Source: Terracidiphilus sp. (GTDB lineage: Bacteria; Acidobacteriota; Terriglobia; Terriglobales; Acidobacteriaceae). From it: a DNA stretch of 64,000 nucleotides. Shown piece by piece: positions 1-64,000 of this stretch. The notes under the pieces are model-generated. The model did not search any database, was not told the origin of the DNA, and saw nothing but the letters and a program-made list of their open reading frames with translations. The translations under genes and the position numbers were made by a program. How positions within the stretch are numbered: position 1 is the first letter of the stretch; each line of letters begins with the position of its first letter. Location: contig DATGFX010000086.1 in assembly GCA_035308825.1 (NCBI GenBank), positions 20,283 to 84,282 of the forward strand, given 5' to 3'.

Positions 1-467
1 AATTGACCGTCCGTAACCACCTGTTGATCGACCCAGTTTGCGCCTGCATTCTTCAGATCAGTTTTCAGCGATGGCCACGAAGTCACTTTTTTGCCATGGA
101 GCACGCCTGCTTCGACGAGGGTCCACGGGCCGTGACAGATTGCGGCCACCGGCTTGCCTGAAGAAACAAATTGCCGGACAAAATTGACAGCCTTTGGCTC
201 CATGCGAAGATGGTCCGGATTCATGACGCCGCCTGGCAACACGAGCGCGTCATACTCATTCGGGTTCGCATTGTCCACCGTTTTATCCACCTTGATGGAT
301 TCGCCCCATTCCTTGACCTTCCATCCTTTGATCTGGCCATCTTTCGGTGCGATCACCTCTGTCTTCGCGCCTTCCTGCTCGAGTGCCTTGCGCGGCTCCG
401 TCAATTCCACCTGCTCAAATCCGTCCGTTGCGAGAATGGCGATCTTTTTTCCTTTCAATGAATTCAT
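1..467 (-). CDS. DJ-1/PfpI (YhbO-like) type 1 glutamine amidotransferase-like protein, 3' end runs off the window
   Basis: Not in the ORF track (no stop inside window). Manual translation from ATG 467 after AAGGAGG: MNSLKGKKIAILATDGFEQVELTEP...YDALVLPGGVMNPDHLR...VAAICHGPWTLVEAG; ICHG nucleophile elbow and LPGG motif are PfpI hallmarks. Confidence 0.9.
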   Translation of the reverse strand, partial: MNSLKGKKIAILATDGFEQVELTEPRKALEQEGAKTEVIAPKDGQIKGWKVKEWGESIKVDKTVDNANPNEYDALVLPGGVMNPDHLRMEPKAVNFVRQFVSSGKPVAAICHGPWTLVEAGVLHGKKVTSWPSLKTDLKNAGANWVDQQVVTDGQ

Positions 468-980
468 TGAGAACCCTCCTTGATTTTTCTCCCACTGGGA
501 TGCGAGGACGGAAGCGTGGGATTGCTCTCGTCCTCAATCGACGATGGCTTCATCATGAATGAGACCACCGATCTAATGTGCGAGTGAAAGTGAAACAAGG
601 GCTGCCGCCACAGGGACGGTAGCAGGTCTCCGGGAAAGTGTTCGGTGAAAGCGATCGACTATCGGTCGGTTGTCGGGGTTGAACGCCTGAGCTGAACGGA
701 AACGCGTCTATAGCGGTTCTGCAGCTCGTGGCCCTTTAGTTAAAGTTTGGCTCGTCTTCATCGGCCAGCAAAACGTGATTGCGCATTCTTCATCCGGTCC
801 AGCATAACTCGCATTGGGAAGCCCAGGCGAATCGCTGTGGAAGAGTCCAGATTCAATCTTTCAGTGAGTTATGGAGGCGTCTGATTCGTGTCACTCAACT
901 TAGGTCGCGCATTATTTACTTTCATGATTTGAAAAAGCGGTGCAAGCTCACTATGCGGATCTTGAGCCCGCCGATCAGAA

Positions 981-1003
981 CCGTGGGTCAAAGTGACCCA
1001 CGG
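981..1003 (-). terminator. Hairpin after the ECF operon (likely terminator)
   Basis: Perfect 10-bp inverted repeat CCGTGGGTCA-aag-TGACCCACGG 25 nt past the stop of 1029..1598; only a short U-run follows. Confidence 0.55.
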
Positions 1004-1028
1004 CCCGAAGGAGACGAAGTCGTATGCT

Positions 1029-1598
1029 TTACGAGAGCGGAGTCGCGGTGACTAGGACTTGCATGCTGCCCTTGCTGTCGAGCGCGTCGGACGTGAAGAT
1101 CACTGTCGCTTTTCCGATAGGAACCAGCACGACCGACTGCCAGCGGTTCTGACGGATGACGGGCTCATTGAGTTGCGCATTGCCGGAAGGCGCAATGCTG
1201 CTGACGTCGGCCATTACTTCGAGGGCAAGGCCACGGCCTGCTTCGTGGGCGTGATTCACATCGATGTTGACGCCGACGTCTTCATATTGGAATTGCGTGT
1301 TCACAAGCGAAGACTTTGTATCGGTGAACGACGCGGTCGTGATTGGAACTTTGGAATTGGTCCGTATCTCGCTAAGTCGGGTCGCCTCCGTGCTGACGGT
1401 CGTGGTGTAGGTTCGGCTGTTCGACGGTTTTCCGTCGGAGCCAAGTTCCTGCACCACAAAGTCGAGATGGTAATAGTGCGCGGGCATCTCGGACGTTTTG
1501 GCCGTTTCGGTCGACTTCGCTTGGTCCTGCGCAATGGCCCGATGTCCGATGCTTGCTGAGAACAGCAGAAGAAAACAACCGATGGTGATCTTTCGCAT
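1029..1598 (-). CDS. Secreted protein with a secretin-C-terminal-like beta-sheet segment
   Basis: Sec signal (MRKITIGCFLLLFSASIGHRAIAQ); QFQYEDVGVNIDV and EPVIRQNRWQ resemble the 'Y+DVG..L.V...P.I..R' stretch of secretin domains; last gene of the ECF operon. Confidence 0.6.
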   Translation of the reverse strand: MRKITIGCFLLLFSASIGHRAIAQDQAKSTETAKTSEMPAHYYHLDFVVQELGSDGKPSNSRTYTTTVSTEATRLSEIRTNSKVPITTASFTDTKSSLVNTQFQYEDVGVNIDVNHAHEAGRGLALEVMADVSSIAPSGNAQLNEPVIRQNRWQSVVLVPIGKATVIFTSDALDSKGSMQVLVTATPLS

Positions 1599-1606
1599 GG
1601 CTTCTC

Positions 1607-2194
1607 CTAATTCTTGCCCTCGTCGGGCGTTGCGAGTGGTGGAATCTTGATGGATGCGATGACGAGTGGCGCATCTCGATTCTGTTGCGCATCCAAGGCC
1701 GCTTTGCGATCCGGCTCTGGCGCCTGCGTTGCGAATGAAAGCAATGCCTGCTCTTCTGCCGAAAGCGGTTGCGGGGTCGGAAAGACGTCAAGTTTGGGAA
1801 GAGAGGGATGAGTTGCCGATCTTCGATCGCTGGACCACGGCGCTGACGCGATCCTGTTCATCGATCCCGACCGCACGTGTTGGCGTAACGCCGGAAACCT
1901 TTTCTCGGAAGGCGGTGGTGACACGCGCTGCACGTTTCGAGCAATTGTTGAACCAGAGCCCCCACCCTTATTCGGCGCGCTTTCTCCTCGCCAGCGCGGC
2001 ATCAGGATCAGAAGCAACATGCAGGCGGCGAGCGGCAATGTGAAGGCCACTGCCCACATCAACCGTCGAGCTGCCCGTTGGGGGGCCACCTCGGCGACAT
2101 GTGCCAAAACCCTTTCTTCGAGTCCATCCTCTGCGCCGGCGTACGAGGCGAGCGCCGAGTCAATCAACCGGTCAAGCTCATCCTTCTCATGCAT
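1607..2194 (-). CDS. Putative single-pass anti-sigma factor
   Basis: Overlaps the stop of the ECF sigma gene; short cytoplasmic helical N-terminus (DELDRLIDSALASY), one TM (LMWAVAFTLPLAACMLLLILM), Pro-rich extracytoplasmic tail. Confidence 0.6.
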   Translation of the reverse strand: MHEKDELDRLIDSALASYAGAEDGLEERVLAHVAEVAPQRAARRLMWAVAFTLPLAACMLLLILMPRWRGESAPNKGGGSGSTIARNVQRVSPPPSEKRFPALRQHVRSGSMNRIASAPWSSDRRSATHPSLPKLDVFPTPQPLSAEEQALLSFATQAPEPDRKAALDAQQNRDAPLVIASIKIPPLATPDEGKN

Positions 2195-2729
2195 AGCGGG
2201 ACTCCCTCAATGCAGCGAGTTTTTGCTTCAGCATCTGGCGAGCGCGCTGTAATCGCGTGCGCACCGTGCCCTCCGGGATTCCAAGCGTTGCGCCGATATC
2301 GTGTGAAGTGAGTTCGTCGAAAGCCGAGAGAACCAGCGGAACGCGGAGTTCCTCCGGCAGAGCATCAATCATTGCGTGCACGAAGGCCTTCTGATTTGCC
2401 GTGGCGAGCTGTTGTTCGGGACCGGGATTCGGTGAGCGCAGCTCCGAACCGAGGTTGGTTTCCGATTCGTCGAGCGGCAGAGTCGCCGAATGTGCTCGGG
2501 GCCGCAGATCGATCGCCACGCGCCAGGTGACACGGGCCAGGAATGCCCGCTCGCTCTCTGCCTGCCGCCATCCGCGATTGCGATAAAGCTTCAAAAAGGT
2601 CTCCTGCACCGCGTCTTCCGCATCATGCGAATTCAGCAAAACCGCGTACGCGACCCGAAACACGAATCGCGATTGACGCGCGACGAGCGCCGTGAACTCC
2701 GCGTCTGGATCGATGGTCAAAACGCGCAC
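2187..2729 (-). CDS. ECF (sigma-70 group 4) RNA polymerase sigma factor
   Basis: Region 2 DAEDAVQETFLKL...FLARVTWRVAID; region 4 IDALPEELRVPLVL...IGATLGIPEGTVRTRLQRAR. Confidence 0.93.
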   Translation of the reverse strand: MRVLTIDPDAEFTALVARQSRFVFRVAYAVLLNSHDAEDAVQETFLKLYRNRGWRQAESERAFLARVTWRVAIDLRPRAHSATLPLDESETNLGSELRSPNPGPEQQLATANQKAFVHAMIDALPEELRVPLVLSAFDELTSHDIGATLGIPEGTVRTRLQRARQMLKQKLAALRESRYA

Positions 2730-2791
2730 GCTCCATGTTGCGGCAACCGGACAGACTACATCAGGGCGAGGTCGGCGTCGTACATTCGCTA

Positions 2792-2818
2792 AGACGGGAA
2801 CTCGACGTACACTGTTCA
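2792..2818 (-). promoter_or_regulatory. Candidate autoregulatory ECF promoter TGAAC-N17-CGTCT
   Basis: Minus strand reads TGAAC agtgtacgtcgagttcc CGTCT about 60 nt upstream of the sigma gene, downstream of the infB terminator; matches the generic ECF AAC...CGT layout. Confidence 0.45.
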
Positions 2819-2846
2819 GATTTTTTTCGAGGGGCAGAAAAGAAGG

Positions 2847-2874
2847 GGCCCGCTGAGCGTTCGATCAGCGGGCC
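2847..2874 (-). terminator. Rho-independent terminator after infB
   Basis: 10-bp stem GGCCCGCTGA/TCAGCGGGCC, 8-nt loop, followed on the minus strand by CCTTCTTTTCT. Confidence 0.75.
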
Positions 2875-2899
2875 AATCATGCGTCGAAATTGACGTGAC

Positions 2900-5800
2900 T
2901 TATGCTTTGGCCGAGGTCAGCGCTCCGAGGTCAGCGGCCATCTTCTCGGTCGAGAATGCCTCGAGAACGTCGCCTTCCTTGATGTCGCCGAAGTTGGCGA
3001 TGCCTATGCCGCATTCCATGCCGTTGGTGACTTCACGCGCATCGTCCTTGAAGCGCTTCAGCGAGGCGATTTTGCCTTTGAAGATCTGTTCGCCGTCGCG
3101 GATTACCTTGACTTCCGAATCGCGGCGGATGACGCCGTCCTGCACACGGCAGCCGGCGATGGTGCCCACCTTCGGAATTTTGAAGATGTTGAGCACCTCG
3201 GCGCGGCCGACGTAGTTCTCCTTGAACGTCGGTTCGAGGAGTCCCATCATGGCGAGGCGCATCTCGTCCTGAAGCTCGTAGATGATCGAGTGCAGGCGAA
3301 TATCCACGCCTTCCTGCTGGGCGAGATCGGCGGCCTTGCGCTCCGGACGGACGTTGAAGCCGATGACGATGGCGTTCGACGCGGCCGCGAGCAACACGTC
3401 GCTCTCGGTGATTGAGCCCACGCCTGAGCGGATGACCTTGATGCGTACCTTCTCTGTCGACATCCGCACCAGCGAATCGGCCAGCACTTCAACCGAGCCG
3501 GTGACGTCGCCCTTGAGAATGATGGCAAGGTCCTTCACGCCTGCCTGGCGAATCTGCTCGCTGAGGCCTTCGAGAGTGACGCGCGAGCTCTTGGCGAGCT
3601 GGGCTTCGCGCTCCTTCATCTTCCGATACTGCGCGATGCCCTTGGCCTTGTCGCGATCGGCGACCACAAGGAATGTGTCTCCCGCGTCCGGCATGGATTC
3701 GAGGCCGAGCACTTCGACGGGAGTGGACGGCCCTGCTTCTTCGAGCGGACGTCCGCGATCGTCGAACATGGCACGGACTTTGCCGAAGGTATTGCCCACG
3801 ATATAGCTCTCGTTGATGCGCAGGGTGCCGTCCTGCACGAGAACGGTGGCCACGGCGCCGCGTCCGCGATCAAGCTTAGCCTCCAGCACCGAGCCGACCG
3901 CCTTGCGTCCTGGCGTCGCCTTGGGAGCCTTGATGTCCGATACGAGGCAGATCATTTCGAGCAGCAGGTCGAGATTGAGCCGCTTCTTTGCCGACACTTC
4001 GACAAAAACGGTCGAGCCTTCGCCGCCGCCTGCCCATTCTTCCGGGATCAAGCCGCGATCGGCGAGCTGCTTTTTCACGCGATCCGGATTGGCTTCGGGC
4101 TTGTCGATCTTGTTGACGGCCACGATAATCGGTACTTCTGCCGCTTTGGCATGGTCGATCGCTTCGAGAGTCTGGGGCATGACGCCGTCGTCGGCGGCCA
4201 CCACGATGACGACGATGTCGGTCACCTTGGCGCCGCGGGCACGCATGCGCGTGAAGGCTTCGTGGCCCGGTGTATCGAGGAATACAATCTCGCGGCCTGA
4301 TGCCGGCGAGCCTTCCTTGGTGAAGCGCACTTTGTAGGCGCCGATGTGCTGCGTGATTCCGCCAGCTTCGCCGGCTGCCACATCGGTTTCGCGAATCGCG
4401 TCGAGCAGCGAGGTTTTTCCGTGATCGACGTGTCCCATGACGGTGACAACAGGGGCCCGAGGCACTTCGACCATATCGACTTTTTCGGTGTCGAGTACCT
4501 CTTCGATGGCTTCGTTCTCCAGCTCTTCTTCGTAGCTGATCACGTTGGCGGCAGCGCCGAACTTGGCTGCCACGTCCTTCACCATCTCTGCATCCAGCGA
4601 CTGGTTGACCGTGACGAACACGCCACGCATCAGGAGGGTTGCGATCAGATCCTTGGCGCGGATGTCGAGCTTCTCGGCCAGATCCTTCACGCTGATGCCT
4701 TCGGTTACGGTGATCTCGCGGGTGATCGGCAAAGGCTCATTGCTGAATTGCGCGGTGCCGCTGAGGCGCGGAGGCGGCACAAAGCCCTTCATCGGGCCTT
4801 CCTTGGTCTTCGGATACTGCTGGCGGCCGCTGCGTCCCTTTGCTGAAGAAGCGCGCTGGGCGCGCGGCGCCTCGCCTGGAGGCGGAACAGCGCCCGATCC
4901 CGGGCGTGCTCCACCGAATCCGCCTGGGCGGGGTCCACCGAAACCAGGCCGAGCACCGAATCCGGGACGACCGCCGGGACCTTGCGGAGCACCGGGGCCG
5001 CCAAATCCGCCTGCTGTGGAGCGGGTCGGGTGCTTGGGGCGGGGTCCGGTGGGGAACTGACCCGGCGCGCCGGGCGTCCGCTGCGGAAATCCCGAACCAG
5101 CGGGACGCCGATCGAAAATGGGCTTGCCGCGCTGGATTCCTCCTGCGGGCTGCGCGGGGGCGGCACTCGCGCTCGGTGCGACTACGGGAGCCTTGTAGAC
5201 CGGGCGCGGACCGGTTTGAGGCATGACCACACGACGGATCGGGGCCGGAGCCTGCTCGCGAGGCCGTTCTGTCACCTGGGACGGACTGCTTGCCGCCGGC
5301 TGCGGAGCAGCATTGCCGTCGATCGCGGGAGGGGCCTTGCGCAACTCCTCAACTGCGTGCGCGACCGCTGCGGCTGCTGGCTGCACCTCTGCAGGAGGCG
5401 GTTCGGGCACTGGGACAGGCTGGGCAGGCGGCTCGGCAACAACCGGTGCCGCTACGGCCTGCTTGTGAGGCGCGGCCTGGACTTCAGGAGGCGGAATCTC
5501 GCGCGGAGGTTGCGCGACAGGAGGCTTTACGACGACCGCCCCCGACGGAGGCACCACGGCGACCGCCGGGCGCGCGGCCACGGCACCGGCCGGCGCTTTG
5601 GCTACCACTGGACCAGCGGGTGGACGGGAGGCGATCGCAGGCGCAGCTGGAGGCACGATTGCAGGCGCGGGGCGAGGCTGCGGAACGATCTTCCGCGGTT
5701 CCGGCTGGGCCGGTGGCGTTGCAACCGTCCTGGCCGGAGCGGCAACGACAGGCTTCGCGGGCGCGGCTGTGGCTGCCGGTCTTACCGGAGCCTTGGGCGC

Positions 5801-6145
5801 CGGGGGCGCGGCTGGGCGCGCTGGCGCATGGCTTCGGCGCGCCTCCTCCTCCTCCTCGTGCTTCTTGGCCAAAATGGCCTTCATCACGTCGCCAACCTTG
5901 GAGACGTGAGACAAATCAATTTTCGGCTGAATTCCCTGGGGCCCTTTCGAAGACGCAGCAGTACCGTGGGCTCCCGCATGCAAACCCTGCTGGAAATGTG
6001 CGCGGACCTTGTCGGCTTCGTGCTCGTCAATCGAACTGGAGTGGGTCTTGCCCTCTCCCAGGCCGAGCTCCGCCAGCACGTCAAGGATCTGACGGCTCTT
6101 GACTTCCATCTCTCGCGCGAGATCGTTGATTCGAACCTTACTCAT
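2900..6145 (-). CDS. infB: Translation initiation factor IF-2
   Basis: IF2_N (KVRINDLAREME), long Pro/Ala-rich linker, GTPase motifs GHVDHGKT, DTPGHEAF, NKID, C-terminal LKRFKDDAREVTNGMECGI. Confidence 0.99.
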   Translation of the reverse strand: MSKVRINDLAREMEVKSRQILDVLAELGLGEGKTHSSSIDEHEADKVRAHFQQGLHAGAHGTAASSKGPQGIQPKIDLSHVSKVGDVMKAILAKKHEEEEEARRSHAPARPAAPPAPKAPVRPAATAAPAKPVVAAPARTVATPPAQPEPRKIVPQPRPAPAIVPPAAPAIASRPPAGPVVAKAPAGAVAARPAVAVVPPSGAVVVKPPVAQPPREIPPPEVQAAPHKQAVAAPVVAEPPAQPVPVPEPPPAEVQPAAAAVAHAVEELRKAPPAIDGNAAPQPAASSPSQVTERPREQAPAPIRRVVMPQTGPRPVYKAPVVAPSASAAPAQPAGGIQRGKPIFDRRPAGSGFPQRTPGAPGQFPTGPRPKHPTRSTAGGFGGPGAPQGPGGRPGFGARPGFGGPRPGGFGGARPGSGAVPPPGEAPRAQRASSAKGRSGRQQYPKTKEGPMKGFVPPPRLSGTAQFSNEPLPITREITVTEGISVKDLAEKLDIRAKDLIATLLMRGVFVTVNQSLDAEMVKDVAAKFGAAANVISYEEELENEAIEEVLDTEKVDMVEVPRAPVVTVMGHVDHGKTSLLDAIRETDVAAGEAGGITQHIGAYKVRFTKEGSPASGREIVFLDTPGHEAFTRMRARGAKVTDIVVIVVAADDGVMPQTLEAIDHAKAAEVPIIVAVNKIDKPEANPDRVKKQLADRGLIPEEWAGGGEGSTVFVEVSAKKRLNLDLLLEMICLVSDIKAPKATPGRKAVGSVLEAKLDRGRGAVATVLVQDGTLRINESYIVGNTFGKVRAMFDDRGRPLEEAGPSTPVEVLGLESMPDAGDTFLVVADRDKAKGIAQYRKMKEREAQLAKSSRVTLEGLSEQIRQAGVKDLAIILKGDVTGSVEVLADSLVRMSTEKVRIKVIRSGVGSITESDVLLAAASNAIVIGFNVRPERKAADLAQQEGVDIRLHSIIYELQDEMRLAMMGLLEPTFKENYVGRAEVLNIFKIPKVGTIAGCRVQDGVIRRDSEVKVIRDGEQIFKGKIASLKRFKDDAREVTNGMECGIGIANFGDIKEGDVLEAFSTEKMAADLGALTSAKA

Positions 6146-6257
6146 CCGCCTCTTTTCGAAATGTTCCCAAAGCCCTTAGTCGCTCATAGCTACCTCAGTG
6201 CATTGGCTTGTAGACCTTCCATTATCGCTTGAATCGGCCTGAATCGCGACGCGCATC

Positions 6258-7931
6258 TTACGCGCCGCTCTCTTCATCCGATTCGTCCTGTTCCGTAACG
6301 CCGATCTCGTTCTCTTCTGCTTTCAACTCGGGGATTTCCACTTCATCCGCCGGCGGAACGTTCTCCACGGCCAGTTCAGCGGCGGTCTCGTTCTGCTCCT
6401 CGGCGGTTTCTTCGGCGAGCGATTCCGTGTTGCTGCCGGCAGCCGCGAGCTCGTCGTTTTCCGCTCCGGCCGCGCGCACGCTCTCCGCCTCCTCGAGTAC
6501 TTCCTGCGCGTTTTCTGTTTCAGCTTCTCCCGTCGCGGCAACCGCGTCCGCCGTCGGTATCTCAGACTCGCCTTCGGAGATCTTTTCGGTGTCGGCCGCT
6601 GCCGATTCCGACGCGGATCCTTCCGATGCTTCCTGGGAAAGCTCGCCTTCACCCTCTTCGAAGTGCCCGAAGTAGTGGCGCACGGCAACGCTGATGCGTT
6701 CCAGCGTCTTTTCGCCGATGCCTGGAATTTCTTCGAGCTGTTCGGGGGTCATGTCTGCCAGAGCCTCAACGGTGGTGATGCCACCCGCCACCAGCTTCTG
6801 GATGATTGCCTCGCCGAGCTCTGTGACCTGTTCGATCGGCGTCGTCGGGCCGCCAGAAAGCGCCTGCATCTGCTGCTCAACTTCCTGGCGCTTCTCTTCT
6901 TCGCTCTTGATGTCGATCTTCCAGCCGAGGAGCTTCGCGGCGAGACGCACGTTCTGGCCCTTTTTGCCGATCGCCAGCGAGAGTTGCGTGTCATCGACGA
7001 TCACTTCGAGCTGCTTCTCAGTCAGGTCAGCAATCGAAACGCGACTTACCTTGGCAGGTTGCAGCGCCTTTTCGGCAAAGGTCGTGATCTCCTCGCTGAA
7101 CTCGATGATGTCAATCTTCTCGCCGCGCAACTCGCGAATGATCGACTGCACGCGCATGCCCTTCATGCCCACGCAGGCGCCCACCGGATCCACATCCTTG
7201 TCACGGCTTTGCACGGCAATCTTGGTGCGTTCTCCGGCTTCGCGCGCAATAGCGCGAATCACTACGGTGTTGTCGTAGATCTCCGGAACCTCGGACTGGA
7301 ACAGGTTTTGGACCAGTTCCGGCGCAGCGCGCGAAACGATCACCTGCGGACCCTTGGCCGCGCGGTCCACCTTCAAGAGAACCACGCGAGCGCGTTCTCC
7401 CACCGTGAATTGCTCCAGCCGCGACTGCTCACGCTTGGGGCAGCGTGCTTCGGCTTTGCCGAGGTCGAAGATGATGTCCTGTCCTTCGATCCGCTTGACG
7501 GTGGCGTTGAGGACTTCCTTCTCGCGATGGGCATACTCGTTGAAAACCGTGTCGCGTTCGGCCTCGCGCACCTTCTGGAAGATGACCTGCTTGGCGAGCT
7601 GTGCCGCGATTCGTCCCAGGGGGCTGGTATCGCGGTACATGCGGATCTCGCTGCCGATCTCGACGCCGGGCGCGAGCTCGTTGGCTTCGGACAGCGTAAT
7701 CTGGTTGACCGGATCCTCGATTTCGTCTTCGCCGGCGACTACGGTCTTATAGATGTAGGCCGTGATCTCGCCCGTTTCCTTATTGAGTTCCCCACGCATA
7801 TTCTCCTGCGTTTTGTAATACTTGCGGGTAGCCAATGCGATGGCTTCTTCCACGGCGCCGACCACGATTTCGGGCTCAATACCCTTCTCGCGACTCAGGA
7901 GTTCAATGCTTTGATACAGCATGCTGCCCAT
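6258..7931 (-). CDS. nusA: Transcription termination/antitermination factor NusA with long acidic tail
   Basis: Start moved to ATG 7931 (MGSMLYQSIELLSREKG); S1 and KH domains (AREAGERTKIAV, GACVGMKGMRVQ, LAIGKKGQNVRLA); upstream of infB. Confidence 0.98.
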   Translation of the reverse strand: MGSMLYQSIELLSREKGIEPEIVVGAVEEAIALATRKYYKTQENMRGELNKETGEITAYIYKTVVAGEDEIEDPVNQITLSEANELAPGVEIGSEIRMYRDTSPLGRIAAQLAKQVIFQKVREAERDTVFNEYAHREKEVLNATVKRIEGQDIIFDLGKAEARCPKREQSRLEQFTVGERARVVLLKVDRAAKGPQVIVSRAAPELVQNLFQSEVPEIYDNTVVIRAIAREAGERTKIAVQSRDKDVDPVGACVGMKGMRVQSIIRELRGEKIDIIEFSEEITTFAEKALQPAKVSRVSIADLTEKQLEVIVDDTQLSLAIGKKGQNVRLAAKLLGWKIDIKSEEEKRQEVEQQMQALSGGPTTPIEQVTELGEAIIQKLVAGGITTVEALADMTPEQLEEIPGIGEKTLERISVAVRHYFGHFEEGEGELSQEASEGSASESAAADTEKISEGESEIPTADAVAATGEAETENAQEVLEEAESVRAAGAENDELAAAGSNTESLAEETAEEQNETAAELAVENVPPADEVEIPELKAEENEIGVTEQDESDEESGA

Positions 7932-8035
7932 GTTCTGCTTACTCTCTCTACGGTTAAGCGACGTGCCGCTATGGCTTCGTCGACAGGTTAGACTCGGTGA
8001 GGGCTGGCGGCGTCGGGCTAGCCCACCGGGAGGTT

Positions 8036-8620
8036 CTAGAGCTCGGGAATCAGCTGCGCCTTCTCGATATTCCCGATTGCAATCTCGACCGTTTTGACGC
8101 CGGTTTTCCGGCTCTTGCTGTTTTGCTTGAGGGCCGAAAGATCCAGCCTGACGATCTGGCCATCCCCCGGAGCCAGCCGCCCCTGCCAATGGCGATTGTT
8201 CCGAATAGGTTCAAAAGTCTGCACCTTCACCAAACACCCTGCAAATCGCTGAAAATCCTTGGGTTGTGTCAATTTCCGATCCAGGCCCGGCGAGCTCGCT
8301 TCGAGCGTATATTCGCCTCCGGGGACCAGATCTTCAACGTCCAGCAGAACCCCAAAGTCGCGGCTGAATGCAGCACAATCTTCATGTGTGATGCCGGAAA
8401 GCTGCTCCATGCTCAGCTTGCCCTCCGCCAGCCTTTTCGGTACCTCCGCGGCTGCCCGCTGATCCTTCAATCTCTGCCGCTCTTCGGCGTTCTTCTCCAA
8501 GAAAACCCTGAGGATTCGCTCCTTTGTCGAGCCGGTAAGGTCAATATCTACAACATCCAGACCATATGAAGCAGCGACGCGAACCGCCGCAGTCCGGATT
8601 TCGTCCAGCCTCGCTATCAT
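8036..8620 (-). CDS. rimP: Ribosome maturation factor RimP
   Basis: Start moved to ATG 8620; ITHEDCAAFSR...LDVED, YTLEASSPGLDRKL, FQRFAG motifs; first gene of rimP-nusA-infB. Confidence 0.95.
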   Translation of the reverse strand: MIARLDEIRTAAVRVAASYGLDVVDIDLTGSTKERILRVFLEKNAEERQRLKDQRAAAEVPKRLAEGKLSMEQLSGITHEDCAAFSRDFGVLLDVEDLVPGGEYTLEASSPGLDRKLTQPKDFQRFAGCLVKVQTFEPIRNNRHWQGRLAPGDGQIVRLDLSALKQNSKSRKTGVKTVEIAIGNIEKAQLIPEL

Positions 8621-8650
8621 CAATTCTGCCGCCCTGAATTTGCCCCAAAT

Positions 8651-8674
8651 AAAAAGTGGGCCTTGAGCCCACTC
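8651..8674 (-). promoter_or_regulatory. rimP leader hairpin (attenuator/terminator-like)
   Basis: GAGTGGGC-TCAAG-GCCCACT-TTTTATTT about 30 nt before the rimP start, the typical hairpin seen ahead of rimP-nusA operons. Confidence 0.7.
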
Positions 8675-8871
8675 ATCTCTCCGCCAGCCGGCGTACCCAC
8701 GGCGAATGCAGCGGACAAACTCGTTCGCATCTCTAGAATACGGCTGATTCCTCGGAAATTCAATGGGAGCGCCATTTTCTGCCTTGTTTTCGCGATTGAA
8801 AACGTCTTCATATGGCCCGAAAGTGCTCTTGTAGGAGATGACTTTAGAGGCGAGCATGGAAGAAGTCACCT

Positions 8872-10497
8872 ATGATGCGAACCCCCAAACAGCGGGTCCT
8901 TCTCGCCTTATGCGCTATTGCAGTGGGGATGGCGGTCGGCGGCTTTGGCGGCAACTGGCTTGGGGTGGCCATTGTGGTCAGGCAGTCCGAGACCCGGCTA
9001 GACCAATATGCGTCGCGGATCGTGCAGTCAGGTCAAACGTCGACCGAGGAATCGCGCAAGGTTTTGGCGCAGTTGAATTCCTCACCGTTCCCCTTCTGTT
9101 CCGAAGCTGAAATCGCTTACTTCCGGGAGCTGGTTTTTCGGTCGCAGTACCTGAAAGAAGCAGGCAGAGTGAGTGATGGGGTACTGGCCTGTTCGACGAC
9201 GCTGGGCCGGAACCAACTCTCCACAGCTCCGCTGCGTCCCGATTTCACTCAGAAAGATGGGACGCTCATCTACCGGAATTTGCCGGCATTCCGGGTGGGC
9301 GATGAAGACGTGATTACCGTGCAGCTCGGTGATTCCTACATCGTCTACGACCCGTTTGCGGCGAAGGCCCTGGTCTCTCCGTTCATGCACTACACCATCA
9401 CGGACCTCGATGCTCCCACGCACCAGATGGGCAGGCTGGTGGGTGAAACGCCGGATCTGGATGAGGGAATGCTGGTTTCAGAAGGCATGGCGCGGACACA
9501 GTCCACGATTTATGCCACTCGATGCTCCAGCGACGGCATTGTCTGCACCACGGCATATATGTCGATCGCCGAAGCAACGCGAGCCAACCGGATCGAGCTG
9601 AGGGGATTTGTCATTCTGAGCGGCGTTACAGGCGCATTCCTCGGCTTCTTCTGCTTCATCGTGCATCGCCGCAAGAAGGGCCTGCACAATCAACTTCTCA
9701 AGGCCATCCGGCGTGACCAGCTGGCGGTGGTGTATCAGCCCATCGTGGATTTGGCCACCGGACGCATTGTAGAAGCCGAGGCGCTTGCCCGATGGACTGA
9801 CGAAGACCGTCTCGCAGTCGCTCCCGACGTGTTCATCAAGATTGCAGAAGAAAATGGTTTCGTCGGATCGATTACAAGACTGGTCGTGAAGCGCACTCTG
9901 CGCGACTTCGGCAGCCAGATGCGCGAGCAGCGAGGCTTTCGTGTGAACGTGAACATTGCGGCCGCCGATCTCGCTGATCCGCATTTTCTTCCCATGCTCG
10001 AAGAGCTGCTGGATCAGGCAAAGGTTTCTCCAGCAAGCCTGGGAATCGAAATCACCGAGAGCTATACGGCGCGCCAGCAAGCGGCGAAGGACACGATCTT
10101 TCGACTGCGCCAGCGCGGCCATGTAGTGCATATCGACGATTTTGGGACGGGCTACTCGAGCCTGGCCTACTTGCACGATCTCGCTGTCGACGCGATCAAG
10201 ATCGACAAAGCGTTCACGCGGGCGATCGGGACGGATGCGGTGACGGTGTCGATTCTTCCGCAGATATTGAATATGGCGGAAGCGCTGAAGCTGCGCGTGA
10301 TCGTGGAAGGCATCGAAACGCCCGAGCAGGCCGCTTACTTTGCAGCTGCCAGCCAAACGATCTATGCGCAAGGGTGGCTCTTCGGACGTCCCGTGCAGGC
10401 TGAGGAGTTGCGCCGCCGGCTGAATGCGATGGAATCGAGCCTCGGAACGCGCGAGCGGGCCGTGGAACCGGACTCTACCCCTGTGCTGGCGGGCTAA
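8872..10497 (+). CDS. CSS-motif EAL-domain c-di-GMP phosphodiesterase
   Basis: TM1, periplasmic domain with C76 (FCSEAEI) and C107 (ACST), TM2, EAL domain (YQPIVDL, EAEALARW, EITES, DDFGTGYSS, KIDK, EGIE, QGW). Confidence 0.92.
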   Translation: MMRTPKQRVLLALCAIAVGMAVGGFGGNWLGVAIVVRQSETRLDQYASRIVQSGQTSTEESRKVLAQLNSSPFPFCSEAEIAYFRELVFRSQYLKEAGRVSDGVLACSTTLGRNQLSTAPLRPDFTQKDGTLIYRNLPAFRVGDEDVITVQLGDSYIVYDPFAAKALVSPFMHYTITDLDAPTHQMGRLVGETPDLDEGMLVSEGMARTQSTIYATRCSSDGIVCTTAYMSIAEATRANRIELRGFVILSGVTGAFLGFFCFIVHRRKKGLHNQLLKAIRRDQLAVVYQPIVDLATGRIVEAEALARWTDEDRLAVAPDVFIKIAEENGFVGSITRLVVKRTLRDFGSQMREQRGFRVNVNIAAADLADPHFLPMLEELLDQAKVSPASLGIEITESYTARQQAAKDTIFRLRQRGHVVHIDDFGTGYSSLAYLHDLAVDAIKIDKAFTRAIGTDAVTVSILPQILNMAEALKLRVIVEGIETPEQAAYFAAASQTIYAQGWLFGRPVQAEELRRRLNAMESSLGTRERAVEPDSTPVLAG

Positions 10498-10567
10498 GAA
10501 TATCGGCCGCCAAAGCCCTCACGAATCGCATTTTGCGGACCGCCCTCCGACCAGTGACAATAGCAAA

Positions 10568-11914
10568 ATGAAATCACTGCGCCGCATGGTTTGTAGTGTC
10601 CTTGTCCTGCTTCTCCTGGTTACAGTGTCCAGCGCACTTGAAAAACAACCCACGAGCACGTATCACGGGCGCCGTGTTGCTCTGGCCGCGGAACTCAAGG
10701 GTGGCGTTGCGGTGCTGTTCGCGGCTGAGGAGCCGGTGCTTGATTTCATGCCGTATCGCCAGGATTCGGACTTCTACTACCTCACAGGCTGGAACGAACC
10801 GGGAGCAGCGCTGATGATTGTGGGCGCCTCCGACCAAACCGGCCACTCCCGCAATTACCGTGAAATCCTGTTCCTTCCCACGCGCAACCTGCGCACAGAG
10901 ACTTATACCGGGCCGAAAATGGACTCCAAAGCCGCCGGCGTGATCGAAGCCACCGGAGTGGACGCCGTGGAACAGATGACGGAGCTTCCTGCTGAACTGA
11001 ACAAGATGATCGCGTCTGATCGATCCATTGCGCAGAACGTGTGGACGCAGCCCGATGCGAAACAGGCCAAGGCTCTGGTCGATTTCAGTGCGGCGACATT
11101 GGGCATTGCGGCGTTGCCGGCGACCCACGATGTGACGGGTCTGATCATGCCATTGCGCGAAGTGAAGGATGCAGGCGAGATCGAGCTGCTGAAGAAGGCA
11201 AGCGCAGCGTCGGTTGCAGCGCAGCGCGCCATGATGCGGGTCGTGAAAGCGGGAATTACCGAGCGCACGATTGCCGGGAGAATGACCGAGCTCTGGTTTG
11301 AGCAGGGCTGCGAGCGGCCATCGTACGCTCCCATCGTGGGCAGCGGCGTCAATTCTACAACCTTGCATTACTCCGCCAATGCCGGCACTGTGCAGGATGG
11401 AGACGTGGTGCTCGTCGATGCCGCGTGCGAGTACTCGATGTACGCCTCCGACATCACGCGCACGGTTCCTGCGAACGGGCACTTCACTGCGCGGCAACGC
11501 GAGATCTATGACATTGTGCTTGGCGCTCAACAGGCGGCTATCGACGCCTTCGTCGCCGGCAAGTCGAAGATTAACGATTTCTATCACCGCGACTCGGACT
11601 CGCTCGATCTGGTTGCCTACAACTACATCAATACGCATGGAAAGGATCTGCACGGCGAGCCGCTGGGCAAGTATTGGCGCCATGGCCTGGGACATATGGT
11701 GGGGATCGACGTGCACGATCCGGCGCAGTATCCGGCGGTGCTCAGGCCGGGAATGGTCTTTACCATCGAGCCGGGTGTCTACATCCCGGAAGAAAAGCTT
11801 GGAGTTCGTATTGAGTGCGACTTTCTGGTGGGAGCTGACGGCAAGCTGATCGATCTCGATGCCGATCTGCCGCACACTGCCGAGGAAGTGGAAGCAGCGA
11901 TGAAGAGACGGTGA
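10568..11914 (+). CDS. Secreted Xaa-Pro aminopeptidase (M24B)
   Basis: Start at ATG 10568 gives a signal peptide (MKSLRRMVCSVLVLLLLVTVSSA); AMP_N (YRQDSDFYYLTG) and metal ligands DAAC..Y.SDITRT, HGLGH.VG.DVHD, TIEPG, RIE. Confidence 0.92.
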   Translation: MKSLRRMVCSVLVLLLLVTVSSALEKQPTSTYHGRRVALAAELKGGVAVLFAAEEPVLDFMPYRQDSDFYYLTGWNEPGAALMIVGASDQTGHSRNYREILFLPTRNLRTETYTGPKMDSKAAGVIEATGVDAVEQMTELPAELNKMIASDRSIAQNVWTQPDAKQAKALVDFSAATLGIAALPATHDVTGLIMPLREVKDAGEIELLKKASAASVAAQRAMMRVVKAGITERTIAGRMTELWFEQGCERPSYAPIVGSGVNSTTLHYSANAGTVQDGDVVLVDAACEYSMYASDITRTVPANGHFTARQREIYDIVLGAQQAAIDAFVAGKSKINDFYHRDSDSLDLVAYNYINTHGKDLHGEPLGKYWRHGLGHMVGIDVHDPAQYPAVLRPGMVFTIEPGVYIPEEKLGVRIECDFLVGADGKLIDLDADLPHTAEEVEAAMKRR

Positions 11915-12008
11915 TCAGTGTTCCGTGGTCAGTCCAAGGGAAGGGTTTCGGAATTGGACACGGCCAAAAATGGCCATTCGATACAATCGGAAATTTCGCG
12001 TCACTGAG

Positions 12009-12383
12009 ATGAACACTCACGATGAATCCGCTCCGGATCAACTTGAAGCCTTGAGCCGGGTCTTCTCCGATCAGCTCATTGCATGCCTCGAAGAATGCGC
12101 AAGGGGGCGCCGGGGACTGTTTTCTGACGTGGAACTGACCACGGATGAAGAGCGCCATCGTGCATGGCCTGAGGCGGCGCGGTTGCGCGAACTGGCGGTT
12201 GCGATTCAGTCCATCCTGAGCCAGGCCGGAGAGCGCAACGCCCTCTGCGACGAGTTCCTCGATCTGTGCTCCATGCATGGCGAGCACCATCCGGGTGAAC
12301 AGCGCCTGGCGCGCACATTTCTTGCTCGTATCGAGCGAGGCCAGGTGGGCACACCGACAGAGCCGGAGAAGAAGCCGTGGTGA
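12009..12383 (+). CDS. Hypothetical protein
   Basis: Helical ORF with coding-like codon use; ATG 12009 preferred; stop overlaps the next start (TGATG). Confidence 0.65.
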   Translation: MNTHDESAPDQLEALSRVFSDQLIACLEECARGRRGLFSDVELTTDEERHRAWPEAARLRELAVAIQSILSQAGERNALCDEFLDLCSMHGEHHPGEQRLARTFLARIERGQVGTPTEPEKKPW

Positions 12384-12766
12384 TGCTGCATGCATTTGTC
12401 GCGCTGGCTTCGGGCTTCGCTGCATTGATGACCCTGGTTCTGGGCTTGCGCGGGATTTTCCAGCTTCTGACGCCCAGCCTCGTGGAGCTGCAGGCACAGC
12501 CAGGATTTGGCTATACGTTAGTGAACCTGGGCTCGTCGTTTCTATCTGCAGCGGTGGGCGGATATGTGACGGCCTGGATCGGTTCGGCGAATCCGCTCAT
12601 CTATGTGCTGGCTCTGGCGATCATCATCCTCGCGCTCGCCGCGCTGAGCGCGCTGCAGGGTCGAGGCAAGCAGCCGATCTGGTATCAGCTCGCACAGGTA
12701 GCCGTCTCGCCGATCGGCGTTTTCGCCGGCGGATTGGTGAGGCTGCGCACGTTGGGAGTTTTTTGA
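12377..12766 (+). CDS. Small integral membrane protein (about 4 TM)
   Basis: Four hydrophobic segments; translationally coupled to the upstream ORF (alternative start ATG 12383). Confidence 0.7.
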   Translation: MVMLHAFVALASGFAALMTLVLGLRGIFQLLTPSLVELQAQPGFGYTLVNLGSSFLSAAVGGYVTAWIGSANPLIYVLALAIIILALAALSALQGRGKQPIWYQLAQVAVSPIGVFAGGLVRLRTLGVF

Positions 12767-12780
12767 TACGTGGATGCGAT

Positions 12781-12821
12781 GACGCGGCACTCGCAACTAA
12801 CGGATCGCAAGTGCCGGCGTC
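12781..12821. terminator. Hairpin between convergent genes
   Basis: GACGC-GGCAC ... GTGCC(G)GCGTC imperfect inverted repeat between the stops at 12766 and 12837. Confidence 0.4.
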
Positions 12822-12836
12822 ATGTCTGGGGAGGGA

Positions 12837-13724
12837 TTACCAGCGGATGCCGAGCGTGATAGGAAGAACCTTGGTATCGGCAGCCACCGTGGTGACACCG
12901 AGCCCATTAGGTGAACTGCTCAAAGCGGGGGAGAGTACATCGAGGTAGCGGACTTCGGCGAAGAGCTTCATCTTGCTATCGCCGTACATTCCGCCCATGC
13001 GGTGCATGTATCCGCCGCCAATATTGAATCCGCCCTGGTTACTCGAGAAGTGGCCAACGGTTTGTGGCTCATATCCGACTCCGCAGTAGAAGTAGGTACA
13101 GAATTGGGTCGGCGCGAGCACAGTAAAACTGGTGACCTTGCGATAAAAACCGCCTCCTCCCACGATGTAGAGGTCGTTTGTGCTCTTTGGAAAAAGGTCC
13201 ACGGTTGGATCGACGGTGAAGGACCAGATATGAGCGTGTCCTCCGCTGGCGCCTGCCTCGGCAATGATGGCGCCGGGGATTTTATCGTCAATAAATTGAT
13301 ATTCCAGCATCGCACTCAACATCTGGTTGAATCGATATCCACCACCCACGGTCAGATTGCCGCCCCAGGTGATATAGGATTTGTCGCCGGCCGGGGCATT
13401 GACGCCGCCCCCGACTTCGTAGGTCAGGTGACTCCAGAGGCTGTGCGAATGGTATCCGCCGGTGCGGTTGTAGCCGCCATTCCGGTCTTGGCCGCCGCCT
13501 GGCGAAGCAGCTGCCGGCGCCGCCGGCAAGGCAGCCAGATCGGTGCCGTCATCGGCCAGCAGCTGGCTCGAACTGGAACTGGAGTCGCTTGAAGAAGCGC
13601 TTGGATCGTGCGATGAGTTGGGGGAGGGTACGAACTGGGCACTCGCAAGGGCGACTGAAAAGATCGCCAAAGCTGAAAGAACGCTCAGCTGCCGCACGAG
13701 CGGCAAGCTTTGAGATTTTGACAT
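12837..13724 (-). CDS. Outer membrane beta-barrel protein (OmpA-like 8-stranded barrel)
   Basis: ATG 13724 with GAGG; signal peptide, Ser-rich linker, alternating beta strands (WGGNLTVGGGYRF, GGFNIGGGY, LFAEVRY), terminal aromatic (LGIRW). Confidence 0.8.
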   Translation of the reverse strand: MSKSQSLPLVRQLSVLSALAIFSVALASAQFVPSPNSSHDPSASSSDSSSSSSQLLADDGTDLAALPAAPAAASPGGGQDRNGGYNRTGGYHSHSLWSHLTYEVGGGVNAPAGDKSYITWGGNLTVGGGYRFNQMLSAMLEYQFIDDKIPGAIIAEAGASGGHAHIWSFTVDPTVDLFPKSTNDLYIVGGGGFYRKVTSFTVLAPTQFCTYFYCGVGYEPQTVGHFSSNQGGFNIGGGYMHRMGGMYGDSKMKLFAEVRYLDVLSPALSSSPNGLGVTTVAADTKVLPITLGIRW

Positions 13725-13859
13725 GCTGTGACCTCGTGGTTCGGTGGATTCGGCATTCACTCTTGCCGAGATGACATTTAAGAACTTGGACCCACTTGCA
13801 AACTATTGGGTTAGACACCAAAACGGTCCAGAAGTTGCTTAAGCCGCCGACGAAACGGC

Positions 13860-13887
13860 AACGGCCGGAACTCGATCTCCGGCCGTT
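13860..13887 (-). terminator. Terminator hairpin after rne/rng
   Basis: Perfect 10-bp stem AACGGCCGGA/TCCGGCCGTT with 8-nt loop 22 nt past the stop. Confidence 0.6.
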
Positions 13888-13909
13888 TGCTCCCCCTGAA
13901 TTCCGAGAC

Positions 13910-16810
13910 TCAGCCCTGAATGTCGAATTGCTCCGGGTGAAGTGCAGGGTCGCTCTTTACGAGGATGTTCTTGCCCACCAGTTCCTCGAATTCGGTTAGC
14001 CAGCGCGCGTTGTTTGCCTTGAGCACCTTGACGGTTTCAGGATTGACGCGCAGCAGCACATCCGCATTTTCAAAATGCCGCCGCATCTTGCGCAGCTCGA
14101 CGAAAATCTCGTTGCAAACCGTAGCCGGACTCTTCACCATGCCAGTCGCCTGGCAGGTTGGACAGGGAATGCTGAGGGTGCGCTCGAGTGACTGCTTGAC
14201 TCTCTTGCGGGTGATTGCCACGAGGCCGAAGTCATTGAACTGGAGCACCTTGGTTGGGGCGCGATCGCTCTTGAGAGCCTCTTCGAGAGCGGCCATGACT
14301 TTGAAGCGATTCTTGCGCTCGTCCATATCAATGAAGTCAATGATGATGATGCCGCCGAGATCTCGCAGGCGGATCTGGCGCACGATCTCCGGAATCGCAT
14401 CGAGGTTGGTCTTCACGATGGTGTCTTCAAGGCGGGCCGTTTTGCCAACGTATTTGCCGGTGTTGATGTCGATGGCAACGAGCGCCTCGGTCTGATTGAT
14501 TACGATCGATCCGCCGCTCTTGAGCCAGACTTTGGAGCGCAGCGCCTTCGAGATTTCGTCCTGAATACCGAAGTGCTCGAAGAGAGGAGTCTCCTTGGTG
14601 TAGAGCTTTACGCGGCGCACCAACGAAGGCGAGAAGCGGTTGAGGAAGCGCACGATCCGCTCGTAGTCCGCCTCGGAATCAACCCAGATTGATGAGAAGT
14701 TCGCGCTGACCTGGTCGCGCAGGATGCGCTCGATCAGGGAAAGGTCGTGATAGATGAGCGCGGGCGATTTCGAATTGTCGGAACGCTGCTTGATCTCGTT
14801 CCAAAGGTGGATCAAAAAGCGCAAATCGGCGCGGAGCTCGTCTTCCGATGCGCCTTCGGCTGCGGTGCGGACAATGAATCCCCCGGAGGCTTCGCCGCGT
14901 TCATGAATCAGAACGCGCTTAAGGCGCTGCCGCTCCTCATCCGAGGCGATTTTGCGGCTCACGCCTACGTGGCTGACCGTGGGCATGAAAACCAGGAAGC
15001 GGCCGGGCAGCGCGATGTGGCTCGTGATGCGCGCGCCCTTCTTGGCGATCGGCTCCTTGGCAATCTGCACCAGGATTTCCTGTCCCGGTTTGAGGAGATC
15101 GCTGATGATCGGCAGGTCCGATGTCTGTGCCGAGCGGCGCGACTGACCGCGACGATCACCGGGGCGCGCACCACGTCCGCGACGGCCGCGTCCGCGATCG
15201 CGATCCCGCTCCCGTTGGGGCCGGGCGGGCGATACACCTGCGGCCGGTGGCCCAGCAGCAACTGCGTCCTGTTCTTCGTCCTCTTCTTCCTCTTCGGTTT
15301 CGGCCTCTTCTTCAGTACCCTTCTCGTCGAAATCCAACTGGATGCGGTGGTCAAGATGAGCTTCCTGCAGCATTTCGCCCAGTGCCCCTGAGCGAATCTG
15401 CGTTTGCAGAGTCTCTTCCTCGTACTCGTCTAGATCGTGTTCGTCGGCTTTGTGATGATGGGCGTGGTGCGGAGTATCGAACTCCTCGCCTTCGATGACC
15501 TCCTCTTCGACCAGGCCGCTACCTGGTGAAAAGGACGACGCCGGAGCCGCAACCGGCGCCTCTGTTTCGCCAGTCTCGATCTGGTGTTCCTGCTCTCCGG
15601 GTTTCTTCTTCTTTCCCCCGATGCCGAAGAATCGAAAACCGCTGGGAGGCAAGGGATCGATGTGGTGGGATGCCTCGCGGTCCTCCTCGATTAGCTCGGT
15701 CGCCTCTTCTGCTCCTTCTTCTGTTTCGGCAGCAGGGTCGGGTTGCCACAACGGTTCCGGGGTCTCCGCAGGCGGCAGTTCGAGCTCCTCGGTAACGACT
15801 TCGTAGCCGTGGTCTTCGGGATGCGCAGCGACGACTTCAGGCTGGTCGTCCCATTTGTCCATTTCTTCGACCAGTTCTTCTTCTTCGATCAGGTCAGCAG
15901 CTTCCCGCGAATCCTGGGGTGCGGGCGCTCGTTCCTCGGTGATCTCATCTTCGCGCGTGCGGCGCCGCGAAATGGATTCACCCGGCAGGAGCCCACTGCC
16001 ATCCCACTTGATTGGCGATTCAATCAAGGTCGAAGGCTTCGATGTGACGTGCGGCTTGGCGGGGACCGAGGTGGCGGGTTTGGACTCAGTCTCGGCCGGC
16101 GTGCCCCCGTAACGCGCCAGCGACTCGCCAGGCAGGACAAACGACGCGGAAGCGCGTTCACTGCGAGATGCTGGAGGAGCCATCGCCTCTGTTTCCTGGG
16201 GCCGAACCTCCTCGATTTCCTTCGTCCCCGAGGCGTCTTCTGGTTCTTCGGACGGTGAAGACGTGTGCGAAGCAGGCTCATTCCCGCGGCCGCCGCGCCG
16301 GCGCCGCCGGCCCCGCCAGCGCTTTGCTCCCTGGCCCTCGGCGTGTCCGTATCCGATCTGCTGGTCTTCCGGTTCGCCTGCGGAGAGGGTTGACTCCGAT
16401 TCCTCCGTTGTACTGAGCGGAGCAGTTCCCGACTCGGGATGACGCTCTTGTGTTTCCTGATGCTCGTGACGATGGCCGGACTTCTGTCCATTCCGGTCGC
16501 CGCCGTGGCGCACCTCGCGAGGGGGCTGGTTCGGGTGGCTGATCGCAGCCTTTTCCAGTTCGTCGGATTCTTCCTGATCTTCCAATTCCAGGAAGTCAGT
16601 GACATAGAGGAATGCGTCGCGTTCCAGGCCAATGTCGACAAATGCCGATTGCATGCCGGGGAGGACGCGGGTTACGCGACCGTTGTAGATTGAACCGGCG
16701 AGGGTGTATTCATTTTCGCGTTCGTAATAGATTTCCGCGAGTTGATCGTCTTCTAAAATCGCAAGCCGCGTCTCATGCGGCGTGCTTGAAATGCAAATTT
16801 CCTTTGCCAT
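13910..16810 (-). CDS. Rne/Rng family ribonuclease with a ~490-aa insertion in the S1 domain
   Basis: Start ATG 16810 (MAKEICISS); GSIYNGRVTRVLPGMQSAFVDIG, VQIAKEPIAKKGARIT, LRSKVWLKSGGSIVINQTEALVAIDINTG, RQIRLRDLGGIIIIDFIDM, CPTCQATG Zn-link; follows rodA. Confidence 0.95.
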   Translation of the reverse strand: MAKEICISSTPHETRLAILEDDQLAEIYYERENEYTLAGSIYNGRVTRVLPGMQSAFVDIGLERDAFLYVTDFLELEDQEESDELEKAAISHPNQPPREVRHGGDRNGQKSGHRHEHQETQERHPESGTAPLSTTEESESTLSAGEPEDQQIGYGHAEGQGAKRWRGRRRRRGGRGNEPASHTSSPSEEPEDASGTKEIEEVRPQETEAMAPPASRSERASASFVLPGESLARYGGTPAETESKPATSVPAKPHVTSKPSTLIESPIKWDGSGLLPGESISRRRTREDEITEERAPAPQDSREAADLIEEEELVEEMDKWDDQPEVVAAHPEDHGYEVVTEELELPPAETPEPLWQPDPAAETEEGAEEATELIEEDREASHHIDPLPPSGFRFFGIGGKKKKPGEQEHQIETGETEAPVAAPASSFSPGSGLVEEEVIEGEEFDTPHHAHHHKADEHDLDEYEEETLQTQIRSGALGEMLQEAHLDHRIQLDFDEKGTEEEAETEEEEEDEEQDAVAAGPPAAGVSPARPQRERDRDRGRGRRGRGARPGDRRGQSRRSAQTSDLPIISDLLKPGQEILVQIAKEPIAKKGARITSHIALPGRFLVFMPTVSHVGVSRKIASDEERQRLKRVLIHERGEASGGFIVRTAAEGASEDELRADLRFLIHLWNEIKQRSDNSKSPALIYHDLSLIERILRDQVSANFSSIWVDSEADYERIVRFLNRFSPSLVRRVKLYTKETPLFEHFGIQDEISKALRSKVWLKSGGSIVINQTEALVAIDINTGKYVGKTARLEDTIVKTNLDAIPEIVRQIRLRDLGGIIIIDFIDMDERKNRFKVMAALEEALKSDRAPTKVLQFNDFGLVAITRKRVKQSLERTLSIPCPTCQATGMVKSPATVCNEIFVELRKMRRHFENADVLLRVNPETVKVLKANNARWLTEFEELVGKNILVKSDPALHPEQFDIQG

Positions 16811-17369
16811 CGTACCTTTCCGCCCGGCGGCTGTGGCCAGCCGGGTCATGCGGCAAGGTCTGACGGAGAAGAGCGGAATCGGAAGGGATGGGAATCAGCG
16901 AAAGGAAGGTCCTGCGGGTTGCTCGCCTGATCGAAACCGCGGTGTCGGCCGACTCTTTTGGCGGCGTCCAGCGGGCTGTGTCCTGTACCTCAGACCGAAC
17001 AATCAAAACGAACTTTCTGTGAGGATGATCCATCTGCAGAGATGTTGTGGCCGACATTGCCAAACCGGTTGGCCGGGCCGTTTCCGGACAGCCCATTGCA
17101 CGACCGCGGCTCGTTTTCAGGCCGGGGTCGAATTCCCTCATGGCTACCACGAGGCTCATGCAATGTGCACGCTGCCAGCGGATTCCGCGACTCCGGTTAC
17201 CTGTTTCGGTAGCCGGGGTGAAGCGGTCTTCCCGTCTCTGCCTGCTCATGAACCCAATCCTGCCGAGCTCAACGATCCGTGGGGACCTGGCCGGCAAATT
17301 ACCTTTTAAATCGTCTCTTGCGGGCCGGACCCGCCGGGGAACGCAAGAGGTGAAACTTTCAATTTCTGT

Positions 17370-18479
17370 TTAGTTTACGAACCGGCGCATGCGAACATTC
17401 ATTGTCACGCCGAGCGCCAGGAAGGTAAACAACACCGAAGATCCACCGTAGCTCATCAGGGGTAAGGGGATTCCGGTAACCGGCATAAAGCCTATGACCA
17501 TGCCAACGTTGACCGCGATCTGGAAGGTCAACACAGCCACGAGGCCCATGATAATCAGGGACCCGGACAGGTCTGCGGCTGTTTGAGCGTTTTGAATCAA
17601 ACGCATCAATATAAGAAAGTATAGCAGCAGCACAAAAACCGCGCCGACAAAGCCGTGTTCCTCGCTAAACGCGGCAAAGATAAAGTCGGTATATGGGATG
17701 GGCAGGAAGTAGCCCTGGGTCTGGGTGCCTTTCTCGTTTCCTTTGCCCCAGATTCCGCCCGAGCCAACGGCAATCAGGGATTGTTTTACCTGGTAGCCTT
17801 TGCCGCGGGGATCGTTATCGGGGTTGATAAAGCTGGTGAGCCGGTCTTTTTGATACTGCTTGAGCAGCTTACCGCTGGACCATACACCGACGATCAGTGC
17901 CAAGCCGCACATGATCAGGATGGCGCCCTGTCGCAGGCTGATCCCGCCCAGGAACAGTCCGGCGATGAGAATGGGCGAGTAGGTGAGGGTTGTACCCATG
18001 TCGGGCTGTTTCAATACCAGCAGCATCGGAAGGCCAACCAGCGCGAAGGCTTTCAAGATTTCTTTCCAGGTGAGGTTGCGTCCACCGAGATTGGCGAAAT
18101 AGCGCGCCACCATCAGCATGAGGACCAGTTTCACGAATTCGGAAGGCTGGAACAGGATTGGACCGAGTTTGATCCAGCGCCGTCCGCCCAGCGCATTATG
18201 GCCAAGCGGCGTATAAATCGCTGCCAACGAAAGCAAGCCGAACCCATAGGCCCAGGGCGTCCAGTCGAGCACCCGGTGGTAGTCGATCCTGGAAAAAATG
18301 AACATAAGGACCATGCCGGCGCCGATGCAAATGAATTGTTTGGTCTCGAAATTGGCGAACCTGGTGTGCACCGTCGTGGAGCGAACTTCCATTAGCGAGA
18401 CGGCGCTCAAGGCTAGCAAGAGCCCGAGCAGGCCCCAGTCGAAATCGCGAAGACTCATGATGCGGGGCCCGGGGCTCAT
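17370..18479 (-). CDS. rodA: Rod shape-determining protein RodA (SEDS)
   Basis: GGRRWIKLG..FQPSEFVK, QPDMGT, YQ..QSLIAVGSGG..GKG, P.PYTDFIF, TGIPLPLMSYGGSS; ATGA overlap with mrdA. Confidence 0.97.
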   Translation of the reverse strand: MSPGPRIMSLRDFDWGLLGLLLALSAVSLMEVRSTTVHTRFANFETKQFICIGAGMVLMFIFSRIDYHRVLDWTPWAYGFGLLSLAAIYTPLGHNALGGRRWIKLGPILFQPSEFVKLVLMLMVARYFANLGGRNLTWKEILKAFALVGLPMLLVLKQPDMGTTLTYSPILIAGLFLGGISLRQGAILIMCGLALIVGVWSSGKLLKQYQKDRLTSFINPDNDPRGKGYQVKQSLIAVGSGGIWGKGNEKGTQTQGYFLPIPYTDFIFAAFSEEHGFVGAVFVLLLYFLILMRLIQNAQTAADLSGSLIIMGLVAVLTFQIAVNVGMVIGFMPVTGIPLPLMSYGGSSVLFTFLALGVTMNVRMRRFVN

Positions 18480-20593
18480 GGCTTCTTCCAGGGTAGTTCG
18501 GGCTGCAGGATGCCCAGTTGGGATGGATCGCCGAGCGGATGCGATAGGCCGCGTAGTGCATCGGGCGGGGCAGTTGGGTGACGCGGGAACTGGACTGGCT
18601 GGTCGCCGGCAGTCTCAACAGAATCGTCCGGTGGGGGATTGACGAAGAAATGGCCTCCATGCAGACGCGCGACTTGCTGGCCATGCTTTGCGCCCCCTGG
18701 ATCCGGCGACGACCAGATGGCTCCGACTTCGACGGGCTTGTTTTCGACTGGCTTTGATGGAGCGAGGTTGTGCGCGAGGCGGCGCTGCTTCTCGACATAG
18801 GCGGCGACGACCCGGGAGCCCAGACGCGCGGGATAAAAGCTTTTGTCGCCATGCATCCAGAGAACGGCGACGACCAGCTCCGGATTGCGGCGCGGCAAGA
18901 CGCCGATGAACCAGACGTTGGGATTTGTCTCGTGGCCCTTGCCGGACTTGTCGAGAGCCTGGTGGCTCATGACTTGCGCGGTGCCGGTCTTGCCGGCGAG
19001 ATCGATGCCTTCCAAATGCGCGGAGCCGGCGGTATGAAACTGCGCCGGCACAGTGACCTGGGCCATGCCGTCGGTGATGATCTCCCAGTTGGCCGGATCG
19101 ATGGGGATGTAGGCCGATCCTGTACCGGGGTAGGTGTCGAGAAGCGCCTGGCGGAAATATTCCGGCAACTCGTCGGGGAAAACGCTGTGCGGCCGGACCA
19201 TGTGGCCGCCGGATGCGATGCCGCCGATGATGCGTGCCAGCTGAATCGGAGTCGCTTCAACCGCGCCCTGTCCGATGGAAACGTCGAGAGTTTCGTCAGG
19301 ATACCAGCGGTGATGGAAGTTCTTGAGCAGCCACGGCACGGATGGCATGAGTCCGGACTGCTCTCCAGGCAGGTCGATTCCTGTCTTCTGCCCGTAGCCG
19401 AACTCGGTTGCGTACCTTGCAATGCGATCGATGCCGAGCTTGTCGCCGAGCTGGTAGAAGTACGTATCGCAGGAGTAGGGGATGGCGTTATTGATGTCGA
19501 CAGCGCCGTGCTTAAAGTCGCATTTATGGTAGTAACCGTACGGTCCCCAGCCGCCGTTGCAGACGACCTTGAGGTTTTGCGCGATGCCTTCCTGGAGGCC
19601 AGCGACGGACATGAGAATCTTGAAAGTTGAACCGGGCGCGAGCTGGGCCTGAATGGCCTTGTTGAGCAGCGGGTGCTGTGGGTCGGTGATCAGCTTGTTC
19701 CACTCGGCGCGATCAATTCTGACGGCGAAGGCATTGGGGTCGAAGCTGGGACGCGAAACCATGGCGAGGATCTCGCCGTTGCGCGGATCCATTGCCACAA
19801 TCGCGCCCTCGCGACTGCCGAGGGCAAGTTCCGCGGCGCGTTGCAAATCGTTGTCGATGGTGAGACGCAAGTCCATGCCCGGCTTGGCGTGCTGGATTCC
19901 CAGGAATCCGACCTCCCGTCCATGGCTGTCCACGATTTCGTCGCGCGCGCCGTCCTGCCCGCGCAGCAGCTGATCGTAAGTCTCCTCCACTCCGGCCTTG
20001 CCCACCACGTCGCCCGGTTCGTACGCGGCATATCGCGGGTCATTGAGCATGTCTTCGCTTACTTCGCCGACGTACCCGATCAGGTGGGCCGCGAAGCCGT
20101 CACGCGGATAGAGCCTGCGCGCTTCATCGATGGTTTCCAGTTCCGGCAATTCATTGCGGTGCGCTTCGATGAATGCCTGCTCATCCGCTGTAATGTCCTG
20201 CTTGATCGGGATCGGTTGGTAGCCCGGCGAACTGCGATAGTGCTGAATCGTGGCGTGCAATTGATTCAGATCAAGATGCAGCCCGGTCGCGATCAACGGC
20301 AGATCAGCGTCGATGTTGTGGTTCTGCTCGCGTACAAGGAAGCAGGAAACCGAGGGGTAATTGTCGACAATCAGGCGGTTCTCGCGGTCAAAGAGCTTGC
20401 CGCGCGCGGCCAGGATCGGAACCTTACGGATGCGGTTTTGCTCGGCGAGAACCTTGAAATTGCTGGCGCCCAGAACCTGCAGCCGCCAAAGCCCGGCAGC
20501 CAGCGCCAGCATCATCAGCAGAATGCCGTATTGAACGGCGGTCAGCTTGATGCTTGAGACCTTCTCGCCTCGTGAATACTTCTCTGAAACCAT
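18476..20593 (-). CDS. mrdA: Penicillin-binding protein 2
   Basis: N-terminal TM, RGKLFDRE dimerisation domain, PGSTFK (SxxK), SCD (SxN variant), KTGT. Confidence 0.97.
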   Translation of the reverse strand: MVSEKYSRGEKVSSIKLTAVQYGILLMMLALAAGLWRLQVLGASNFKVLAEQNRIRKVPILAARGKLFDRENRLIVDNYPSVSCFLVREQNHNIDADLPLIATGLHLDLNQLHATIQHYRSSPGYQPIPIKQDITADEQAFIEAHRNELPELETIDEARRLYPRDGFAAHLIGYVGEVSEDMLNDPRYAAYEPGDVVGKAGVEETYDQLLRGQDGARDEIVDSHGREVGFLGIQHAKPGMDLRLTIDNDLQRAAELALGSREGAIVAMDPRNGEILAMVSRPSFDPNAFAVRIDRAEWNKLITDPQHPLLNKAIQAQLAPGSTFKILMSVAGLQEGIAQNLKVVCNGGWGPYGYYHKCDFKHGAVDINNAIPYSCDTYFYQLGDKLGIDRIARYATEFGYGQKTGIDLPGEQSGLMPSVPWLLKNFHHRWYPDETLDVSIGQGAVEATPIQLARIIGGIASGGHMVRPHSVFPDELPEYFRQALLDTYPGTGSAYIPIDPANWEIITDGMAQVTVPAQFHTAGSAHLEGIDLAGKTGTAQVMSHQALDKSGKGHETNPNVWFIGVLPRRNPELVVAVLWMHGDKSFYPARLGSRVVAAYVEKQRRLAHNLAPSKPVENKPVEVGAIWSSPDPGGAKHGQQVARLHGGHFFVNPPPDDSVETAGDQPVQFPRHPTAPPDALRGLSHPLGDPSQLGILQPELPWKKP

Positions 20594-20676
20594 TTGCCTG
20601 AACTCTCAGGATACCGCGATTGTTGTTTAACACGGAGAACGTTCGCTATCCGTGCACAGCCGATCAATGGTCCTCT

Positions 20677-21198
20677 TCAGTCCCTTATCTGAAGCTTATC
20701 GAGGAAGGGAAAGGTCACAAGCCCAATGGCCGCGTTGCCAAGAGCCTTGTACAGCTCGGTCATCCGCACCACGTCCGATGGGAGATCGAGGAGAAAGCGA
20801 TAGATGAAGATGTAGATCAAGCTCGACAGAAGCGACAGGAAAAAGATCAAAGCAACCCGGATAATCTGGCTTTCGACGTCAATGCGTACGCCCACCGATG
20901 CCGCAAGGAAACCAACGACCGACTTGGCAATGCCGTTGATGCCGATGGCATGATGCGTCAACGCGTCTTCAAAAATGCCCAACGTGCAGCCCATGATGGT
21001 GCCCTGGATGGGACTGCGCCGGCCCAGCGCAAAATAGATGGTAACCACCAGCGGCAAATCGAACCACGCATAGCGTCCCAAGAGGCGCGGAAGCCAGGCC
21101 TGGAGGATGAGTGCGGCCACAGGCACCAGCAAATAGACGAGGAGGGGGAACTTGTGAATCTCCAAGTCGCGTCGGCTATCCACCATTAGAACCGGCAT
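20677..21198 (-). CDS. mreD: Rod shape-determining protein MreD
   Basis: Multi-TM protein between mreC and mrdA; DLPLVVTIYFAL and G...G...D motif. Confidence 0.92.
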   Translation of the reverse strand: MPVLMVDSRRDLEIHKFPLLVYLLVPVAALILQAWLPRLLGRYAWFDLPLVVTIYFALGRRSPIQGTIMGCTLGIFEDALTHHAIGINGIAKSVVGFLAASVGVRIDVESQIIRVALIFFLSLLSSLIYIFIYRFLLDLPSDVVRMTELYKALGNAAIGLVTFPFLDKLQIRD

Positions 21199-21200
21199 GC

Positions 21201-22421
21201 TTACGGTTCCCTCTGCGGTTGAGGCTGATCAGGAGCAGTTGATGGAGCAGTTGGCGATGGTGGATGCGCCGCGTTTTTCGCCGGGATCACTTCCGGCTTA
21301 CTGGCACCCTGGCCCGTGCCGGCGGTACCCGCGCCGGGCGAGAAGCGATCCGGGTGCAGCGGCTGCGGCACGCGCGCGATCGGATTCGGGTTCGAATCGT
21401 CCTTGAGAGGCTGTTGATCGGCGGGAAGATTGGGATCGAGCAGTCCGGGCAGCCGCTCGGCCATGATGTCCGAAGCCTTCTTCTGCGCGTTCATCTCGTC
21501 CAAGTCCGAGGCTTTCAGCGCCTGGCTGGCGGCAATGTCCTGTTTCTGCTCGGACGGGAAGCGCGGCTCGGTGGAAGTGATGACCAGGACCTCGTCGAGC
21601 CGATCGAGATGCGCCGCGGGCTTGATGATAACGTCGATGAAGGAATCGCGATCCGGATCGTTTACCACTTTTTCGACGACGCCGACGGGTAATCCGCGAG
21701 GAAAAATCAGGTCGCCACCCGCCGTAATCGCAGCTTCGCCGGGCTTGATCCGCTGATCGGCCATGATGTCCACGATCTGCGTCTGGCCGAATGCATTTCC
21801 GCGGAGAATTCCACGGGTGCGCGTAGTCTCCAGGATCACACCCGCGCCGCTGGTCGGATCGTTGATGGCCAGGACCAGGGCCGAATGGGGAAACACGTCG
21901 CGTACTTTGCCCACGATTCCGTCCGGGGTGATGACGGCCATGTCGCGTGCAATCCCGTCATCCTTGCCCTTATCGATATTGAAGACTCTCGAAAGGTCCG
22001 TGCCGCTGGTGCCGAGCACCTGTGCGGGGACTGTTTTGTAAATGTATTTCTCCTGAAATCCGAGGAGCGCTTGCAGGCGTTGGCCTTGGCGCGCGTCCTC
22101 GAGCAGCGCGGCTTCTTCGAGCCGCAGGCGGTCTACCGTCTCCTGGAGGTCCTGATTTTGCTGGCGTACGTGGCGCAGATCGAAATAGTTGTTCCAAACC
22201 CACGACACGCCGTGTCCTGAGGAGTGTGCCACGTGTTCGGGGGGAGAAACGATGGTATTGGCCCAAAGGCGGATCAGCCGCACGCCGCTGCTGTCGTTCG
22301 GATCGAGGCTCGTGCGTCCAGCATCGGTGCGATGCACCTGCACGGCGAGCCCCAGAATCTGCGCCACCAGCAGGGTGAGCAGAACCACGATGTTTCGGTA
22401 GCGTACGAAGAAAGATTCCAT
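21201..22421 (-). CDS. mreC: Rod shape-determining protein MreC
   Basis: N-terminal TM, coiled coil, IDKGKDDGI..DMAVITPDGIVGKV, GGD.IFPRGLPVG. Confidence 0.96.
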   Translation of the reverse strand: MESFFVRYRNIVVLLTLLVAQILGLAVQVHRTDAGRTSLDPNDSSGVRLIRLWANTIVSPPEHVAHSSGHGVSWVWNNYFDLRHVRQQNQDLQETVDRLRLEEAALLEDARQGQRLQALLGFQEKYIYKTVPAQVLGTSGTDLSRVFNIDKGKDDGIARDMAVITPDGIVGKVRDVFPHSALVLAINDPTSGAGVILETTRTRGILRGNAFGQTQIVDIMADQRIKPGEAAITAGGDLIFPRGLPVGVVEKVVNDPDRDSFIDVIIKPAAHLDRLDEVLVITSTEPRFPSEQKQDIAASQALKASDLDEMNAQKKASDIMAERLPGLLDPNLPADQQPLKDDSNPNPIARVPQPLHPDRFSPGAGTAGTGQGASKPEVIPAKNAAHPPSPTAPSTAPDQPQPQREP

Positions 22422-22427
22422 AACAGC

Positions 22428-22505
22428 CAGGGATCAGAGATCAGGGATCAGTTTTCAGGGGTTTTCGTCGCGAAGATTAAACTGGCGACTGATCACTGTT
22501 CACTG
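22428..22505. repeat. Heptamer tandem repeats in opposite orientations in the mreB-mreC spacer
   Basis: CAGGGAT CAGAGAT CAGGGAT CAGTTTT CAGG (22428-22459) and CTGATCA CTGTTCA CTG (22489-22505). Confidence 0.7.
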
Positions 22506-23582
<1,077 letters not shown>

Positions 23583-23675
23583 TCAGCCTCTCCCGTATTG
23601 TACGGCCACTCAGGGTTTCAACTACAAGCACCGCTGGTAATGTGCAGACGGGGGAGCATTTGTAAATACCCCGTC

Positions 23676-24371
23676 CTAGCCAACGGCACGGCCGGCCTGA
23701 AGGAAGGGCATTCCGAAACAGCCCTCCATCGCCCTGACGAAGTCTGGTTGGAGCACATCGAAGCTGTCGGTCATTTTAGGGATAAGCCATTTGCCAAACT
23801 CAAGCTCTATCCAAAAACGCGCGCTTCCAGCATGCTGGATCTCAATCCTTTTGCCTGTCCAAGGGTGAGTAAAGACACCCATGGTTTGAATAGGGCTCGA
23901 TCTTCCAAAGCCGAATTCGCACGCTCCCTTTCGGTCCTCACCCCACCAATCGCCTGTGCAGACTGGCTGGGCCTGCATGGAGCAAGTCACGACGCAGATA
24001 AGGTCCTGGTCGAAAGCAGTCCCATCGGTCACAAGCATTTCGATCGGAGCGTCACTGGACAACCATCTCCCAGACACACTGACGCTGTACTTCGGTTCTG
24101 CCGCGACCAAGGCAGGTATCTCCGATGTTTCCTGAAGTTCAATCCGCTTTGGAACCTTGAATGTGCGCTCTTCGCCAGTGAACGTGTTCTTCTGGGTCCG
24201 AACTTCCTCGGCCGAGGTCATTGCCATCAGCCCGGGCATCCAGTCCTTTTTCGATTTCACGAATTGAAATCGGAAAGCGCTCTGCAAGAGGTCGAAGAAC
24301 CTGACCATCTGATTCGGGTCCGGCACAGACTCCGAATCAGCTGCGATGAGCAAATGCGCGTATTGTTCCAT
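23676..24371 (-). CDS. Hypothetical protein
   Basis: 231-aa ORF filling the gap between mreB and the aldehyde dehydrogenase; no recognised motif; somewhat AT-richer than neighbours. Confidence 0.65.
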   Translation of the reverse strand: MEQYAHLLIAADSESVPDPNQMVRFFDLLQSAFRFQFVKSKKDWMPGLMAMTSAEEVRTQKNTFTGEERTFKVPKRIELQETSEIPALVAAEPKYSVSVSGRWLSSDAPIEMLVTDGTAFDQDLICVVTCSMQAQPVCTGDWWGEDRKGACEFGFGRSSPIQTMGVFTHPWTGKRIEIQHAGSARFWIELEFGKWLIPKMTDSFDVLQPDFVRAMEGCFGMPFLQAGRAVG

Positions 24372-24454
24372 TTCGGAGAATCATAGACGGATTCTCCGGT
24401 TTTCGCTAAGCCCGCCGGAGGTGCTATAACCTCACTGACCACTGAGACCCGAAC

Positions 24455-25945
24455 ATGACCTATCCCACGTATCACAATCTGATTGGCGGCGAGTGGATGC
24501 CCGCCGCGAGCGGCAAAACCATCCTGAACCTCAATCCGGCGGACCACTCCGAGGTGGTTGGCTCGTTCCCCTCCTCGCAAGCCGAGGACGTGGATCGCGC
24601 CGTGGCTGCGGCAAAGAAGGCATATTCCTCCTGGCGGCTGGTGCCTGCTCCCAAACGCGCCGAAGTTCTGACGCGAACCGGGATCCTTCTCCAGGAGCGG
24701 AAAGAGAAGTTCGCACGGGACATGACGCGCGAGATGGGCAAAGTGCTGGCCGAAACGCGGGGGGATGTGCAGGAAGCCATCGACGAAGCCTTCTATGTGG
24801 CCGGCGAAGGCCGGCGCCTCTTCGGGGTCACAACCCCTTCGGAGCTTCAGAACAAGTTCGCCATGAGCGTGCGCATGCCGGTCGGCGTTGTCGGCCTGAT
24901 CACGCCGTGGAACTTCCCCATGGCGATCCCGAGCTGGAAATTGTTTCCTGCTCTGGTGGCGGGCAATACGTGCGTGATCAAGCCTGCTTCCGATACACCG
25001 CTCTCGGTCTACAACCTCGTCCAGACCCTCGTCGACGCGGGCCTTCCGCCGGGCGTAGTCAACATCGTGTGCGGGGGAGGTGGAGCGGCCGGAAATGCGC
25101 TGCTCGAGCACAAGGACGTACGCGCCATCAGCTTTACGGGTTCGAGCGAGGTGGGTTCATGGGTAGGCCAGCGCGCGGCCGCGACTTTTAAAGCGGTTTC
25201 GCTTGAGATGGGCGGCAAGAACGCGCAGATCGTCCTCGACGACGCCAATCTCGATCTTGCGCTCGATGGCGCATTGTGGGGAGCCTTCGGCACAACTGGG
25301 CAGCGCTGCACAGCCACCAGCCGCATCCTGCTGCAGAAGGGCATTGCGAGCGAATTCACGGAGAGGCTGGTCGCGCGCGCCAAGGCGCTCAAGGTCGGCA
25401 ACGGCCTCGACGAGTCGGTGGAAGTGGGTCCGCAGGTAAACGAAGGACAGATCGAGACCTCGGCGAAGTACGTCGACATTGCTGTGAAGAGTGGCGCGAA
25501 ACTGCTGTGCGGAGGCAGCGCGCTGAAGTGTGAGGGCTACGCCAACGGCACGTTCTTTGAGCCGACGGTGATGGGCGGCGTTACGCCAACCATGCGCATC
25601 GCCCGCGAAGAAGTGTTTGGTCCGGTGGTGAGCCTCATCGAGTTTGATCGCTTCGAAGAAGCAATCGAAATCGCCAACTCCATCGACTACGGTCTGTCCA
25701 CAGCGCTGTACACAAAAAACGTGAACCGCGCCTTCACAGCAATGCGCGACCTTGAGGCGGGCATCACCTACATCAACGCGCCTACGATCGGAGCCGAGGT
25801 ACACCTGCCATTTGGAGGAGTGAAACAGACCGGCAATGGACATCGCGAGGGGCTAGGTGCAATCGATTTCTTCACGACATGGAAGGCGGTCTACGTCGAT
25901 TACTCCGACAGGCTGCAGCGCGCGCAGATCGACAACGCGGAGTGA
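24455..25945 (+). CDS. NAD(P)-dependent aldehyde dehydrogenase
   Basis: [22 protein letters not shown] (catalytic Glu), GQRCTA (catalytic Cys), EEVFGP, PFGG. Confidence 0.97.
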
Positions 25946-26006
25946 GTGTAATCGGTTGTCTGTCTGAGTCCGAACGGGGCGCTTTGCGTGGTAGAAGGCC
26001 GGCTCG

Positions 26007-27056
26007 CTATTCGTTTAACCGCGCCGAGATCACGGCCGATGTGCCCGCGTGCATGAGGGCGCAATTGGAACGCTGGTCGCACTTGTAGTGGAAATGTGCA
26101 ACGTCTGCCGCCCAGCCTGCAGCGACCGCCTGGTCGCTTTTGATGCCGACAATAAATCTCCGGTTCATGCTGGTTTCGAGGCTGCCACTGGACGGATCGA
26201 AAGAGAGCACCCTGTCGTCACCCTCGATGTAGTATGCGGATTGCATTGGGGACGATTTCTTTTTCGCGCTCTTTTCAGGAGGATTGAACGCAAGGAGATC
26301 CTTCGGATGTTTCAAGAGCCGATCCTGCTCATCCATGGTCGGAAAGTTCGATGAGAAATCCCAATAGTCGAAGTGCTTGTACTGGTCGGCGGAGCAGGGC
26401 AGCACGCCTTCGGAGTACATGGAGCTGGCTTTGCCGTCGGATCCCTGCTGGTTCTGAAAGATGTCTTTGCCGCGCTCGCGGTCTTGCTCTTCGGCCTGCA
26501 GGATGAGCAGATCTTCCTGCTGTTTGGCCAAACCTCTCGATATCTTCCCGCCCGTCTGGGAAGCCTTTCGCAGCATCGGAAACTCTCTCGACGGATCGAA
26601 GCGCATGATGATCTGCTTGCCGCAGAGCGCAAATCCGGATGAATCCAGAATGCGCATGTTCACGAAAATCGGCTGCGGCGGATCTCCTGCAACCAGCGCG
26701 AACCCCGCATTCGATCGCGGATCGATGGGTTGAATCTGGAGCTGGTATTGCGTTTTTCCTTTTGCCCAGCGAGTTACGAGGTGACCCCGCAAACCGGATG
26801 CGTTGAAGACACCCTGGCCGAGGTCATTTGCATCCGATTTTTTCCTGGGAAGGTTGAACAGCAGGATGATGATCGCGGCGACAGCAAGCACTCCAAGGCC
26901 TACGTACAGGATGAAGTACTCCGATTTCGTCTTCGTGACACCGGGGATTGCCACGCCATTCTTCTGCTCGAGCTCGCCAACGACGTCCTGAAATCGTTCC
27001 TTCAGCACCCCCCAGGTCGACTCACCGTTTTCAGCGGGCTGGTCCGTTTCCGCCAT
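26007..27056 (-). CDS. Hypothetical single-pass membrane protein
   Basis: One TM (YFILYVGLGVLAVAAIIILLF) then a soluble domain with two Cys pairs; ATG preceded by GGA-rich sequence. Confidence 0.7.
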   Translation of the reverse strand: MAETDQPAENGESTWGVLKERFQDVVGELEQKNGVAIPGVTKTKSEYFILYVGLGVLAVAAIIILLFNLPRKKSDANDLGQGVFNASGLRGHLVTRWAKGKTQYQLQIQPIDPRSNAGFALVAGDPPQPIFVNMRILDSSGFALCGKQIIMRFDPSREFPMLRKASQTGGKISRGLAKQQEDLLILQAEEQDRERGKDIFQNQQGSDGKASSMYSEGVLPCSADQYKHFDYWDFSSNFPTMDEQDRLLKHPKDLLAFNPPEKSAKKKSSPMQSAYYIEGDDRVLSFDPSSGSLETSMNRRFIVGIKSDQAVAAGWAADVAHFHYKCDQRSNCALMHAGTSAVISARLNE

Positions 27057-27278
27057 GGGAAAATCCTTTCGGAGTCTGGGGGAAGGTCTACGGGGAAACC
27101 TAACCGCTTTGAGGCAGCGGTCTTATCAATGCTTTCAATGTACCCCGTTTCCGCCCGCGACTCCCAGGAGCGGCTTGACTATAAAGGTTCCAACCGACCT
27201 GTTCAAGCGCTTTCGGCTTCGAATGCCGGGTCGCAACGGTACTTCAGGTTGGGGCGCGGACTGTGTGCTGATCTATCT

Positions 27279-29954
27279 CTATTCTGTCGCGTCGGAATCA
27301 GGTTTCTTGTGATCCTTTGGAGGCGCAGCCGGGCTCTCGGGTTTCGACGGCGCCGACGTGCCTGGTTCGATGGGCAAGTCAGGATGATCGAACAGATAAA
27401 GCTCGTTGAAAAGGTACTTGTAAGTTGAGTGCGATTGCCCGCGAAATTGCGGCTTGAATCCGAAGAGGATGACTCGACCCTTGCCGTATGCGAGTTCCAT
27501 CGCCGCCGCCTTGCCTTGGATGGCCTCGGGGTGAAGCAGCAGGCCGCTTTCGAGTGGGTTGGTTTCTTTGGGGTAACTGGCCAGGATCGCGCCATGGAAG
27601 CCTGGCATTGGCTCGAAAGCAGGTCCGTTCTGGAACATGACGACGGGTGAATCCGGCTCGCCAAAGTTCACCGGTAAGTCGGCATGCTCAAGGTTGACTC
27701 GCAGGAGCGCTCCCGAGCAGAAGAACTTGTCGCTCTTGGCTCCTTCGAGCACATTTTTCACGGGAAGCGAGAACAGTGGAATGAGCGAATCGGCGGTTTT
27801 GTTGAGCGCAACCAGGGTTCCGCCGGCGCGAGTAAACTCGCGCAGATTATCGATGCCGTCTTCGCCGATGCCACCCGCGTATTGTCCGGGCACAACGCCT
27901 ATGCCGAAGCCTTCCATCATCTGGTGCGATGACATGTCGGGAAGGACGATCACGTCGTAGCGGCTGCGCAGATCGGCAGAACGAATATCCGCGTTGTAGA
28001 GGCTCTTCGGCTCGAAGCCGTAATTTTCCAGGATCCAGCGTGTCCACCCCTCATCAATGGACGGCGCCCATGGTCGATACAGCCCGATGCGCGCTTTCTT
28101 GATCGGCCGGATGTGCGCCGGCGCGCTGACGCTCTCTGCCGAAACGCCGAATTGCTTCGTCAGGTTCTCGACCGTCGCACGGCTGATTCCGCCAATCAGG
28201 AATGCGCCCGTCTCGGGGCCTTCCGGTGTTTTCACCGGCTCGTCGGCGAGGGAAACCGATGCTCCGGCCTTGAGCGCGGCATTGACTACTTCGAAAGAGG
28301 CGTTCGCCTTGTGCGATACCGCCAAGAGATTGCCCGCACCATCAATCGAAGCCGGAGGCAAATCCACCTTGTCGATCTTGCTCAGAAGCGCGCGCCCATC
28401 GGAGGTGAGTGGATCGGTCACTTCGTCCACGTGGACACCGAATTGCAGCGGCAACGTCCAACCGGTCACGTCATAGGGCAGATCGATGGCCTTCGAGGTT
28501 CCGTTGGCAAGCGCATCCGGATATTTCTGCCGTTCAAACAACTCCTTGGCGAGCGCGGAGAATGGCTGGTCCATGGGAATCACCCACGAGCCGGCCGGAT
28601 ACTCTACGCCATTAGCTTTGAAGCCGGTCTTGGTTGCATAGACGTCAAGGCCGTTGTCGATCATCTTCTGCGCGAGCAATCCGGCTTCCGGCGTGTCCGC
28701 CTGCTTGTCGCTGATCACGTAGGCGAAGGGCGGATCCTTGCGGAAATGCGCGATGTTGTCGCGTGCTGCCTGGTAACGGTTATAGAGCAGCGTCTCGCGA
28801 TTCTTCGCGGCGAGGTCTAGCACCGACATCGAACCTCCCACCATGTAATCGACCGCGTCCTTGAGATGCCACCATCCGCCTTCCCAGGGTGTGGAGTACA
28901 TGCTCAGCGCGCGCAGATCCTGGAAGTCCTTGGGAAAATCGTGGACGGTGTAGAAATGGGGGGTCGCGTACTCATAAAGCGCGGTCTCGGTGAAGAAGGA
29001 AATCTCATTGCGGAAGACGTGCGCCCAGTCAGTGAATCCCGCATACCAGTTGTCGAAGCGCGACTCAGAGATCGATCCGGGCATGTCGTGCGCGTTCAGG
29101 TAAGCGGTCATGTTGGCGCCGATCAAATTGAGCCAGCTGCGGACCAATGGGCTGATGTTGCTCGAAATAGGATCGGAAAACGGCGGAATCCAGATGCGCG
29201 CAGGGAATGGAGCAGTCTGATGCTGGCAGTAGAAGACCTCGGGGTTGTACTCGAGCTGGGTCTTCACCACCACCTGCTCTTCTTTCATGTTCATCATGTA
29301 GCCGTCGCGATTGTTGTCGTGGCCGACGTAATCCTGGTAGAGCCACGGCATGGGGCTCACCTCGTACTTTGTTCCCAGGTTCTGCCTGTACCAGTGGACC
29401 ACCATGTCCTGGCCGTCGGGATTGAGCGTCGGCCAGAGCACCAGGATCACGTTGTCGAGGATGGCATCGATCTGCGGATCGTTTTGCGCTGAAAGCAATT
29501 TGTAAGCCAGCACCATTGTGTGCTGCGGCCCGGCCACTTCATCGGCATGCAGCCCGCCATCAATATGGATAATGACGCGCGCGGTGCGAGCCAGCTCGTG
29601 AGCCTGGTCGTCATTCAGGTCGGTCGCGTGCGCGAGGCGCTTTGCAATTTGCTTGGTCTCATCCAGCTTGGCAATGTTTTGCGGCGAGGAGATGACGGCA
29701 ATTTCTATATCGCGACCCTCCGAGGTCTTACCCACTGTGAACATCTTGATGCGATCGGGAGCGGCCGCAGCCAGCGCGTGGAAGTATTTGACCGTGTCTT
29801 CGTAGTCGGCGAGATAGAAGTCGTCGCCTGGATTGTGGCCGAGCACCGAAATCGGTGTTGGCACCTGCGCATGGTCGATCTGCGCCGTGCATGCGAAGCA
29901 CGCTGCAACAGCGCACACAAGACAAAACCAACGGCTCAGCTTCAACGAAGACAT
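27279..29954 (-). CDS. Secreted M14 family zinc carboxypeptidase-like protein with C-terminal glutamine amidotransferase-like domain
   Basis: ATG 29954 with AAGGAG; signal peptide; GGLHADE (HxxE), NPDG, HDNNRD, CQHQ; C-terminal IDEGWTRWILE...YDVIVLPD. Confidence 0.9.
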   Translation of the reverse strand: MSSLKLSRWFCLVCAVAACFACTAQIDHAQVPTPISVLGHNPGDDFYLADYEDTVKYFHALAAAAPDRIKMFTVGKTSEGRDIEIAVISSPQNIAKLDETKQIAKRLAHATDLNDDQAHELARTARVIIHIDGGLHADEVAGPQHTMVLAYKLLSAQNDPQIDAILDNVILVLWPTLNPDGQDMVVHWYRQNLGTKYEVSPMPWLYQDYVGHDNNRDGYMMNMKEEQVVVKTQLEYNPEVFYCQHQTAPFPARIWIPPFSDPISSNISPLVRSWLNLIGANMTAYLNAHDMPGSISESRFDNWYAGFTDWAHVFRNEISFFTETALYEYATPHFYTVHDFPKDFQDLRALSMYSTPWEGGWWHLKDAVDYMVGGSMSVLDLAAKNRETLLYNRYQAARDNIAHFRKDPPFAYVISDKQADTPEAGLLAQKMIDNGLDVYATKTGFKANGVEYPAGSWVIPMDQPFSALAKELFERQKYPDALANGTSKAIDLPYDVTGWTLPLQFGVHVDEVTDPLTSDGRALLSKIDKVDLPPASIDGAGNLLAVSHKANASFEVVNAALKAGASVSLADEPVKTPEGPETGAFLIGGISRATVENLTKQFGVSAESVSAPAHIRPIKKARIGLYRPWAPSIDEGWTRWILENYGFEPKSLYNADIRSADLRSRYDVIVLPDMSSHQMMEGFGIGVVPGQYAGGIGEDGIDNLREFTRAGGTLVALNKTADSLIPLFSLPVKNVLEGAKSDKFFCSGALLRVNLEHADLPVNFGEPDSPVVMFQNGPAFEPMPGFHGAILASYPKETNPLESGLLLHPEAIQGKAAAMELAYGKGRVILFGFKPQFRGQSHSTYKYLFNELYLFDHPDLPIEPGTSAPSKPESPAAPPKDHKKPDSDATE

Positions 29955-30098
29955 GGCTCTCCTTGAGGATGGAAGGGAAGATTTGAATCGCGCTGCAATT
30001 TCGGCACGCTGGTTCACACTGCATTTGCAGCCAGACTGTCTTGCGTGCTTCCCAATGTATCGCAGTAGGGTAGGAGTGCAAAGGACGAAACCCCGCAG

Positions 30099-30614
30099 CT
30101 ATTGCCTGGCGGGCTCCAGCACATCCCTGAGCGCGAAGCTTGTTTCGAGCCGAGTCACACCGGGCAAATGCGAGAGCTCATTCTGGTGGAGCCGACCGTA
30201 GTCGTCGATATCGGCCACGCGTGCGACCAGCATGTAGTCGTATTGGCCGGCCATGAGGTGGCAGCTGACGATTTCGCGGCAGCGCCGGATCGCGGTCTCA
30301 AACGATCCGAGAACCGCAGCTGATTGCCGTTCCAGCGTCACGCGAATGTAGACGGTCATGCGCTTGCCGAGCATCCGATCGTCGATGAGAGCGCGGTAAC
30401 CGCGAATCGCGCCGGAGGATTCGAGGGCCAGGATGCGTCTCGATGCGGCTGAGGCCGATAGCCCGACGGCCTCGCCTACTTCGAAATTGGTGGCGCGCCC
30501 ATGATGTTCGAGATGCCGCAGGATCGCTGCATCCAGCTCATCCAGGCCGGTTCCTGCCTTGAAAGCGGGCAATTCATGCGAGATATGGGCAGATTGTTCA
30601 CGTTTTGTTCCCAT
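30099..30614 (-). CDS. Lrp/AsnC family regulator (AldR-like)
   Basis: LDELDAAILRHLEHHGR...VGLSASAASRRILALE.SG.I.GY HTH; MAGQYDYML RAM domain; divergent from ald. Confidence 0.93.
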   Translation of the reverse strand: MGTKREQSAHISHELPAFKAGTGLDELDAAILRHLEHHGRATNFEVGEAVGLSASAASRRILALESSGAIRGYRALIDDRMLGKRMTVYIRVTLERQSAAVLGSFETAIRRCREIVSCHLMAGQYDYMLVARVADIDDYGRLHQNELSHLPGVTRLETSFALRDVLEPARQ

Positions 30615-30811
30615 TGCAACGTTCTATCACTAACTTTGCACACATTAATAGCGAAAACCGCCGTAGGATTCTACGCAGTTGGAAGCGATGTGACCTTGCC
30701 GCGCCGGATCTGCCCTCCTCCAAGAATCAAGTTCCGGCGCGGCTTCTTGTTTTGAGCCGCCTCGCCCCCTATTGACCAACAAGAAGCAGAACATGTAGAG
30801 GAGCCGCAGCG

Positions 30812-31927
30812 ATGATCATCGGCGTTCCCAGGGAGATCAAAGACAACGAAGCACGGGTGGGGGTGACTCCGGCGGGAGTAAAGGCACTTGCCGAGGCCGG
30901 GCACAAGGTCCTGGTTGAAACCAATGCCGGCGCATTGTCGGGCTTCGAGGATGCCGAATATCAGAACGCCGGCGCAGAGATTGTGGGAGATGCCGGTCAC
31001 GTCTGGGGCAAGTCCGAGATGGTGGTCAAGGTGAAGGAGCCGATCGAGAAGGAGTATCCATTCTTTCGCGAAGGCCTTGTGCTGTTCACCTATTTGCACC
31101 TGGCGCCGGTTCCGGATCTCACCGACAAGCTGCTCGAGTCGAAGATGATTGGGATCGCGTATGAAACCGTGCGCGACCGCCAGAGGACTTTGCCGCTGCT
31201 GACGCCGATGAGCGAAGTGGCGGGCAGAATGAGCGTGCAGGTGGGCGCGAACTATCTCGAGAAGGAACGCGGCGGCCGCGGCATTCTGCTGGGTGGGGTA
31301 CCAGGAGTTCCACCGGCTCACGTCACCATCATTGGTGGAGGCATCGTAGGCACCAATGCGGCTCGCATTGCGCTGGGATTCGGCGCCAAGGTCACGCTGG
31401 TGGACTTGAACTTGAACCGGCTGCGCGAACTTGATGATATTTTCGGCGGGCGCCTCTACACACTGGCTTCCAACAGCTACAACATCGCGCAGGCGACCCG
31501 AGAAGCCGATCTCGTGATTGGCGGCGTGCTGATTCCGGGCGCAACCGCGCCGAAGCTCGTGACGCGGGCCATGGTGTCGCAGATGAAGAAGGGCGCGGTG
31601 ATCGTGGATGTGGCGATCGACCAGGGAGGATGCGTGGAGACCGCGAAGCCGACGTCGCATTCGAATCCAAGCTTCGTGGTGGATGGGGTGGTGCATTACT
31701 GCGTGACGAACATGCCGGGCGCGGTGCCGCACACTTCGACGCTGGCTCTTACGAATTCGACGTTTCCCTATGTTCTGCGGCTGGCGAATCTGGGCGCGCG
31801 CGAAGCCCTCGCGAAAGACCCCGGATTTGCAGAGGGCCTCAACACATGGGAGGGCAAGATCACCTATCGGGGGGTGGCCGATAGCCAGCACCGCGAGTGG
31901 ACCGATCCGGCGAGTGTGCTGGGATAG
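30812..31927 (+). CDS. ald: Alanine dehydrogenase
   Basis: [77 protein letters not shown]. Confidence 0.98.
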
Positions 31928-32004
31928 CTTCCAGCTTCAGGGAAGCCGGCGTCGGTGCCGGAAAAACTCCCGGCGAGATGATCACCACCAAGATCGAGGT
32001 TGGG

Positions 32005-34245
32005 TTAAAAGTTCCGAACCATCCAAGCATTGTTATCGCCCGGAGTGGGCATCTCCAAAATCCCCTGCCGCCCATCGGGAGACTGAATGAAGAAAGTAAA
32101 ATAAGAATTCTTTTGCCCTTGAATGACCACTTTTTGCTTCCCTGCCTCACTGAGGGCGAGGATCACCGGGACGCCCGCCGGTGTGACGCTCCGAACAAAG
32201 ACTCTGGAGCCATCGGATGACCAATCGATGTTAAACACGGGCCAGTCGTTCAGAGTTACCTCGTGAGCGACGCCGGTATCCGGTGCGAGAAATCGAATTC
32301 GATGCATGTCGACGACGAGGGCCAGGCGCGATCCATCTGGAGACAGACTCCAGTGGGATAGGCCACTCGGAATTTTCGTGATCTCGCGGCCTCGACCGTG
32401 CACGAGATCGAACGAGACGAGAATGTGTTCGGATCCGACAAGTTTGCTGAAAATGCACATTTGGGATGGAGCCCGGGCACACTGGTAATTGGTGATCCCG
32501 TTGTCACGGAGAACTAGCCGGGGAGGCCCTCCCGCCAAGGGCTTGGACATCAAGGATGCAGGGATCGAGGGATCGCCTGGCTGTGATTCGACAAGATAGA
32601 GCAGGTGCAAACCATCCGCGCTTAAACGCGGGAAGCGCATACCACGCCCTTCAACGAGGACCTCGGGAGTGAGCTCCTCGATGTTCTGCTTGAAAAGTTT
32701 CCAGGTTCCACTCCGATCGGAAACGAAAAGGACGGCTTTGCTGTCAGCGGTCCATGCCGTCGCCACACTTTCGTTGATGTCCAGGGTCAGACGGCGAGGC
32801 GTCTTCCACCGGTGCTTGCCTGGATCGAGTTCGGTGATGAATACCTGACGAGTTGTATTTCCCCTCGATATCACAAGCTGTTTTCCATCCGAGGTGGCGC
32901 TCAACGCACCAATCCACCCCTGGCCCTCGGTAACTGGTTGGGGTGGGGCGATGGCCTTTCCCGTACGCTCGTCCATCGCGATGGACTGAATGCCCATATC
33001 TTCTCGTTCGCTCCTTCGATCAGGCAGATAGGAGAAGAGAATACGTCCATCCGCATCCCACCATAAGGCCGGTCGCAACCGGGAATCATCCTGCAGCACA
33101 ACCTGCAAGTTGCCACCATTCGCATCGCGGGTGAGGAGCGAGTTAGCAAACTGCGGGGGATCGGGTGTTTCGAGGTGGGACTCGACGTAGGCAAGATGTG
33201 TGCCATTTGGTGACCAGGCGGGGCGTTGGATCCAACCATCCCCCAGGCTTGCCTCGTCGGCCTTTCTCGCCGAGGCTACCCTTCGTGCGTTCGCACCGTC
33301 GGAGTCCATGACCCAGAGTTCGCTTCCGAACTTAGGCCCAGGCGAATAAGCGATCCGGGATCCGTCCGGGGACACTGCTCCCTGAGCCGCATCATCGATG
33401 AGCTTTTTGGGTTCGCTGCCCAGGAGGGAAAGCGTCCAAAGGCTGAGCGTTCCGGATACTCCTTCTCTCCGAGTCACGAGCAGATGAATATTGTCGGGGA
33501 ACCAGTCATCAGGCCAGGCATCGAAGTCTTTCGGCAGGCTCCATGCGCGGGTTTCGCTGCTCGCGATTTGGCGAAGGTAGAGACCCGAATTGTCATGAAA
33601 GGCGAGATACTTGCCATCGCGCGACACCACTGCAGCTTCAACAGGCGCCTCAGGTGGATTCGAGGTGATTCGCTCCTCGGTCGAGAGGTGTGCAAGGACA
33701 GGCCTGTGCGCATCGCGCGTGCTGGCGGCCTGACGGATCAAAAAGCCCGCTACGACGAATCCGACTGCCAAGATGCACAGTGCGGCGGAGGACAGGCCGG
33801 ACAGCCTTTTTCGCGCCGGGTCAAATTGTGGCTTGAGCTGCAGGTCTTCGTTGTGGCGATCGTTGCTCACAATCGCCGGTGGAAGATGGGTTTCTTCCGG
33901 CGTGAGCCCGCCTTCTTCTGTCGTGGTGACCTCGCACAGAAATCGATAGCCTACTGTGGGCACTGTCGCGATAAATCGAGGCTCCCGGCTGTCATCTCCA
34001 AGCAGCCGGCGCAATGTGGCGATGCTGCGCGTGAGGGAGTTGTCAGAAACGGCTGCATCGCGCCAAGCAGCCGTCATGATCTCGTCCTTGGTGACCAGGC
34101 GGCCCGGATTTCGGAGCAGGTATATCAGCACACGGAAGGCGGTCGGCTCAACACTGACGGTCCGGCCGTCGCGGGCAAAGGCAAATTCACTTTCCCGCAG
34201 GACGATGCCTTCGAATTTAAAGATGAACGATTTGTGTTCGGCCAC
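32005..34245 (-). CDS. Transmembrane regulator: OmpR/CadC-type winged helix, TM, PD40/TolB-like beta-propeller
   Basis: Start moved to GTG 34245 (MAEHKSFIFKF, GAGG at 7 nt); VLIYLLRNPGRLVTKDEI...NSLTRSIATLRRLLGD...FIATVPTVGYRF; one TM; repeated SPDG/WSPNG blades. Confidence 0.88.
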   Translation of the reverse strand: MAEHKSFIFKFEGIVLRESEFAFARDGRTVSVEPTAFRVLIYLLRNPGRLVTKDEIMTAAWRDAAVSDNSLTRSIATLRRLLGDDSREPRFIATVPTVGYRFLCEVTTTEEGGLTPEETHLPPAIVSNDRHNEDLQLKPQFDPARKRLSGLSSAALCILAVGFVVAGFLIRQAASTRDAHRPVLAHLSTEERITSNPPEAPVEAAVVSRDGKYLAFHDNSGLYLRQIASSETRAWSLPKDFDAWPDDWFPDNIHLLVTRREGVSGTLSLWTLSLLGSEPKKLIDDAAQGAVSPDGSRIAYSPGPKFGSELWVMDSDGANARRVASARKADEASLGDGWIQRPAWSPNGTHLAYVESHLETPDPPQFANSLLTRDANGGNLQVVLQDDSRLRPALWWDADGRILFSYLPDRRSEREDMGIQSIAMDERTGKAIAPPQPVTEGQGWIGALSATSDGKQLVISRGNTTRQVFITELDPGKHRWKTPRRLTLDINESVATAWTADSKAVLFVSDRSGTWKLFKQNIEELTPEVLVEGRGMRFPRLSADGLHLLYLVESQPGDPSIPASLMSKPLAGGPPRLVLRDNGITNYQCARAPSQMCIFSKLVGSEHILVSFDLVHGRGREITKIPSGLSHWSLSPDGSRLALVVDMHRIRFLAPDTGVAHEVTLNDWPVFNIDWSSDGSRVFVRSVTPAGVPVILALSEAGKQKVVIQGQKNSYFTFFIQSPDGRQGILEMPTPGDNNAWMVRNF

Positions 34246-34534
34246 AGGCAAGACCTCTGATGCGGGAGATCTTCCCATGCGAGTGGAGCAAATGAGGTGC
34301 CATCGAGATTCGTCACTAAGTTGTGGATACAGCTTATGAATGCTCGGGCAAATTCTTGAGTCAATGTCCGGTTTGAGGTCCAAACGTCCAGAAACGGACG
34401 TCGAGCAGCGACCATCTCGGGCAGGTATCTTTCGACACCTGGGGCAATTTTGAAGCGTGTGCCGGAGTATCGTCGGCGATTCAAGAAGCGTTCCAGTGAC
34501 ACGTTGGAAGCGCATGGCAACGCGAACCGCAAGC

Positions 34535-37500
34535 TCACGGCGTTATGTCTACGGTAAGACTTGTCGACGTAGCCGAGCCTGCCACCATGATGGTGACGGT
34601 CGAAACTCCAATGGGCGTTGTCGGGTTGCTTGTCGTCTTGCCCGAGCCTCCACCACCACATCCCCACAGCATGAGCGTGCAGGTGGCAAGGACAACTGCG
34701 ATCAGGTTCTTGCAGAGACCGCGGCGACGCCGAAAGGCCACCAGAAACACTGCCGCCAGGGCGAGGTAGCGGACTGGTTGCCCGCCGACCGAAAGCAAAG
34801 CCTGCGGCACAGCGACGTTGGTGGAAATGGTGACAGTGGTTTGCTGCGCAGCCTGGCTTGATGAGGTGAATACAAGCGACGCGGGCGAGAAGGCGCAGGC
34901 GGAGTTGGCCGGTAATCCGGAACACGCAAAGGTTATCGTTCCGTTATAAGCGCCTACCGGGGTCACAGTAATCGTTGCGGACCCGCTGCCTCCCTGAGCG
35001 ATGCTGATCGATGAGGGATTCGCGAATATTTGAAGTGTGGCTGCGGCCACGGTCAGGGAAATCGCGGTACTCGTCGATGGGGCATTCAGGGCATCCCCGC
35101 TATAGGATGCCGTAATGGAGTGAGAGCCTGCGCTCAGGTCACTGACGGACAAGGTAGCGACGCCCTCGGTCAGAGTGCCGGCGCCGAGAGCGGTGGTCCC
35201 ATCCTGAAATTTGACGGTTCCGGTCGCGGTGGCTGGAGAAACCGTCGCGGTGAGTGTGATGGGAGTGCCAACGGGCGCCGACAATGGTCCGGCGCTGAGA
35301 GACGTTGTCGTGGCTTGCAGCGTCGGAGCCGGATTGTTCTGATTCAGAAGAGAACTCAGCCCGGATGTTGAGCTGACGAGAAGGTCGAGATATTGTTTGC
35401 TCCCGGAAGCGATTTCATTATGGTTGATTTTGGTGAGGAAGAACCCTGTCGCATCGCTGGGTAGCTGAACATATCGATTCGAATCAGAGGTGAAGTTGCC
35501 TGACCCCTGATTGAGCAACAAGATCGGACTCCCATCGAGGACCGCAATATCGGGCAATCCATCCCCGTTTACGTCTCCAATTTGCACCGGGCCGCTTAGG
35601 TTCTGGGGGCTTGTATACACAGGCGCTGCAGAGAACGTTCCGTTGCCTGCCCCAGCGTAGACCTGGATATCGTTAGGCGTAGCGCAGACAAGATCGGGGA
35701 TGACGTCGCCCGTGACATCCGCGACGGCAATGCTGGAGGCATAGATAGAGAGGAACTGGGTCATGGCGGAAAACGTCCCGTTCCCGTTGCCAAGATAGGA
35801 AATTACCGTGCCGCTCCCGTCCGAGATCACAAGATCGAGTTTGCCATCGCCGTTGAGATCAGCGGCAACAACCGCGGTTGGATCGATTTCGAGTAATGCA
35901 ATGTCCGATGGCGTGCCAAACGTTCCATCGCCGTTCCCAGGAAGGAAGAACGCGCCACCCTCTCCTAGTCCGGCCTCCGTACCTGGAACCGAATAGGTGA
36001 AAACGAGGTCCTGTTTGCCATCACCGTTGAAATCGCCCGAAACGGCGCCCGTAATCGTGGCATGCGGAAGAGTGAAAGTATTGAGAAACGTGAGGGTGCC
36101 ATCCCCATTACCGCGATAGGAGAAGACCTGGGCAGTCCCCGGGCCGCAAATCTCCGCACAACCAGCGATCCCGGGGTCAATCGATACGACGTCTGTGTGA
36201 GAATCGCCATTAAAATCGGCCGCAACCACCAGATAACCGCTGTCTGTTGAGCCCCCGGTCGCCGTGGGAGCGGCCGTGAACCGGCCGTCCCCAGTGGAAA
36301 GATAAACTTGCGGGGCTCCAGCAAAGACCGCGTTCTTGATGATTGCATCGGGCAAGCCGTCGCCGTTCATATCTGCTGTCGCAGCGCCTGTATTCGACGC
36401 GACCGTAAAAGGGCCGGTGTTAAAGTTTCCTCCACCGGTTCCGGCAACAAAAGTGAATTCACTGTCGCCGACGCCGAAGTCTATCGCGACGATATCCGGA
36501 ATGCCATCTCCGTTGACGTCCGCGACCACAAAGCCGTTGTCGGGTGCATAGGCCCACCCGACCGGCGGATTAAACGAGCCGGAGTTGTTGAGACTCGAAA
36601 CTTCGAAGCCGTCAACGGCGCCGAGAGAGTTCACTGTGGACAGCAGGTCGGGAGTGCTGTTGCTTCCCAGCGGGATTGCATTCAGCGCCCCGACGTGGAA
36701 GCCGTCGCCGGAGATGGCAACGGGAGAGGATGTGAGGCCTGAAGAGCTGCCCTTGATCCAATACAGGGAACCTGTGGGATCATTTCCGGGCAAAATATCC
36801 TCTTGCACATAGGCGAGATCGGAGTAGCCATCGTTGTTGAAATCACCCAATGCGAAGTAACCAACCCCGCTGGGAAGAGGTTGCTCCGGCTGAAAGGTGC
36901 CGTTGCCATTGCCGAGTACGTACCCCGATCCGAAGACGAGATCCTGGATACCGTCGCCGTTGACGTCGGCCGCTGCAATGTCGTAGACCCCGGGGCTTTG
37001 CGTAACCGGCACAGCGAATTGGCCGTTGTTCTGGTTGAGCGAGATCGCATAACCGGATTCCACTGCAATCGCGAGGTCCGGGAGCCCGTCGCCATTGAAG
37101 TCAGCCAGAGTCATGGCAGTTACGAGAGAAGGATTGAGCGACATCGGAGAACGAACCGGCGCCTGAAATGTGCCGTCCCCGTTGCCAAGAAACGCTTCGA
37201 GGAATCCTTCATGGCAGAACACGACCAGATCGAGTTTCTTGTCCTGGTTCACGTCCGCAGCGGCCATCAACCGAGGGGTGCATTGAGTCAGCAGCGTCCC
37301 CACCTGTTGGGGAGCCCCACTCGACTGCCCGAAGACTACCACCAGGTAATCTGGTGGGACAGGGGTTTGGTTTGCGTTGTAGGGCTCCAAGATATAAGCA
37401 AAATCGAGCTTGTTGTCGCCATTGAAGTCGCCCGAGACTCCCGCGCCCGACAAACCAGCGCCGACCGGCATGTAAGAGCAGTTGGAACCACAACCAGCCG

Positions 37501-37609
37501 GCGGCTGGTACACCGGAAAGGTTTGTTCAACTTGAAAAACTCCCTGAGCGGCAGCAGTGAGTGTTGAAGACACCAAGAGCAAGAAAACAGCAAGCGTACG
37601 AGCAGGCAT
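34535..37609 (-). CDS. Secreted FG-GAP/VCBS repeat protein with bacterial Ig-like domains and C-terminal membrane/lipobox module
   Basis: ATG 37609 with GGAGG; signal peptide; 12 clear D(F/V/L/M)xxDG-type Ca-binding repeats; Big_3-like domain (TTTSLSA...TLTATVSP.TATGTVKFQDG...HSITASYSGD); TM-RRRR-hydrophobic-LWGC tail. Confidence 0.9.
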   Translation of the reverse strand: MPARTLAVFLLLVSSTLTAAAQGVFQVEQTFPVYQPPAGCGSNCSYMPVGAGLSGAGVSGDFNGDNKLDFAYILEPYNANQTPVPPDYLVVVFGQSSGAPQQVGTLLTQCTPRLMAAADVNQDKKLDLVVFCHEGFLEAFLGNGDGTFQAPVRSPMSLNPSLVTAMTLADFNGDGLPDLAIAVESGYAISLNQNNGQFAVPVTQSPGVYDIAAADVNGDGIQDLVFGSGYVLGNGNGTFQPEQPLPSGVGYFALGDFNNDGYSDLAYVQEDILPGNDPTGSLYWIKGSSSGLTSSPVAISGDGFHVGALNAIPLGSNSTPDLLSTVNSLGAVDGFEVSSLNNSGSFNPPVGWAYAPDNGFVVADVNGDGIPDIVAIDFGVGDSEFTFVAGTGGGNFNTGPFTVASNTGAATADMNGDGLPDAIIKNAVFAGAPQVYLSTGDGRFTAAPTATGGSTDSGYLVVAADFNGDSHTDVVSIDPGIAGCAEICGPGTAQVFSYRGNGDGTLTFLNTFTLPHATITGAVSGDFNGDGKQDLVFTYSVPGTEAGLGEGGAFFLPGNGDGTFGTPSDIALLEIDPTAVVAADLNGDGKLDLVISDGSGTVISYLGNGNGTFSAMTQFLSIYASSIAVADVTGDVIPDLVCATPNDIQVYAGAGNGTFSAAPVYTSPQNLSGPVQIGDVNGDGLPDIAVLDGSPILLLNQGSGNFTSDSNRYVQLPSDATGFFLTKINHNEIASGSKQYLDLLVSSTSGLSSLLNQNNPAPTLQATTTSLSAGPLSAPVGTPITLTATVSPATATGTVKFQDGTTALGAGTLTEGVATLSVSDLSAGSHSITASYSGDALNAPSTSTAISLTVAAATLQIFANPSSISIAQGGSGSATITVTPVGAYNGTITFACSGLPANSACAFSPASLVFTSSSQAAQQTTVTISTNVAVPQALLSVGGQPVRYLALAAVFLVAFRRRRGLCKNLIAVVLATCTLMLWGCGGGGSGKTTSNPTTPIGVSTVTIMVAGSATSTSLTVDITP

Positions 37610-38131
37610 CGACTTACCTCCAAAGATTGGGAGCAGCATGGTGTTGGGTCGATCTGATGCTTGAAATACTGCTGTTCGATCGTGGTGTAAGGGCAGCAAT
37701 TACCAAGACAGCTGCCCTAAGCAAACGTTCCATTCGCGCCGCGCCGGAATTGGCGAGGTCCCATAAAGAAGGTTGAATTCGTTGCGCAGATGCTGAGGCT
37801 TCGGCTTACTGTCAGTTAGCCTGCTTTACGCTCTGCCGGTAAGTCTCAAACCCATGCGCCGTTTCTATCTTTCGGGCCGTTCTATTTCTTGGAGCGGGCG
37901 CTCTTGCGGGCGACGATCACTGAAACTTCGCCACCCTCTCAGGTCTGGCAGAGAGTGTGCCACCATCTCCTTGAACCGATCAAGCGCAATCAAACGGGAT
38001 GGCATCCACCGGCGAATCGGAACTGTGATGAATTTTCGACAGGCTTTACCGAAGGAATGCCAGAGGTTCGCTGGCTTTTCGCGCGCGGACAGAAGACCAG
38101 CGGGTGTGACCGAATCGGCTCGGTCGACTCG

Positions 38132-38166
38132 GGGAGTCAGCTATGAGCCTGGGAGTCAGCTATGAG
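38132..38166. repeat. 16-bp direct repeat, two copies, period 19
   Basis: GGGAGTCAGCTATGAG at 38132-38147 and 38151-38166. Confidence 0.8.
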
Positions 38167-38210
38167 GCACCCTAGATCCATCCATCTCTACAACAGCGCG
38201 CAGCTTTGCC

Positions 38211-39494
38211 TCACCACATCGTCAGATTGACCTTATCGACCCATTCGTGAAGCGGGGTACCGCTCGTGTCCTGGTCCAGTTGGAATTGGAGGCCGATCTG
38301 ATCTGGCCAAGTGGTACTGTTGACGTTCCAGGTCTGATTGAGGCCGTAAGGTGTCCCATCGAAGACCAGGGTATCGTAGCGATACTGCGTGGCATTATTG
38401 ATGAGCTCATCGTACTCCTGGACGTGATGCCAGCCCGGCGTCCAGTGGGGACAGGCGATCCCATTGAGTACCCATCGAGCGCCGTCGCTATCCCAGGTGG
38501 CCCAGTAGCCGTCTCCGAAGTCGCACTGGCTGCCGATCATAAATTCTTTGCCTGACAGAACCACGTAGAAATCGAGTTCCGAAGACCAGAAGTGGGCTTC
38601 AGCGGCTGGGTCGTGGTAGACCCAGAAGTCCCACAAAAAATGGGTATTGGAAGTCGTGCCCGCCATGATGTCCTTGAACAGAACGTTGCTCCATTGCGGC
38701 CCGCCGGCGTACATCTCAAGGCTGCTGCCGCTCAGCGAGGGCTCGCTCTGGTCAAATGTCATCGTGTAGTTGTTGGTGATGTTGGTCCCCGCCGCGCACT
38801 GGCTGCAGATGCTCCAGTTGGCGGCAACGTTCTGCATCTCCGTTTGCACGGTTGCGTTTGCAGGTGGGGTGGGCAGCGAAGTGGTGCTGGTGGGTGGCGT
38901 TCCGACCTGAATCAGCCTGATTTCAGATCTGTCGGAATCGGCCTTGGAGTCTGTAACGCTCGCCCAGAGAAGATGCTGACCAGAGGGAATGGTTATCGCC
39001 TGGGAGATGGAAGTTGCCGGGTTATTCGCCTGATAGACGGCTTGACCGTCGAGGCAAACCGTCCACTGAGTAATGGCGGCGGAGGCGTATGCGGTTGCAT
39101 TCACCGTGACGTTGCCTGGATTCTCACCGGGTGCGGGTGTTTGCAACCAGATGCCGCTTATCGAGCCATTTTGGTTGTTATATCCCGATTCCGCTCCGCC
39201 ACATCCCTGACTGGCGTTGCTCGGTGATCCGCCAATGACTGTCCCACCGCCGCTGCCGGACCCGCCGCCGGAGCCTGATCCGCCACTTCCTGATCCGCCA
39301 CCGGAGCCTGATCCGCCACCGGAGCCTGCACTGGCAGTCTTTGATGGTGAACCGCCGCACCCGACGATGAGCAGGAACTGGAGCGCCAAGGCGAAGGAGC
39401 AAAGAAGGGAAAGAGAAAGCCGAAGCAATGCGGTACCACTCCCGTGCAATATGGATGCGGCCTGGCGCGCTTGTTCTGTCTGATGGAACAGCAA
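38211..39494 (-). CDS. Lipoprotein with Gly/Ser linker, Ig-like domain and Trp-rich jelly-roll-like C-terminal domain
   Basis: Lipobox LIVGC followed by GG; (GSGGGS)n linker; beta-rich Trp/Asp-rich C-terminus (FLWDFWVY, YDTLVFDG, QFQLDQ). Start codon uncertain. Confidence 0.8.
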   Translation of the reverse strand: MLFHQTEQARQAASILHGSGTALLRLSLSLLCSFALALQFLLIVGCGGSPSKTASAGSGGGSGSGGGSGSGGSGSGGGSGSGGGTVIGGSPSNASQGCGGAESGYNNQNGSISGIWLQTPAPGENPGNVTVNATAYASAAITQWTVCLDGQAVYQANNPATSISQAITIPSGQHLLWASVTDSKADSDRSEIRLIQVGTPPTSTTSLPTPPANATVQTEMQNVAANWSICSQCAAGTNITNNYTMTFDQSEPSLSGSSLEMYAGGPQWSNVLFKDIMAGTTSNTHFLWDFWVYHDPAAEAHFWSSELDFYVVLSGKEFMIGSQCDFGDGYWATWDSDGARWVLNGIACPHWTPGWHHVQEYDELINNATQYRYDTLVFDGTPYGLNQTWNVNSTTWPDQIGLQFQLDQDTSGTPLHEWVDKVNLTMW

Positions 39495-39650
39495 TATTCG
39501 ACTGGCCCCGGGGTTTAGGTTGTTGACTCTGTCAGACGATGCTGGAGGATTCAGTTCTGGCGGGCTTGAGGTTCGGCGGGATGTTGCGGAGCGGATCGTA
39601 CTAGAAAAGGCCGGTGGAGAAGGAATAGCGGGATCTGGAATCCATTTCGC

Positions 39651-39682
39651 GGGTCAGCGAGTCAGCTGGTCGGCAAGTCAGC
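39651..39682. repeat. Octamer tandem repeat (nnGTCAGC)x4
   Basis: GGGTCAGC GAGTCAGC TGGTCGGC AAGTCAGC. Confidence 0.65.
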
Positions 39683-40112
39683 TCGATACCGGACTGATTT
39701 GATCGGGATGTCTCGCTGAAAATCAGGCAAATTTTTTGTGGAAAACCGCAAATAAACAAGGGGGGGAGGGGGGGTGGTAACGGTACCGACCAGACCCGAC
39801 ATTTTCAACCGGGACAAGGGAAAAATTGCCGGAGATGTGCCCGGTTTCAATGTGGCGGCCATTCAACCATGGCCTTACTCGCGCACCGCCGCTTGTGTGC
39901 CGCCTGTTCCGAGTTATCGGGGGACGCAATGCAAAGCTCTCCACCTTCATTGTGCGCACAGGCGAAGAGTTATCCGGCAACAGTGCGGCGGATTTTTTGC
40001 CAATGAAATGAAGATGATGGAAAAAAGATGAGGCGAGGGGCCTTGACGGATTCCATCGTTTCCCTGGCTGGCATGGAGCGTTGAAAAACGGTGCCCTTTT
40101 GCGGGGCGGAGA

Positions 40113-40121
40113 TGGTACTCT
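40113..40121 (+). promoter_or_regulatory. Extended -10 element, leaderless-type spacing
   Basis: TGgTACTCT ending 6 nt before GTG 40128. Confidence 0.5.
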
Positions 40122-40127
40122 GGCCGC

Positions 40128-40865
40128 GTGCCGACGGCTTCCCAAGCCAAGCGAATCGTGAAGGTTTTCCGTCACCCCGGGGTGGTGCGCGCCACGCACT
40201 GGCTGACCTTCGTCGCGTTCATCGGGTTGTTGATTTCGGGCGGCGAGATCGTGATCCCGCATCCGCGCTTCTATTGGGGCGAGGTGGGGAACGTGAACAC
40301 GAAACCGTTGTTCGTGGTGCCGATTCCGGCGAGCCGCGATACCGTTCCGACCAGCTATCACTACGTACTCACCGACGAAAACGGATGGGGCCGGGAGCTG
40401 CATTTTGAAGCGGCATGGCTGGTGGTGCTCACGGGGCTGGTGTATGGGATTTACGGCCTGGCGAGCGGGCATTTCAGAAAGCGTCTGCTTCCCGAGCGCG
40501 GCGACTGGACGTGGCGGGCGTATTGGGATCGCATTGCGCAGTACCTGCGCCGCAAGCGGCCCGATCGCAGCGAAGAGACCTCGTATAACGTGCTGCAGAG
40601 AAGCTCGTACCTGGGAGTGATCTTCATTCTGTTTCCCCTGATGATCTGGACAGGGCTGGCGATGTCGCCGTCATTCACGGCGGTATTTCCCGCTACCGCG
40701 GCGTTGCTGGGCGGACGGCAGTCGGCGCGCACCATTCACTTCTTTGCTTCGTGGCTGCTGCTGTTTTTTCTGATTGTGCATGTGACGATGGTGAGCGTGT
40801 CGGGCTTCTGGCGGCGCATGCGGGCCATGATTACGGGATACACGCGAAGTTCCGAGGAGGACTGA
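40128..40865 (+). CDS. Cytochrome b/b6 domain membrane protein (Ni/Fe-hydrogenase cyt b-like; MsrQ-role candidate)
   Basis: Four TM with heme His residues (RATHW, RELHF, RTIHF, IVHV); YNVLQRSSY motif; TGATG-coupled to the molybdoenzyme. Confidence 0.88.
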   Translation: MPTASQAKRIVKVFRHPGVVRATHWLTFVAFIGLLISGGEIVIPHPRFYWGEVGNVNTKPLFVVPIPASRDTVPTSYHYVLTDENGWGRELHFEAAWLVVLTGLVYGIYGLASGHFRKRLLPERGDWTWRAYWDRIAQYLRRKRPDRSEETSYNVLQRSSYLGVIFILFPLMIWTGLAMSPSFTAVFPATAALLGGRQSARTIHFFASWLLLFFLIVHVTMVSVSGFWRRMRAMITGYTRSSEED

Positions 40866-41632
40866 TGAGCCCGTCGAAGCTGATGACGCGACGCAAGCTG
40901 ATTTCCGGAGGGGTTGCCGCGGCGGCGGGAGCCGGGGGCCTGGGAGCGGCGGACCGCATCGCGAAGCGGTGGGGGTTGATTCCGCCGGATGGCGGGGGAA
41001 TCTACGGTGCGGGCGAGACGCTGACGTACGCGTGCCAGCGCATCCTCAATGTCCACAGGCCAGCCCGGGAGTTTCCGCGCAGCATGATCTCGAAGAACCC
41101 GTTTGCGAATGAGGTGGCGCCGCCGACTGATCCGTTCAAAAAGCTGCAGGCAGGGGGATTCAAAGATTGGCGCCTGGTGGTGGATGGAACCGTCGCGCAC
41201 CCGCTGGTGCTCTCGCTGGCAGACCTGAAGAGCCTGCCGGTGCACAGCCAGATCACCGAGGTGGCCTGCGAAGAGGGCTGGTCGTATATCGCGGAATGGA
41301 TCGGCACGCCGCTGAGCGGAGTGCTCGAAGAGGCGGGCGTGCTGCCGCAATCGCGCTACGTGGTCTACTACCCGATTGAGAAGGGACTCTGGGAGAGCAT
41401 CGACATGGCCGATGCCACGGATCCCCATACGCTGCTGACGATGGGAATGAATGATGGCGAGTTGCCGGTTGGGTTCGGCGGTCCGCTGCGCCTGCGCTTG
41501 CCGCGCCAACTTGGGTACAAGAGCCTGAAGTACCTGACCCACATCACGGTGACGGACAACATCAGGAAGTTCGGCAACGGACAGGGTTCGGTCGATCCCG
41601 ACTACGGGTATTCGTGGTACGCGGGAATCTGA
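40865..41632 (+). CDS. Molybdopterin-dependent oxidoreductase, sulfite oxidase/MsrP-like, Tat-exported
   Basis: Start ATG 40865 overlapping upstream TGA; twin-Arg TRRKLI; WRLVVDG.V, VACEEGWS (Mo-Cys), GGPLRLRLPRQLGYKSLKYL. Confidence 0.9.
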   Translation: MSPSKLMTRRKLISGGVAAAAGAGGLGAADRIAKRWGLIPPDGGGIYGAGETLTYACQRILNVHRPAREFPRSMISKNPFANEVAPPTDPFKKLQAGGFKDWRLVVDGTVAHPLVLSLADLKSLPVHSQITEVACEEGWSYIAEWIGTPLSGVLEEAGVLPQSRYVVYYPIEKGLWESIDMADATDPHTLLTMGMNDGELPVGFGGPLRLRLPRQLGYKSLKYLTHITVTDNIRKFGNGQGSVDPDYGYSWYAGI

Positions 41633-41745
41633 CGGGAAGACGCAGGAGAGAGCACGCTTCCCATGGCCGCAGAACCAGCGGGATCTAATCCGAGTGGTGC
41701 TGGATCACAGCGGTTGAAGATTCTGGGCTTGGGTTTTGCCGCGCT

Positions 41746-41788
41746 CGTGACCCATGTCACACAGCTAACGTCCAGTCCGGAATAGAAT
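41746..41788 (+). promoter_or_regulatory. CRP/FNR-family box plus -10 (class II geometry)
   Basis: CGTGA-cccatg-TCACA (41746-41761, 9/10 to TGTGA-N6-TCACA); TAGAAT at 41783-41788; box centre about 41.5 nt upstream of the predicted +1; no good -35. Confidence 0.55.
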
Positions 41789-41795
41789 CGGTGTC

Positions 41796-42152
41796 GTGAA
41801 GCTGCACGGCAATCTTCGTCTGCGCATCGTCTTGATTGTTGCGCTGTGTGCGGCCTTCGCTGCCACTCCCGCGCTTGCCGAATACATCGCTTCGGTGCAG
41901 ACCGCGTGCCGCGGTCAGATGCCGTGCTGCCCCGTCTCAAGCGGCGAAATTGGCTGCACGCATCCGCAGTGCGGAGTTGTTGCCCGCCTGCATGCGGAAC
42001 TGGTGACGACGATCCCCGCAAGGTCAGCGGTTGTTGCCGCGGATGTATTTCGCTGGATGCCGACCATCGTCCGTTCGCGCGCGCCCTTCCCGATGGCGTT
42101 CGCGCCCCATCGGCCGCCGGTTTTTCGACTTAAGGAAGATCTCAGGATTTAA
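41796..42152 (+). CDS. Putative CutF/CruR-like regulatory upstream ORF (signal peptide, Cys cluster, C-terminal Pro-Pro)
   Basis: Sec signal (RLRIVLIVALCAAFAATPALA), ACRGQMPCCP...GCTHPQC, Pro-rich end APFPMAFAPHRPPVFRLKEDLRI; no SD, GTG 7 nt after TAGAAT. Confidence 0.75.
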   Translation: MKLHGNLRLRIVLIVALCAAFAATPALAEYIASVQTACRGQMPCCPVSSGEIGCTHPQCGVVARLHAELVTTIPARSAVVAADVFRWMPTIVRSRAPFPMAFAPHRPPVFRLKEDLRI

Positions 42153-42153
42153 C

Positions 42154-42222
42154 TCTTTCGGTGTCGTGTCTCGCTTGACTTCGCGCTTCGGCGCAAGCGT
42201 TCAACGCATTTCCACCGAAAGG
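42154..42222 (+). promoter_or_regulatory. SD-sequestering stem-loop between the uORF and the Cys-rich peptide
   Basis: TCTTTCGGTG (42154-42163) pairs with CACCGAAAGG (42213-42222): 9 Watson-Crick + 1 G-U; nested GCGC-UUCG-GCGC hairpin at 42183-42194. Confidence 0.7.
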
Positions 42223-42230
42223 ATCATTCC

Positions 42231-42401
42231 ATGAAAAAGATGTTCGCTGTTTTCGTTCTCACCCTGTCTTCGCTGTCGGCACTGGCCATCACGGCCGACT
42301 GCTGCAAGCCCGGATCGAAATGCTGCGCCGGGTCCTGCTGCGCGTCGAGCTGCTGCCAGCCTGGCTCGTCCTGTTGCCAGGGCGATTGCTGCAAGAAGTA
42401 G
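42231..42401 (+). CDS. Secreted 56-aa peptide with six Cys-Cys pairs (metallothionein-like candidate)
   Basis: Below the ORF-track cutoff. MKKMFAVFVLTLSSLSALAITADCCKPGSKCCAGSCCASSCCQPGSSCCQGDCCKK*; SD AAAGGA 7 nt upstream; classic Sec signal. Confidence 0.85.
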   Translation: MKKMFAVFVLTLSSLSALAITADCCKPGSKCCAGSCCASSCCQPGSSCCQGDCCKK

Positions 42402-42411
42402 CTTCTCCCAA

Positions 42412-42445
42412 GCCGGCTCGTGCCGAGGATTTCGGCCGGGCCGGC
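42412..42445 (+). terminator. Strong hairpin after the Cys-rich peptide gene
   Basis: GCCGGCTCG-t-GCCGA-ggatt-TCGGC-CGGGCCGGC, 14-bp stem with one bulge and one G-U; poor U-tract. Confidence 0.55.
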
Positions 42446-42506
42446 CCGGCTTAACCCCAGGCATTCCGTTTCGTTGTCCAGTCTGGCAGTTGGGTTGGTC
42501 CGCGCC

Positions 42507-42512
42507 TATAAT
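42507..42512 (+). promoter_or_regulatory. Consensus -10 TATAAT, leaderless-type spacing
   Basis: TATAAT ends 6 nt before ATG 42519; no SD. Confidence 0.6.
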
Positions 42513-42518
42513 CGCCGC

Positions 42519-44825
42519 ATGACTTTCCTAGGGGACCCCCGACGGCGCACCATTGCCTTGCTCGGCACGGGTGCGTTGTTGATTCTTGCCCTGCTGGGAG
42601 GTCTGCAGGCCTTCAATACTTCCAACGTCCGCTATCTGAATCCCGAAACAGCCGGAGAAACGCTGGCGTTTACCGGCCTTACGGTGATTGTTTTTCTGCT
42701 GTTGATGGTGCTTCTGCTGCTGCTGCTCAGGAACATTCTGAAGATTTATGCCGATCAGAGCAGCAGCGCGCTGGGAGCACGATTGCGGACACGCATGGTG
42801 CTGGGAGCGGTGTTGATCGCGCTCGCGCCAGCGGTATTCATGTTCTTATTCAGCTTCCAGCTGATGAATCGCTCGATCGACCGCTGGTTCTCGCCGAACA
42901 CGTCGGAACTGCGGGAAGACTCCACCCGAGTGGTGCTGGAACTGGCACAATACGTCACCAGCAACGCGCGCGGTGAAGCGGAATCGATTGCTGCCACGGG
43001 AGCGCCGGACGGCGACCCGGCCATGCTGCATAACGTGCTTGGATCGCATCGCATCACGCTCGATGGCGGTTTTGCCATCGTTTTTGACAAAGACCGTCAT
43101 GTGATTGCCAGCTACCTCGCGCCTGCTGAAACCAGCCCGGCAAACCTTATTCCGTGGATGCCCGATCGCAGCGATAGCGGCGGCAGCGTGACCGAGATTC
43201 CTTTATCGGGACCGCTTTCGGGCAACATCCTGAGTGCCGCGCAGCGCAACGATGAGCCGATCCTCCGCATTGGCGGACAGGACTACGCGCTGGGCATGTC
43301 GGCTACGAACTCCGGCAAGATGGTGGTTGCGGCTCTGCCGATGCCCCAGGGGCTGAGCCAGACGACCACGCGGATTCGAGAGGGCGCTGCCGCCTACTGG
43401 GATCTTTTCCGCACGCGGCGGCAGATACGAAACACCTTCTTTCTGCTGCTGCTGCTGATCACGGTGGTGGTGTTCTTTTCGAGCGTGTGGCTGGCGTTGT
43501 TTCTGTCAAAGCAGATCACGCGTCCGGTGGAGGCGCTTGCGGACGCTATGGATGAGATTTCTGCCGGAAAATACAATCACCGGGTCGCGCTGGCCACCAC
43601 GGGAGAGATGGCCGAACTGGTGCGGTCGTTCAATCACATGGCGGCGGATCTCGAGGCCACGCGGCAGCTGGCAGAGACGTCGTCGGCGCAGCTTACGGCG
43701 GCGAACCTTGCGCTCGAGGAGCGACGCCGGGAACTCGAAACGATTGTGGAGACGATTCCGAGCGGCGTGGTCACGCTGGATGCTTCGGGGCATGTTCTGC
43801 AGGCCAACCGGGCATTTGCCGTGCTGATGGGGCGGCCGGAAGACGCGGGACTTCGCGGCGAGAAGCTGGATGGGCTGATTCCGGCGGAGTGCCTGGAGGA
43901 ATTGGCGGGCATCATTCGACGAGGGCAGCGCATGGGCGCCGCTTCGACGGAGATGGAATTCCGGGTGCGGGGCCGCATCATGCACCTCGCGGTCACGAGC
44001 GCCCGGCTGGAACTGTTGCACGGGAAGGCCGGCACGGTGCTGGTGGTCGAAGATACATCGGAACTGCTGCGCGCCCAGCGCCAACTTGCCTGGAAGGAAG
44101 TGGCGCAGCGTGTTGCGCATGAAATCAAGAATCCGCTTACGCCGATTGCTCTCTCGGCGGAGCGGATTGGACGCCATCTTGACCGCAGCCTGCCCGATTC
44201 GCCGGCGGTGATCCGGAAGTGCAGCGAGGTGATTCTGAGTTGCGTTTCGACGCTGCGGACCCTGGTGGACCAGTTCTCAGCACTTGCGCAGTTCCCGGCC
44301 CCGCAGCCGCGCGCCTGCGACATGAACCAGATTGCCGATGAAGCGCTGGCGCTGTTTGCGGGCCGGCTGGACGGGATCACCGTACGCCGCAACCTGGAAC
44401 CCGGCTTGCCCATGGTGCTTGCGGATCCCGAGGCTATTCGTCGCGCTCTCGCCAATCTTATCGACAACGCGGCTGAGGCCATGCAGGGCAGCTTGCTGCG
44501 GGTGCTTGACGTTCGCAGCGGCCTGATTGAGGACGGCGGGGCCATCGAGATCGCCGTTGCCGACACGGGTCATGGCCTGACCGATGAAATTCGCGAGCGC
44601 CTCTTTCTGCCGTTTTACTCGACGAAACAGCGGGGCACGGGGCTCGGTCTTTCGATTGCGGCCAAGATTGTGCAGGAGCACGGCGGCTCGCTTCGGGCCG
44701 AGAGCAACAGTCCCAAGGGCGCTCGCTTTCTGATGCGTCTGCCGCTGATGGAGCAGCCCGCTCCCAGCGCATCGGACAAGCCTGAATCGGATACTCCCGC
44801 TCCTGTCACGGGAGCCAGCCGGTGA
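42519..44825 (+). CDS. NtrY-like HAMP/PAS sensor histidine kinase
   Basis: Start moved to ATG 42519; three N-terminal TM, SIDRWFS, HAMP, PAS, AWKEVAQRVAHEIKNPLTPI.LSAER, N box NLIDNA, DTGHG, GTGLGLSI. Confidence 0.92.
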   Translation: MTFLGDPRRRTIALLGTGALLILALLGGLQAFNTSNVRYLNPETAGETLAFTGLTVIVFLLLMVLLLLLLRNILKIYADQSSSALGARLRTRMVLGAVLIALAPAVFMFLFSFQLMNRSIDRWFSPNTSELREDSTRVVLELAQYVTSNARGEAESIAATGAPDGDPAMLHNVLGSHRITLDGGFAIVFDKDRHVIASYLAPAETSPANLIPWMPDRSDSGGSVTEIPLSGPLSGNILSAAQRNDEPILRIGGQDYALGMSATNSGKMVVAALPMPQGLSQTTTRIREGAAAYWDLFRTRRQIRNTFFLLLLLITVVVFFSSVWLALFLSKQITRPVEALADAMDEISAGKYNHRVALATTGEMAELVRSFNHMAADLEATRQLAETSSAQLTAANLALEERRRELETIVETIPSGVVTLDASGHVLQANRAFAVLMGRPEDAGLRGEKLDGLIPAECLEELAGIIRRGQRMGAASTEMEFRVRGRIMHLAVTSARLELLHGKAGTVLVVEDTSELLRAQRQLAWKEVAQRVAHEIKNPLTPIALSAERIGRHLDRSLPDSPAVIRKCSEVILSCVSTLRTLVDQFSALAQFPAPQPRACDMNQIADEALALFAGRLDGITVRRNLEPGLPMVLADPEAIRRALANLIDNAAEAMQGSLLRVLDVRSGLIEDGGAIEIAVADTGHGLTDEIRERLFLPFYSTKQRGTGLGLSIAAKIVQEHGGSLRAESNSPKGARFLMRLPLMEQPAPSASDKPESDTPAPVTGASR

Positions 44826-46177
44826 ATCACGTCCTGGTGGTGGACGACGAAGCAGAAATTCGCGAGTCCCTCGAGGAGATCCTTCGCGAAGAAGGGTACG
44901 GCGTTGCATCGGCGGCCACTTCAGCCGAGGCCCTAGTCCTGGTAGAAGACACGCCGTATGACGTTGTCCTGCTTGATATCTGGCTGCCCGATCGCGACGG
45001 CCTCGATGTGCTCGGCGACATTCACAGCCTTGCCGCAGAAATGCGTCCGGAAGTGATCATCATCTCGGGTCATGGGACGATCGAAACCGCGGTGAAGGCG
45101 ACGAAGCTGGGCGCATTCGATTTTCTGGAAAAGCCGCTGTCGCTGGAGCGAACCCTCATTGTTGTGAAGAATGCGGTTGAGGCGCGGCGCCTCCGGACGG
45201 AGAACCAGGAGTTCAAGCGCCAATTCGGTGTGGGATCGGTTTTGACGGGAGAAAGCGTGCCCGCCAAGGCGCTGCGGCAGCAGATCCGCCTGATGGCGCC
45301 TACCAATGGACGGGTTCTGATCTATGGAGAGTCGGGCACCGGCAAGGAGCTGATTGCCCGGGCTATTCACGCCGAGAGCCAGCGCCGGGATCGCGTTTTT
45401 GTGGAACTGAACTGCGCGGCCATTCCCGAGGACCATATCGAGGCGGAGCTTTTCGGGTACCGGCATGGCGTGCAGCCCGGCGGACCCACGGAGCAGCGCG
45501 GCACGCTCGAACGCGCGGATGAAGGATCGCTCTACCTCGATGAGGTTGGCGACATGAGCCTGAAGACGCAGGCAAAGGTGCTGAGCGCGCTTGACGATCA
45601 GTTGTTCACACCCGTCGGAGGCACTCAGCCGCTGCGCGTGGATGTGCGCCTGATCGCATCGACCAATAAGGACCTCGAGGAGGAGATTGCAAAGGGCAAC
45701 TTCAGAGAGGATTTGTTTTACCGTCTCAACGTGGTGCCCTTTTTTGTGCCCCCCTTGCGGGAGCGCAAGGAGGATATTCCTCCGCTGGTGCGGGAGTTTC
45801 TCGCTGAGTTTGGGCGGCAATACGGCCGGCCCAGGATGGAGATCAGCGAGGAAGCGCTGGCGACGCTGTCGCGTTATCACTGGCCGGGAAACGTAAGAGA
45901 ACTGAAAAACGTGATCGAGCGCGTGCTGATTCTCAATCCACGCGTGCTGCGCATTGAGCGCAAGCACCTGCCGCCGCTCACGCACAAGGCAGGCTCGCGT
46001 TCGACCGAAGATTTTTCAACCTTGCAGCAGGCGCGGGATGCCTACGAGCGCGAATACATCCTGAAGAAGATTGAAGAGGCGCGGAACAACATGAGCCGCG
46101 CGGCCGAGCTGCTCGGCCTGGAGCGCAGCCATCTCTACCGGAAGATGAAGACCCTCGGAATCAGCGTGCGCGAGTAG
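44822..46177 (+). CDS. NtrX-like response regulator (REC, AAA+, Fis-type HTH)
   Basis: VVDDE, LLDIWLP, GESGTGKE, LYLDEVGDM, FREDLFYRLNV, WPGNVRELKN, HTH AAELLGLERSHLYRKMK; GTGA overlap with the kinase. Confidence 0.94.
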   Translation: MNHVLVVDDEAEIRESLEEILREEGYGVASAATSAEALVLVEDTPYDVVLLDIWLPDRDGLDVLGDIHSLAAEMRPEVIIISGHGTIETAVKATKLGAFDFLEKPLSLERTLIVVKNAVEARRLRTENQEFKRQFGVGSVLTGESVPAKALRQQIRLMAPTNGRVLIYGESGTGKELIARAIHAESQRRDRVFVELNCAAIPEDHIEAELFGYRHGVQPGGPTEQRGTLERADEGSLYLDEVGDMSLKTQAKVLSALDDQLFTPVGGTQPLRVDVRLIASTNKDLEEEIAKGNFREDLFYRLNVVPFFVPPLRERKEDIPPLVREFLAEFGRQYGRPRMEISEEALATLSRYHWPGNVRELKNVIERVLILNPRVLRIERKHLPPLTHKAGSRSTEDFSTLQQARDAYEREYILKKIEEARNNMSRAAELLGLERSHLYRKMKTLGISVRE

Positions 46178-46239
46178 CTCAGGCGGTTTTTCGCGCGAAA
46201 GGCCGGCCAAGATCGAGAGGCGTTTCAAGCGCCGCGGGA

Positions 46240-46944
46240 TTATGCGCGCTGCGCCCTGTCGGAGGTTCGCCGCCCATAGAGGTTCACGCGCCGATCTCCA
46301 CGGTTGACGCGCCGGTCGGAGCCGTTCATCTCGGTCGGGAGCACGATGGGGGTGACTTTTGAGGAGGGCGAGGACCGTTGCCCGCCTGCAAAATCCGCCG
46401 CGGTCGGCATCCTTCCGTTGGTCAGCAATCGGTTCAGCACGGGGATGCTGGTGCGCTGGGTCTCGACAAAATCGACGCCGTCGGCGGTGAGCGTGAAGTC
46501 GGAATTGTCGGCTCGGGTGATGAATCCCTTCTTGACCAGGTACCAGGTTGTGAAGTCGAGGTAGTCGCGGGGAAACCCCATTCGCTTCTCGATCTCAGCC
46601 AACGACACCTCGGGTACTCGCGGGTTCTCGCGACGACGGAAGTAGAGAACCGCGAGAACCGCCAGCCGCCGGTTCAATTCACCGTCGACCGTGTCCATGA
46701 AATCGACAGTCGACGATAGGGGAGTGAACTGACTCATCTCCCGGATACGGGTGGCGTTGTACTCGGCGCGTCGGATGGGATTCGACAGCACATCGTAGGC
46801 CTGCTTCAGGGTACGAAAAGCTTCTGCATCTCCCGAATCGGGATTGTCCGGGTGCAGTCTCGCCGCCAGAAATCGATAGACGCGATGGATGGTGTCAGCG
46901 TCGGCGTGCGGGCTGATCTGCAGGAACTCGTAGTAATCAAACAT
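46240..46944 (-). CDS. J-domain (DnaJ) protein with C-terminal winged-helix-like domain
   Basis: Start ATG 46944 (MFDYYEFLQIS); HPD motif (ARLHPDN), LKQAYDVLSNP.RRAEYN; C-terminal LAEIEKRMGF...WYLVKKGFITR. Confidence 0.85.
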   Translation of the reverse strand: MFDYYEFLQISPHADADTIHRVYRFLAARLHPDNPDSGDAEAFRTLKQAYDVLSNPIRRAEYNATRIREMSQFTPLSSTVDFMDTVDGELNRRLAVLAVLYFRRRENPRVPEVSLAEIEKRMGFPRDYLDFTTWYLVKKGFITRADNSDFTLTADGVDFVETQRTSIPVLNRLLTNGRMPTAADFAGGQRSSPSSKVTPIVLPTEMNGSDRRVNRGDRRVNLYGRRTSDRAQRA

Positions 46945-47307
46945 TCCCAGATCCTCGTTGGGGGGAAGAATCGATTGACAGAACGGACCTGCTAGGGGGG
47001 TGGTTGGATTGTAACCGGGATTGGCCCATTTGGGAAATGTGAGTTCACGCAAAGTCTATCGCAAAATCGTCATGTTTTGATCAGGTGTCAGGCGGCAATC
47101 GTCGCCGGAGCAGGACCCGGGGGCGCGGATGGATGTACAGGAACGGACGCTTCGAGGAGAAAGCGCTCAGTTGCATGGATGCGCGCTGCGAACGCCGATT
47201 GGAACATCTATTTTGAAATGAGCTGGTTGCGCCTCGGCGGGCAGTCGTCACATTTGGTGTGCAAATTGCATCTGATTGTGCCAAAGTGGTTTGCGTGGAG
47301 GCTTGCC

Positions 47308-47754
47308 ATGGCTTATTTCGAACGGGTCCGTGATACGGTGTCGGCCCCGATGAGTCCGGACATTATCCGCCAGCGCACCGCGGCAGGGTGGCAAATGATG
47401 TCGATCGAGTGGCGCCGCGAATTGCCTGATTCGGAAACACCCTCGGAAGGCGCATTCAACGAAGACATTCCTTACGGGCTGAGGATCTCGGACGACTGCA
47501 AGCGGCTGGAGGTCGATGCCCACGAAAACCAGGTGCTGCTGCTGATGATGGACCTGCTGGCCCAGGACTTTTCGTATTCGAGTATTGTGAGCGACCTGAA
47601 CGAGAAGGGCTTCCGCACCCGCGAGGGGAAGCCGTGGAGCCGGATCGCGGTGTTTAACATGATGCCCCGGCTGATCGAAGTCGGGCCGCGGATCTTTTCG
47701 AGCCGGGAGTGGGAGAAGCGCCGGATCAAGATCCTTCGCCGCGAAGCGCCGTGA
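47308..47754 (+). CDS. Stand-alone recombinase DNA-binding domain protein (no catalytic domain)
   Basis: ATG 47308 with GGAGG; IPYGL, SIVSDLNEKGFRTREGKPWS..AV match the large serine recombinase 'Recombinase' domain. Confidence 0.75.
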   Translation: MAYFERVRDTVSAPMSPDIIRQRTAAGWQMMSIEWRRELPDSETPSEGAFNEDIPYGLRISDDCKRLEVDAHENQVLLLMMDLLAQDFSYSSIVSDLNEKGFRTREGKPWSRIAVFNMMPRLIEVGPRIFSSREWEKRRIKILRREAP

Positions 47755-47775
47755 GGCGACGGATCTGATGGGAGT

Positions 47776-48840
47776 TTACTTCTGAATCGGGCCGAGAGCC
47801 GCCGGGTTGTCACCGAGGCGCGGATCGACGCGGAAGTCCCAGACCGTCTGGTTGATATCGGATGGGGAAAGAATCTCGACCAACGCGTACTCGCCGATGG
47901 TGAGGTGCGCCAGCGGAGTGAGCTTCATCCAATGATGCCCCGGCAGAACCTCCACATTTGCCGGAATGACGTTTTCGCTCTGCGAAACCTTGCCGGTGGG
48001 GCTTACCTCGATGGCACCCACGAGCCGAACCGCCCGCCGTTCGTCGAGCTTCACGATCGCAAATCCCGACTGCGCTGACTGTGCGCCATGCCTGGAGTTG
48101 GCGACCGGTTTTGCGCCATTCGTGTTGACTGTGATCGCATGTCCGACCTCCGGTTCAGCGCTGCTTACGTCCAGCGAGAGATAAATGGCCGGGTCATCCA
48201 CGTGCAGGTGAACCTTGGCATTCGAACCGGGCAATTCGATGTCTTCCTTCGCTCCGGCCATGGGATTCAGGACCGAGAGACCGTGGCGTGTCCGGCTGCG
48301 CAGGTCGAGTTCGCGGGCGTCGAGTTCCACCAATTCCGGGGTGCCCTGAAAGGTATCGAGCACGAAAACGCCGCTCTGGTCGGGCAATTCCAGTCCTTTT
48401 GCCACCTCGGGCATGCGCTGCTTCTCTTCCACACGAGCGGCTTGTTCTTCCTTGTCCAGTTCCTCAGCCTCTTTCATCGCCGGCGAGTCAGCATCGTCGG
48501 ACTGGGCGTGGTCGTTCTCCCATTTCCTGGTTGCGTCCCAATCGACCAGGTCAGAGGGCATCTCCTCCCATTCGCCGCGTTCCTGCGACAGAAAGCGAAC
48601 TCGCTCGCCGACGATCTGGTAGGTTCGCACGACCTGGTAGGTGCCGTCTTTCAGGATGAGGCGGTGGTTTGATCCCGTTCCCGGCACGCCCGGCTTGAGC
48701 GGAACGGGGTTCTGGTGTTGGGGAGCTGCCGTCGTCTGCTCATCGGATGAAGCCGGGTGGTTTTGCGCGACGAGGGGCGCTGCGAGCAGGACGCCCATGC
48801 CTGCCACAGCCAAGAAGCGCATTTGTGAAGAGCCCGCCAT
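47776..48840 (-). CDS. Secreted hypothetical protein
   Basis: Signal peptide (MRFLAVAGMGVLLAAPLVAQ), LILKDG.Y..V..Y small beta domain, acidic coiled coil, beta-rich C-terminus. Confidence 0.75.
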   Translation of the reverse strand: MAGSSQMRFLAVAGMGVLLAAPLVAQNHPASSDEQTTAAPQHQNPVPLKPGVPGTGSNHRLILKDGTYQVVRTYQIVGERVRFLSQERGEWEEMPSDLVDWDATRKWENDHAQSDDADSPAMKEAEELDKEEQAARVEEKQRMPEVAKGLELPDQSGVFVLDTFQGTPELVELDARELDLRSRTRHGLSVLNPMAGAKEDIELPGSNAKVHLHVDDPAIYLSLDVSSAEPEVGHAITVNTNGAKPVANSRHGAQSAQSGFAIVKLDERRAVRLVGAIEVSPTGKVSQSENVIPANVEVLPGHHWMKLTPLAHLTIGEYALVEILSPSDINQTVWDFRVDPRLGDNPAALGPIQK

Positions 48841-48937
48841 CGCGCCTCCAGTTTAGACGAAGGCGCGCGGCAGGCGTTTTGCCCGTGCTGGTGCCGTTTG
48901 AGCGAGCCGGCCCACCAGTTTGCCCAGGTTCGCCGGC

Positions 48938-49939
48938 TTACTTCTCGCTATCGAGGACGTGCATCTGGCGCTCATCGTAGCGGGTGCCGGCGATCAACCC
49001 TGGCGCGACGATATTCTCGAGCGCGATGATCTCGTCTTCACTGAGATGAACATCGAGCGCGACGAGGCTCTCGGCAAGCTGCACACGCGTGCGCGCCCCA
49101 ATCAGCGGCACGATCGATCCGCGACCCTTGGCGAGCACCCACGCGATTGCCAGTTGCGTCTGGGTGATGCCTCTCCCGTTCGCGATCGCGCGGAATTGAT
49201 CGACGACCATCTGGTTCTGCTCAAAGTTGACATCATGAAAGCGGGGGAATCGAGTGCGTGCATCGCCGCTCGCCGCCGGCCGCGATCCCGAGAGCAATCC
49301 CCGCGACAAGACACCGTACGCTGTCACGCCAATTCCCAGTTCTTCGAGAAGGGGAAAGATTTTGCTCTCCGGGCCGCGGCTGATCAGCGAATACTCGATT
49401 TGAAGATCAGCAATGGGGTGCACTTTGGCGGCGCGGCGAATGGTCTCGGCTCCCACCTCGCTGAGGCCGATGTAACGCACGTAGCCAGCCTGGATCATCT
49501 CGGCAATCGCACCGACGGTGTCCTCAATCGGCACGCTGGGATCGAGGCGCGCGGGGCGGTAGATGTCGATATGGTCGACGCCAAGCCGTTTGAGAGTATA
49601 GGCGAGCGCGGTCTTGACGGCAGCGGGCCGCGCATCGTAGCCGAGCCAGGCACCATCGGGACCGCGCTGCGCGCCGAACTTGACCGAGATGAGCACGCGG
49701 TCGCGCACGAAACGCAGCGCATTTCCGACCAGCATCTCGTTTTTGCCCATGTCATAGAAGTCGCCGGTATCGATGAGGTTCACGCCGGCGTCGATTGCGG
49801 CATGAATCGTAGCGAGACATTCCGGTTCATCGGCAGGCCCGTAAACGCCGCTCATGCCCATGCAGCCGAGCGCGATAGGAAAGACAGGCGGGCCCGATTG
49901 GCCCAGTTTGACTGGTTGAATAGCGGCTGCGATGGACAT
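48938..49939 (-). CDS. Aldo/keto reductase
   Basis: ATG 49939 with AAGGAG; IALGCMGMSG.YG, IDTGDFY, ISVKFG, YIGLSE, LQIEYSL, QLAIAWVL. Confidence 0.95.
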   Translation of the reverse strand: MSIAAAIQPVKLGQSGPPVFPIALGCMGMSGVYGPADEPECLATIHAAIDAGVNLIDTGDFYDMGKNEMLVGNALRFVRDRVLISVKFGAQRGPDGAWLGYDARPAAVKTALAYTLKRLGVDHIDIYRPARLDPSVPIEDTVGAIAEMIQAGYVRYIGLSEVGAETIRRAAKVHPIADLQIEYSLISRGPESKIFPLLEELGIGVTAYGVLSRGLLSGSRPAASGDARTRFPRFHDVNFEQNQMVVDQFRAIANGRGITQTQLAIAWVLAKGRGSIVPLIGARTRVQLAESLVALDVHLSEDEIIALENIVAPGLIAGTRYDERQMHVLDSEK

Positions 49940-50145
49940 GGCGAACTCCTTCCGACAGGCATAGTAAGCCTGCCGTTTGAGATGCGGCAAGGTCCGATGA
50001 CGCGATGCGAAAAAGGCCCCGTTTTTCCACACGCACAACGCGGGTCACAATGCGTCTGTTCTCGCTTGCTTCGTGCAAGCGCATGGAAAAACGTGTTTTA
50101 TGCAGCGGCCTTGGACATGGAGGCGCGGGCGCATCCATTTTCTGA

Positions 50146-51888
<1,743 letters not shown>

Positions 51889-51985
51889 AAGGCGAGCGAT
51901 GGATTGGGGGTGCGTTCCAGGATCCGGGTGCTGCGCTCTTTAGCGAATTTGAATCCTGGGCGTCTTTATAACGGAGGCCCGCTCG

Positions 51986-52840
51986 ATGAGATCTCCGATG
52001 CAAGCCACGTTGCGATGGTCTCGCCTTACAATTTCCGCCGCCGTTTTGTTGGCTGTCGCGCCCTTGCTGCTCTGCCTGAACGTGTCGGTTGAGCTGCCGC
52101 CCAATCCGATTCCGATTATGCAAAAGGCACGCTTCACGGTGCTCTACGATGGGAAGCCTTCGCCAAATACCAAGGTCGAAGTGACTCAGCCTGGGCGCGC
52201 AGGCTACATCGCCGTTCTCACCACATACAACGATGGCAAGTTCATCCTTCCCGCCCTTTCTCCGGGAAGGTACACCATCAGCGCAGCCCATGCGAATTAC
52301 TCGTCCCGGAACTCGCTTGACGTCTGCATCGTTCCCTGCGACGACTATAGGCTCGAGGTTGTTCATTTTGTGCCGACGACGCTTCACGGTCCGCTGCGGG
52401 TCCTTGACGCGAATGCTCTCGCGTTGAGCGAAGTCCGCATGGAGATCAGTCCACGGCCCGATCCCGTGTTGGGGCACCTGCTGGCCGATGCGGAACAGCA
52501 GCCGATCACGAAGCATCTAGCCGCGTTTCGCGGAGTGGTGAAGGACCAGTCTGGTGCGGTCATTCCGGGCGCCTGGATCAACGTGGTGGTGAAGGGATCC
52601 GGGGGCAAAAACCGGGCTGCATCCATGTACGCCGATCAGGATGGACAATTCTCGGCTCAGCTGCCTCCGGGCGAATACGTGGCATTCATTCAGTCTCCCG
52701 GGTTCAAGAGCTCCGTGGTTTCCTTCACGATTGCGAACGAGGCCGCTGCCGATTCGCTCGAGATCGTGCTGGACATTGGGATGCAAACGACGACTGTCAC
52801 GCTGAGCGCGGCCCAAATGCAACCGCGCGCCGTTCCTTAG
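51986..52840 (+). CDS. Secreted protein with two carboxypeptidase-regulatory-like (prealbumin-fold) domains
   Basis: Signal-like N-terminus; TYNDGKFILPALSPGRYTISA and GVVKDQSGAVIPGA...DQDGQFSAQLPPGEY...SPGFK. Start may be ATG 51998. Confidence 0.8.
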   Translation: MRSPMQATLRWSRLTISAAVLLAVAPLLLCLNVSVELPPNPIPIMQKARFTVLYDGKPSPNTKVEVTQPGRAGYIAVLTTYNDGKFILPALSPGRYTISAAHANYSSRNSLDVCIVPCDDYRLEVVHFVPTTLHGPLRVLDANALALSEVRMEISPRPDPVLGHLLADAEQQPITKHLAAFRGVVKDQSGAVIPGAWINVVVKGSGGKNRAASMYADQDGQFSAQLPPGEYVAFIQSPGFKSSVVSFTIANEAAADSLEIVLDIGMQTTTVTLSAAQMQPRAVP

Positions 52841-52965
52841 CTTTCAAAGCATTTTCCCGGCGCTTCCCGCATCCCCCAAAGGGTGCACTCCGCTGCTATT
52901 GACAACCGGATTTTGCGGGACCTATTGTTTGTTGGTTTTCATAGCACGGAGGACTTTTCAAAGAC

Positions 52966-53535
52966 ATGGCTCAGTTTGAATTACAACCCTCGGAATCGGA
53001 GCTTCAACAGTTGGCCGAGCAGTGCTGGCAAAAGGCCGGCCAACGGGAACATGAACTGGAACAAGCGGCTTATGAGGCAGGGGCAGCGATTCGCGGAGGC
53101 GAGTATTCGCTGGCTAATCTCGAAGCCATCGTTCGCTGGAAATCGGAACGCGTGGTTCACTTCCTCATTGGGAACAGCGAGGCGAAGATCAGGCAGGTGC
53201 TGCAGGTTGCGGCGGCGCCCGACTCGACAACCCGCAAGGCGGTGGAAGCCCTGATGGAATTGCGCGGGGTCGACCTGCCCATCGCGTCGGCGATCCTGGC
53301 CTGCATTGCGCCCGAGCGCTATAACGTGCTGGACTTCAGGACGCTCGAGGCTCTCGGCCATGCCCGGCACGACGTGGACTTCTATGCCGAGTACGTCGCG
53401 TTCTGCCGGAGGTTGGCGGAACGCGGGCTGGTGAAGCCGCAGAGTGATCTGCCCGGAGACACGCCGTTGCACGCGCTGGAGCGGGCTCTCTGGGAGTGGT
53501 CGCGCAGCCGGGCCGAGAACCGCGTGCCGGCCTAG
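52966..53535 (+). CDS. Hypothetical protein with HhH-GPD-like signature
   Basis: GGAGG upstream; LMELRGVDLPIASAIL...P.RY.VLDFR resembles helix-hairpin-helix plus conserved Asp; IVRWKS and LERALW motifs. Confidence 0.7.
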   Translation: MAQFELQPSESELQQLAEQCWQKAGQREHELEQAAYEAGAAIRGGEYSLANLEAIVRWKSERVVHFLIGNSEAKIRQVLQVAAAPDSTTRKAVEALMELRGVDLPIASAILACIAPERYNVLDFRTLEALGHARHDVDFYAEYVAFCRRLAERGLVKPQSDLPGDTPLHALERALWEWSRSRAENRVPA

Positions 53536-53678
53536 ACGGCAGGCGTCACGCCGGACGGGAAACAACGCGGGGCCCAGTCTTCTTGTTGTCGAGAGACCTA
53601 GGATCTGCGGCCGCAGCTGCATAGGGCAAGGCTGACGGCTGAGAGCTGTCCTCTCCGGGATGCTCTAGAATCCGAACC

Positions 53679-54500
53679 GTGGGATCCTCGTTCGAAATTG
53701 GCCCGGTCCAGGTGGGTGCGGGAGAACTGTTTCTGATTGCCGGACCGTGCGTCATCGAGTCCGAAGCCCATGCGCGCAGGATGGCGGACGCGATCCAGCG
53801 CATCGCAGCCGACCTGAGGATTCCCTACATTTTTAAGGCCAGCTATGACAAGGCGAATCGCACCAGCGTGAAGAGCTTTCGCGGTCCGGGTCTTGTTGAA
53901 GGGACGCGTATTCTCGGCCGGATCGCGAAGGATACGGGCGTGCCTGTCCTGACGGATGTGCACGAGCCGGCGCATTGCGACGTGGCAGCTGAGGCGGTTG
54001 ACGTCCTGCAGATTCCCGCGTTTCTGTGCCGGCAGACCGACCTTCTGGTGGCTGCGGGGAAAACGGGCCGCGCCGTCAATATCAAAAAGGGACAGTTCGT
54101 GGCACCGTGGGACATGGGCCATCCCGTGGAGAAAGTTCGCTCGACGGGGAATGAGCGTATCTTCCTGACCGAGCGCGGCGCGAGTTTCGGATACAACACG
54201 CTCGTGGTCGATTTCCGCTCGCTGCCTGTGATGCGGGCGATGACGCCTGTTGTCTTTGATGGAACCCATTCGGTGCAGCAGCCGTCGGCGGCGAATGGCG
54301 TCAGCGGGGGACAACCGGAGTACATTCCGCTGCTCACCCGGGCTGCGGTTGCTGCCGGCATCGACGGCCTTTTTCTCGAAGTGCACGACGATCCGGCGAA
54401 TGCGAAGTCGGATGGGGCGAACGCGCTGGATCTTAAGCTGCTCAGGCCGTTGCTCGAAACGCTGCTGGCGATCCACGCGGCGGCGATTCCGCGTTCGTAG
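53679..54500 (+). CDS. kdsA: 3-deoxy-8-phosphooctulonate (KDO 8-P) synthase
   Basis: LIAGPCVIE, FKASYDKANRTS..SFRG.G, QIPAFLCRQTDLL, NIKKGQF, TERG.SFGY, VFDGTHSVQ, EVH.DP.NAKSDG. Confidence 0.98.
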   Translation: MGSSFEIGPVQVGAGELFLIAGPCVIESEAHARRMADAIQRIAADLRIPYIFKASYDKANRTSVKSFRGPGLVEGTRILGRIAKDTGVPVLTDVHEPAHCDVAAEAVDVLQIPAFLCRQTDLLVAAGKTGRAVNIKKGQFVAPWDMGHPVEKVRSTGNERIFLTERGASFGYNTLVVDFRSLPVMRAMTPVVFDGTHSVQQPSAANGVSGGQPEYIPLLTRAAVAAGIDGLFLEVHDDPANAKSDGANALDLKLLRPLLETLLAIHAAAIPRS

Positions 54501-54538
54501 CAACGCCCCAGCTGGAGTTGCAGTAAGCTAATCGCAAT

Positions 54539-55486
54539 ATGCCCACGAAAGCACAAGGTTCCATTCATCTTTTCCGGGTGGCGGGAATCGATCTTTATCT
54601 TCACTGGTCCTGGTTCGTGGTGGCTCTCTACGAGATTCAGAGCCGCAACGGCCGCTATTCGTCGATTGCGTGGAACGTGCTCGAATACCTGGCGCTGTTC
54701 GCGATCGTGCTGCTGCACGAGTTTGGACACGCTTTGGCGTGCCGGCAGGTTGGCGGGACTGCGAACCGCATCCTGCTCTGGCCATTCGGCGGCGTGGCCT
54801 ACGTGAATCCGCCGCAGAGGCCAGGCGCTACGCTGTGGAGCATTGCTGCGGGGCCGCTGGTGAACGTCGCGCTTTTCCCGATCCTGCTCGGCGCGTTTCT
54901 CTTTGCCCGGAGCAGCGGCTGGGCGCTCACGCTGCCCGACGCGTATGTTTTCTTCCGGGCGATTCTGGCGATCGACGTCGGCCTCTTCGTTTTCAACATG
55001 CTGCCGGTCTACCCTCTAGATGGCGGGCAGATTCTGCGCTCACTGTTGTGGTTCGTCCTGGGCCGCGCGCGCAGCCTTCTGGTTGCCACCGTTCTCGGCT
55101 TCGCGGGTATCATCGGGCTTTTCGCGCTTGCGTTCTGGGCGAAGTCCGTTTGGTCGGGAGCCATTGCGGTATTCATGCTGCTCAACTGCTGGGGTGGCTT
55201 GCAGCATGCGCGGTCGCTGCTGAGGATCGCCAAGCTTCCACGCCGTCCGGGATTTGTGTGTCCGAGCTGCCGTACTGCTCCGCCCATCGGCCCTTACTGG
55301 GGATGCAGAAGCTGCGGAAAGGCCTTTGATACGTTTGAAACCCGCGCCGTTTGCCCGCATTGTTCGGCGCAGTACACGGTGACGACTTGTCTTGATTGCG
55401 GCGTGTCGAGTCCGCTGGAGCAATGGGCTGTGCCTCGCCCGGTGGAGTCCGCCGCGTACATCAGCAGTTCGAGCAGCCCGAGTTAA
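54539..55486 (+). CDS. Site-2 protease (M50) with C-terminal zinc ribbons
   Basis: HEFGH, AAGPLVN, FNMLPVYPLDGG; CPSC, CRSC, CPHC, CLDC at the C-terminus. Confidence 0.92.
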   Translation: MPTKAQGSIHLFRVAGIDLYLHWSWFVVALYEIQSRNGRYSSIAWNVLEYLALFAIVLLHEFGHALACRQVGGTANRILLWPFGGVAYVNPPQRPGATLWSIAAGPLVNVALFPILLGAFLFARSSGWALTLPDAYVFFRAILAIDVGLFVFNMLPVYPLDGGQILRSLLWFVLGRARSLLVATVLGFAGIIGLFALAFWAKSVWSGAIAVFMLLNCWGGLQHARSLLRIAKLPRRPGFVCPSCRTAPPIGPYWGCRSCGKAFDTFETRAVCPHCSAQYTVTTCLDCGVSSPLEQWAVPRPVESAAYISSSSSPS

Positions 55487-55493
55487 CTGCCGC

Positions 55494-56885
55494 TCAGCTT
55501 GCGATCTGCTGCGCTTCGACGAGTGCGTTTTCAGAGCGCGCGAGGATCGCCGCGGCCATACAGTTCCCGACGACATTCATGAGCGTGCGACCCATGTCCA
55601 TGAGCGTGTCGATGCCCAGGATCAGCAGGATTGGCGCGGTTGGCAACTGCACCGCGCTTGCAGTCGCGAGCAAAACCACCAGCACAGCTCGCGGCACTCC
55701 GGCGACGCCTTTACTGGCCAGCATGAGGATCGCAAGCATGGCGATGAGCCGGCCGATGGAGAGGTGAATGCCGGCGGCCTGCGCGCAGAAGATTGCGGCC
55801 ATGGACAGATATACGCTGGAGCCGGTCATGTTGAAGCTGTAGCCGGTCGGGATGACGAAGGAGACGATCCAGCGCGGAACGCCGAACTGCTCCATTCGTT
55901 CCATCGCAAGGGGCAGAGCCGCTTCCGAGGTGGTGGTGGCAAAGCCGATGGATGCCGGCTCGCTGACCGCGGCAATGAAACCGCGAACGGGGATTCTGAA
56001 GATGAGTAACGTCGGCAATTGCACGAGAAGTGTGAATGCCGTGAGCGCCACATAATACGTGACGCCGAGCTTGACCAGCGGGAGCAGGGTGCCCAGGCCT
56101 GTTCCGGCAACGGTATAGGCGAGCGCCGCACCGGCTGCCACGGGCGCCAGCAGCATGATGATGCGCGTCAACTGGAACATCACGTCGGCCAGCGCCTGCA
56201 GCACGGGAAGCAGCGGGGCGCGCTTTCTCTCAGGCAGCATCGCGAGCGCCGTGGCAAAGAGAACCGAGAAGACCGCGACCTGCAGAACCTGATTCTGGGC
56301 AACGGCCTGCGCAATGTTCTCGGGAAAGATATTGAGCACGATCTGCTGCCAGCCTTGCTGTGCCGCGGTGACCGGAGGAGCCGCGCCGCTACCCGCAGCG
56401 AGCGAAACGCCCCAACCAGCGCCGGCGATCTCGATGGCGATGGCGCCGATGATGAGGCCCAGCGTGGTCACGACCTCGAAGTAGATGAGCGCCTTCACTG
56501 CCACGCGGCCGATGCTGCGCAGTTGCCCGTGGCCGGCAATTCCGGTGGTAATGGTTGCGAACAGCAGCGGCGCGACGATCATGCGAACCAGGCGCAGAAA
56601 CAGATCGCCGAGGAAGCGCGTTTGCATGGCAACCTGCGGTGCGTCGATGCCGAGCTCAATACCGATGGGCATGGCGAGCAGCGTCCAGAAGAGGAGGGAA
56701 GAGCGGCGGAGGGCGGTGGCGGTACACAATCCAAGCCCGGCAACGCGCAGTGCGATTCCTGTTGTCCGCATGCCGGCAATGCCGGCCCCGATCCCCGCAA
56801 GCCAGAGCAACGCGGCAGCGACCTGGATGCCGCGGTGCAGCGGGCTGCGAGTACGCGCGGAAACAGGAACGGCTGAGGTCGTCAT
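55494..56885 (-). CDS. Dicarboxylate/amino acid:cation symporter (DAACS, GltP/DctA family)
   Basis: FLRLVRMIVAPL, NIFPENI, FATTTSEAALP, PTGYSFNMTGS, SKGVAGVPR, DMGRTLMNVVGN. Confidence 0.95.
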   Translation of the reverse strand: MTTSAVPVSARTRSPLHRGIQVAAALLWLAGIGAGIAGMRTTGIALRVAGLGLCTATALRRSSLLFWTLLAMPIGIELGIDAPQVAMQTRFLGDLFLRLVRMIVAPLLFATITTGIAGHGQLRSIGRVAVKALIYFEVVTTLGLIIGAIAIEIAGAGWGVSLAAGSGAAPPVTAAQQGWQQIVLNIFPENIAQAVAQNQVLQVAVFSVLFATALAMLPERKRAPLLPVLQALADVMFQLTRIIMLLAPVAAGAALAYTVAGTGLGTLLPLVKLGVTYYVALTAFTLLVQLPTLLIFRIPVRGFIAAVSEPASIGFATTTSEAALPLAMERMEQFGVPRWIVSFVIPTGYSFNMTGSSVYLSMAAIFCAQAAGIHLSIGRLIAMLAILMLASKGVAGVPRAVLVVLLATASAVQLPTAPILLILGIDTLMDMGRTLMNVVGNCMAAAILARSENALVEAQQIAS

Positions 56886-56913
56886 CGTGGGCTGACTCCT
56901 GCGTATGACTGCG

Positions 56914-58122
56914 CTACGCGCGCTGCAACTCTCTTTCGGGCCGCTTCAGCTTCATGGCCTCGGCAATCACTTCGGCATACTTCAGACCTGATCCCGTGTT
57001 GAAGAGAACGACGCGGTCCTCGGGCTTCAGCGTGCCGTCGGCCAGCAGCTTGTCATAGGCGGCTGTTACGGATGCGCCTTCCGGCGAAAGGAAGATGCCC
57101 TCGTGGCGTGCCCAGTCGAGAATGGAAGCCAGAATTTCTTGGTCGGAAACGGCCATTGCGATTCCGTTGGAAGCGCGGAGGATGTCGAGCATGATGGCGT
57201 CCCCATATGGCTTGGGCACGCGAAGGCCCGCCGCAAAGGTGGATGCATTTTGCCACATCTGGCTGGCGTGATCGCCGGCTTCAAAGGCGCGCACCATCGG
57301 GGCACATCCCGCGGCCTGCACGGCGATCATGCGCGGGCGCTTGCCGGGGCGCACCCATCCCAGCTCTTCGAGTTCGTCGAAGGCCTTGCTCATGCCGATG
57401 AGGCCTACGCCGCCGCCGGTGGGATAGAAGACCGCATCGGGATACTCCCAGCCGAGCTGCTCCACCAATTCGTATCCCATGGTCTTCTTGCCCTCGACGC
57501 GGAACGGCTCCTTCAAGGTGGAGATATCGAACCATCCCTCGGCCTGTTTGCGTTCGGCCACGATGCGCGCGCAATCGGAGATGAGCCCATTCACCAATGT
57601 CACCTTCGCACCATAGGCGACCGCTTCAACGTAGTTGGCAAACGGAACGTCCTGCGGCATGAAGATGTGCGCCTCGATACCGGCGGCTGCCGCATAGGCT
57701 GCCAGCGCTCCGGCGGCGTTTCCGGCGGAAGGCACCGCGAGCTTCTTCAGCCCGTAGTGGCGGGCCATGGTGACCGCCATGGCGAGGCCACGCGCCTTGA
57801 ACGTGCCGGTGGGATTGGCGCCTTCCTCCTTGATCCGCGCGCCGGGATAGCGCCGGCTCTGGAGCATGGGCGTCCAGCCTTCTCCCAACGTAACGGGCTC
57901 GGCATCCGGCAGCACGGCACGATAACGCCAAAGGCCGCGCCAGCCGCATGGGGAGTTGAGGATGACGTCGTCGGGCCTGGTGCCGCGCAATGTGCTGAAA
58001 TCGTAGCGAACAAAGAGGGAGCCCGCGGGTTGCTCGGCGCATTGGGTACATACCGTTTGCGGAACGTCAGCGGGGAGATGCGCGCGACAGCGGGAGCATT
58101 CCAGATAGGCGATAGGCGGCAT
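56914..58122 (-). CDS. thrC: Threonine synthase
   Basis: Start ATG 58122 with AAGGA; N-terminal CSRC/CTQC Zn ribbon; TLGEGWTP, KEEGANPTGTFKARG (PLP Lys), SAGNA, EGKKT, PTGGGVG, NTGSGLKY. Confidence 0.9.
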   Translation of the reverse strand: MPPIAYLECSRCRAHLPADVPQTVCTQCAEQPAGSLFVRYDFSTLRGTRPDDVILNSPCGWRGLWRYRAVLPDAEPVTLGEGWTPMLQSRRYPGARIKEEGANPTGTFKARGLAMAVTMARHYGLKKLAVPSAGNAAGALAAYAAAAGIEAHIFMPQDVPFANYVEAVAYGAKVTLVNGLISDCARIVAERKQAEGWFDISTLKEPFRVEGKKTMGYELVEQLGWEYPDAVFYPTGGGVGLIGMSKAFDELEELGWVRPGKRPRMIAVQAAGCAPMVRAFEAGDHASQMWQNASTFAAGLRVPKPYGDAIMLDILRASNGIAMAVSDQEILASILDWARHEGIFLSPEGASVTAAYDKLLADGTLKPEDRVVLFNTGSGLKYAEVIAEAMKLKRPERELQRA

Positions 58123-58373
58123 TGGTTCCTTCAAAGCCGAGAACACTCCAGATTGTAAAACTTGCGTCCCGCCAAGCGCTGCGCGTGGCAGGTCGAGATC
58201 GGCACGGGCCCCCCGGTCAATTGACCGAGGCGCACGACGGGGCTGGGATGACCGCGTCGACGATGTCTTGACAACCGATAGTCGAATGTCTACCATCGTC
58301 GCCAGATGAGGGTAGAACGTCTTCTATGAGCTGTGGGCAGGCTGCTATGGGCCTGCCGGCATCCGGCTTCGCG

Positions 58374-58574
58374 GAGGAGCGAGATGAAGTGGTGGCAGTT
58401 AAGACGGCGCGATGCGGATCTGGAGCGCGAGTTGCGCTCCGATCTTGAGCTGGAAGCCGAGGAGCAGCGGGAACGGGGCTTGCCGGCGGATGATGCCCGC
58501 CTTGCGGCGCGGCGCGCGCTGGGCAATGCAGTGCTGATCCGGGAGCGGACGCATGAGGCATGGGGATGGGCGCC
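58374..58574 (+). repeat. 201-bp near-identical repeat, copy 1 (ADOP 5' module)
   Basis: 5 mismatches against 61014-61214; offset exactly 2640 bp. Confidence 0.95.
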
Positions 58575-60987
58575 GGTTGAGCGGTTCTATCTCGATCTTC
58601 GCTATGCAATGCGCCAGCTTCGGACTTCGCCTGGATTCACCTTTGCCGTGATCGCGACTCTCGCGCTCGGGATCGGCGCCACGACGGCCATCTTCACATT
58701 GGTCTACTGCACGCTTCTGCGCGGTCTGCCCTATCCGGAATCCGATCGCATCATGCGCATTGACGATGTGCGGCTGCAGGGCCAGTCGGGCGGGGGCCTC
58801 ATGCGTGTGCCGCGATTTTTTGATCTGCAGGCCCGCAACAAGTCGTTCGAGAGCGTCGCGTTTTTCTATTTTGAAAATGTGACCCTCATCTCGGGAACCC
58901 GGATGCCGGCTGCGATCCGCAGCGCAACCGCGAGCGGGGGATTCTGGAAAGTCTTCGGCACGCGTCCGCTACTCGGGCGCGCGTTCAACGAGCGCGATGA
59001 TCAGCCGAAGGCTCCGCCCGTCGTGGTGCTGAGCTTCAAAAGCTGGCAAGAACAGTTTCATGGTGATCCGTCCGTAGTGGGCAGCCATGTGACCATCGAT
59101 CAGAAAGCCGCGACGATCATCGGCGTCATGCCTGCGGAGGTGAATGTCCCGAACGGCATCGATCTTTGGCGGCCGGCGCAGTTTGACCCGGGCGAGTTTA
59201 CGTGGCGTGGCGCAGGCTCCGGCTTTCTGAACGTGTTTGCGCTCATGCGGCCTGGCGTGACGATTGCCGCCGCGGAAAGTGACTTGCAGCGAGTCGGCGC
59301 GCAACTCCAGCACGAATACGCCGGCACGGACGGCAACTGGCAGTTTGCCGGCCGCTCTTTCCGCGACAGCTTGTATGGACAGTTGCGGCCGGCCTTGATG
59401 GTCTTATGGGCTGCTTCCGGCTTTCTGTTTCTGATGGCATGCATCAACGTCGCCAATCTGTTGCTGACGCGCGCAACAGAACGCGAGCGCGAGGTGGCGT
59501 TGCGGAGGGCTTTAGGCGCATCCGAGGGACGGCTCCGTCTTCAGTTCCTGACCGAGAACACGCTGCTGGCGTTGATCGGCGGCGCTGCGGGACTTGGGTT
59601 GGCCTGGACGCTGATCCGCATCGCAGCAGCGAGGCTGCCGGGCCGCCTCGGCGTGCAGGGAATCGTGGAGATGAACTGGCCGGTCGTGGGGTTCGCTTGC
59701 GTGGTGGCACTGGTATCCGGCGTCGTCTTCGGCTTGGCGCCTGTCTTGCGAAACGGTGATGCCGCATTGAACGCGAGCCTGAAGCGGGGCGACAAGCGAG
59801 CGGGCGCCTTCTGCGGAGGCTGGGTGCGCGGGGGTTTCATCGCAGTCCAGGTGGGGCTTTCGCTTGTATTGCTCGTGGGCGCGTCGTTGCTGGGCGAATC
59901 GTTATGGAACCTGATCAAGTTGCCGCTGGGCTTTGCTCCAAATCGCTTGCTGACGTTTGAAATCAGCCTACCCTGGGGAACGGATCAGAGCGCGATCCGC
60001 AGTTTCTTTCTGAACGCGCAGCAGCGAATTGAGGCGCTGCCCGGCGTCGTCGCGGTGGGGCAGATCGATGCACTGCCGACGGTCGATTGGCACCTGCGCA
60101 GCAATTTCGATGCGGACTGGCTTCCGCGGGTCGCGAATCATCCGGCATTCACGGCCGAGGATCGCCATATCGCGGGCAACTACCTTGCCGCGATGAGCAC
60201 GCCGGTGCTGATGGGCCGTGGATTCACCGATGAGGATCAACGTCCCGAGTCCCGCACGATTCTTGTGAATCACGAACTGGTGCGGGAGTACCTGCCGGGA
60301 GGCGACGCGGTTGGCAGACACCTGATGATAGACGAGCATTCTTTCCAGATCGTCGGAGTGATAGGAGACGTGCGCGGAACCACGGGCCCGATCTCAAAGG
60401 CGCCAGGCCCCGAGGTGTACTGGCCAGCGGATTCTGATATCGGGGTGGTGCAACGGTACTTTGCCGTGCAGTCGCGAGTGCCACCGAATGAACTGATCAA
60501 CTCAATCCGGGAACAGGTACGCGAGGTTGATCCGATGCGCGCCATCTCGAACGTGAGCACCATGGATGAGCTGCTTGATCACTCTGTTGCCCAGCCGCGA
60601 CTCAACATGGCGCTGATCGCGTCCTTCGCAGCGCTCGCGCTTTTGCTTGCTTGCGTCGGCATTTACGGAATCGTCGCGTGGTCCGCGCAACAGCGCGTGC
60701 AGGAGATTGGAGTGCGGATGGCTCTTGGGGCGACGCGCGCCCAGATTGCTCTGATGTTCATGAAGCGGGCAGCACTTCCCACTTTCATCGGTATGGCTAC
60801 GGGCACCGGTGTTGCGTTGCTTCTGACCCAGCTTTTGCGCAGCCAGCTTTATGGCGTGACCCCCGGCAATCCGAGGACCTATGCGCTCTCGATGTTCCTG
60901 CTGTCGATTCCTGTTCTGGTCGCGACGCTGCGTCCTTCTCTTCGAGCGGCGTCGATCAACCCTGTGGATGCATTGCGGAACGAATAG
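58384..60987 (+). CDS. ADOP-type duplicated ABC permease (MacB/FtsX-like)
   Basis: Start ATG 58384 with GAGGAG; permease prefix domain, DLRYA.RQLR.SPGF...LALGIGATTAIF, two MacB_PCD+FtsX halves, R.REVALR.ALGA, EIGVRMALGA, RAASINPVDALRNE. Confidence 0.95.
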   Translation: MKWWQLRRRDADLERELRSDLELEAEEQRERGLPADDARLAARRALGNAVLIRERTHEAWGWAPVERFYLDLRYAMRQLRTSPGFTFAVIATLALGIGATTAIFTLVYCTLLRGLPYPESDRIMRIDDVRLQGQSGGGLMRVPRFFDLQARNKSFESVAFFYFENVTLISGTRMPAAIRSATASGGFWKVFGTRPLLGRAFNERDDQPKAPPVVVLSFKSWQEQFHGDPSVVGSHVTIDQKAATIIGVMPAEVNVPNGIDLWRPAQFDPGEFTWRGAGSGFLNVFALMRPGVTIAAAESDLQRVGAQLQHEYAGTDGNWQFAGRSFRDSLYGQLRPALMVLWAASGFLFLMACINVANLLLTRATEREREVALRRALGASEGRLRLQFLTENTLLALIGGAAGLGLAWTLIRIAAARLPGRLGVQGIVEMNWPVVGFACVVALVSGVVFGLAPVLRNGDAALNASLKRGDKRAGAFCGGWVRGGFIAVQVGLSLVLLVGASLLGESLWNLIKLPLGFAPNRLLTFEISLPWGTDQSAIRSFFLNAQQRIEALPGVVAVGQIDALPTVDWHLRSNFDADWLPRVANHPAFTAEDRHIAGNYLAAMSTPVLMGRGFTDEDQRPESRTILVNHELVREYLPGGDAVGRHLMIDEHSFQIVGVIGDVRGTTGPISKAPGPEVYWPADSDIGVVQRYFAVQSRVPPNELINSIREQVREVDPMRAISNVSTMDELLDHSVAQPRLNMALIASFAALALLLACVGIYGIVAWSAQQRVQEIGVRMALGATRAQIALMFMKRAALPTFIGMATGTGVALLLTQLLRSQLYGVTPGNPRTYALSMFLLSIPVLVATLRPSLRAASINPVDALRNE

Positions 60988-61013
60988 CGAAGCAGGCGGG
61001 CGAATTCGGCAGC

Positions 61014-61214
61014 GAGGAGCGAGATGAAGTGGTGGCAGTTAAGACGGCGCGATGCGGATCTGGAGCGCGAGTTGCGCTGCGATCTTGAGCTGGAAGCCGA
61101 GGAGCAGCGGGAACGGGGCTTGCCGGCGGATGATGCCCGCCTTACGGCGCGGCGCGCGCTGGGCAATGCCGCGCTGATCCGGGAGCAGACGCATGAGGCA
61201 TGGGGATGGGCGCC
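61014..61214 (+). repeat. 201-bp near-identical repeat, copy 2 (ADOP 5' module)
   Basis: See copy 1; similarity breaks down abruptly after GGATGGGCGCC. Confidence 0.95.
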
Positions 61215-63627
61215 TCTAGAACACTTCTGGCAGGACATTCACTTTGCAGCAAGGCAATTCAGCAAGAACCGCCTTTTTGCGGCGATTTGCATCCTCACGC
61301 TGGGGCTCGGGGTCGGCGCCCAGACGACGATCTACAGCGTGGTTCGGGCAGTGCTGATCGATCCTTATCCATACCGCGGCGCAATGCGGATGGTGCACAT
61401 TCATCTTTATGACAAGGACCCCGCGCCGTATGATCTGGCGCTGGACAGCGCACAGTTTGCCCTGTTTCAGAGGTCGCCGGTGCTGGACGGAGCGATTGCG
61501 GAAGACGGGTACACGATGGCGCTGACCAGCGCCGAATTGCCGGAACAGCTTCAAGTCGGGCGGTTGTCGCCGAACGGGTTCGACTACTTTGGCGTGCCCG
61601 CCCTGCTTGGGCGGACTTTTGGCCCCACCGATAGAGCCAATGTTGCGGTTCTCAGCTATCACTTCTGGATTTCGCATTTCGCAGGCCGACCAAATGCGAT
61701 CGGGCAAAATCTGCAACTCGATCGCCAGGACTACGAAATCATCGGCGTGATGCCGCAGCGGTTTGCCTGGATGGGCGATGACGTCAACGTTCCCCTGCCG
61801 TATTCCACCGATCCCCGCCGGCCGGCAAACGTGTACGCGCGTCTCCGCGAAGGAGTGAGCGACGCGCAGGCGGAGGAGGCACTCGAACCGATGCTCGACG
61901 GCTTCGCGAAGGAGACTCCGGCAAATTTCCCGCAGCAATTCAAGGTACATGTCGTGCATATCAACGAGGTGGCGATCGGAAGATTCAGAGGATTCCTGGT
62001 TGTCCTTTTCGCGTCTGTCTCGTTCCTGCTGGTGCTGGCTTGCGTGAATGTGGCCATCCTGCTGCTCGCGCGGGGAGAGGCAAGACAAGCGGAGATTGCG
62101 ATGCGCAAGGCACTGGGGGCATCGAGCGGCCGCATCGCGCGGCAGTTGCTCACGGAATCGGTTTTTCTTTCGCTGGCAGGCGGGGCGCTTGGTATCGCGC
62201 TGGCATTTGCCGGCATTCGTCTGGTTCTGTTTCTCATTCATCCGCTTCCGACGATCTTTCCTCCTGAAGCTGAAATTGCTCTCGATGTTCCAGTGTTGCT
62301 TTTCAGCATCGGCATTTCGTCGTTGACGGGAATCGGCTGCGGCCTGTGGCCTGCGTTGCGTCTTTGCAGGGGCGGGCTGCGGCAGGCGGCGGAGAGCGGC
62401 GCGTCGAAACTTGCCGGAAAGCAGGGCACCTACCGCGCGCATCGCCTGCTGCTGACCGGGCAGGTGACCTTGACGGTTCTTCTGCTGGCGGGGTCGGGGG
62501 CCACCGTGAGGGAACTTGGACGCCTGCTGCACGAGAACCTTGGGTACGAGCCGCAGAATCTGGCGTCAGCGAATCTTGTCCTGAAAGAGGGCTCCCATCA
62601 CGAGTGGGCCGACCGTGTTGCTTATTTCGAGCAGATTCGCAACGCGATCGCACGGGACCCCGAGGTGGTCTCAGCAGCGATCGGGCACCTGCCGCCATCG
62701 ATTATCGACTCGACCCCCATTGCGATTCCGGGACTGGATGGCAGCGAAGGACATGTCAGCGAGCAGCAGGTAAGCCGGGAATACTTCTCCACGCTTGGGA
62801 CGCGCCTGTTGGCCGGGCGGGTTTGGACGCCTGCGGAAATTGCGCACGCCGCGCATTTGGCTCTCATCAATGAGTCCATGCGACGCCGTTATTGGCCCAG
62901 TGCGAATCCGATCGGCCAGACTATCGTGCTGAACAATGGCATCGCGAATGGAAATGTATGGCGGCTGGTGGCTCCCGGTGACGACCAACATTTTCGGATC
63001 ATCGGAATGGTTGCCGACACACCGAACCGGGGCCTGGGCGAAGCGGTCTTTCCGGGTGTGTATGTTCCGTATTCGATGTCGCCGTTCGACGGATTCGATG
63101 TAGTGGTTCGAACGCGAACCAACCCCGCGGCATTGTTGCACGATCTCAAGGAAGATGTGCGGCGCGTCGAGGCGGGCCAGGCCGTGGGAGACCTGGTTAC
63201 GGCAAATGATTTGCTGGAAGGGGACAGCCTTGGGCGGGAGCGTCTCGCCGCGCGTCTTTTCACAGCCTTTGCTTTTCTTGGACTGGCTTTCGCGATCAGC
63301 GGCCTTTATAGCGTTCAATCGTATCTTGTGGCGCAGCGACGACGCGAATTGGGCTTGCGCATCGCGCTCGGCGCGCGGAGATTGCATATCGTTGACGTGA
63401 TTACACGGGGAGCGGGTGTTTCGGTGCTGATTGGAACCAGCATCGGCATGCTGGCCACGCTCGCGCTCAGCCGCGTCTTTGCCTATTGGACGAATGGAAA
63501 TGCGCGCGACCCGATCATGCTGCTGGCTATCGCCGGCATCCTGTTTCTCGCGGCCGGAGCGGCTTCGGTTGGTCCGGTGCTGACTGCTGCTGCGATCGAT
63601 CCCGTGCGGGCGCTGCGTTCGGAATGA
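61024..63627 (+). CDS. ADOP-type duplicated ABC permease (MacB/FtsX-like)
   Basis: Same architecture; ACVNVAILLLARG, EIAMRKALGA, ELGLRIALGA, IDPVRALRSE. Confidence 0.95.
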   Translation: MKWWQLRRRDADLERELRCDLELEAEEQRERGLPADDARLTARRALGNAALIREQTHEAWGWAPLEHFWQDIHFAARQFSKNRLFAAICILTLGLGVGAQTTIYSVVRAVLIDPYPYRGAMRMVHIHLYDKDPAPYDLALDSAQFALFQRSPVLDGAIAEDGYTMALTSAELPEQLQVGRLSPNGFDYFGVPALLGRTFGPTDRANVAVLSYHFWISHFAGRPNAIGQNLQLDRQDYEIIGVMPQRFAWMGDDVNVPLPYSTDPRRPANVYARLREGVSDAQAEEALEPMLDGFAKETPANFPQQFKVHVVHINEVAIGRFRGFLVVLFASVSFLLVLACVNVAILLLARGEARQAEIAMRKALGASSGRIARQLLTESVFLSLAGGALGIALAFAGIRLVLFLIHPLPTIFPPEAEIALDVPVLLFSIGISSLTGIGCGLWPALRLCRGGLRQAAESGASKLAGKQGTYRAHRLLLTGQVTLTVLLLAGSGATVRELGRLLHENLGYEPQNLASANLVLKEGSHHEWADRVAYFEQIRNAIARDPEVVSAAIGHLPPSIIDSTPIAIPGLDGSEGHVSEQQVSREYFSTLGTRLLAGRVWTPAEIAHAAHLALINESMRRRYWPSANPIGQTIVLNNGIANGNVWRLVAPGDDQHFRIIGMVADTPNRGLGEAVFPGVYVPYSMSPFDGFDVVVRTRTNPAALLHDLKEDVRRVEAGQAVGDLVTANDLLEGDSLGRERLAARLFTAFAFLGLAFAISGLYSVQSYLVAQRRRELGLRIALGARRLHIVDVITRGAGVSVLIGTSIGMLATLALSRVFAYWTNGNARDPIMLLAIAGILFLAAGAASVGPVLTAAAIDPVRALRSE

Positions 63628-63672
63628 AATATTGCCGGGACGAGGTGGGCGCTGGATGAAAGGAAACCTCAG

Positions 63673-64000
63673 ATGAAGTGGTGGCAGTTGAAAAAACGCG
63701 ATGCGGATCTGGAGCGCGAGTTGCGCTCCGATCTTGAGCTGGAAGCTGAGGAGCAGCGGGAACGGGGCTTGTCAAAAGATGAGGCGGGTTATGCGGCGCG
63801 GCGCGCGCTCGGCAACACCACGCTCATTCGCGAGCAGGCGCACGAGGCTTGGGGATGGGCGCGTCTCGAATACATGTACCAGGATCTTCGCTTCGCGTTT
63901 CGGCAGCTGAGGCGGTCGCCGGGATTTGCCGCGGCGTCGATCTTCACGCTCGCGCTTGGGATCGGCGCGTCCACTTCGATCTTTTCGGTGGCGGATGCGG
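63673..64000 (+). CDS. Third ADOP-type permease, 5' part only (runs off the window)
   Basis: Not in ORF track. MKWWQLKKRDADLERELRSDLELEAEEQRERG...QDLRFAFRQLRRSPGFAAASIFTLALGIGASTSIFSV; AAGGA upstream. Confidence 0.93.
   Translation, partial: MKWWQLKKRDADLERELRSDLELEAEEQRERGLSKDEAGYAARRALGNTTLIREQAHEAWGWARLEYMYQDLRFAFRQLRRSPGFAAASIFTLALGIGASTSIFSVADA

Follow-up and report, generated by a model that had tools for sequence, protein, structure and literature searches.

A putative lipo-invert anchoring tail with a split Ig-like domain and an internal lipoprotein-type signal in an FG-GAP protein of Terracidiphilus sp.

The window analysed here, a stretch of 64,000 nucleotides from a contig of Terracidiphilus sp. 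(GenBank accession number DATGFX010000086.1), includes an open reading frame on the minus strand that, according to the ORF list and the translation, spans bases 34535–37699 in window coordinates. An in-frame TTG at 37699 would extend the protein upstream to 1054 aa, and the database gene model (P0003), which starts at M31 of the 1054-aa frame (MPARTLAVFLLLVSSTLTAAAQG), comprises 1024 aa. Pfam searches with the 1054-aa frame identified FG-GAP_3 (2.6e-71), FG-GAP (3.6e-41) and Big_3_5 (4.6e-23), and no Pfam match was found to a further Ig-like copy, split in two by a membrane module, that forms the C-terminal end. The same FG-GAP protein was independently assembled in a public run. The features of the gene are listed in Table 1.

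Table 1. Features of the FG-GAP protein gene and its C-terminal tail (window coordinates)
Feature	Position	Strand	Basis
Whole gene: exported FG-GAP/VCBS-repeat protein with Big_3_5 domain and lipo-invert tail	34535..37609	-	1024 aa; ORF list, translation, database model, Pfam
Probable N-terminal Sec signal peptide, MPARTLAVFLLLVSSTLTAAA/QG (slash, probable cleavage point)	37547..37609	-	Direct reading of translation
Complete Big_3_5 Ig-like domain, N-terminal to split domain	35045..35296	-	Pfam PF16640, residues 802–885 of 1054-aa frame
N-terminal part of split Ig-like domain (QIFANPSS...TTVTIST), with invariant Cys pair C37/C46	34820..35032	-	HMM, AlphaFold2
Variable linker NVAVPQALLSVGGQP, Ig part to helix 1	34775..34819	-	Alignment of 36 tails, no conserved columns; pLDDT <50 at residues 79–83
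Helix 1 (VR-YLALAAVFLVAF), putative stop-transfer	34733..34774	-	AlphaFold2 helix, residues 87–102
Basic loop RRRRGLCK, net +5, predicted cytoplasmic; would be n-region of internal signal	34709..34732	-	Sequence
Helix 2, h-region and lipobox, NLIAVVLATCTLMLWG-C	34658..34708	-	Sequence; Cys codon 34658–34660
Gly/Ser/Thr-rich tether GGGGSGKTTSNPTT after Cys	34616..34657	-	Low pLDDT
Last two beta strands of split Ig-like domain (PIGVSTVTIMVAGSATSTSLTVDITP)	34538..34615	-	AlphaFold2, Foldseek, family HMM mapping
Stop codon	34535–34537	-	
NF058595 match	34541..34843	-	Residues 953–1053 of 1054-aa frame; model positions 2–111 of 113

Read from the translation, the order of the elements in the tail is ...TTVTISTNVAVPQALLSVGGQPVR-YLALAAVFLVAF-RRRRGLCK-NLIAVVLATCTLMLWG-C-GGGGSGKTTSNPTT-PIGVSTVTIMVAGSATSTSLTVDITP*. 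An earlier note on this DNA had described these elements, and on re-reading the translation each of them was found where it had been placed. The codon of the lipobox Cys is ACA on the plus strand and TGT on the coding strand. This Cys is residue 984 of 1024, with 41 residues from the Cys to the end of the protein, i.e. the signal is not N-terminal. Another 65 residues follow the first Arg of RRRR and take in the rest of the loop, helix 2, the Cys and the last two strands. Helix 1 of the FG-GAP protein includes 12 uncharged residues and is the shortest in the set (family median 18), and the basic loops of the family have a median length of 7 aa and a net charge of +4.

The tail matches the NCBIfam model NF058595 (invert_tail: lipo-invert putative C-terminal anchoring domain-containing protein; release 20.0, June 2026), which has a curated cut-off of 37 bits. 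Scores of 39.4 bits for the tail alone and 42.3 bits in the genome search were both above this cut-off, while an hmmscan with the full 1054-aa frame gave 36.3 bits, just below it. On these sequence scores the FG-GAP protein is a member of NF058595, but a borderline one. The match stops one residue short of the stop codon, a signal-like segment is found at the N-terminus of the protein, and the layout of the model is present, namely a hydrophobic helix, the RRRRGLCK loop, a second helix ending in Cys and 40 residues containing two strands. The FG-GAP protein shares with NF058595 its end-to-end architecture, its taxonomic home (Terriglobia, Acidobacteriaceae-like) and its occurrence in several copies per genome, and differs only in having a very short helix 1, a lipobox with W at position -2 and a terminal hairpin that is shortened and divergent, none of which is a difference in kind. 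The earlier note had regarded the tail as a candidate new mechanism with no named sorting system. That was wrong, as NF058595 already catalogues the lipo-invert tail, and the value of this example is therefore mainly confirmatory. A literature search on lipo-invert and internal lipobox retrieved no paper.

The same tail was found in four further proteins of this genome, making five copies in total, and the passengers of the five copies are unrelated (FG-GAP, pro-kumamolisin, BNR/Sortilin-ASH and a small Big_3_5 protein). When the last 165 aa were used as the query, the tail layout was present in 106 of 119 database homologues, with the Cys in all 106. A tail-only profile run against 1.84 billion representatives recovered the layout in 132 of the 134 top matches consisting of a single stretch, again always with the Cys, and the architecture proved to be common to thousands of cluster representatives. 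Recurrence on this scale goes well beyond chance. The only invariant columns in an alignment of 36 sequences were C37, C46, P50 and the lipobox C125. The Cys with its lipobox is thus essentially invariant across homologues, alignment and profile matches, as the earlier proposal required. All of the same-family genomes sampled (33/33) contained the tail, which was also found in two more families of the class and sporadically elsewhere in the phylum, including one verified example from a distant family. The lipo-invert tail is a hallmark of Acidobacteriaceae-type Terriglobia. Its passengers, of 300 to more than 4000 aa, are proteases, glycosidase-like domains and adhesin-like repeats. In one metagenomic protein (P0131) the tail is followed by a second hairpin-lipobox and further passenger sequence.

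To describe the interrupted domain, an HMM of 97 positions was built from 104 uninterrupted copies of this type of Ig-like domain. The consensus of these 104 copies (...TLTLTASSTAATGTYTLTITGTSGSLTHTTTVSLTVT) runs through without an insertion, bearing out the statement in the earlier note that ordinary copies lack one. Across the family, the part preceding helix 1 corresponds to HMM positions 1 to approximately 72, and the part following the Cys corresponds to positions of approximately 65–97 in 33 of 36 tails. The N-terminal part in the FG-GAP protein covers only positions 3–70 of 97 (60.6 bits), leaving the domain incomplete without the tail strands, and its last two strands lie 65 residues further downstream, beyond the membrane module. 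A first splice of the post-Cys strands of the FG-GAP protein onto the N-terminal part gave no gain in score (60.4 versus 60.7 bits; shuffled controls 58.3 ± 2.2), and a cleaner splice of the terminal strands gained only about 4 bits against the same HMM. The terminal strands of this particular tail are too divergent for proof from sequence, and the assignment therefore relies on the family-wide mapping and on AlphaFold2.

In the AlphaFold2 model, pLDDT was 91–96 for the Ig core and 87–92 for the terminal strands (residues 142–151 and 156–164), with values of 55–81 for the helices. Foldseek aligned single Ig/ASH domains of 98–112 aa over 166–173 columns, across the insertion, and PapD-like domains were aligned in the same way. 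The pLDDT values and the span of the Foldseek alignments suggest that the terminal strands pair with the N-terminal part. Together with the HMM mapping, they support the view that the membrane module interrupts the last Ig-like domain. The Cys pair C37/C46 was present in 35–36 of the 36 split domains but in only 6–11 of the 104 uninterrupted ones. Its restriction to the split subtype suggests an extracytoplasmic, stabilised domain, and the two residues probably form a disulfide.

The segment preceding the invariant Cys was compared with the features of type II signals, taken as a positive n-region, an h-region of 7–22 residues and a lipobox of the form [LVI][ASTVI][GAS]C. The n-region RRRRGLCK and an h-region of 16 residues (family median 17) fit this description. 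Across the family the lipobox is canonical, with L/V/I at -3, S/V/L/A/T at -2 and G/A/S at -1, followed by the Cys. The lipobox of the FG-GAP protein is L-W-G-C, in which -3 and -1 fit the type II pattern and the W at -2 is atypical, falling outside the classical PROSITE lipobox pattern. Residues +1 to +3 after the Cys are GGG in approximately 80% of tails, compared with approximately 5% of N-terminal lipoprotein candidates from a regex scan of the genome that was noisy and included many false positives among its 153 matches. As the earlier note had proposed, the basic loop, hydrophobic segment and lipobox resemble an internal type II signal with the normal N-in/C-out topology. The basic n-region, an uncharged h-region of 15–20 residues, the [LVI]-x-[GAS]-C motif and the Gly/Ser tether are likewise shared with the type II signal peptides of the Lgt, LspA and Lnt pathway. 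Those signals are N-terminal, whereas that of the tail is preceded by a putative stop-transfer helix and leaves approximately 40 residues to the C-terminus. Cleavage of an ordinary lipoprotein sheds a disposable signal peptide, but here it would separate most of the protein from the lipidated piece.

Genes for Lgt, LspA, Lnt and LolA are all present in the genome, with a single match to LspA, a match to Lnt at 269 bits and three matches to the LGT family, of which one is canonical. The two other LGT-family proteins (L013 and L014) were considered as a dedicated tail enzyme and dropped, as nothing in their surroundings (a rluD-like neighbourhood, and what looks like a frameshifted fusion with membrane segments of the PAP2-like type) linked them to the tails. 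No match to exosortase (PF09721) was found in this genome, which is 93% complete.

Taken with the family match, these features lead us to favour, with moderate confidence, the interpretation of the tail as a member of the catalogued putative lipo-invert anchoring domain that works through a split Ig-like domain and an internal lipoprotein signal. The tail probably anchors the protein to lipid by its C-terminal end. Export through the N-terminal Sec signal would carry the FG-GAP passenger, with the greater part of the last Ig-like domain, across the membrane until helix 1 halted transfer with the RRRR loop remaining in the cytoplasm. Helix 2 would then re-cross the membrane N-in/C-out and offer Lgt and LspA a lipoprotein signal of normal topology, the chain having in effect been inverted so that such a signal could function at its C-terminus. 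The 40 residues downstream of the Cys would be exported, and the models support their two strands completing the Ig sandwich. Lgt would diacylglycerylate the Cys, LspA would cut just before it, and the lipidated 41-residue peptide would stay non-covalently in the last domain of the passenger, providing the lipid anchor at its C-terminal end. To our knowledge, C-terminal lipid anchoring by the housekeeping lipoprotein enzymes alone has been proven for no protein so far.

After cleavage by LspA the passenger would keep both helices and the loop between them and remain fixed in the membrane by this hairpin, and the lipid would become relevant only after a further step. The full sequence of events, in which LspA cuts the internal lipobox, the di- or triacylated peptide is locked into the last Ig-like domain and, once helices 1 and 2 have been removed, the Lol system delivers the protein to the outer membrane or surface, is accordingly put forward more tentatively, as a possibility that we consider somewhat short of even.

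The same difficulty lends weight to another explanation, that the tail is a plain two-helix anchor in the inner membrane with the passenger facing the periplasm, and that the Cys is unmodified or is lipidated without cleavage and merely reinforces the anchor. Two hydrophobic helices around a strongly basic loop form a classical positive-inside hairpin, any cut by LspA would leave this hairpin on the passenger, and no release protease has been identified. However, a mere hairpin needs no invariant Cys with a small residue at -1 and L/V/I at -3, and gives no reason for splitting an Ig fold. Helix 1 is also short for this role, with 12 residues here against the median of 18, and the passengers (proteases, glycosidase-like and adhesin-like repeat proteins) are of kinds usually found at the cell surface or outside the cell. 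We consider a plain anchor unlikely, though it is the best placed of the alternatives.

Removal of the hairpin is addressed directly if helix 1 and RRRR are instead a tripartite sorting signal of the PEP-CTERM, MYXO-CTERM, GlyGly-CTERM or LPXTG kind, and a sortase-like or intramembrane protease acts together with Lgt and LspA to excise the whole hairpin, which would solve the release problem. Such signals share a design in which a transmembrane helix precedes an Arg cluster. There is also a precedent in the MYXO-CTERM signals of Myxococcota, which have an invariant Cys, predicted lipidation with Lgt as a candidate enzyme, and cleavage by the CPBP protease myxosortase MrtX (Guo, Haft & Wall 2025, PMC11980579). 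Against this, the 36 aligned tails have no conserved signature motif ahead of helix 1, exosortase is without a match as noted above, and the helix 1-RRRR segment is not at the extreme C-terminus. This explanation appears improbable, more so than a plain anchor.

An assembly or annotation fusion, joining the end of one gene (anchor and RRRR) to the start of a lipoprotein gene, is effectively refuted by the conservation data and has a negligible chance of being correct: the junction taken in isolation does resemble a protein end followed by a lipoprotein signal, and P0131 does continue past its tail, but the reading frame runs through the layout without a stop, the identical architecture recurs in the five genes here and in the thousands of cluster representatives, the part after the Cys is always the two missing strands followed by a stop codon, and the independent assembly in the public run contains the same protein.

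The proposed split-domain mechanism has features in common with other known systems. Presumed C-terminal lipid or surface anchoring of Sec-exported proteins is shared with MYXO-CTERM, PEP-CTERM/exosortase, GlyGly-CTERM/rhombosortase, PGF-CTERM/archaeosortase and LPXTG/sortase, as are the helix and Arg cluster, dozens of copies per genome and restriction to a lineage, and MYXO-CTERM in addition has the invariant Cys predicted to be lipidated. Unlike the lipo-invert tail, the tripartite signals stop at the Arg cluster after a single helix and depend on a dedicated sorting enzyme, and their Cys or motif precedes the helix, a topology inverted with respect to that of lipoprotein signals. The second helix of the tail restores the normal topology, and housekeeping Lgt and LspA could therefore suffice. 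A likeness is also proposed to donor-strand complementation, as in chaperone-usher pilins and engineered split domains, where an Ig-like fold missing its C-terminal strand or strands is completed by a separate polypeptide in a stable non-covalent link. In the tail, however, a single precursor would provide both pieces, folding presumably precedes the putative cut, two strands are contributed rather than one, and the purpose would be lipid tethering rather than polymerisation.

If the mechanism is true, the Acidobacteriaceae, which are abundant in soil, use a split Ig domain together with an internal lipoprotein signal to anchor many of their large surface proteins, both enzymes and adhesin-like proteins, in lipid. 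This would amount to C-terminal lipid anchoring without a dedicated sortase, would widen the range of possible substrates of Lgt and LspA, and would provide a compact anchoring tag usable in engineering.

Two N-terminal lipoprotein signals outside the family also speak for the lipoprotein character of the internal signal. The 8-mer CTLMLWGC was found, identical, within the N-terminal lipoprotein signal of a cyanobacterial ORF, the sole match when genome contigs were scanned with the single protein, which serves as an illustration only, being an unrelated lipoprotein and not a homologue. In the gene adjacent to that of the FG-GAP protein, the N-terminal lipoprotein signal is LLIVGC-GGSPS, followed by (GGGS)n.

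The tail protein, whose public gene model (P0003) is 1024 aa long and begins at M31 of its ORF, carries at its N-terminus a segment that resembles a Sec-type signal, MPARTLAVFLLLVSSTLTAAAQG. In Pfam, FG-GAP_3 matched 12 stretches and Big_3_5 a single domain (residues 802–885), and no match was found in the last 165 residues. The tail elements described in the earlier note were all present in the translation, including the codon of the lipobox Cys. However, the view that they represent a new and unnamed sorting system was not upheld, as NCBIfam release 20.0 already catalogues such tails as NF058595.1, 'invert_tail', a 'lipo-invert putative C-terminal anchoring domain-containing protein'. Positions 2–111 of the 113 in this model aligned to residues 953–1053 of the 1054-aa frame. 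The tail alone scored 39.4 bits, the whole frame 36.3 bits and the match in a whole-genome search 42.3 bits. As these values lie near the cut-off of 37 bits, the window's copy is a genuine but low-scoring member. A literature search found no paper containing 'lipo-invert' or 'internal lipobox', and NF058595 appears to be a curated yet unpublished family with a putative anchoring role. The window's tail is thus an additional, rather divergent member of a known, uncharacterised family.

Features of the tail protein and of other loci, with element sizes in 109 tails
Feature	Position	Strand	Basis	Sequence or description	Median, 109 tails	Window's copy
Tail protein ORF	34535–37699	-				
NF058595 match, whole-genome search	34541–34843					
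Partial Ig-like domain, then linker		-	translation	QIFANPSS...TTVTIST; first part of last 165 residues		
Cys pair	34895–34924			C37...C46 of last 165 aa		
Helix 1, after linker		-	translation	YLALAAVFLVAF	18 uncharged residues	12 (shortest)
Basic loop between the helices		-	translation	RRRRGLCK	7 aa, net charge +4	net +5
Helix 2 and lipobox	Cys codon 34658–34660	-	translation	NLIAVVLATCTLMLWG-C	h-region 17	16
Post-Cys segment		-	translation	GGGGSGKTTSNPTT	whole post-Cys tail 42 aa (range 29–60)	40
Terminal segment		-	translation	PIGVSTVTIMVAGSATSTSLTVDITP, stop codon right after		
Upstream neighbour	38211–39494	-		427 aa		
Downstream ORF	32005–34515	-		public model 746 aa		
L013, LGT paralogue	G000:C82:318919–319668			280 aa		
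L014, LGT-like	G000:C88:39758–40183			C-terminal part of long membrane ORF		
L016, cyanobacterial MAG ORF	CAWCAG010000005.1, 1462–2073	+		203 aa		

The genome (5.32 Mb, 93% complete) is Terracidiphilus-like, with an alanine dehydrogenase that shares 88–91% identity with proteins from Terracidiphilus sp. MAGs. When it was searched, four further genes carried an NF058595 tail above the cut-off, on unrelated passengers. These were a Big_3_5 protein (315 aa), a pro-kumamolisin (sedolisin-type) protease (963 aa), a 1306-aa protein with BNR/Sortilin and ASH-type Ig domains, and a 1693-aa protein whose repeats resemble those of the 1306-aa protein by sequence, Pfam having been applied to the latter only. 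A search with residues 890–1054 recovered 119 additional proteins from Terriglobia metagenomes and MAGs. The helix-basic-helix module was found in 106 of them, all with the Cys, while in the remaining 13 the Ig domain was uninterrupted or the end dissimilar. The lipobox consisted of L/V/I at -3, S/V/L/A/T at -2 and G/A/S at -1, with GGG after the Cys. In a 36-sequence alignment only C37, C46, P50 and the lipobox C125 were invariant. Against 1.84 billion cluster representatives, a 96-aa tail profile gave 16,893 matches at E<=1e-3, of which 3,211 reached E<=1e-10, both counts being inflated by multi-Ig proteins that match the strand part alone; of the best 134 single-stretch matches, 132 had a Cys-bearing tail at their C-terminus. 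Among 401 sampled genomes of the phylum, NF058595 was present in all 33 of the window's own family, with up to at least 11 matches per genome, and in two more families of the class. Elsewhere in the phylum it was sporadic, and true tails were confirmed in three of these outliers.

The proposal that a membrane module interrupts the last Ig domain was supported. Of 36 tails, 33 matched an HMM of the uninterrupted domain (97 positions; 104 copies from the genome and homologues; consensus ...SFSPASITGSGTSTLTLTASSTAATGTYTLTITGTSGSLTHTTTVSLTVT) in two pieces: the residues ahead of helix 1 covered positions 1 to about 72, and those after the Cys, aligned on their own, covered positions about 65–97 (independent E-values 2e-2 to 3e-9). 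This points to a module in the loop preceding the last two strands, without which the Ig domain would be incomplete. For the window's copy the sequence signal was weak; its post-Cys tail alone aligned ambiguously, and splicing these strands onto the N part gained at most 4 bits. AlphaFold2, run with the 36-sequence alignment on the last 165 residues (mean pLDDT 81), modelled seven N-terminal strands (91–96), helices at residues 87–102 and 107–124 (55–81) and strands at 142–151 and 156–164 (87–92). From these pLDDT values, together with the span of the Foldseek alignments given next, we infer that the terminal strands pair with the Ig part. Foldseek against the PDB retrieved single Ig/ASH/PapD-like domains of 98–112 residues, including 9c72 (TM-score 0.63 on target) and 2e6j, aligned over 166–173 columns from the start to the end of the model, bridging the insertion. 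A Cys pair (A-C-SGLP....C-x-F; HMM columns 38 and 47) was found in 35–36 of the 36 split domains but only 6–11 of the 104 uninterrupted copies. This fits an extracytoplasmic, disulfide-stabilised domain, and such a disulfide might stabilise a split domain destined for nicking.

Helix 1 would be oriented N-out/C-in, as a stop-transfer segment is, and the Arg-rich loop would accord with the positive-inside rule, so that helix 2 would lie N-in/C-out with the lipobox at the outer face. Signal peptides have this orientation, and a lipobox at the outer face is the usual geometry of an Lgt/LspA substrate. The return of helix 2 to it is probably why the curators chose 'invert'. The invariant lipobox Cys, the basic loop and this predicted geometry support, at the structural level, the earlier reading of an internal type II signal. 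A plain inner-membrane hairpin anchor is unlikely, as it accounts for neither the invariant lipobox nor the split fold. A sortase-type signal is less likely still, given that no conserved motif precedes helix 1 in the 36-sequence alignment and no exosortase was found in the 93% complete genome, and a fusion artefact is ruled out by the conservation of the tail. MYXO-CTERM has its Cys ahead of a single helix, in an 'inverted topology', and depends on myxosortase, a dedicated CPBP protease (PMC11980579), whereas in the lipo-invert tail the Cys follows the second helix in normal lipoprotein-signal geometry.

For the internal type II signal, LspA, Lnt, LolA and a canonical Lgt are all encoded in the genome, along with two LGT-family paralogues. 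One paralogue (L013) adjoins an rluD-like gene, and the other (L014) belongs to an ORF that appears to be frameshifted or fused. The internal signal shares the 8-mer CTLMLWGC with an unrelated cyanobacterial ORF (L016), which opens with MRIKAIILLSCTLMLWGCGSPQ and has the 8-mer in its N-terminal lipoprotein signal. The upstream neighbour, an in-window example of the organism's normal lipoproteins, has an ordinary N-terminal lipoprotein signal (...FLLIVG-C-GGSPSKTAS) and, directly behind it, a long (GGGS)n tether. Together with the topology of helix 2, these make predicted lipidation and LspA cleavage at the internal lipobox the default expectation. After cleavage, a lipidated 41-residue peptide would stay in the Ig fold. 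The lipid adds little unless the helix 1-loop-helix 2 remnant of the passenger is removed or extracted, and the model leaves the fate of this remnant unexplained.

In P0131, a metagenomic protein of 2823 aa, a complete lipo-invert tail was found internally (residues about 1660–1860), immediately followed by a second helix-RKRRR-helix-lipobox (...SGCGGSSS) and more Ig-type passenger. This protein may represent either two genes read through as one or a polyprotein from which LspA cleavage would yield two parts, each with a lipid anchor. The large ORF directly downstream of the tail gene, on the same strand, encodes a DNA-binding winged helix of the CadC/OmpR type (Trans_reg_C), a single membrane segment and beta-propeller repeats that resemble PD40/TolB.

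Follow-up and report, generated by a model that had tools for sequence, protein, structure and literature searches.

A candidate CutF-like cassette of Acidobacteriaceae: an exported leader, an SD-masking RNA and a poly-cysteine peptide

CutF, encoded ahead of cutO in Rhodobacter capsulatus, is the product of a Sec-exported ORF of fewer than 150 amino acids that holds a Cys motif in its mature part (PMC9973294, PMC8456105). The ORF ends in a conserved C-terminal motif, is followed on the same strand by a short intergenic region with a stem-loop over the next SD, and apparently gives no stable folded product. In CutF, export, the Cys motif, the C-terminal stalling motif and the SD-shielding stem-loop act jointly (PMC9973294; bioRxiv 10.1101/2025.02.05.636593).

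CruR (Bp2923), upstream of bfrG in Bordetella pertussis, likewise keeps a Cys motif and a C-terminal arrest motif at constant spacing (CXXC and RAPP, with 45 intervening residues), and its nascent chain is proposed to be the ligand sensor (PMC9426467). Its control works through Rho-dependent termination over a 162-nt unstructured spacer, independently of the signal peptide (PMC9426467). In arrest peptides of the SecM/VemP/MifM type, in turn, an export signal at the N-terminus is followed by a spacer of low conservation and then by a C-terminal segment that is strongly conserved, and an SD is sequestered in the intergenic RNA; there, the downstream gene encodes a component of export or insertion. 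Some arrest peptides stall with a stop codon in the A site (PMC10987492).

Each of these systems has features in common with a cassette of two genes, about 700 bp long, found in the 64,000-nucleotide stretch of Terracidiphilus sp. DNA analysed here (the window). A sequence-only reading of the window had proposed a switch analogous to CutF, and the architecture is indeed the one published for CutF (PMC9973294). Its upstream gene has the size and the Sec signal, and the pair has the common strand and the short intergenic region, that define CutF-like loci operationally (PMC9973294), together with a stem-loop that shields the downstream SD. We consider it on balance probable that this self-contained cassette is a CutF-like translational switch, and one of a new family.

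Much of that earlier reading held on comparison, namely the gene pair, a coding upstream ORF (ORF1) and a covarying SD-masking helix. The Pro run that it stressed is not conserved, and the family is not DUF2946. ORF1 has no match to PF11162 at E<=1; 23 members of its family have none at E<=10, and the window's genome, read in six frames, has none at E<=0.1. When the ORF1 alignment (A5) is compared by hhalign with a DUF2946 protein from an Acidobacteriaceae genome (L053, HCPVC...RGPP), the probability is 0.7%, and only the signal peptides align.

The cassette also differs from CutF in its parts. CutF carries a PPP/proline-rich run, whereas ORF1 ends in VFRLKDDLRI directly at the stop, and the logic of EF-P is therefore inapplicable to it. 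The CxxxC of CutF lies 45 residues from the end; the ORF1 motif (C-x5-6-CC-x8-9-C-x2-4-C) lies about 59-80 residues from it. CutF regulates a multicopper oxidase, while ORF1 precedes a poly-Cys peptide of 42-100 amino acids. ORF1 is, unlike CutF, probably leaderless, and its lineage, the Acidobacteriaceae, goes unmentioned in the text of the CutF survey. With CruR it shares the principle of fixed spacing, but not the values, and its spacer is a structured, SD-masking one with nothing that points to a Rho site. It differs from the SecM/VemP/MifM type in that the downstream product is always a small Cys-rich peptide and in that its tail is unrelated to the published motifs. The cassette suggests that Acidobacteria came independently to the idea embodied in CutF, that of a nascent chain which, once exported, senses the periplasm and opens the ribosome site of the following gene.

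The gene pair and its distribution

The downstream gene (42231-42401, + strand, ATG at 42231) encodes the 56-aa peptide of the sequence-only reading, made up of a predicted signal peptide and a mature part of about 33 amino acids. Its 12 cysteines are arranged as six CC pairs. Relatives are rare; among 5.8 billion proteins they form 28 clusters only, in which every named record is a "hypothetical protein". The peptide has no relative in Pfam, NCBIfam or the PDB: the only Pfam match is Keratin_B2_2 at E=0.15, and the NCBIfam and PDB matches are confined to the signal peptide.

As(III) and soft metals have their classical ligands in thiols that are vicinal or closely spaced. In being very rich in Cys and having no hydrophobic core, the peptide resembles the metallothioneins SmtA and BmtA and the Cys triads of ArsR and ArsD. 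It matches no known metallothionein family or structure, however, and its Sec signal implies that it would act outside the cytoplasm. If regulated as proposed, it would be a target of a new kind, a tiny secreted peptide made mostly of cysteine pairs that gene finders miss or mis-call.

ORF1 and the peptide occur together. Intact loci number 43, all from Acidobacteriaceae genomes or metagenome contigs, and in each a secreted Cys-rich peptide is encoded 54-187 nt 3' of ORF1. Looking up from the peptide side, we find ORF1 directly upstream of all four divergent homologues. A census of 401 Acidobacteriaceae genomes gave 11 peptide matches, eight of which adjoin an ORF1 match, the other three being at the E-value limit; five further ORF1-positive genomes, checked by hand, each have the peptide. 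These observations support an obligate pair, and bear out the linkage that the earlier reading had expected to find in other genomes.

A single-sequence search of 40 genus- and order-level genomes found essentially no relatives, and the family surfaced only through large protein collections and a profile. The ORF1 profile, run against 1.84 billion representatives, found just 25 clusters, nearly all with the same architecture. The cassette looks like a previously unannotated one, restricted to some soil Acidobacteriaceae.

A small, secreted, Cys-rich and taxonomically patchy peptide might, of course, be a disulfide-rich toxin of the bacteriocin or RiPP type, with ORF1 as its immunity or export partner, and in about 20 loci a secretin gene stands directly upstream. 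Neither the window's clade nor the clade associated with ars genes has that secretin, however. No conserved modification enzymes, ABC exporters or immunity-like membrane proteins lie nearby, and ORF1 has no predicted fold. We therefore regard a toxin as very unlikely.

The leader ORF and its C-terminal tail

ORF1 (41796-42152, + strand) begins with GTG, has no SD upstream and encodes 118 amino acids, laid out as a signal peptide (aa 1-29), a Cys cluster (aa 38-59), a variable spacer and a tail (aa 109-118). The SD-less frame, its Sec signal and the five mature-part cysteines (Cys38, 44, 45, 54 and 59) are as first described from the letters of the DNA. The signal sequence has the n/h/c form and ends in ALA ahead of E (ALA/E); it was called by inspection, from this AXA-like site, together with a confident AlphaFold helix. 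AlphaFold is confident of nothing else in ORF1, the remainder having a pLDDT of about 50-65, and no relative of ORF1 was found among protein families or solved structures.

The Cys cluster, C38-x5-C44C45-x8-C54-x4-C59 (41907-41972, + strand), is the candidate sensor. Its family consensus is H-C-x2-3-MPCCP-x6-9-C-x2-4-C. Alignment A5 shows an invariant CCP, with M42, P43, C54 and C59 each at least 90% conserved. CC stands 70-80 residues from the C-terminus, and in most cases 72-76. ORF1 itself is about 110-135 amino acids long over the 43 loci, and 113-128 where the promoter arrangement fixes the start.

Selection falls very unequally on these parts. The ratio pN/pS is 0.73 in the signal, 0.48 in the Cys motif, 0.80 in the spacer and 0.07 in the tail; the spacer is thus near-neutral in sequence, yet constant in length, and the reading frame is maintained through its many indels. 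In the window the tail, VFRLKEDLRI with its TAA stop (42120-42152, + strand), is part of a C-terminus that reads ...APHRPPVFRLKEDLRI-TAA; in the family the consensus is VFRLKDDLRI-stop. Over the last 10 codons pS is 0.67, which is saturated, and pN is 0.048. The Arg at position -2 is encoded by CGG, CGC, AGG, CGA and CGT, and within subclades the conservation reaches about 22 residues from the C-terminus.

One might still suppose that ORF1 is no gene. The roughly 430 nt 5' of the peptide would then be a structured 5' UTR or a riboswitch, with an incidental frame; a GTG start without an SD would fit this, as would the failure of gene callers to report ORF1 on some contigs (L011, L055). Saturated synonymous sites beneath invariant tail amino acids, with all Arg codon families in use, speak against it, as do a frame kept across indels in 43 loci and the absence of a match to an Rfam family. 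This explanation has a negligible chance of being correct; the codon analysis effectively refutes it. The same analysis rules out that the tail is kept as DNA or RNA, whether for a promoter or for pairing. The data instead support ORF1 being translated and under selection as a protein.

The conserved C-terminal element is VFRLKDDLRI, and not the Pro run to which attention had originally been drawn. The window does have RPP; across 33 loci, however, Pro is found at position -11 in 13 and at -12 in eight. VFRLKDDLRI contains no proline and matches no known arrest motif. It may bear a faint likeness to the MifM segment ...KVFRMN...DEED. The tail is a candidate for a ribosome-arrest or termination-pause motif.

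The stop codons that follow the tail are unusual as well. Over the 43 loci they are TAG in 28 and TAA in 15, with TGA in none, and the base 3' of the stop is A in 34; long ORFs nearby use TGA for 37-63% of their stops. If the tail truly slows termination, VFRLKDDLRI-stop would be a new, proline-free arrest motif with an unusual stop-codon preference, and would be useful for asking how nascent chains control release factors.

The masking RNA and the proposed switch

An anti-SD strand had been reported just past the TAA of ORF1, and it is there: TCTTTCGGTG (42154-42163, + strand) begins 1 nt past the stop and can form 10 bp, one G.U included, with CACCGAAAGG (42213-42222). The latter is part of the SD strand CACCGAAAGGA (42213-42223, + strand), whose AGGA (42220-42223) lies 7 nt ahead of the ATG of the peptide. 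Within the masking structure, an inner hairpin, GCGC-UUCG-GCGC (42183-42194, + strand), closes the loop. Across loci, the anti-SD strand begins 1-3 nt past the stop codon.

By itself, the fold of the window's intergenic region beats its shuffles only modestly (z = -1.94, with 10 of 200 shuffles as good). It is comparison that takes the case beyond chance. Over 33 loci, the duplex between the post-stop and pre-start strands has a mean energy of -13.6 kcal/mol, against -6.6 in shuffles, and in 21 of them no more than 5 of 200 shuffles do as well. About a third of the loci have this duplex in a weak form or with its register shifted, and in L017 and L040 the structure masks the start codon instead of the SD.

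Such shifts hide the outer helix on a plain MAFFT alignment, which is why RNAalifold, run on such an alignment of 30 spacers, recovered the inner GCGC hairpin alone. For the outer helix, the structure was instead named and the alignment made with a covariance model. In this structure-aware alignment, seven of the 10 SD-helix pairs show compensatory changes, the covariation that the earlier reading had asked to see: pair 20/245 occurs as UA:11 and CG:11, and pair 23/242 as GC:6, AU:5 and CG:3. The helix is paired in 79.8% of its cells, against 23-60% in slid controls; 12 pairs have both partners changed, where shuffles give 7.0 +/- 1.4 (12 is attained by 2 of 500); and the covariation score is 0.220, against 0.155 (0 of 500 shuffles). 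The inner hairpin is paired in 99% of cells over 33 loci, with a nearly invariant stem. In Rfam, the spacer matches no known RNA element at E<=1.

A second helix, between the last codons of ORF1 and the start region of the peptide, is predicted in the window. Synonymous changes break it in L012 and elsewhere, and we do not regard it as conserved.

How might these parts work together? Transcription would begin at or beside the GTG of ORF1, from a class-II CRP/FNR-type promoter, and would give a leaderless mRNA whose product is exported co-translationally via Sec. With a ribosome at the end of ORF1, the tail VFRLKDDLRI would occupy the upper exit tunnel, and the Cys cluster, by then 59-80 residues away from the peptidyl-transferase centre, would be out on the periplasmic side. 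While the mRNA is free, the 10 nt just past the stop would pair with the SD of the peptide, and the GCGC hairpin would close a structure that blocks initiation. A ribosome on the stop codon would cover and unwind the anti-SD strand and free the SD, and a longer dwell there would give more poly-Cys peptide. The tail would slow termination, with the dwell time tuned by the fate of the exported Cys cluster, which might bind a thiophilic ligand (As(III), Sb(III), Cu(I)) or be oxidized. Periplasmic conditions would in this way determine how much is made of a thiol-rich, metallothionein-like scavenger that acts in the periplasm.

In its most specific form, this proposal is tentative. It is possible, although short of probable, that the cassette represents a new class of exported arrest leader outside DUF2946, in which termination pauses on VFRLKDDLRI-UAG/UAA while the nascent Cys triad reads periplasmic As(III), Sb(III) or thiophilic ions, and the pause gates the poly-Cys-Cys scavenger.

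The evidence from the RNA can be explained without regulated stalling, since any terminating ribosome would open a helix placed where this one is. Plain translational coupling might then suffice. ORF1 would be a periplasmic chaperone, a carrier or a partner of the Cys peptide, with neither a regulated pause nor sensing, and the obligate pairing of the two genes would be natural, as would a Cys motif of moderate conservation (pN/pS 0.48) and a tail without a known arrest motif. This is somewhat unlikely, in our judgment. We say the same of a tail that serves the mature protein, as a tag for interaction or degradation, with a helix that only keeps the peptide proportional to ORF1. Such coupling sits poorly with a spacer that is nearly neutral (pN/pS 0.80) and yet held in length, and with an ORF1 that has no predicted fold beyond its signal helix. 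Conservation is focused on the 10 residues that abut the stop (about 22 within subclades), which is the pattern of an arrest peptide that interacts with the tunnel, and the avoidance of TGA is left unexplained.

Promoter, neighbourhood and candidate signals

An activator box and a -10 element had been reported upstream of ORF1, and both are present. The box, CGTGACCCATGTCACA, is a palindrome of the CRP/FNR type (CGTGA-N6-TCACA; 41746-41761, with no strand assigned), centred about 41.5 bp 5' of the presumed transcription start. The -10 hexamer, TAGAAT (41783-41788, + strand), is invariant in an alignment of close relatives (A1). It sits 7 nt ahead of the GTG, and ORF1 is for this reason probably leaderless. 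On a leaderless mRNA, initiation at GTG is usually inefficient, which counts against the switch as proposed. The full arrangement (box, 20-22 nt, TAnnnT, 6-7 nt, in-frame start) recurs in 22 of 33 loci, and in 21 of these 22 a gap of 6 or 7 nt separates the -10 from the start codon.

The strict arrangement of box, -10 and start occurs at just three sites in the window's own genome, those of ORF1, hypC and a phosphoketolase. The loose box, GTGA-N6-TCAC, occurs at 157 sites genome-wide, against about 69 expected by our estimate from base composition. At only about twice expectation, these loose sites make a box "regulon" a lead and little else; the strict set of three is the informative one. Looser copies stand 5' of genes for a NiFe-hydrogenase small subunit, a Usp protein, rubrerythrin and a 2-oxoacid:ferredoxin oxidoreductase.

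The immediate neighbours in the window are AlaDH and an MsrPQ-like pair (a cytochrome b561 and a Mo-oxidoreductase), the pair lying just upstream, with NtrYX downstream. No metal genes flank this copy, and no metal-homeostasis genes lie beside the cassette in the window's clade or in the clade with the secretin. One subclade is different, and an association with ars genes is confined to it. In five of its loci (L027, L033, L038, L042 and L056), the cassette is part of, or next to, ars gene clusters with ArsR, ArsM and ACR3. Here, scores exceed the cut-off at 318.9 bits for ACR3 and 286-357 bits for ArsM, as do those of the matches to the ArsR family. Cassettes adjacent to ArsR have no box of the CRP/FNR type.

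Coordination of As(III) typically involves three cysteines that lie close together (PMC13674352). The ars context of this subclade points to ligands of the As(III) type rather than to copper, and suggests a possible, hitherto unrecognised layer of extracytoplasmic defence against arsenic or soft metals in bacteria of peat and soil. Were the switch, in its most specific form, confirmed, arsenic-type sensing by a nascent chain would be without precedent, as would an extracytoplasmic "metallothionein" under nascent-chain control. The cassette is, at its size, directly testable, and might become a compact part for biosensors.

The same switch could, however, respond to something other than a metal. 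The Cys cluster might report the thiol-disulfide state of the periplasm (Dsb activity, oxidants, oxygen) or the flux through Sec, which we think unlikely; equally so, the peptide might be a redox buffer or an oxidant sink and not a binder of metal. The genes that carry the strict box, hypC and the phosphoketolase, together with those that carry looser copies, would make a set for low oxygen or energy stress, and the MsrPQ-like pair upstream (in the window and again in L011), with NtrYX downstream, would suit a redox signal. That pair is missing from most loci, however, and the loose box is found at only about twice the frequency that base composition predicts. The ars context of five loci, moreover, suggests a thiophilic metalloid.

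Beyond the peptide gene lies the strong closing hairpin described at the outset (42412-42445, + strand), GC-rich, with a centroid energy of -29.8 kcal/mol, and conserved among close relatives (A1). A terminator scan does not call it, because it has no U-tract; it is the probable 3' end of a two-gene transcript. The boundary of the cassette is set by the next gene, which encodes an NtrY-like kinase and has a promoter of its own (CTGGCA-18-TATAAT, then 6 nt to an ATG at 42519; 42483-42521, + strand). This promoter is conserved in L009 and L011, and the NtrY-like gene is, by its layout, also leaderless.

Elements of the cassette

When the sequence from 41400 to 42800 was read and its ORFs listed, every element described in the sequence-only reading was present. 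The cassette opens with the palindrome CGTGACCCATGTCACA (41746-41761), followed by TAGAAT (41783-41788, forward strand), 7 bases before the GTG of the leader. The leader ORF, of 118 aa, runs on the forward strand from GTG 41796 to TAA 42150-42152; no SD stands upstream of this GTG in the window sequence. On inspection of its translation, the leader shows at its N-terminus the n/h/c regions typical of a signal sequence (MKLHGNLRLRIVLIVALCAAFAATPALA, then E); its cysteines are at 38, 44, 45, 54, and 59, and it ends in ...APHRPPVFRLKEDLRI.

One base past the stop begins the anti-SD strand, TCTTTCGGTG (42154-42163, forward strand). It complements CACCGAAAGG (42213-42222, forward strand), which includes the SD AGGA, 7 nt 5' of the ATG at 42231. 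The peptide ORF that follows (42231-42401, forward strand) encodes MKKMFAVFVLTLSSLSALAITA and, directly after it, DCCKPGSKCCAGSCCASSCCQPGSSCCQGDCCKK; a GC-rich hairpin lies 3' of it (42412-42445, forward strand). The anti-SD:SD helix is part of the minimum-energy fold of 42130-42260, with a z of -1.94 against shuffles, a value that is modest alone. The window by itself, of course, proves nothing, and the case therefore rests on comparison with other loci.

The NtrY-like histidine kinase gene downstream is apparently leaderless too. Its promoter-like site (42483-42521, forward strand) consists of CTGGCA, 18 nt, TATAAT, and 6 nt before ATG 42519, the same -10/ATG geometry as in the leader. The conserved N-terminus of the kinase, MTFLGDP, begins at this ATG, not at GTG 42420 of the longest listed ORF.

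Linkage of leader and peptide

Neither protein has a match in Pfam or NCBIfam, and 40 related genomes, searched with single sequences, gave nothing convincing. Large protein collections contain a few homologues of each, and these are neighbours on the same contigs. A leader profile found 25 clusters among 1.84 billion representative proteins. With few exceptions these are alike in length and can be aligned end to end; two are truncated, two are extended N-terminally, and one is a repetitive match of 794 aa. The search from the peptide side gave 28 clusters among 5.8 billion proteins; here, the leader gene lay directly upstream in all four of the divergent peptide homologues that were looked up.

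A pattern-plus-tblastn search, with one genome per species, returned 30 loci, all in Acidobacteriaceae MAGs (for example, Terracidiphilus and 'Acidobacterium sp.'). Occurrence is patchy, with the leader in 15 of 401 sampled Acidobacteriaceae genomes and 10 of 142 genera. Within this sample, the peptide profile has an adjacent match in 8 of the leader-positive genomes, and its sole other three matches lie at the E-value limit; five more leader-positive genomes, checked by hand, each contain the peptide.

Linkage of the two ORFs in other genomes had been proposed as a check, and it holds: a secreted, Cys-rich peptide follows 54-187 nt downstream in 43 of 43 distinct loci with an intact leader tail. 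Where the leader is damaged, in loci L042 and L048, the peptide start or the peptide itself is also lost. In L042 (3000-3420, degenerate), the leader has an internal stop, its terminal stop is gone, and so is the peptide ATG; in L048, the leader is frameshifted and the peptide absent. A third locus, L050, has a damaged leader tail and an intact peptide.

On some contigs, annotation places an antisense ORF of 82-87 aa where the peptide should be (L009, 5043-5291, and L010, 2012-2260, both minus strand; in the window the ORF is 42201-42464, minus strand). On other contigs, gene callers missed the leader. The family is thus under-annotated in public data.

Leader tail, stop codon, and masking RNA

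The family alignment divides the leader into a signal sequence, a Cys cluster, a spacer, and a tail. The Cys cluster has the consensus H-C-x2-3-M-P-C-C-P-x6-9-C-x2-4-C, with an invariant CCP; a second subclade has PLCQP..SPCCP......SCPAC. The spacer is not conserved in sequence, and indels are frequent. The tail, V-F-(R/Q)-L-K-(D/E)-D-L-R-I, forms the last ten residues, with the stop immediately after. The Pro-rich end noted from the window's copy is not conserved in the family; proline is found at -11 in 13 of 33 loci and at -12 in 8.

Codon analysis, in which pS is saturated across the leader (about 0.6-0.7), gave a pN/pS of 0.07 for the tail. The other parts score higher: Cys region 0.48, signal 0.73, spacer 0.80. 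For the Arg at -2, the codons CGG, CGC, AGG, CGA, and CGT are all used. The tail is conserved as protein. Between CC and the C-terminus lie 70-80 residues, in most loci 72-76; the spacer is held in length and free in sequence. AlphaFold, given the family alignment, is confident for the signal helix only, with a pLDDT of roughly 50-65 elsewhere. Together, an export signal, a ruler that evolves neutrally, and invariant residues right at the stop form the pattern of a regulatory arrest peptide, not of a folded periplasmic protein.

The stop codon itself is biased. Across the 43 loci, including the window's, the leader ends 28 times in TAG and 15 times in TAA. TGA is not used at all, yet it provides 37-63% of stops when the long ORFs of the window and related loci are counted. 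In 34 of the 43, an A follows the leader stop. Termination at this site appears to be under selection, and the property selected could be release-factor specificity or protection against leaky read-through into the helix.

Over 33 loci, the duplex between the first 18 nt past the stop and the last 20 nt ahead of the peptide start has a mean energy of -13.6 kcal/mol, against -6.6 for shuffled strands and -5.7 for windows taken elsewhere in the same ORF; 21 of the 33 loci have no more than 5 shuffles in 200 that equal it. Covariation in this stem, also put forward earlier as a check, is seen. The helix was scored twice on a named structure, in a MAFFT alignment and in a covariance-model alignment of the 33 loci; the latter is fitted to the structure and thus biased towards it, and the MAFFT-based count agrees. 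Compensatory changes affect 7 of its 10 pairs (for example, U-A 11 / C-G 11, and G-C 6 / A-U 5 / C-G 3), and the covariation score is 0.220 versus 0.155 (0 of 500 shuffles). Paired cells amount to 79.8%, versus 23-60% with the partner strand slid, and 12 pairs are changed on both sides, a number that 2 of 500 shuffles attain (shuffle value 7.0 +/- 1.4). The inner hairpin, GCGC-loop-GCGC, hardly varies. Rfam contains no family that matches the region between the genes.

Pairing is weak in about a third of loci, and the register differs in some: in L017 and L040 the strand past the stop pairs with the start codon. The rule is therefore that post-stop sequence masks the peptide initiation region, not that one fixed helix is kept. 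In most loci the masking strand starts 1-3 nt past the leader stop. The mRNA channel and helicase of the ribosome extend to about 11-13 nt past the P-site codon. Most of the masking strand would thus be opened by a ribosome whose A site is occupied by the stop codon of the leader.

Known switches, promoters, and genomic context

CutF is Sec-exported and senses Cu via CxxxC (PMC9973294); CruR has CXXC and RAPP at a fixed spacing of 45 residues and is Rho-mediated (PMC9426467). Stalling while the A site contains the stop codon is established for several arrest peptides (PMC10987492). The cassette resembles the CutF design in every feature testable by sequence comparison. That the leader is exported, that its initiation is leaderless, and that ribosomes pause on it are inferences, as are the direction of control, the ligand, and what the peptide does. 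It differs from DUF2946 leaders in its Cys motif, the spacing of that motif, its proline-free tail, its likely leaderless start, and the type of gene regulated. Membership in DUF2946 was rejected, with no PF11162 match among 23 leader members or in the window's genome, and homology likewise, with an hhalign probability of 0.7% against a genuine DUF2946 protein from the same bacterial family. The cassette is thus best read as a CutF-like switch outside DUF2946. That family occurs in 1 of 201 Acidobacteriota genomes sampled; its representative in Acidobacteriaceae (L053, 1471-1884, minus strand), with HCPVC and a RGPP tail, implies that the phylum does have leaders of the classical CruR type, though rarely.

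At 22 of 33 loci the promoter follows one arrangement: nGTGn-N6-nCACn, 20-22 nt, TAnnnT, 6-7 nt, and an in-frame start (GTG in 19, ATG in 3). Five further loci keep the -10 and the start. By this geometry, a CRP/FNR-type site is centred near -41.5 and transcription would start at or adjoining the start codon, which makes a leaderless mRNA probable for the leader. The strict arrangement occurs only three times in the window's genome, before the leader, hypC, and phosphoketolase; the latter two promoters also have leaderless geometry. GTGA-N6-TCAC boxes (contig positions C58:33220, C89:22998, C29:187036-187093, C73:83464, C12:277037, and C81:121847) stand before Pfam-confirmed genes for hypC, phosphoketolase, NiFe-hydrogenase small subunit, Usp, rubrerythrin, and 2-oxoacid:ferredoxin oxidoreductase; the boxes of the last four are looser copies, and such copies also precede small cNMP-binding proteins. 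The cassette may belong to a low-oxygen or energy-stress regulon, a lead only, since the 157 loose sites in this genome are about twice the ~69 estimated from base composition.

Three contexts recur. In the window's clade (8 loci), AsnC, AlaDH, and an optional pair of cytochrome b561 and Mo-oxidoreductase precede the cassette, and NtrY/NtrX follow. In about 20 loci, a TPR-secretin gene lies upstream (with a HAD hydrolase too, seen in L016), and PQ-loop and TauE genes lie on the opposite strand. In most loci that do not belong to the window's clade, the secretin gene (~650 aa; L016, 1006-2949) ends about 45 nt 5' of the leader, and the CRP/FNR-type box overlaps its 3' end.

In five loci of one subclade, the cassette lies in or beside ars gene clusters. 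The orders are ArsR, leader-peptide, ArsC-like, ACR3 (L056, 596-3147); ArsR, leader-peptide, ArsM, MIP channel, ArsC-like (L033, 2437-5606); ArsR, degenerate cassette, ArsM, ArsC-like (L042, 2525-5044); ArsC-like and ArsM, ArsR, leader-peptide (L027, 900-3454); and ArsR, leader-peptide (L038, 2365-3546). ACR3 scores 318.9 bits, ArsM 286-357 bits, and the ArsR-family matches exceed their cut-offs; the ArsC-like assignments are best matches that stay under the equivalog cut-off. The CRP/FNR-type box is absent from all four ars-linked loci scanned (L027, L033, L038, L042). Transcriptional input thus varies, while leader tail and masking RNA are constant.

This association is the sole functional hint of a ligand. 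As(III) is classically held by three close cysteines, according to PMC13674352, which cites work on ArsR, and such binding would fit both the leader Cys cluster and the Cys pairs of the peptide. Around the window's own copy, no metal or ars genes are found among the neighbours, and metal sensing by that copy is for this reason only presumed. A signal in redox or disulfide state, instead of metal, is a live alternative.

The cytochrome b561 (PF01292) and molybdopterin oxidoreductase (PF00174) genes of the window (40128-41632) are in overlapping frames and MsrPQ/YedYZ-like. Among related loci only the window and L011 have the pair, so it was inserted between AlaDH and the cassette. The peptide also varies. 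In L045 (G116:C124), its full frame is ~100 aa (77 aa when cut), with at least six CC pairs and Lys/Glu-rich linkers between them (…AACCEGAKADCCKDGKCAETKCCEGGECKGGECCKDAKCCGG…), which shows that gain of repeats can lengthen the target.

Follow-up and report, generated by a model that had tools for sequence, protein, structure and literature searches.

A possible translational switch of the copper-sensor type for a metallothionein-like envelope peptide in uncultured peat Acidobacteria

Introduction

Metallothioneins are very small proteins with about 30% cysteine, Gly, Ser, Lys and Ala spacers, no aromatic residues and no fold in the apo-form; the characterised bacterial members are cytoplasmic and carry their cysteines as CxC or CxxC. 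Metal binders of the periplasm usually rely on Met or His, because this compartment is oxidising. A further group of small cysteine-containing peptides, the bufferins (Buf1/DUF2282 and Buf2), are periplasmic, copper-chelating RiPPs modified by MNIO enzymes and are linked to copper stress; their precursors have Sec signals and 4, 6 or 12 Cys, with 6 or 12 being common, and many are not encoded beside an MNIO gene (PMC12452194).

Control of a downstream gene by an exported nascent chain has been described for CutF (cutFOG), a protein with a Sec signal, a Cys motif and a C-terminal stalling motif, in which copper-induced stalling melts a stem-loop that shields the Shine-Dalgarno (SD) sequence of the next gene (PMC9973294; bioRxiv 10.1101/2025.02.05.636593). 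Control that depends on the dwell time of the ribosome has been shown experimentally for CutF-cutO (PMC9973294). Our comparison set comprised CutF-cutO(G) of Rhodobacter capsulatus and the 'CutF-like'/DUF2946 leaders CruR, CopL, SilD and CusD, with 'CutF-like' being defined operationally. Arrest peptides that stall at a stop codon also exist, with the endings NSP-stop, NAP-stop and DGMK-stop (PMC10987492).

Here we describe a locus with likenesses to several of these systems, located in a 64,000-nucleotide stretch of Terracidiphilus sp. DNA (the window). A preliminary description of this DNA had singled out a cysteine-rich peptide gene; the main features of the locus are a partner open reading frame (ORF) upstream of that gene and an anti-SD switch between the two, both of which were absent from that description. 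Together the two genes form a self-contained bicistronic cassette (41796–42401); all features below are on the forward strand.

Results

The cysteine-pair (CC) peptide gene (42231–42401, stop codon TAG at 42399–42401) encodes 56 amino acids, MKKMFAVFVLTLSSLSALAITADCCKPGSKCCAGSCCASSCCQPGSSCCQGDCCKK, consisting of a 19-aa signal peptide (42231–42287) and a mature peptide of 37 aa (42288–42398) with 12 Cys as six CC pairs. The signal peptide is followed by CCKPGSKCCAGSCC-ASS-CCQPGSSCCQGDCC-KK, and both copies of the duplicated 14-aa unit CCxPGSxCCxGxCC that had been proposed are found here; the earlier figure of about 34 aa for the mature part becomes 37 aa when counted from A-L-A (residues 17–19), a plausible signal-peptidase I site. 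The SD sequence GAAAGGA (42217–42223) lies 7 nt ahead of the ATG. The gene is single-copy in its genome and is indeed unannotated, being missing from the window's called proteins in the protein database, where the upstream partner is listed; gene callers do predict the CC peptide in other assemblies. Among the 76,344 open frames of 40 aa or more in the window's genome, 3 reach six CC within 40 residues; besides this gene they are two junk frames with irregular CCC/CCCC runs, neither preceded by a signal peptide. Comparison with 13 homologues gave dN/dS values of 0.10–0.27 at a dS of 0.6–1.9, and the gene is thus under strong purifying selection. The central claim of the preliminary description, a secreted-type peptide with six Cys pairs, is thus upheld by the ORF, its Sec-type signal, the SD sequence, dN/dS and the existence of homologues.

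The homologue search that had been suggested there returned at least 56 distinct family peptides with 6–15 Cys, found only in uncultured Acidobacteriaceae, in which the Cys pairs are kept and the spacers are variable. Insertions and deletions among the 56 variants are in-frame and comprise whole units. The family is composed of 27% Cys with Gly, Ser, Ala and Lys spacers, has almost no hydrophobic residues and a combined Phe, Trp and Tyr content of about zero, and C-terminal His is frequent. The number of Cys is odd in 15 of the 56 members, and AlphaFold2 (AF2) predicted no fold for the CC peptide beyond the signal helix. Because the Cys number is variable and often odd and no fold is predicted, a fixed six-disulfide knot, one of the options raised at first, is disfavoured, and a thiolate metal binder or thiol buffer fits these features; the metallothionein-like composition of the earlier characterisation stands.

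Searches of Pfam and NCBIfam with the CC peptide gave no meaningful match and no metallothionein family, the mature peptide had no match among PDB sequences at E ≤ 10, and there was no match to DUF2282. A Shiga-toxin B match in the Pfam/NCBIfam scans (E = 0.035) spans the signal peptide only and was discarded. We also set aside two long proteins from the representative search (P0006 and P0009), which have no Cys and match spuriously in the signal-peptide region alone; six weak tblastn loci without any CC-peptide ORF (L009–L011 and L013–L015); and a spurious match within an alaS-like gene (L054).

The CC peptide resembles metallothioneins (SmtA/BmtA, MymT, and the eukaryotic Cu- and Zn/Cd-metallothioneins) in being tiny and Cys-dense, in its internal duplication and in the lack of a predicted fold. 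It differs from them by its Sec signal, by Cys that are almost exclusively in vicinal CC pairs and by the lack of a match to any metallothionein family, and its metal binding is putative. With its dense CC pairs and short Pro, Ser and Gly spacers it presumably also recalls chlamydial OmcA and the CCxPxCC repeats of keratin-associated proteins. OmcA is a lipoprotein, however, whereas the CC peptide has neither a lipobox nor homology to these proteins and is much smaller; cross-linking by it is likewise putative. Bufferins share with it the format of a small Cys peptide with a Sec signal (PMC12452194), but have a different Cys pattern, and no MNIO (DUF692), DUF2063 or DoxX genes adjoin the cassette. 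The absence of RiPP enzymes nearby that had been noted at the outset holds for the scanned neighbours, the genome's MNIO/bufferin cluster being elsewhere, on contig C12, and having its own precursor.

The partner ORF (41796–42152, 118 aa, stop codon TAA at 42150–42152) is tightly linked to the CC-peptide gene. All 35 partner loci examined have a downstream CC ORF with a signal peptide, at a gap of 69–140 nt, and the signal peptide, SD sequence and spacing of this second gene are conserved across the 35 loci; conversely, the partner was found at each locus that was reached via the CC peptide. The linkage holds even in four divergent loci (L019, L020, L021 and L053) where homology between the peptides is no longer detectable.

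The cassette occurs in at least four unrelated contexts (Ald/NtrYX, secretin/TauE, glyS and others). In the window and in close relatives an NtrY/NtrX-like pair lies directly downstream, while about 16 other loci have a secretin gene whose end lies 46 nt ahead of the partner; these two contexts are mutually exclusive, further contexts have neither, and the window genome's own secretin orthologue carries no cassette. A GC-rich terminator-like hairpin lies 3' of the CC-peptide gene (42412–42445), without a T-run in the window, and many homologous loci have a classic hairpin with a T-run at this position. Beyond it, a promoter-like element (CTGGCA-18-TATAAT) and the ATG of the NtrY-like kinase (42520) are both conserved (42483–42522). 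An upstream 'extension' of the kinase ORF is broken by stops in locus L006, while the promoter-like DNA motif is conserved. The NtrY-like kinase is a separate transcription unit outside the cassette. Given the mutually exclusive contexts and the kinase's own promoter, we rejected an obligatory functional link to either the NtrYX-like pair or the secretin. As a sigma-54 activator adjoins the cassette, sigma-54 promoters were scanned for; they were not enriched, and none was found ahead of the cassette. Conserved metal-homeostasis genes were not found beside the cassette, either among the window neighbours or in the other contexts.

The partner begins with a Sec signal peptide and ends in the invariant C-terminus VFRLK(D/E)DLRI-stop; between the two come the (H)MPCCP...C....C motif and, after it, a linker. 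In the window the signal peptide covers approximately residues 1–29 (...TPALA|EY) and was judged to be of the Sec type from an Arg in the n-region, a hydrophobic h-region and an A-x-A site; the Cys motif is C40-x3-MPCCP-x7-C-x4-C and the C-terminus VFRLKEDLRI. Homologues fall into at least 177 clusters, all 'hypothetical' and all from Acidobacteriaceae. Among them M-P-C-C-P, C54, C59 and V-F-R-L-K-D-D-L-R-I are invariant or nearly so, a His often stands ahead of the motif (HMPCCP), and this Cys motif in the exported part of the protein is a putative metal-binding motif.

Over 78 homologues the partner is 105–130 aa long and the distance from the CC to the C-terminus is 72–80 aa; the spacer from signal to end is about 85 aa. 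The linker is poorly conserved and almost neutral (pN/pS 0.85). By contrast, pN/pS over the last 10 codons is 0.096 at a pS of 0.68 that equals that of the linker, and the C-terminus is therefore constrained as peptide and not as RNA. AF2, run with 80 homologues, gave a confident helix for residues 3–38 only, with the remainder unstructured. The partner ends in TAG or TAA in 32 of 32 loci; for comparison, TGA ends 49% of long ORFs in the window's genome. Pfam and NCBIfam gave no match to the partner, nor did a search of plasmid records; PF11162 (DUF2946) had no match at E ≤ 10 in the whole genome or in 80 members of the partner family; and a conserved proline-rich motif was not found, with just 9 of 78 homologues having PP among their final 15 residues.

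This architecture is close to that of the CutF leaders, which likewise stay below 150 aa and carry a Sec signal and, in their exported portion, a Cys motif (PMC9973294), and which share with the partner a conserved C-terminal element, the lack of a predicted fold, an SD-shielding stem and a next gene on the same strand after a short intergenic region (<100 nt there, 69–140 nt here). There are also clear differences. Sequence homology is not detectable, as judged by PF11162 in the genome and the 80 family members; the tail is VFRLK(D/E)DLRI-stop and not a proline-rich motif; the distance from sensor to end is about 60–75 aa versus 45 in CutF; and the sensor reads (H)MPCCP...C....C versus CxxxC. 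In place of a multicopper oxidase, RND pump, PCuAC or TonB receptor, the target here is an exported poly-Cys peptide of 56 aa, and the host belongs to the Acidobacteriota, which are absent from the main text of PMC9973294.

[quoted passage not shown] Unlike the monitoring substrates, it is not an upstream ORF of sec or yidC, the downstream gene being that of the CC peptide, and it has the additional invariant Cys motif; its C-terminal sequence is unrelated to the described arrest motifs, and arrest here is putative.

The RNA between the two genes is predicted to fold such that, at most loci, bases just 3' of the partner stop pair with the SD region in the minimum free energy (MFE) structure. 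In the window the 5' (anti-SD) arm, TCTTTCGGTG (42154–42163), begins 2 nt past the stop codon and is drawn from the MFE fold and covariation in 28 loci. The 3' arm, CACCGAAAGG (42213–42222), overlaps the SD sequence of the CC-peptide gene, and the long-range helix encloses a central GC hairpin, CGCTTG...GCGC-TTCG-GCGC...CAAGCG (42172–42199). Over the 28 aligned loci the helix is paired in 87.8% of cells, versus 30–60% when the partner columns are slid, and the observed covariation score was reached by none of 500 shuffles. Covariation is clean at pair 8/96, which lies inside the SD (CG in 11 loci, UA in 10), and at pair 11/93 (AU in 8, GC in 6, CG in 3 and GU in 3). The GCGC/GCGC core of the hairpin is invariant or compensated in the 28 loci, with 96% of cells paired. 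The intergenic fold of the window has a z of -2.96, and Rfam holds no family for this RNA. An anti-SD:SD helix thus exists and is supported by covariation.

Discussion

The explanation that best accommodates these features, which we advance tentatively and with somewhat less than even confidence, is that the cassette encodes an exported, metallothionein-like peptide that binds thiophilic metals and whose synthesis is gated by a leader. The partner is most likely a sensory leader rather than a folded protein. It would be exported co-translationally via Sec, and by the time the ribosome arrived at the codons of VFRLK(D/E)DLRI-stop, the (H)MPCCP...C....C motif would be positioned immediately beyond the translocon. 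Since the RNA 3' of the stop pairs with the SD region, the CC peptide would be translated only when a ribosome sitting or pausing at the partner's end melts the helix. Dwell time would be set by what the Cys motif encounters once exported to the periplasm; the leading candidate is a thiophilic metal, most likely Cu(I), with thiol oxidation as the alternative. The effector would be the CC peptide, exported by Sec as 37 aa in which the Cys form six vicinal pairs and a hydrophobic core is lacking, and which may bind soft metal ions as thiolate clusters and so act as a periplasmic metallothionein-like buffer in the envelope.

Ribosome pausing, the identity of the ligand and metal binding by the CC peptide are the steps that we infer. 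The case for stalling is made from analogy and conservation, as there is neither a DUF2946 match nor the proline-rich motif by which CutF-like proteins are defined, and a leader built like the copper sensor CutF suggests, indirectly and again by analogy, a metal role for the CC peptide. A bolder version holds that VFRLK(D/E)DLRI with UAG or UAA is a new, proline-free, termination-type arrest motif, that HMPCCP is an exported thiol/metal sensor, and that the targets are the first Sec-exported, unmodified bacterial metallothionein-like peptides, an on-demand periplasmic sponge for Cu, Hg and Cd; we regard this version as rather unlikely.

The invariant tail of the partner, with its hydrophobic-x-hydrophobic end, could instead serve to bind a protein, e.g. 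as a PDZ ligand, and the helix could reflect plain translational coupling without sensing. In the strongest of the rival explanations, which we consider doubtful, two envelope proteins cooperate in thiol/disulfide chemistry and the helix enforces nothing but their stoichiometry: the partner is a stable protein, membrane-anchored or periplasmic, whose CC motif exchanges disulfides with the peptide while its tail binds another protein, and the peptide in its oxidised form cross-links the envelope by disulfides or acts as a sacrificial thiol/redox buffer of the periplasm. The anti-SD helix is as compatible with simple termination-dependent coupling as with stalling, CC motifs are present in both products, and the genome encodes a DsbA-like protein, by which the twelve exported thiols of the CC peptide would tend to be oxidised. 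This tendency and the usual reliance of periplasmic metal binders on Met or His also speak against the leader-gated metal binder. The odd Cys numbers would favour intermolecular bonds, the CCxPxxxCC repeats resemble keratin-associated proteins, and there are no metal genes near the cassette. Against this, the partner has no predicted fold past its signal helix, and its linker, though drifting almost neutrally, keeps its length to within a few residues, a combination that is typical of nascent-chain sensors and not easily reconciled with a binding protein; its stop codons avoid TGA, and a 37-aa peptide with neither anchor nor sorting signal would be an unusual structural component.

Returning to a metal-binding role, the peptide could alternatively be a stand-alone precursor of the bufferin type, exported by Sec, modified on Cys (e.g. 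to thiooxazoles) by an MNIO encoded elsewhere and only then chelating copper. The genome does contain one MNIO-DUF2063-DoxX cluster, and MNIO was found in all six tested cassette genomes that are at least 90% complete, compared with about 28% of sampled genomes of the family. That cluster, however, has an adjacent precursor with CKGxxxCKGxGGC repeats, and the co-occurrence looks phylogenetic because close relatives that lack the cassette (G186, G530 and G184) have MNIO too, and it was not found in cassette-bearing G076 (83% complete). The vicinal CC pairs moreover differ from the described bufferin pattern and the peptide matches neither DUF2282 nor another family, making this explanation very improbable.

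Slimmer still are the prospects of a secreted signal or antimicrobial, that is, a ligand of the NtrY-like kinase or a disulfide-rich bacteriocin released via the secretin, with the partner as immunity, chaperone or processing factor. The adjoining NtrY/NtrX-like pair and the secretin genes of the other loci invite this reading, but neither neighbour is constant, the two never occur together, the genome's secretin orthologue stands apart from the cassette, and a conserved promoter of its own serves the kinase, which the terminator-like hairpin separates from the peptide gene; variable, often odd Cys numbers and the lack of a hydrophobic surface are also unlike known disulfide-rich toxins. Finally, although off-frame Leu/Ala-rich DNA can yield CC runs and a few such junk frames do occur in the genome, a chance open frame of TGC-rich sequence in a GC-rich genome is effectively refuted by the comparative data, namely dN/dS, the in-frame unit indels, the conserved signal peptide, SD and spacing, and the gene calls in other assemblies.

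If the leader-gated reading is true, sensing of extracytoplasmic metal by an exported nascent chain, as in CutF and CruR, would extend to a new phylum and to a non-homologous leader, whose motif is free of proline and possibly depends on termination and whose target is of a new kind. The known periplasmic metal defences mostly use Met/His ligands or enzymatically modified RiPPs; to these would be added an exported poly-thiolate peptide that is genetically encoded. As the cassette is self-contained and spans about 600 nt, it would be easy to test in a laboratory host. It is carried by uncultured Acidobacteriaceae that are abundant in peat, palsa and acid soils, and because the speciation of soft metals (Cu, Hg) is ecologically important in these habitats, the peptide could matter for metal cycling.

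The CC-peptide ORF and its family

The ORF at 42231–42401 (+ strand), which has an SD sequence (GAAAGGA) 7 nt upstream, encodes the 56 amino acid CC peptide (MKKMFAVFVLTLSSLSALAITADCCKPGSKCCAGSCCASSCCQPGSSCCQGDCCKK) and agrees exactly with its preliminary description. Residues 17–19 (A-L-A) form a typical, putative signal peptidase I site, leaving a mature part of 37 amino acids in which the six vicinal Cys pairs described earlier, arranged in two 14-residue units, were borne out. The gene is present in one copy, and only three of the 76,344 open frames (≥ 40 amino acids) in the genome contain six or more CC within 40 residues, the other two being junk frames of irregular CCC/CCCC runs with no signal peptide ahead. 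Word-based and exhaustive protein searches turned up homologues, small proteins of 41–86 amino acids all labelled 'hypothetical', and those with named sources derive from Terracidiphilus/Acidobacteriaceae MAGs. Protein matches and peptides read off fetched loci together give a family of 56 distinct sequences, in which Cys pairs are kept, spacers are variable and entire CCxxx units have been lost or gained. Members contain 6–15 Cys (modes 12 and 6; odd in 15 of 56); Cys accounts for 27% of residues, Gly for 15%, Ser for 14%, Ala for 10% and Lys for 8%, hydrophobic and aromatic residues are nearly absent, and a C-terminal His is common. The CC peptide has no match in Pfam, NCBIfam or the PDB and AF2 gives no fold for its Cys-rich part; pairwise comparison with 13 homologues gave dN/dS values of 0.10–0.27 (dS 0.6–1.9). 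On these sequence grounds the ORF is shown to be a genuine gene, and the probability that it is a chance open frame is close to nil.

An obligate upstream partner

Directly upstream lies a 118 amino acid ORF (41796–42152, + strand), the partner, and the linkage between the two is obligate. All loci fetched via the CC peptide have a partner ORF of 105–130 amino acids immediately upstream; reciprocally, a signal-peptide CC-rich ORF lies 69–140 nt downstream of the partner in 35/35 partner-bearing loci. A partner profile search matched at least 177 protein clusters, all hypothetical proteins of Acidobacteriaceae. The linkage is kept in divergent genomes whose downstream peptide has lost detectable homology, as at loci L019 (...TCCDNPACCDGSGCCK), L020 (...MCCDQPACCHGASCCGQ) and L053 (...SCCGEPSCCSSDSCC), and at L021, where the downstream product is a CC-rich protein of 118 amino acids.

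AF2 modelling of the partner with 80 homologues gave confidence for an N-terminal helix only and predicted the rest to be unstructured. Conservation is restricted to the signal region, an (H)MPCCP-x(5-9)-C-x4-C motif and the last ~22 residues (RELTxGLRxxxxVFRLKDDLRI). Although the linker is nearly neutral (pN/pS 0.85), the CC stays 72–80 amino acids (mostly 73–76) away from the C-terminus, and the last conserved Cys 57–63. The last ten codons have a pN/pS of 0.096 with synonymous divergence equal to that of the rest (pS 0.68), and the C-terminus is therefore constrained as amino acids and not as RNA. Among 32 distinct loci the partner stop (42150–42152 in the window) is TAG in 18, TAA in 14 and never TGA, which ends 49% of long ORFs in the window's genome; repeated TAG/TAA switches were seen among the loci. 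This avoidance may reflect a release-factor-specific requirement but, as the loci are related, is no more than suggestive. The evolutionary signature of the partner is itself evident from these sequence comparisons.

A covarying helix over the Shine–Dalgarno sequence

In the intergenic RNA a predicted long-range helix pairs a 5' arm (42154–42163, + strand; TCTTTCGGTG), beginning 2 nt past the partner TAA, with a 3' arm (42213–42222, + strand; CACCGAAAGG) that overlaps the SD, and encloses a GC hairpin (42172–42199, + strand). The window fold has a free energy of −31.8 kcal/mol (z = −2.96 versus shuffles), and in most loci the minimum-free-energy fold has the same architecture despite different sequences, with arms such as CCTCTC/GAGAGG, CCTTTCAGTGTG/CACACTGAAAGG and GCTTTCCGTG/CACGGAAAGG. 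No Rfam family matches the intergenic RNA. In an alignment of 28 distinct loci, standard pairs fill 87.8% of helix cells compared with 30–60% after a 1–3 column shift of the 3' partners, and the observed covariation score was reached by none of 500 shuffles. Two positions covary cleanly, one within the SD (CG at 11 loci, UA at 10) and the other as AU in 8, GC in 6 and CG in 3, and an anti-SD:SD helix with covariation is thus shown. More distant variants retain the same logic by other means: at L021 the D-L-R codons pair with the SD instead, and at L008 the start-codon region pairs with bases past the stop codon.

A ribosome whose A site contains a stop codon covers and unwinds roughly the first 8–12 nt past that stop. 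On the partner stop this footprint coincides with the 5' helix arm, and CC-peptide translation should therefore require the presence of a ribosome where the partner ORF ends.

Genomic settings and distribution

At least four unrelated settings are represented among the loci with the partner–peptide pair. In the window and close relatives the pair has alanine dehydrogenase on one side and an NtrY/NtrX-like two-component system on the other, in ~16 loci it follows a TPR-secretin gene and precedes TauE, and in a third setting it adjoins glyS; in further settings the neighbours share nothing. A terminator-like hairpin, often with a T-run, follows the CC-peptide gene in most loci, and the downstream NtrY-like kinase has its own conserved −35/−10 element right before a conserved ATG at 42520. 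Given the unrelated settings, the hairpin and this promoter element, partner and CC peptide form a self-contained bicistron. The kinase gene appears to start at this ATG, just ~7 nt past a conserved TATAAT (−35/−10 element and ATG together, 42483–42522); as the −35/−10 DNA is conserved in five loci while an alternative upstream ORF extension is stop-interrupted in L006, the kinase mRNA may be leaderless or have a very short leader.

In the window ~10 kb separate the alanine dehydrogenase gene from the cassette, also holding FG-GAP/Ig and Trans_reg_C-PD40 genes. A cytochrome b561 and molybdopterin-oxidoreductase pair (40128–41632; L006 3958–5462), MsrQ/MsrP-like with a weak MsrP equivalog score, lies there in the window and L006 and is absent from L003, L004, L005 and L007. 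In the commonest setting (L023, L024, L026 and ~13 further loci; e.g. L026 5081–6955) the order is purC-cvpA-fis-HAD-secretin-partner-peptide followed by convergent TauE; the partner starts 46 nt past the orphan TPR-secretin gene, beside which no further secretion-system genes are in view. In the window's genome the secretin orthologue stands without a cassette. In seven loci of this setting (L038, L024, L030, L037, L039, L040 and L045) tandem 6–7-nt repeats fill the peptide gene–terminator spacer, occupying the first ~90 nt past the peptide stop, with copy number differing among genomes (GGTGGCC ~12 times in L038; GGGAGCC/GGTAGCC variants elsewhere).

Across ~400 sampled genomes of the phylum the cassette is confined to the window's own family, where it is patchy (3/33 and 6/200 sampled genomes); four other genomes of the genus yielded none. 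Named carriers are all MAGs, from peat, palsa, SPRUCE bog or Danish soils. At locus L022 (genome G037; 945–1403 and 2469–2837) an ORF weakly resembling the partner and containing CC motifs (MACCKQMAGDCDM...HSCCKD) precedes genes for a 282 amino acid exported protein devoid of Cys and for a small protein, HMA-domain-like by eye only; this may be a distant, differently wired leader relative.

A proposed leader-gated effector

The oxidizing nature of the periplasm counts against a metal-thiolate reading of the CC peptide, as does a DsbA-like gene in the window's genome. This gene (contig C2; L049 370–1437), convergent and beside the secretin orthologue, encodes an exported thioredoxin-fold protein with an FQCSHC motif and bears on the redox state of exported Cys. 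Neighbour annotation also found no conserved metal genes near the cassette. Against a sensing leader, the helix could serve plain coupling, and the invariant hydrophobic-x-hydrophobic partner C-terminus could instead be a protein-binding tail. The two proteins could be a thiol/disulfide pair under plain translational coupling, the CC peptide being oxidized and cross-linking or sacrificial; we consider this possible but unlikely. It is decidedly improbable that the CC peptide is a RiPP precursor of the bufferin type, encoded on its own and modified by the contig C12 MNIO cluster, since that cluster has a precursor of its own and MNIO co-occurrence with the cassette is phylogenetic, with one counter-example. 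The cluster is canonical (107516–111298; L055), with all genes on the same strand in the order 116 amino acid signal-peptide precursor (repeats CKGKNDCKGQGGC.../CKGKNSCKGKGGC), MNIO (DUF692), DUF2063-like and DoxX-like. A signal or bacteriocin tied to the kinase or secretin is slightly less probable still, as those two settings are mutually exclusive.

The likeliest reading makes the cassette a leader-gated effector, in which the nascent partner's exported Cys motif would sense some thiophilic species in the periplasm. Cu(I) is the leading candidate, favoured by analogy with CutF and by the His/Met/Cys make-up of the motif. Sensing would lengthen the stay of the ribosome on the tail (VFRLK(D/E)DLRI-stop), opening the anti-SD helix, and the poly-Cys peptide would be made, exported and bind metal as thiolate clusters; we infer the pausing, the ligand and the metal binding. 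The first reading of the peptide as a possible periplasmic metal sponge is supported in part, in that the CC-pair gene is real, has a signal peptide and is metallothionein-like in composition.

The partner's features match the design of Rhodobacter capsulatus CutF, a small protein exported via Sec that carries a CxxxC motif and, at its C-terminus, a stalling motif, whose Cu-dependent pause melts a stem-loop shielding the cutO SD and which is degraded once exported (PMC9973294; bioRxiv 10.1101/2025.02.05.636593). They also agree with three of the four criteria applied in the discovery of Sec/YidC monitoring substrates, a survey that includes arrest peptides stalling at the stop codon (PMC10987492). 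Membership of the CutF-like/DUF2946 proteins fails: DUF2946 has no match in the window's genome or in 80 partner family members, and the PP motif required in CutF-like proteins occurs in only 9/78 partner homologues. Acidobacteria do not appear in the main text of PMC9973294, and none of its frequent downstream neighbour classes is a small Cys peptide. The proposed switch is of a known kind, and its type of target, a poly-Cys peptide, is one not previously described.
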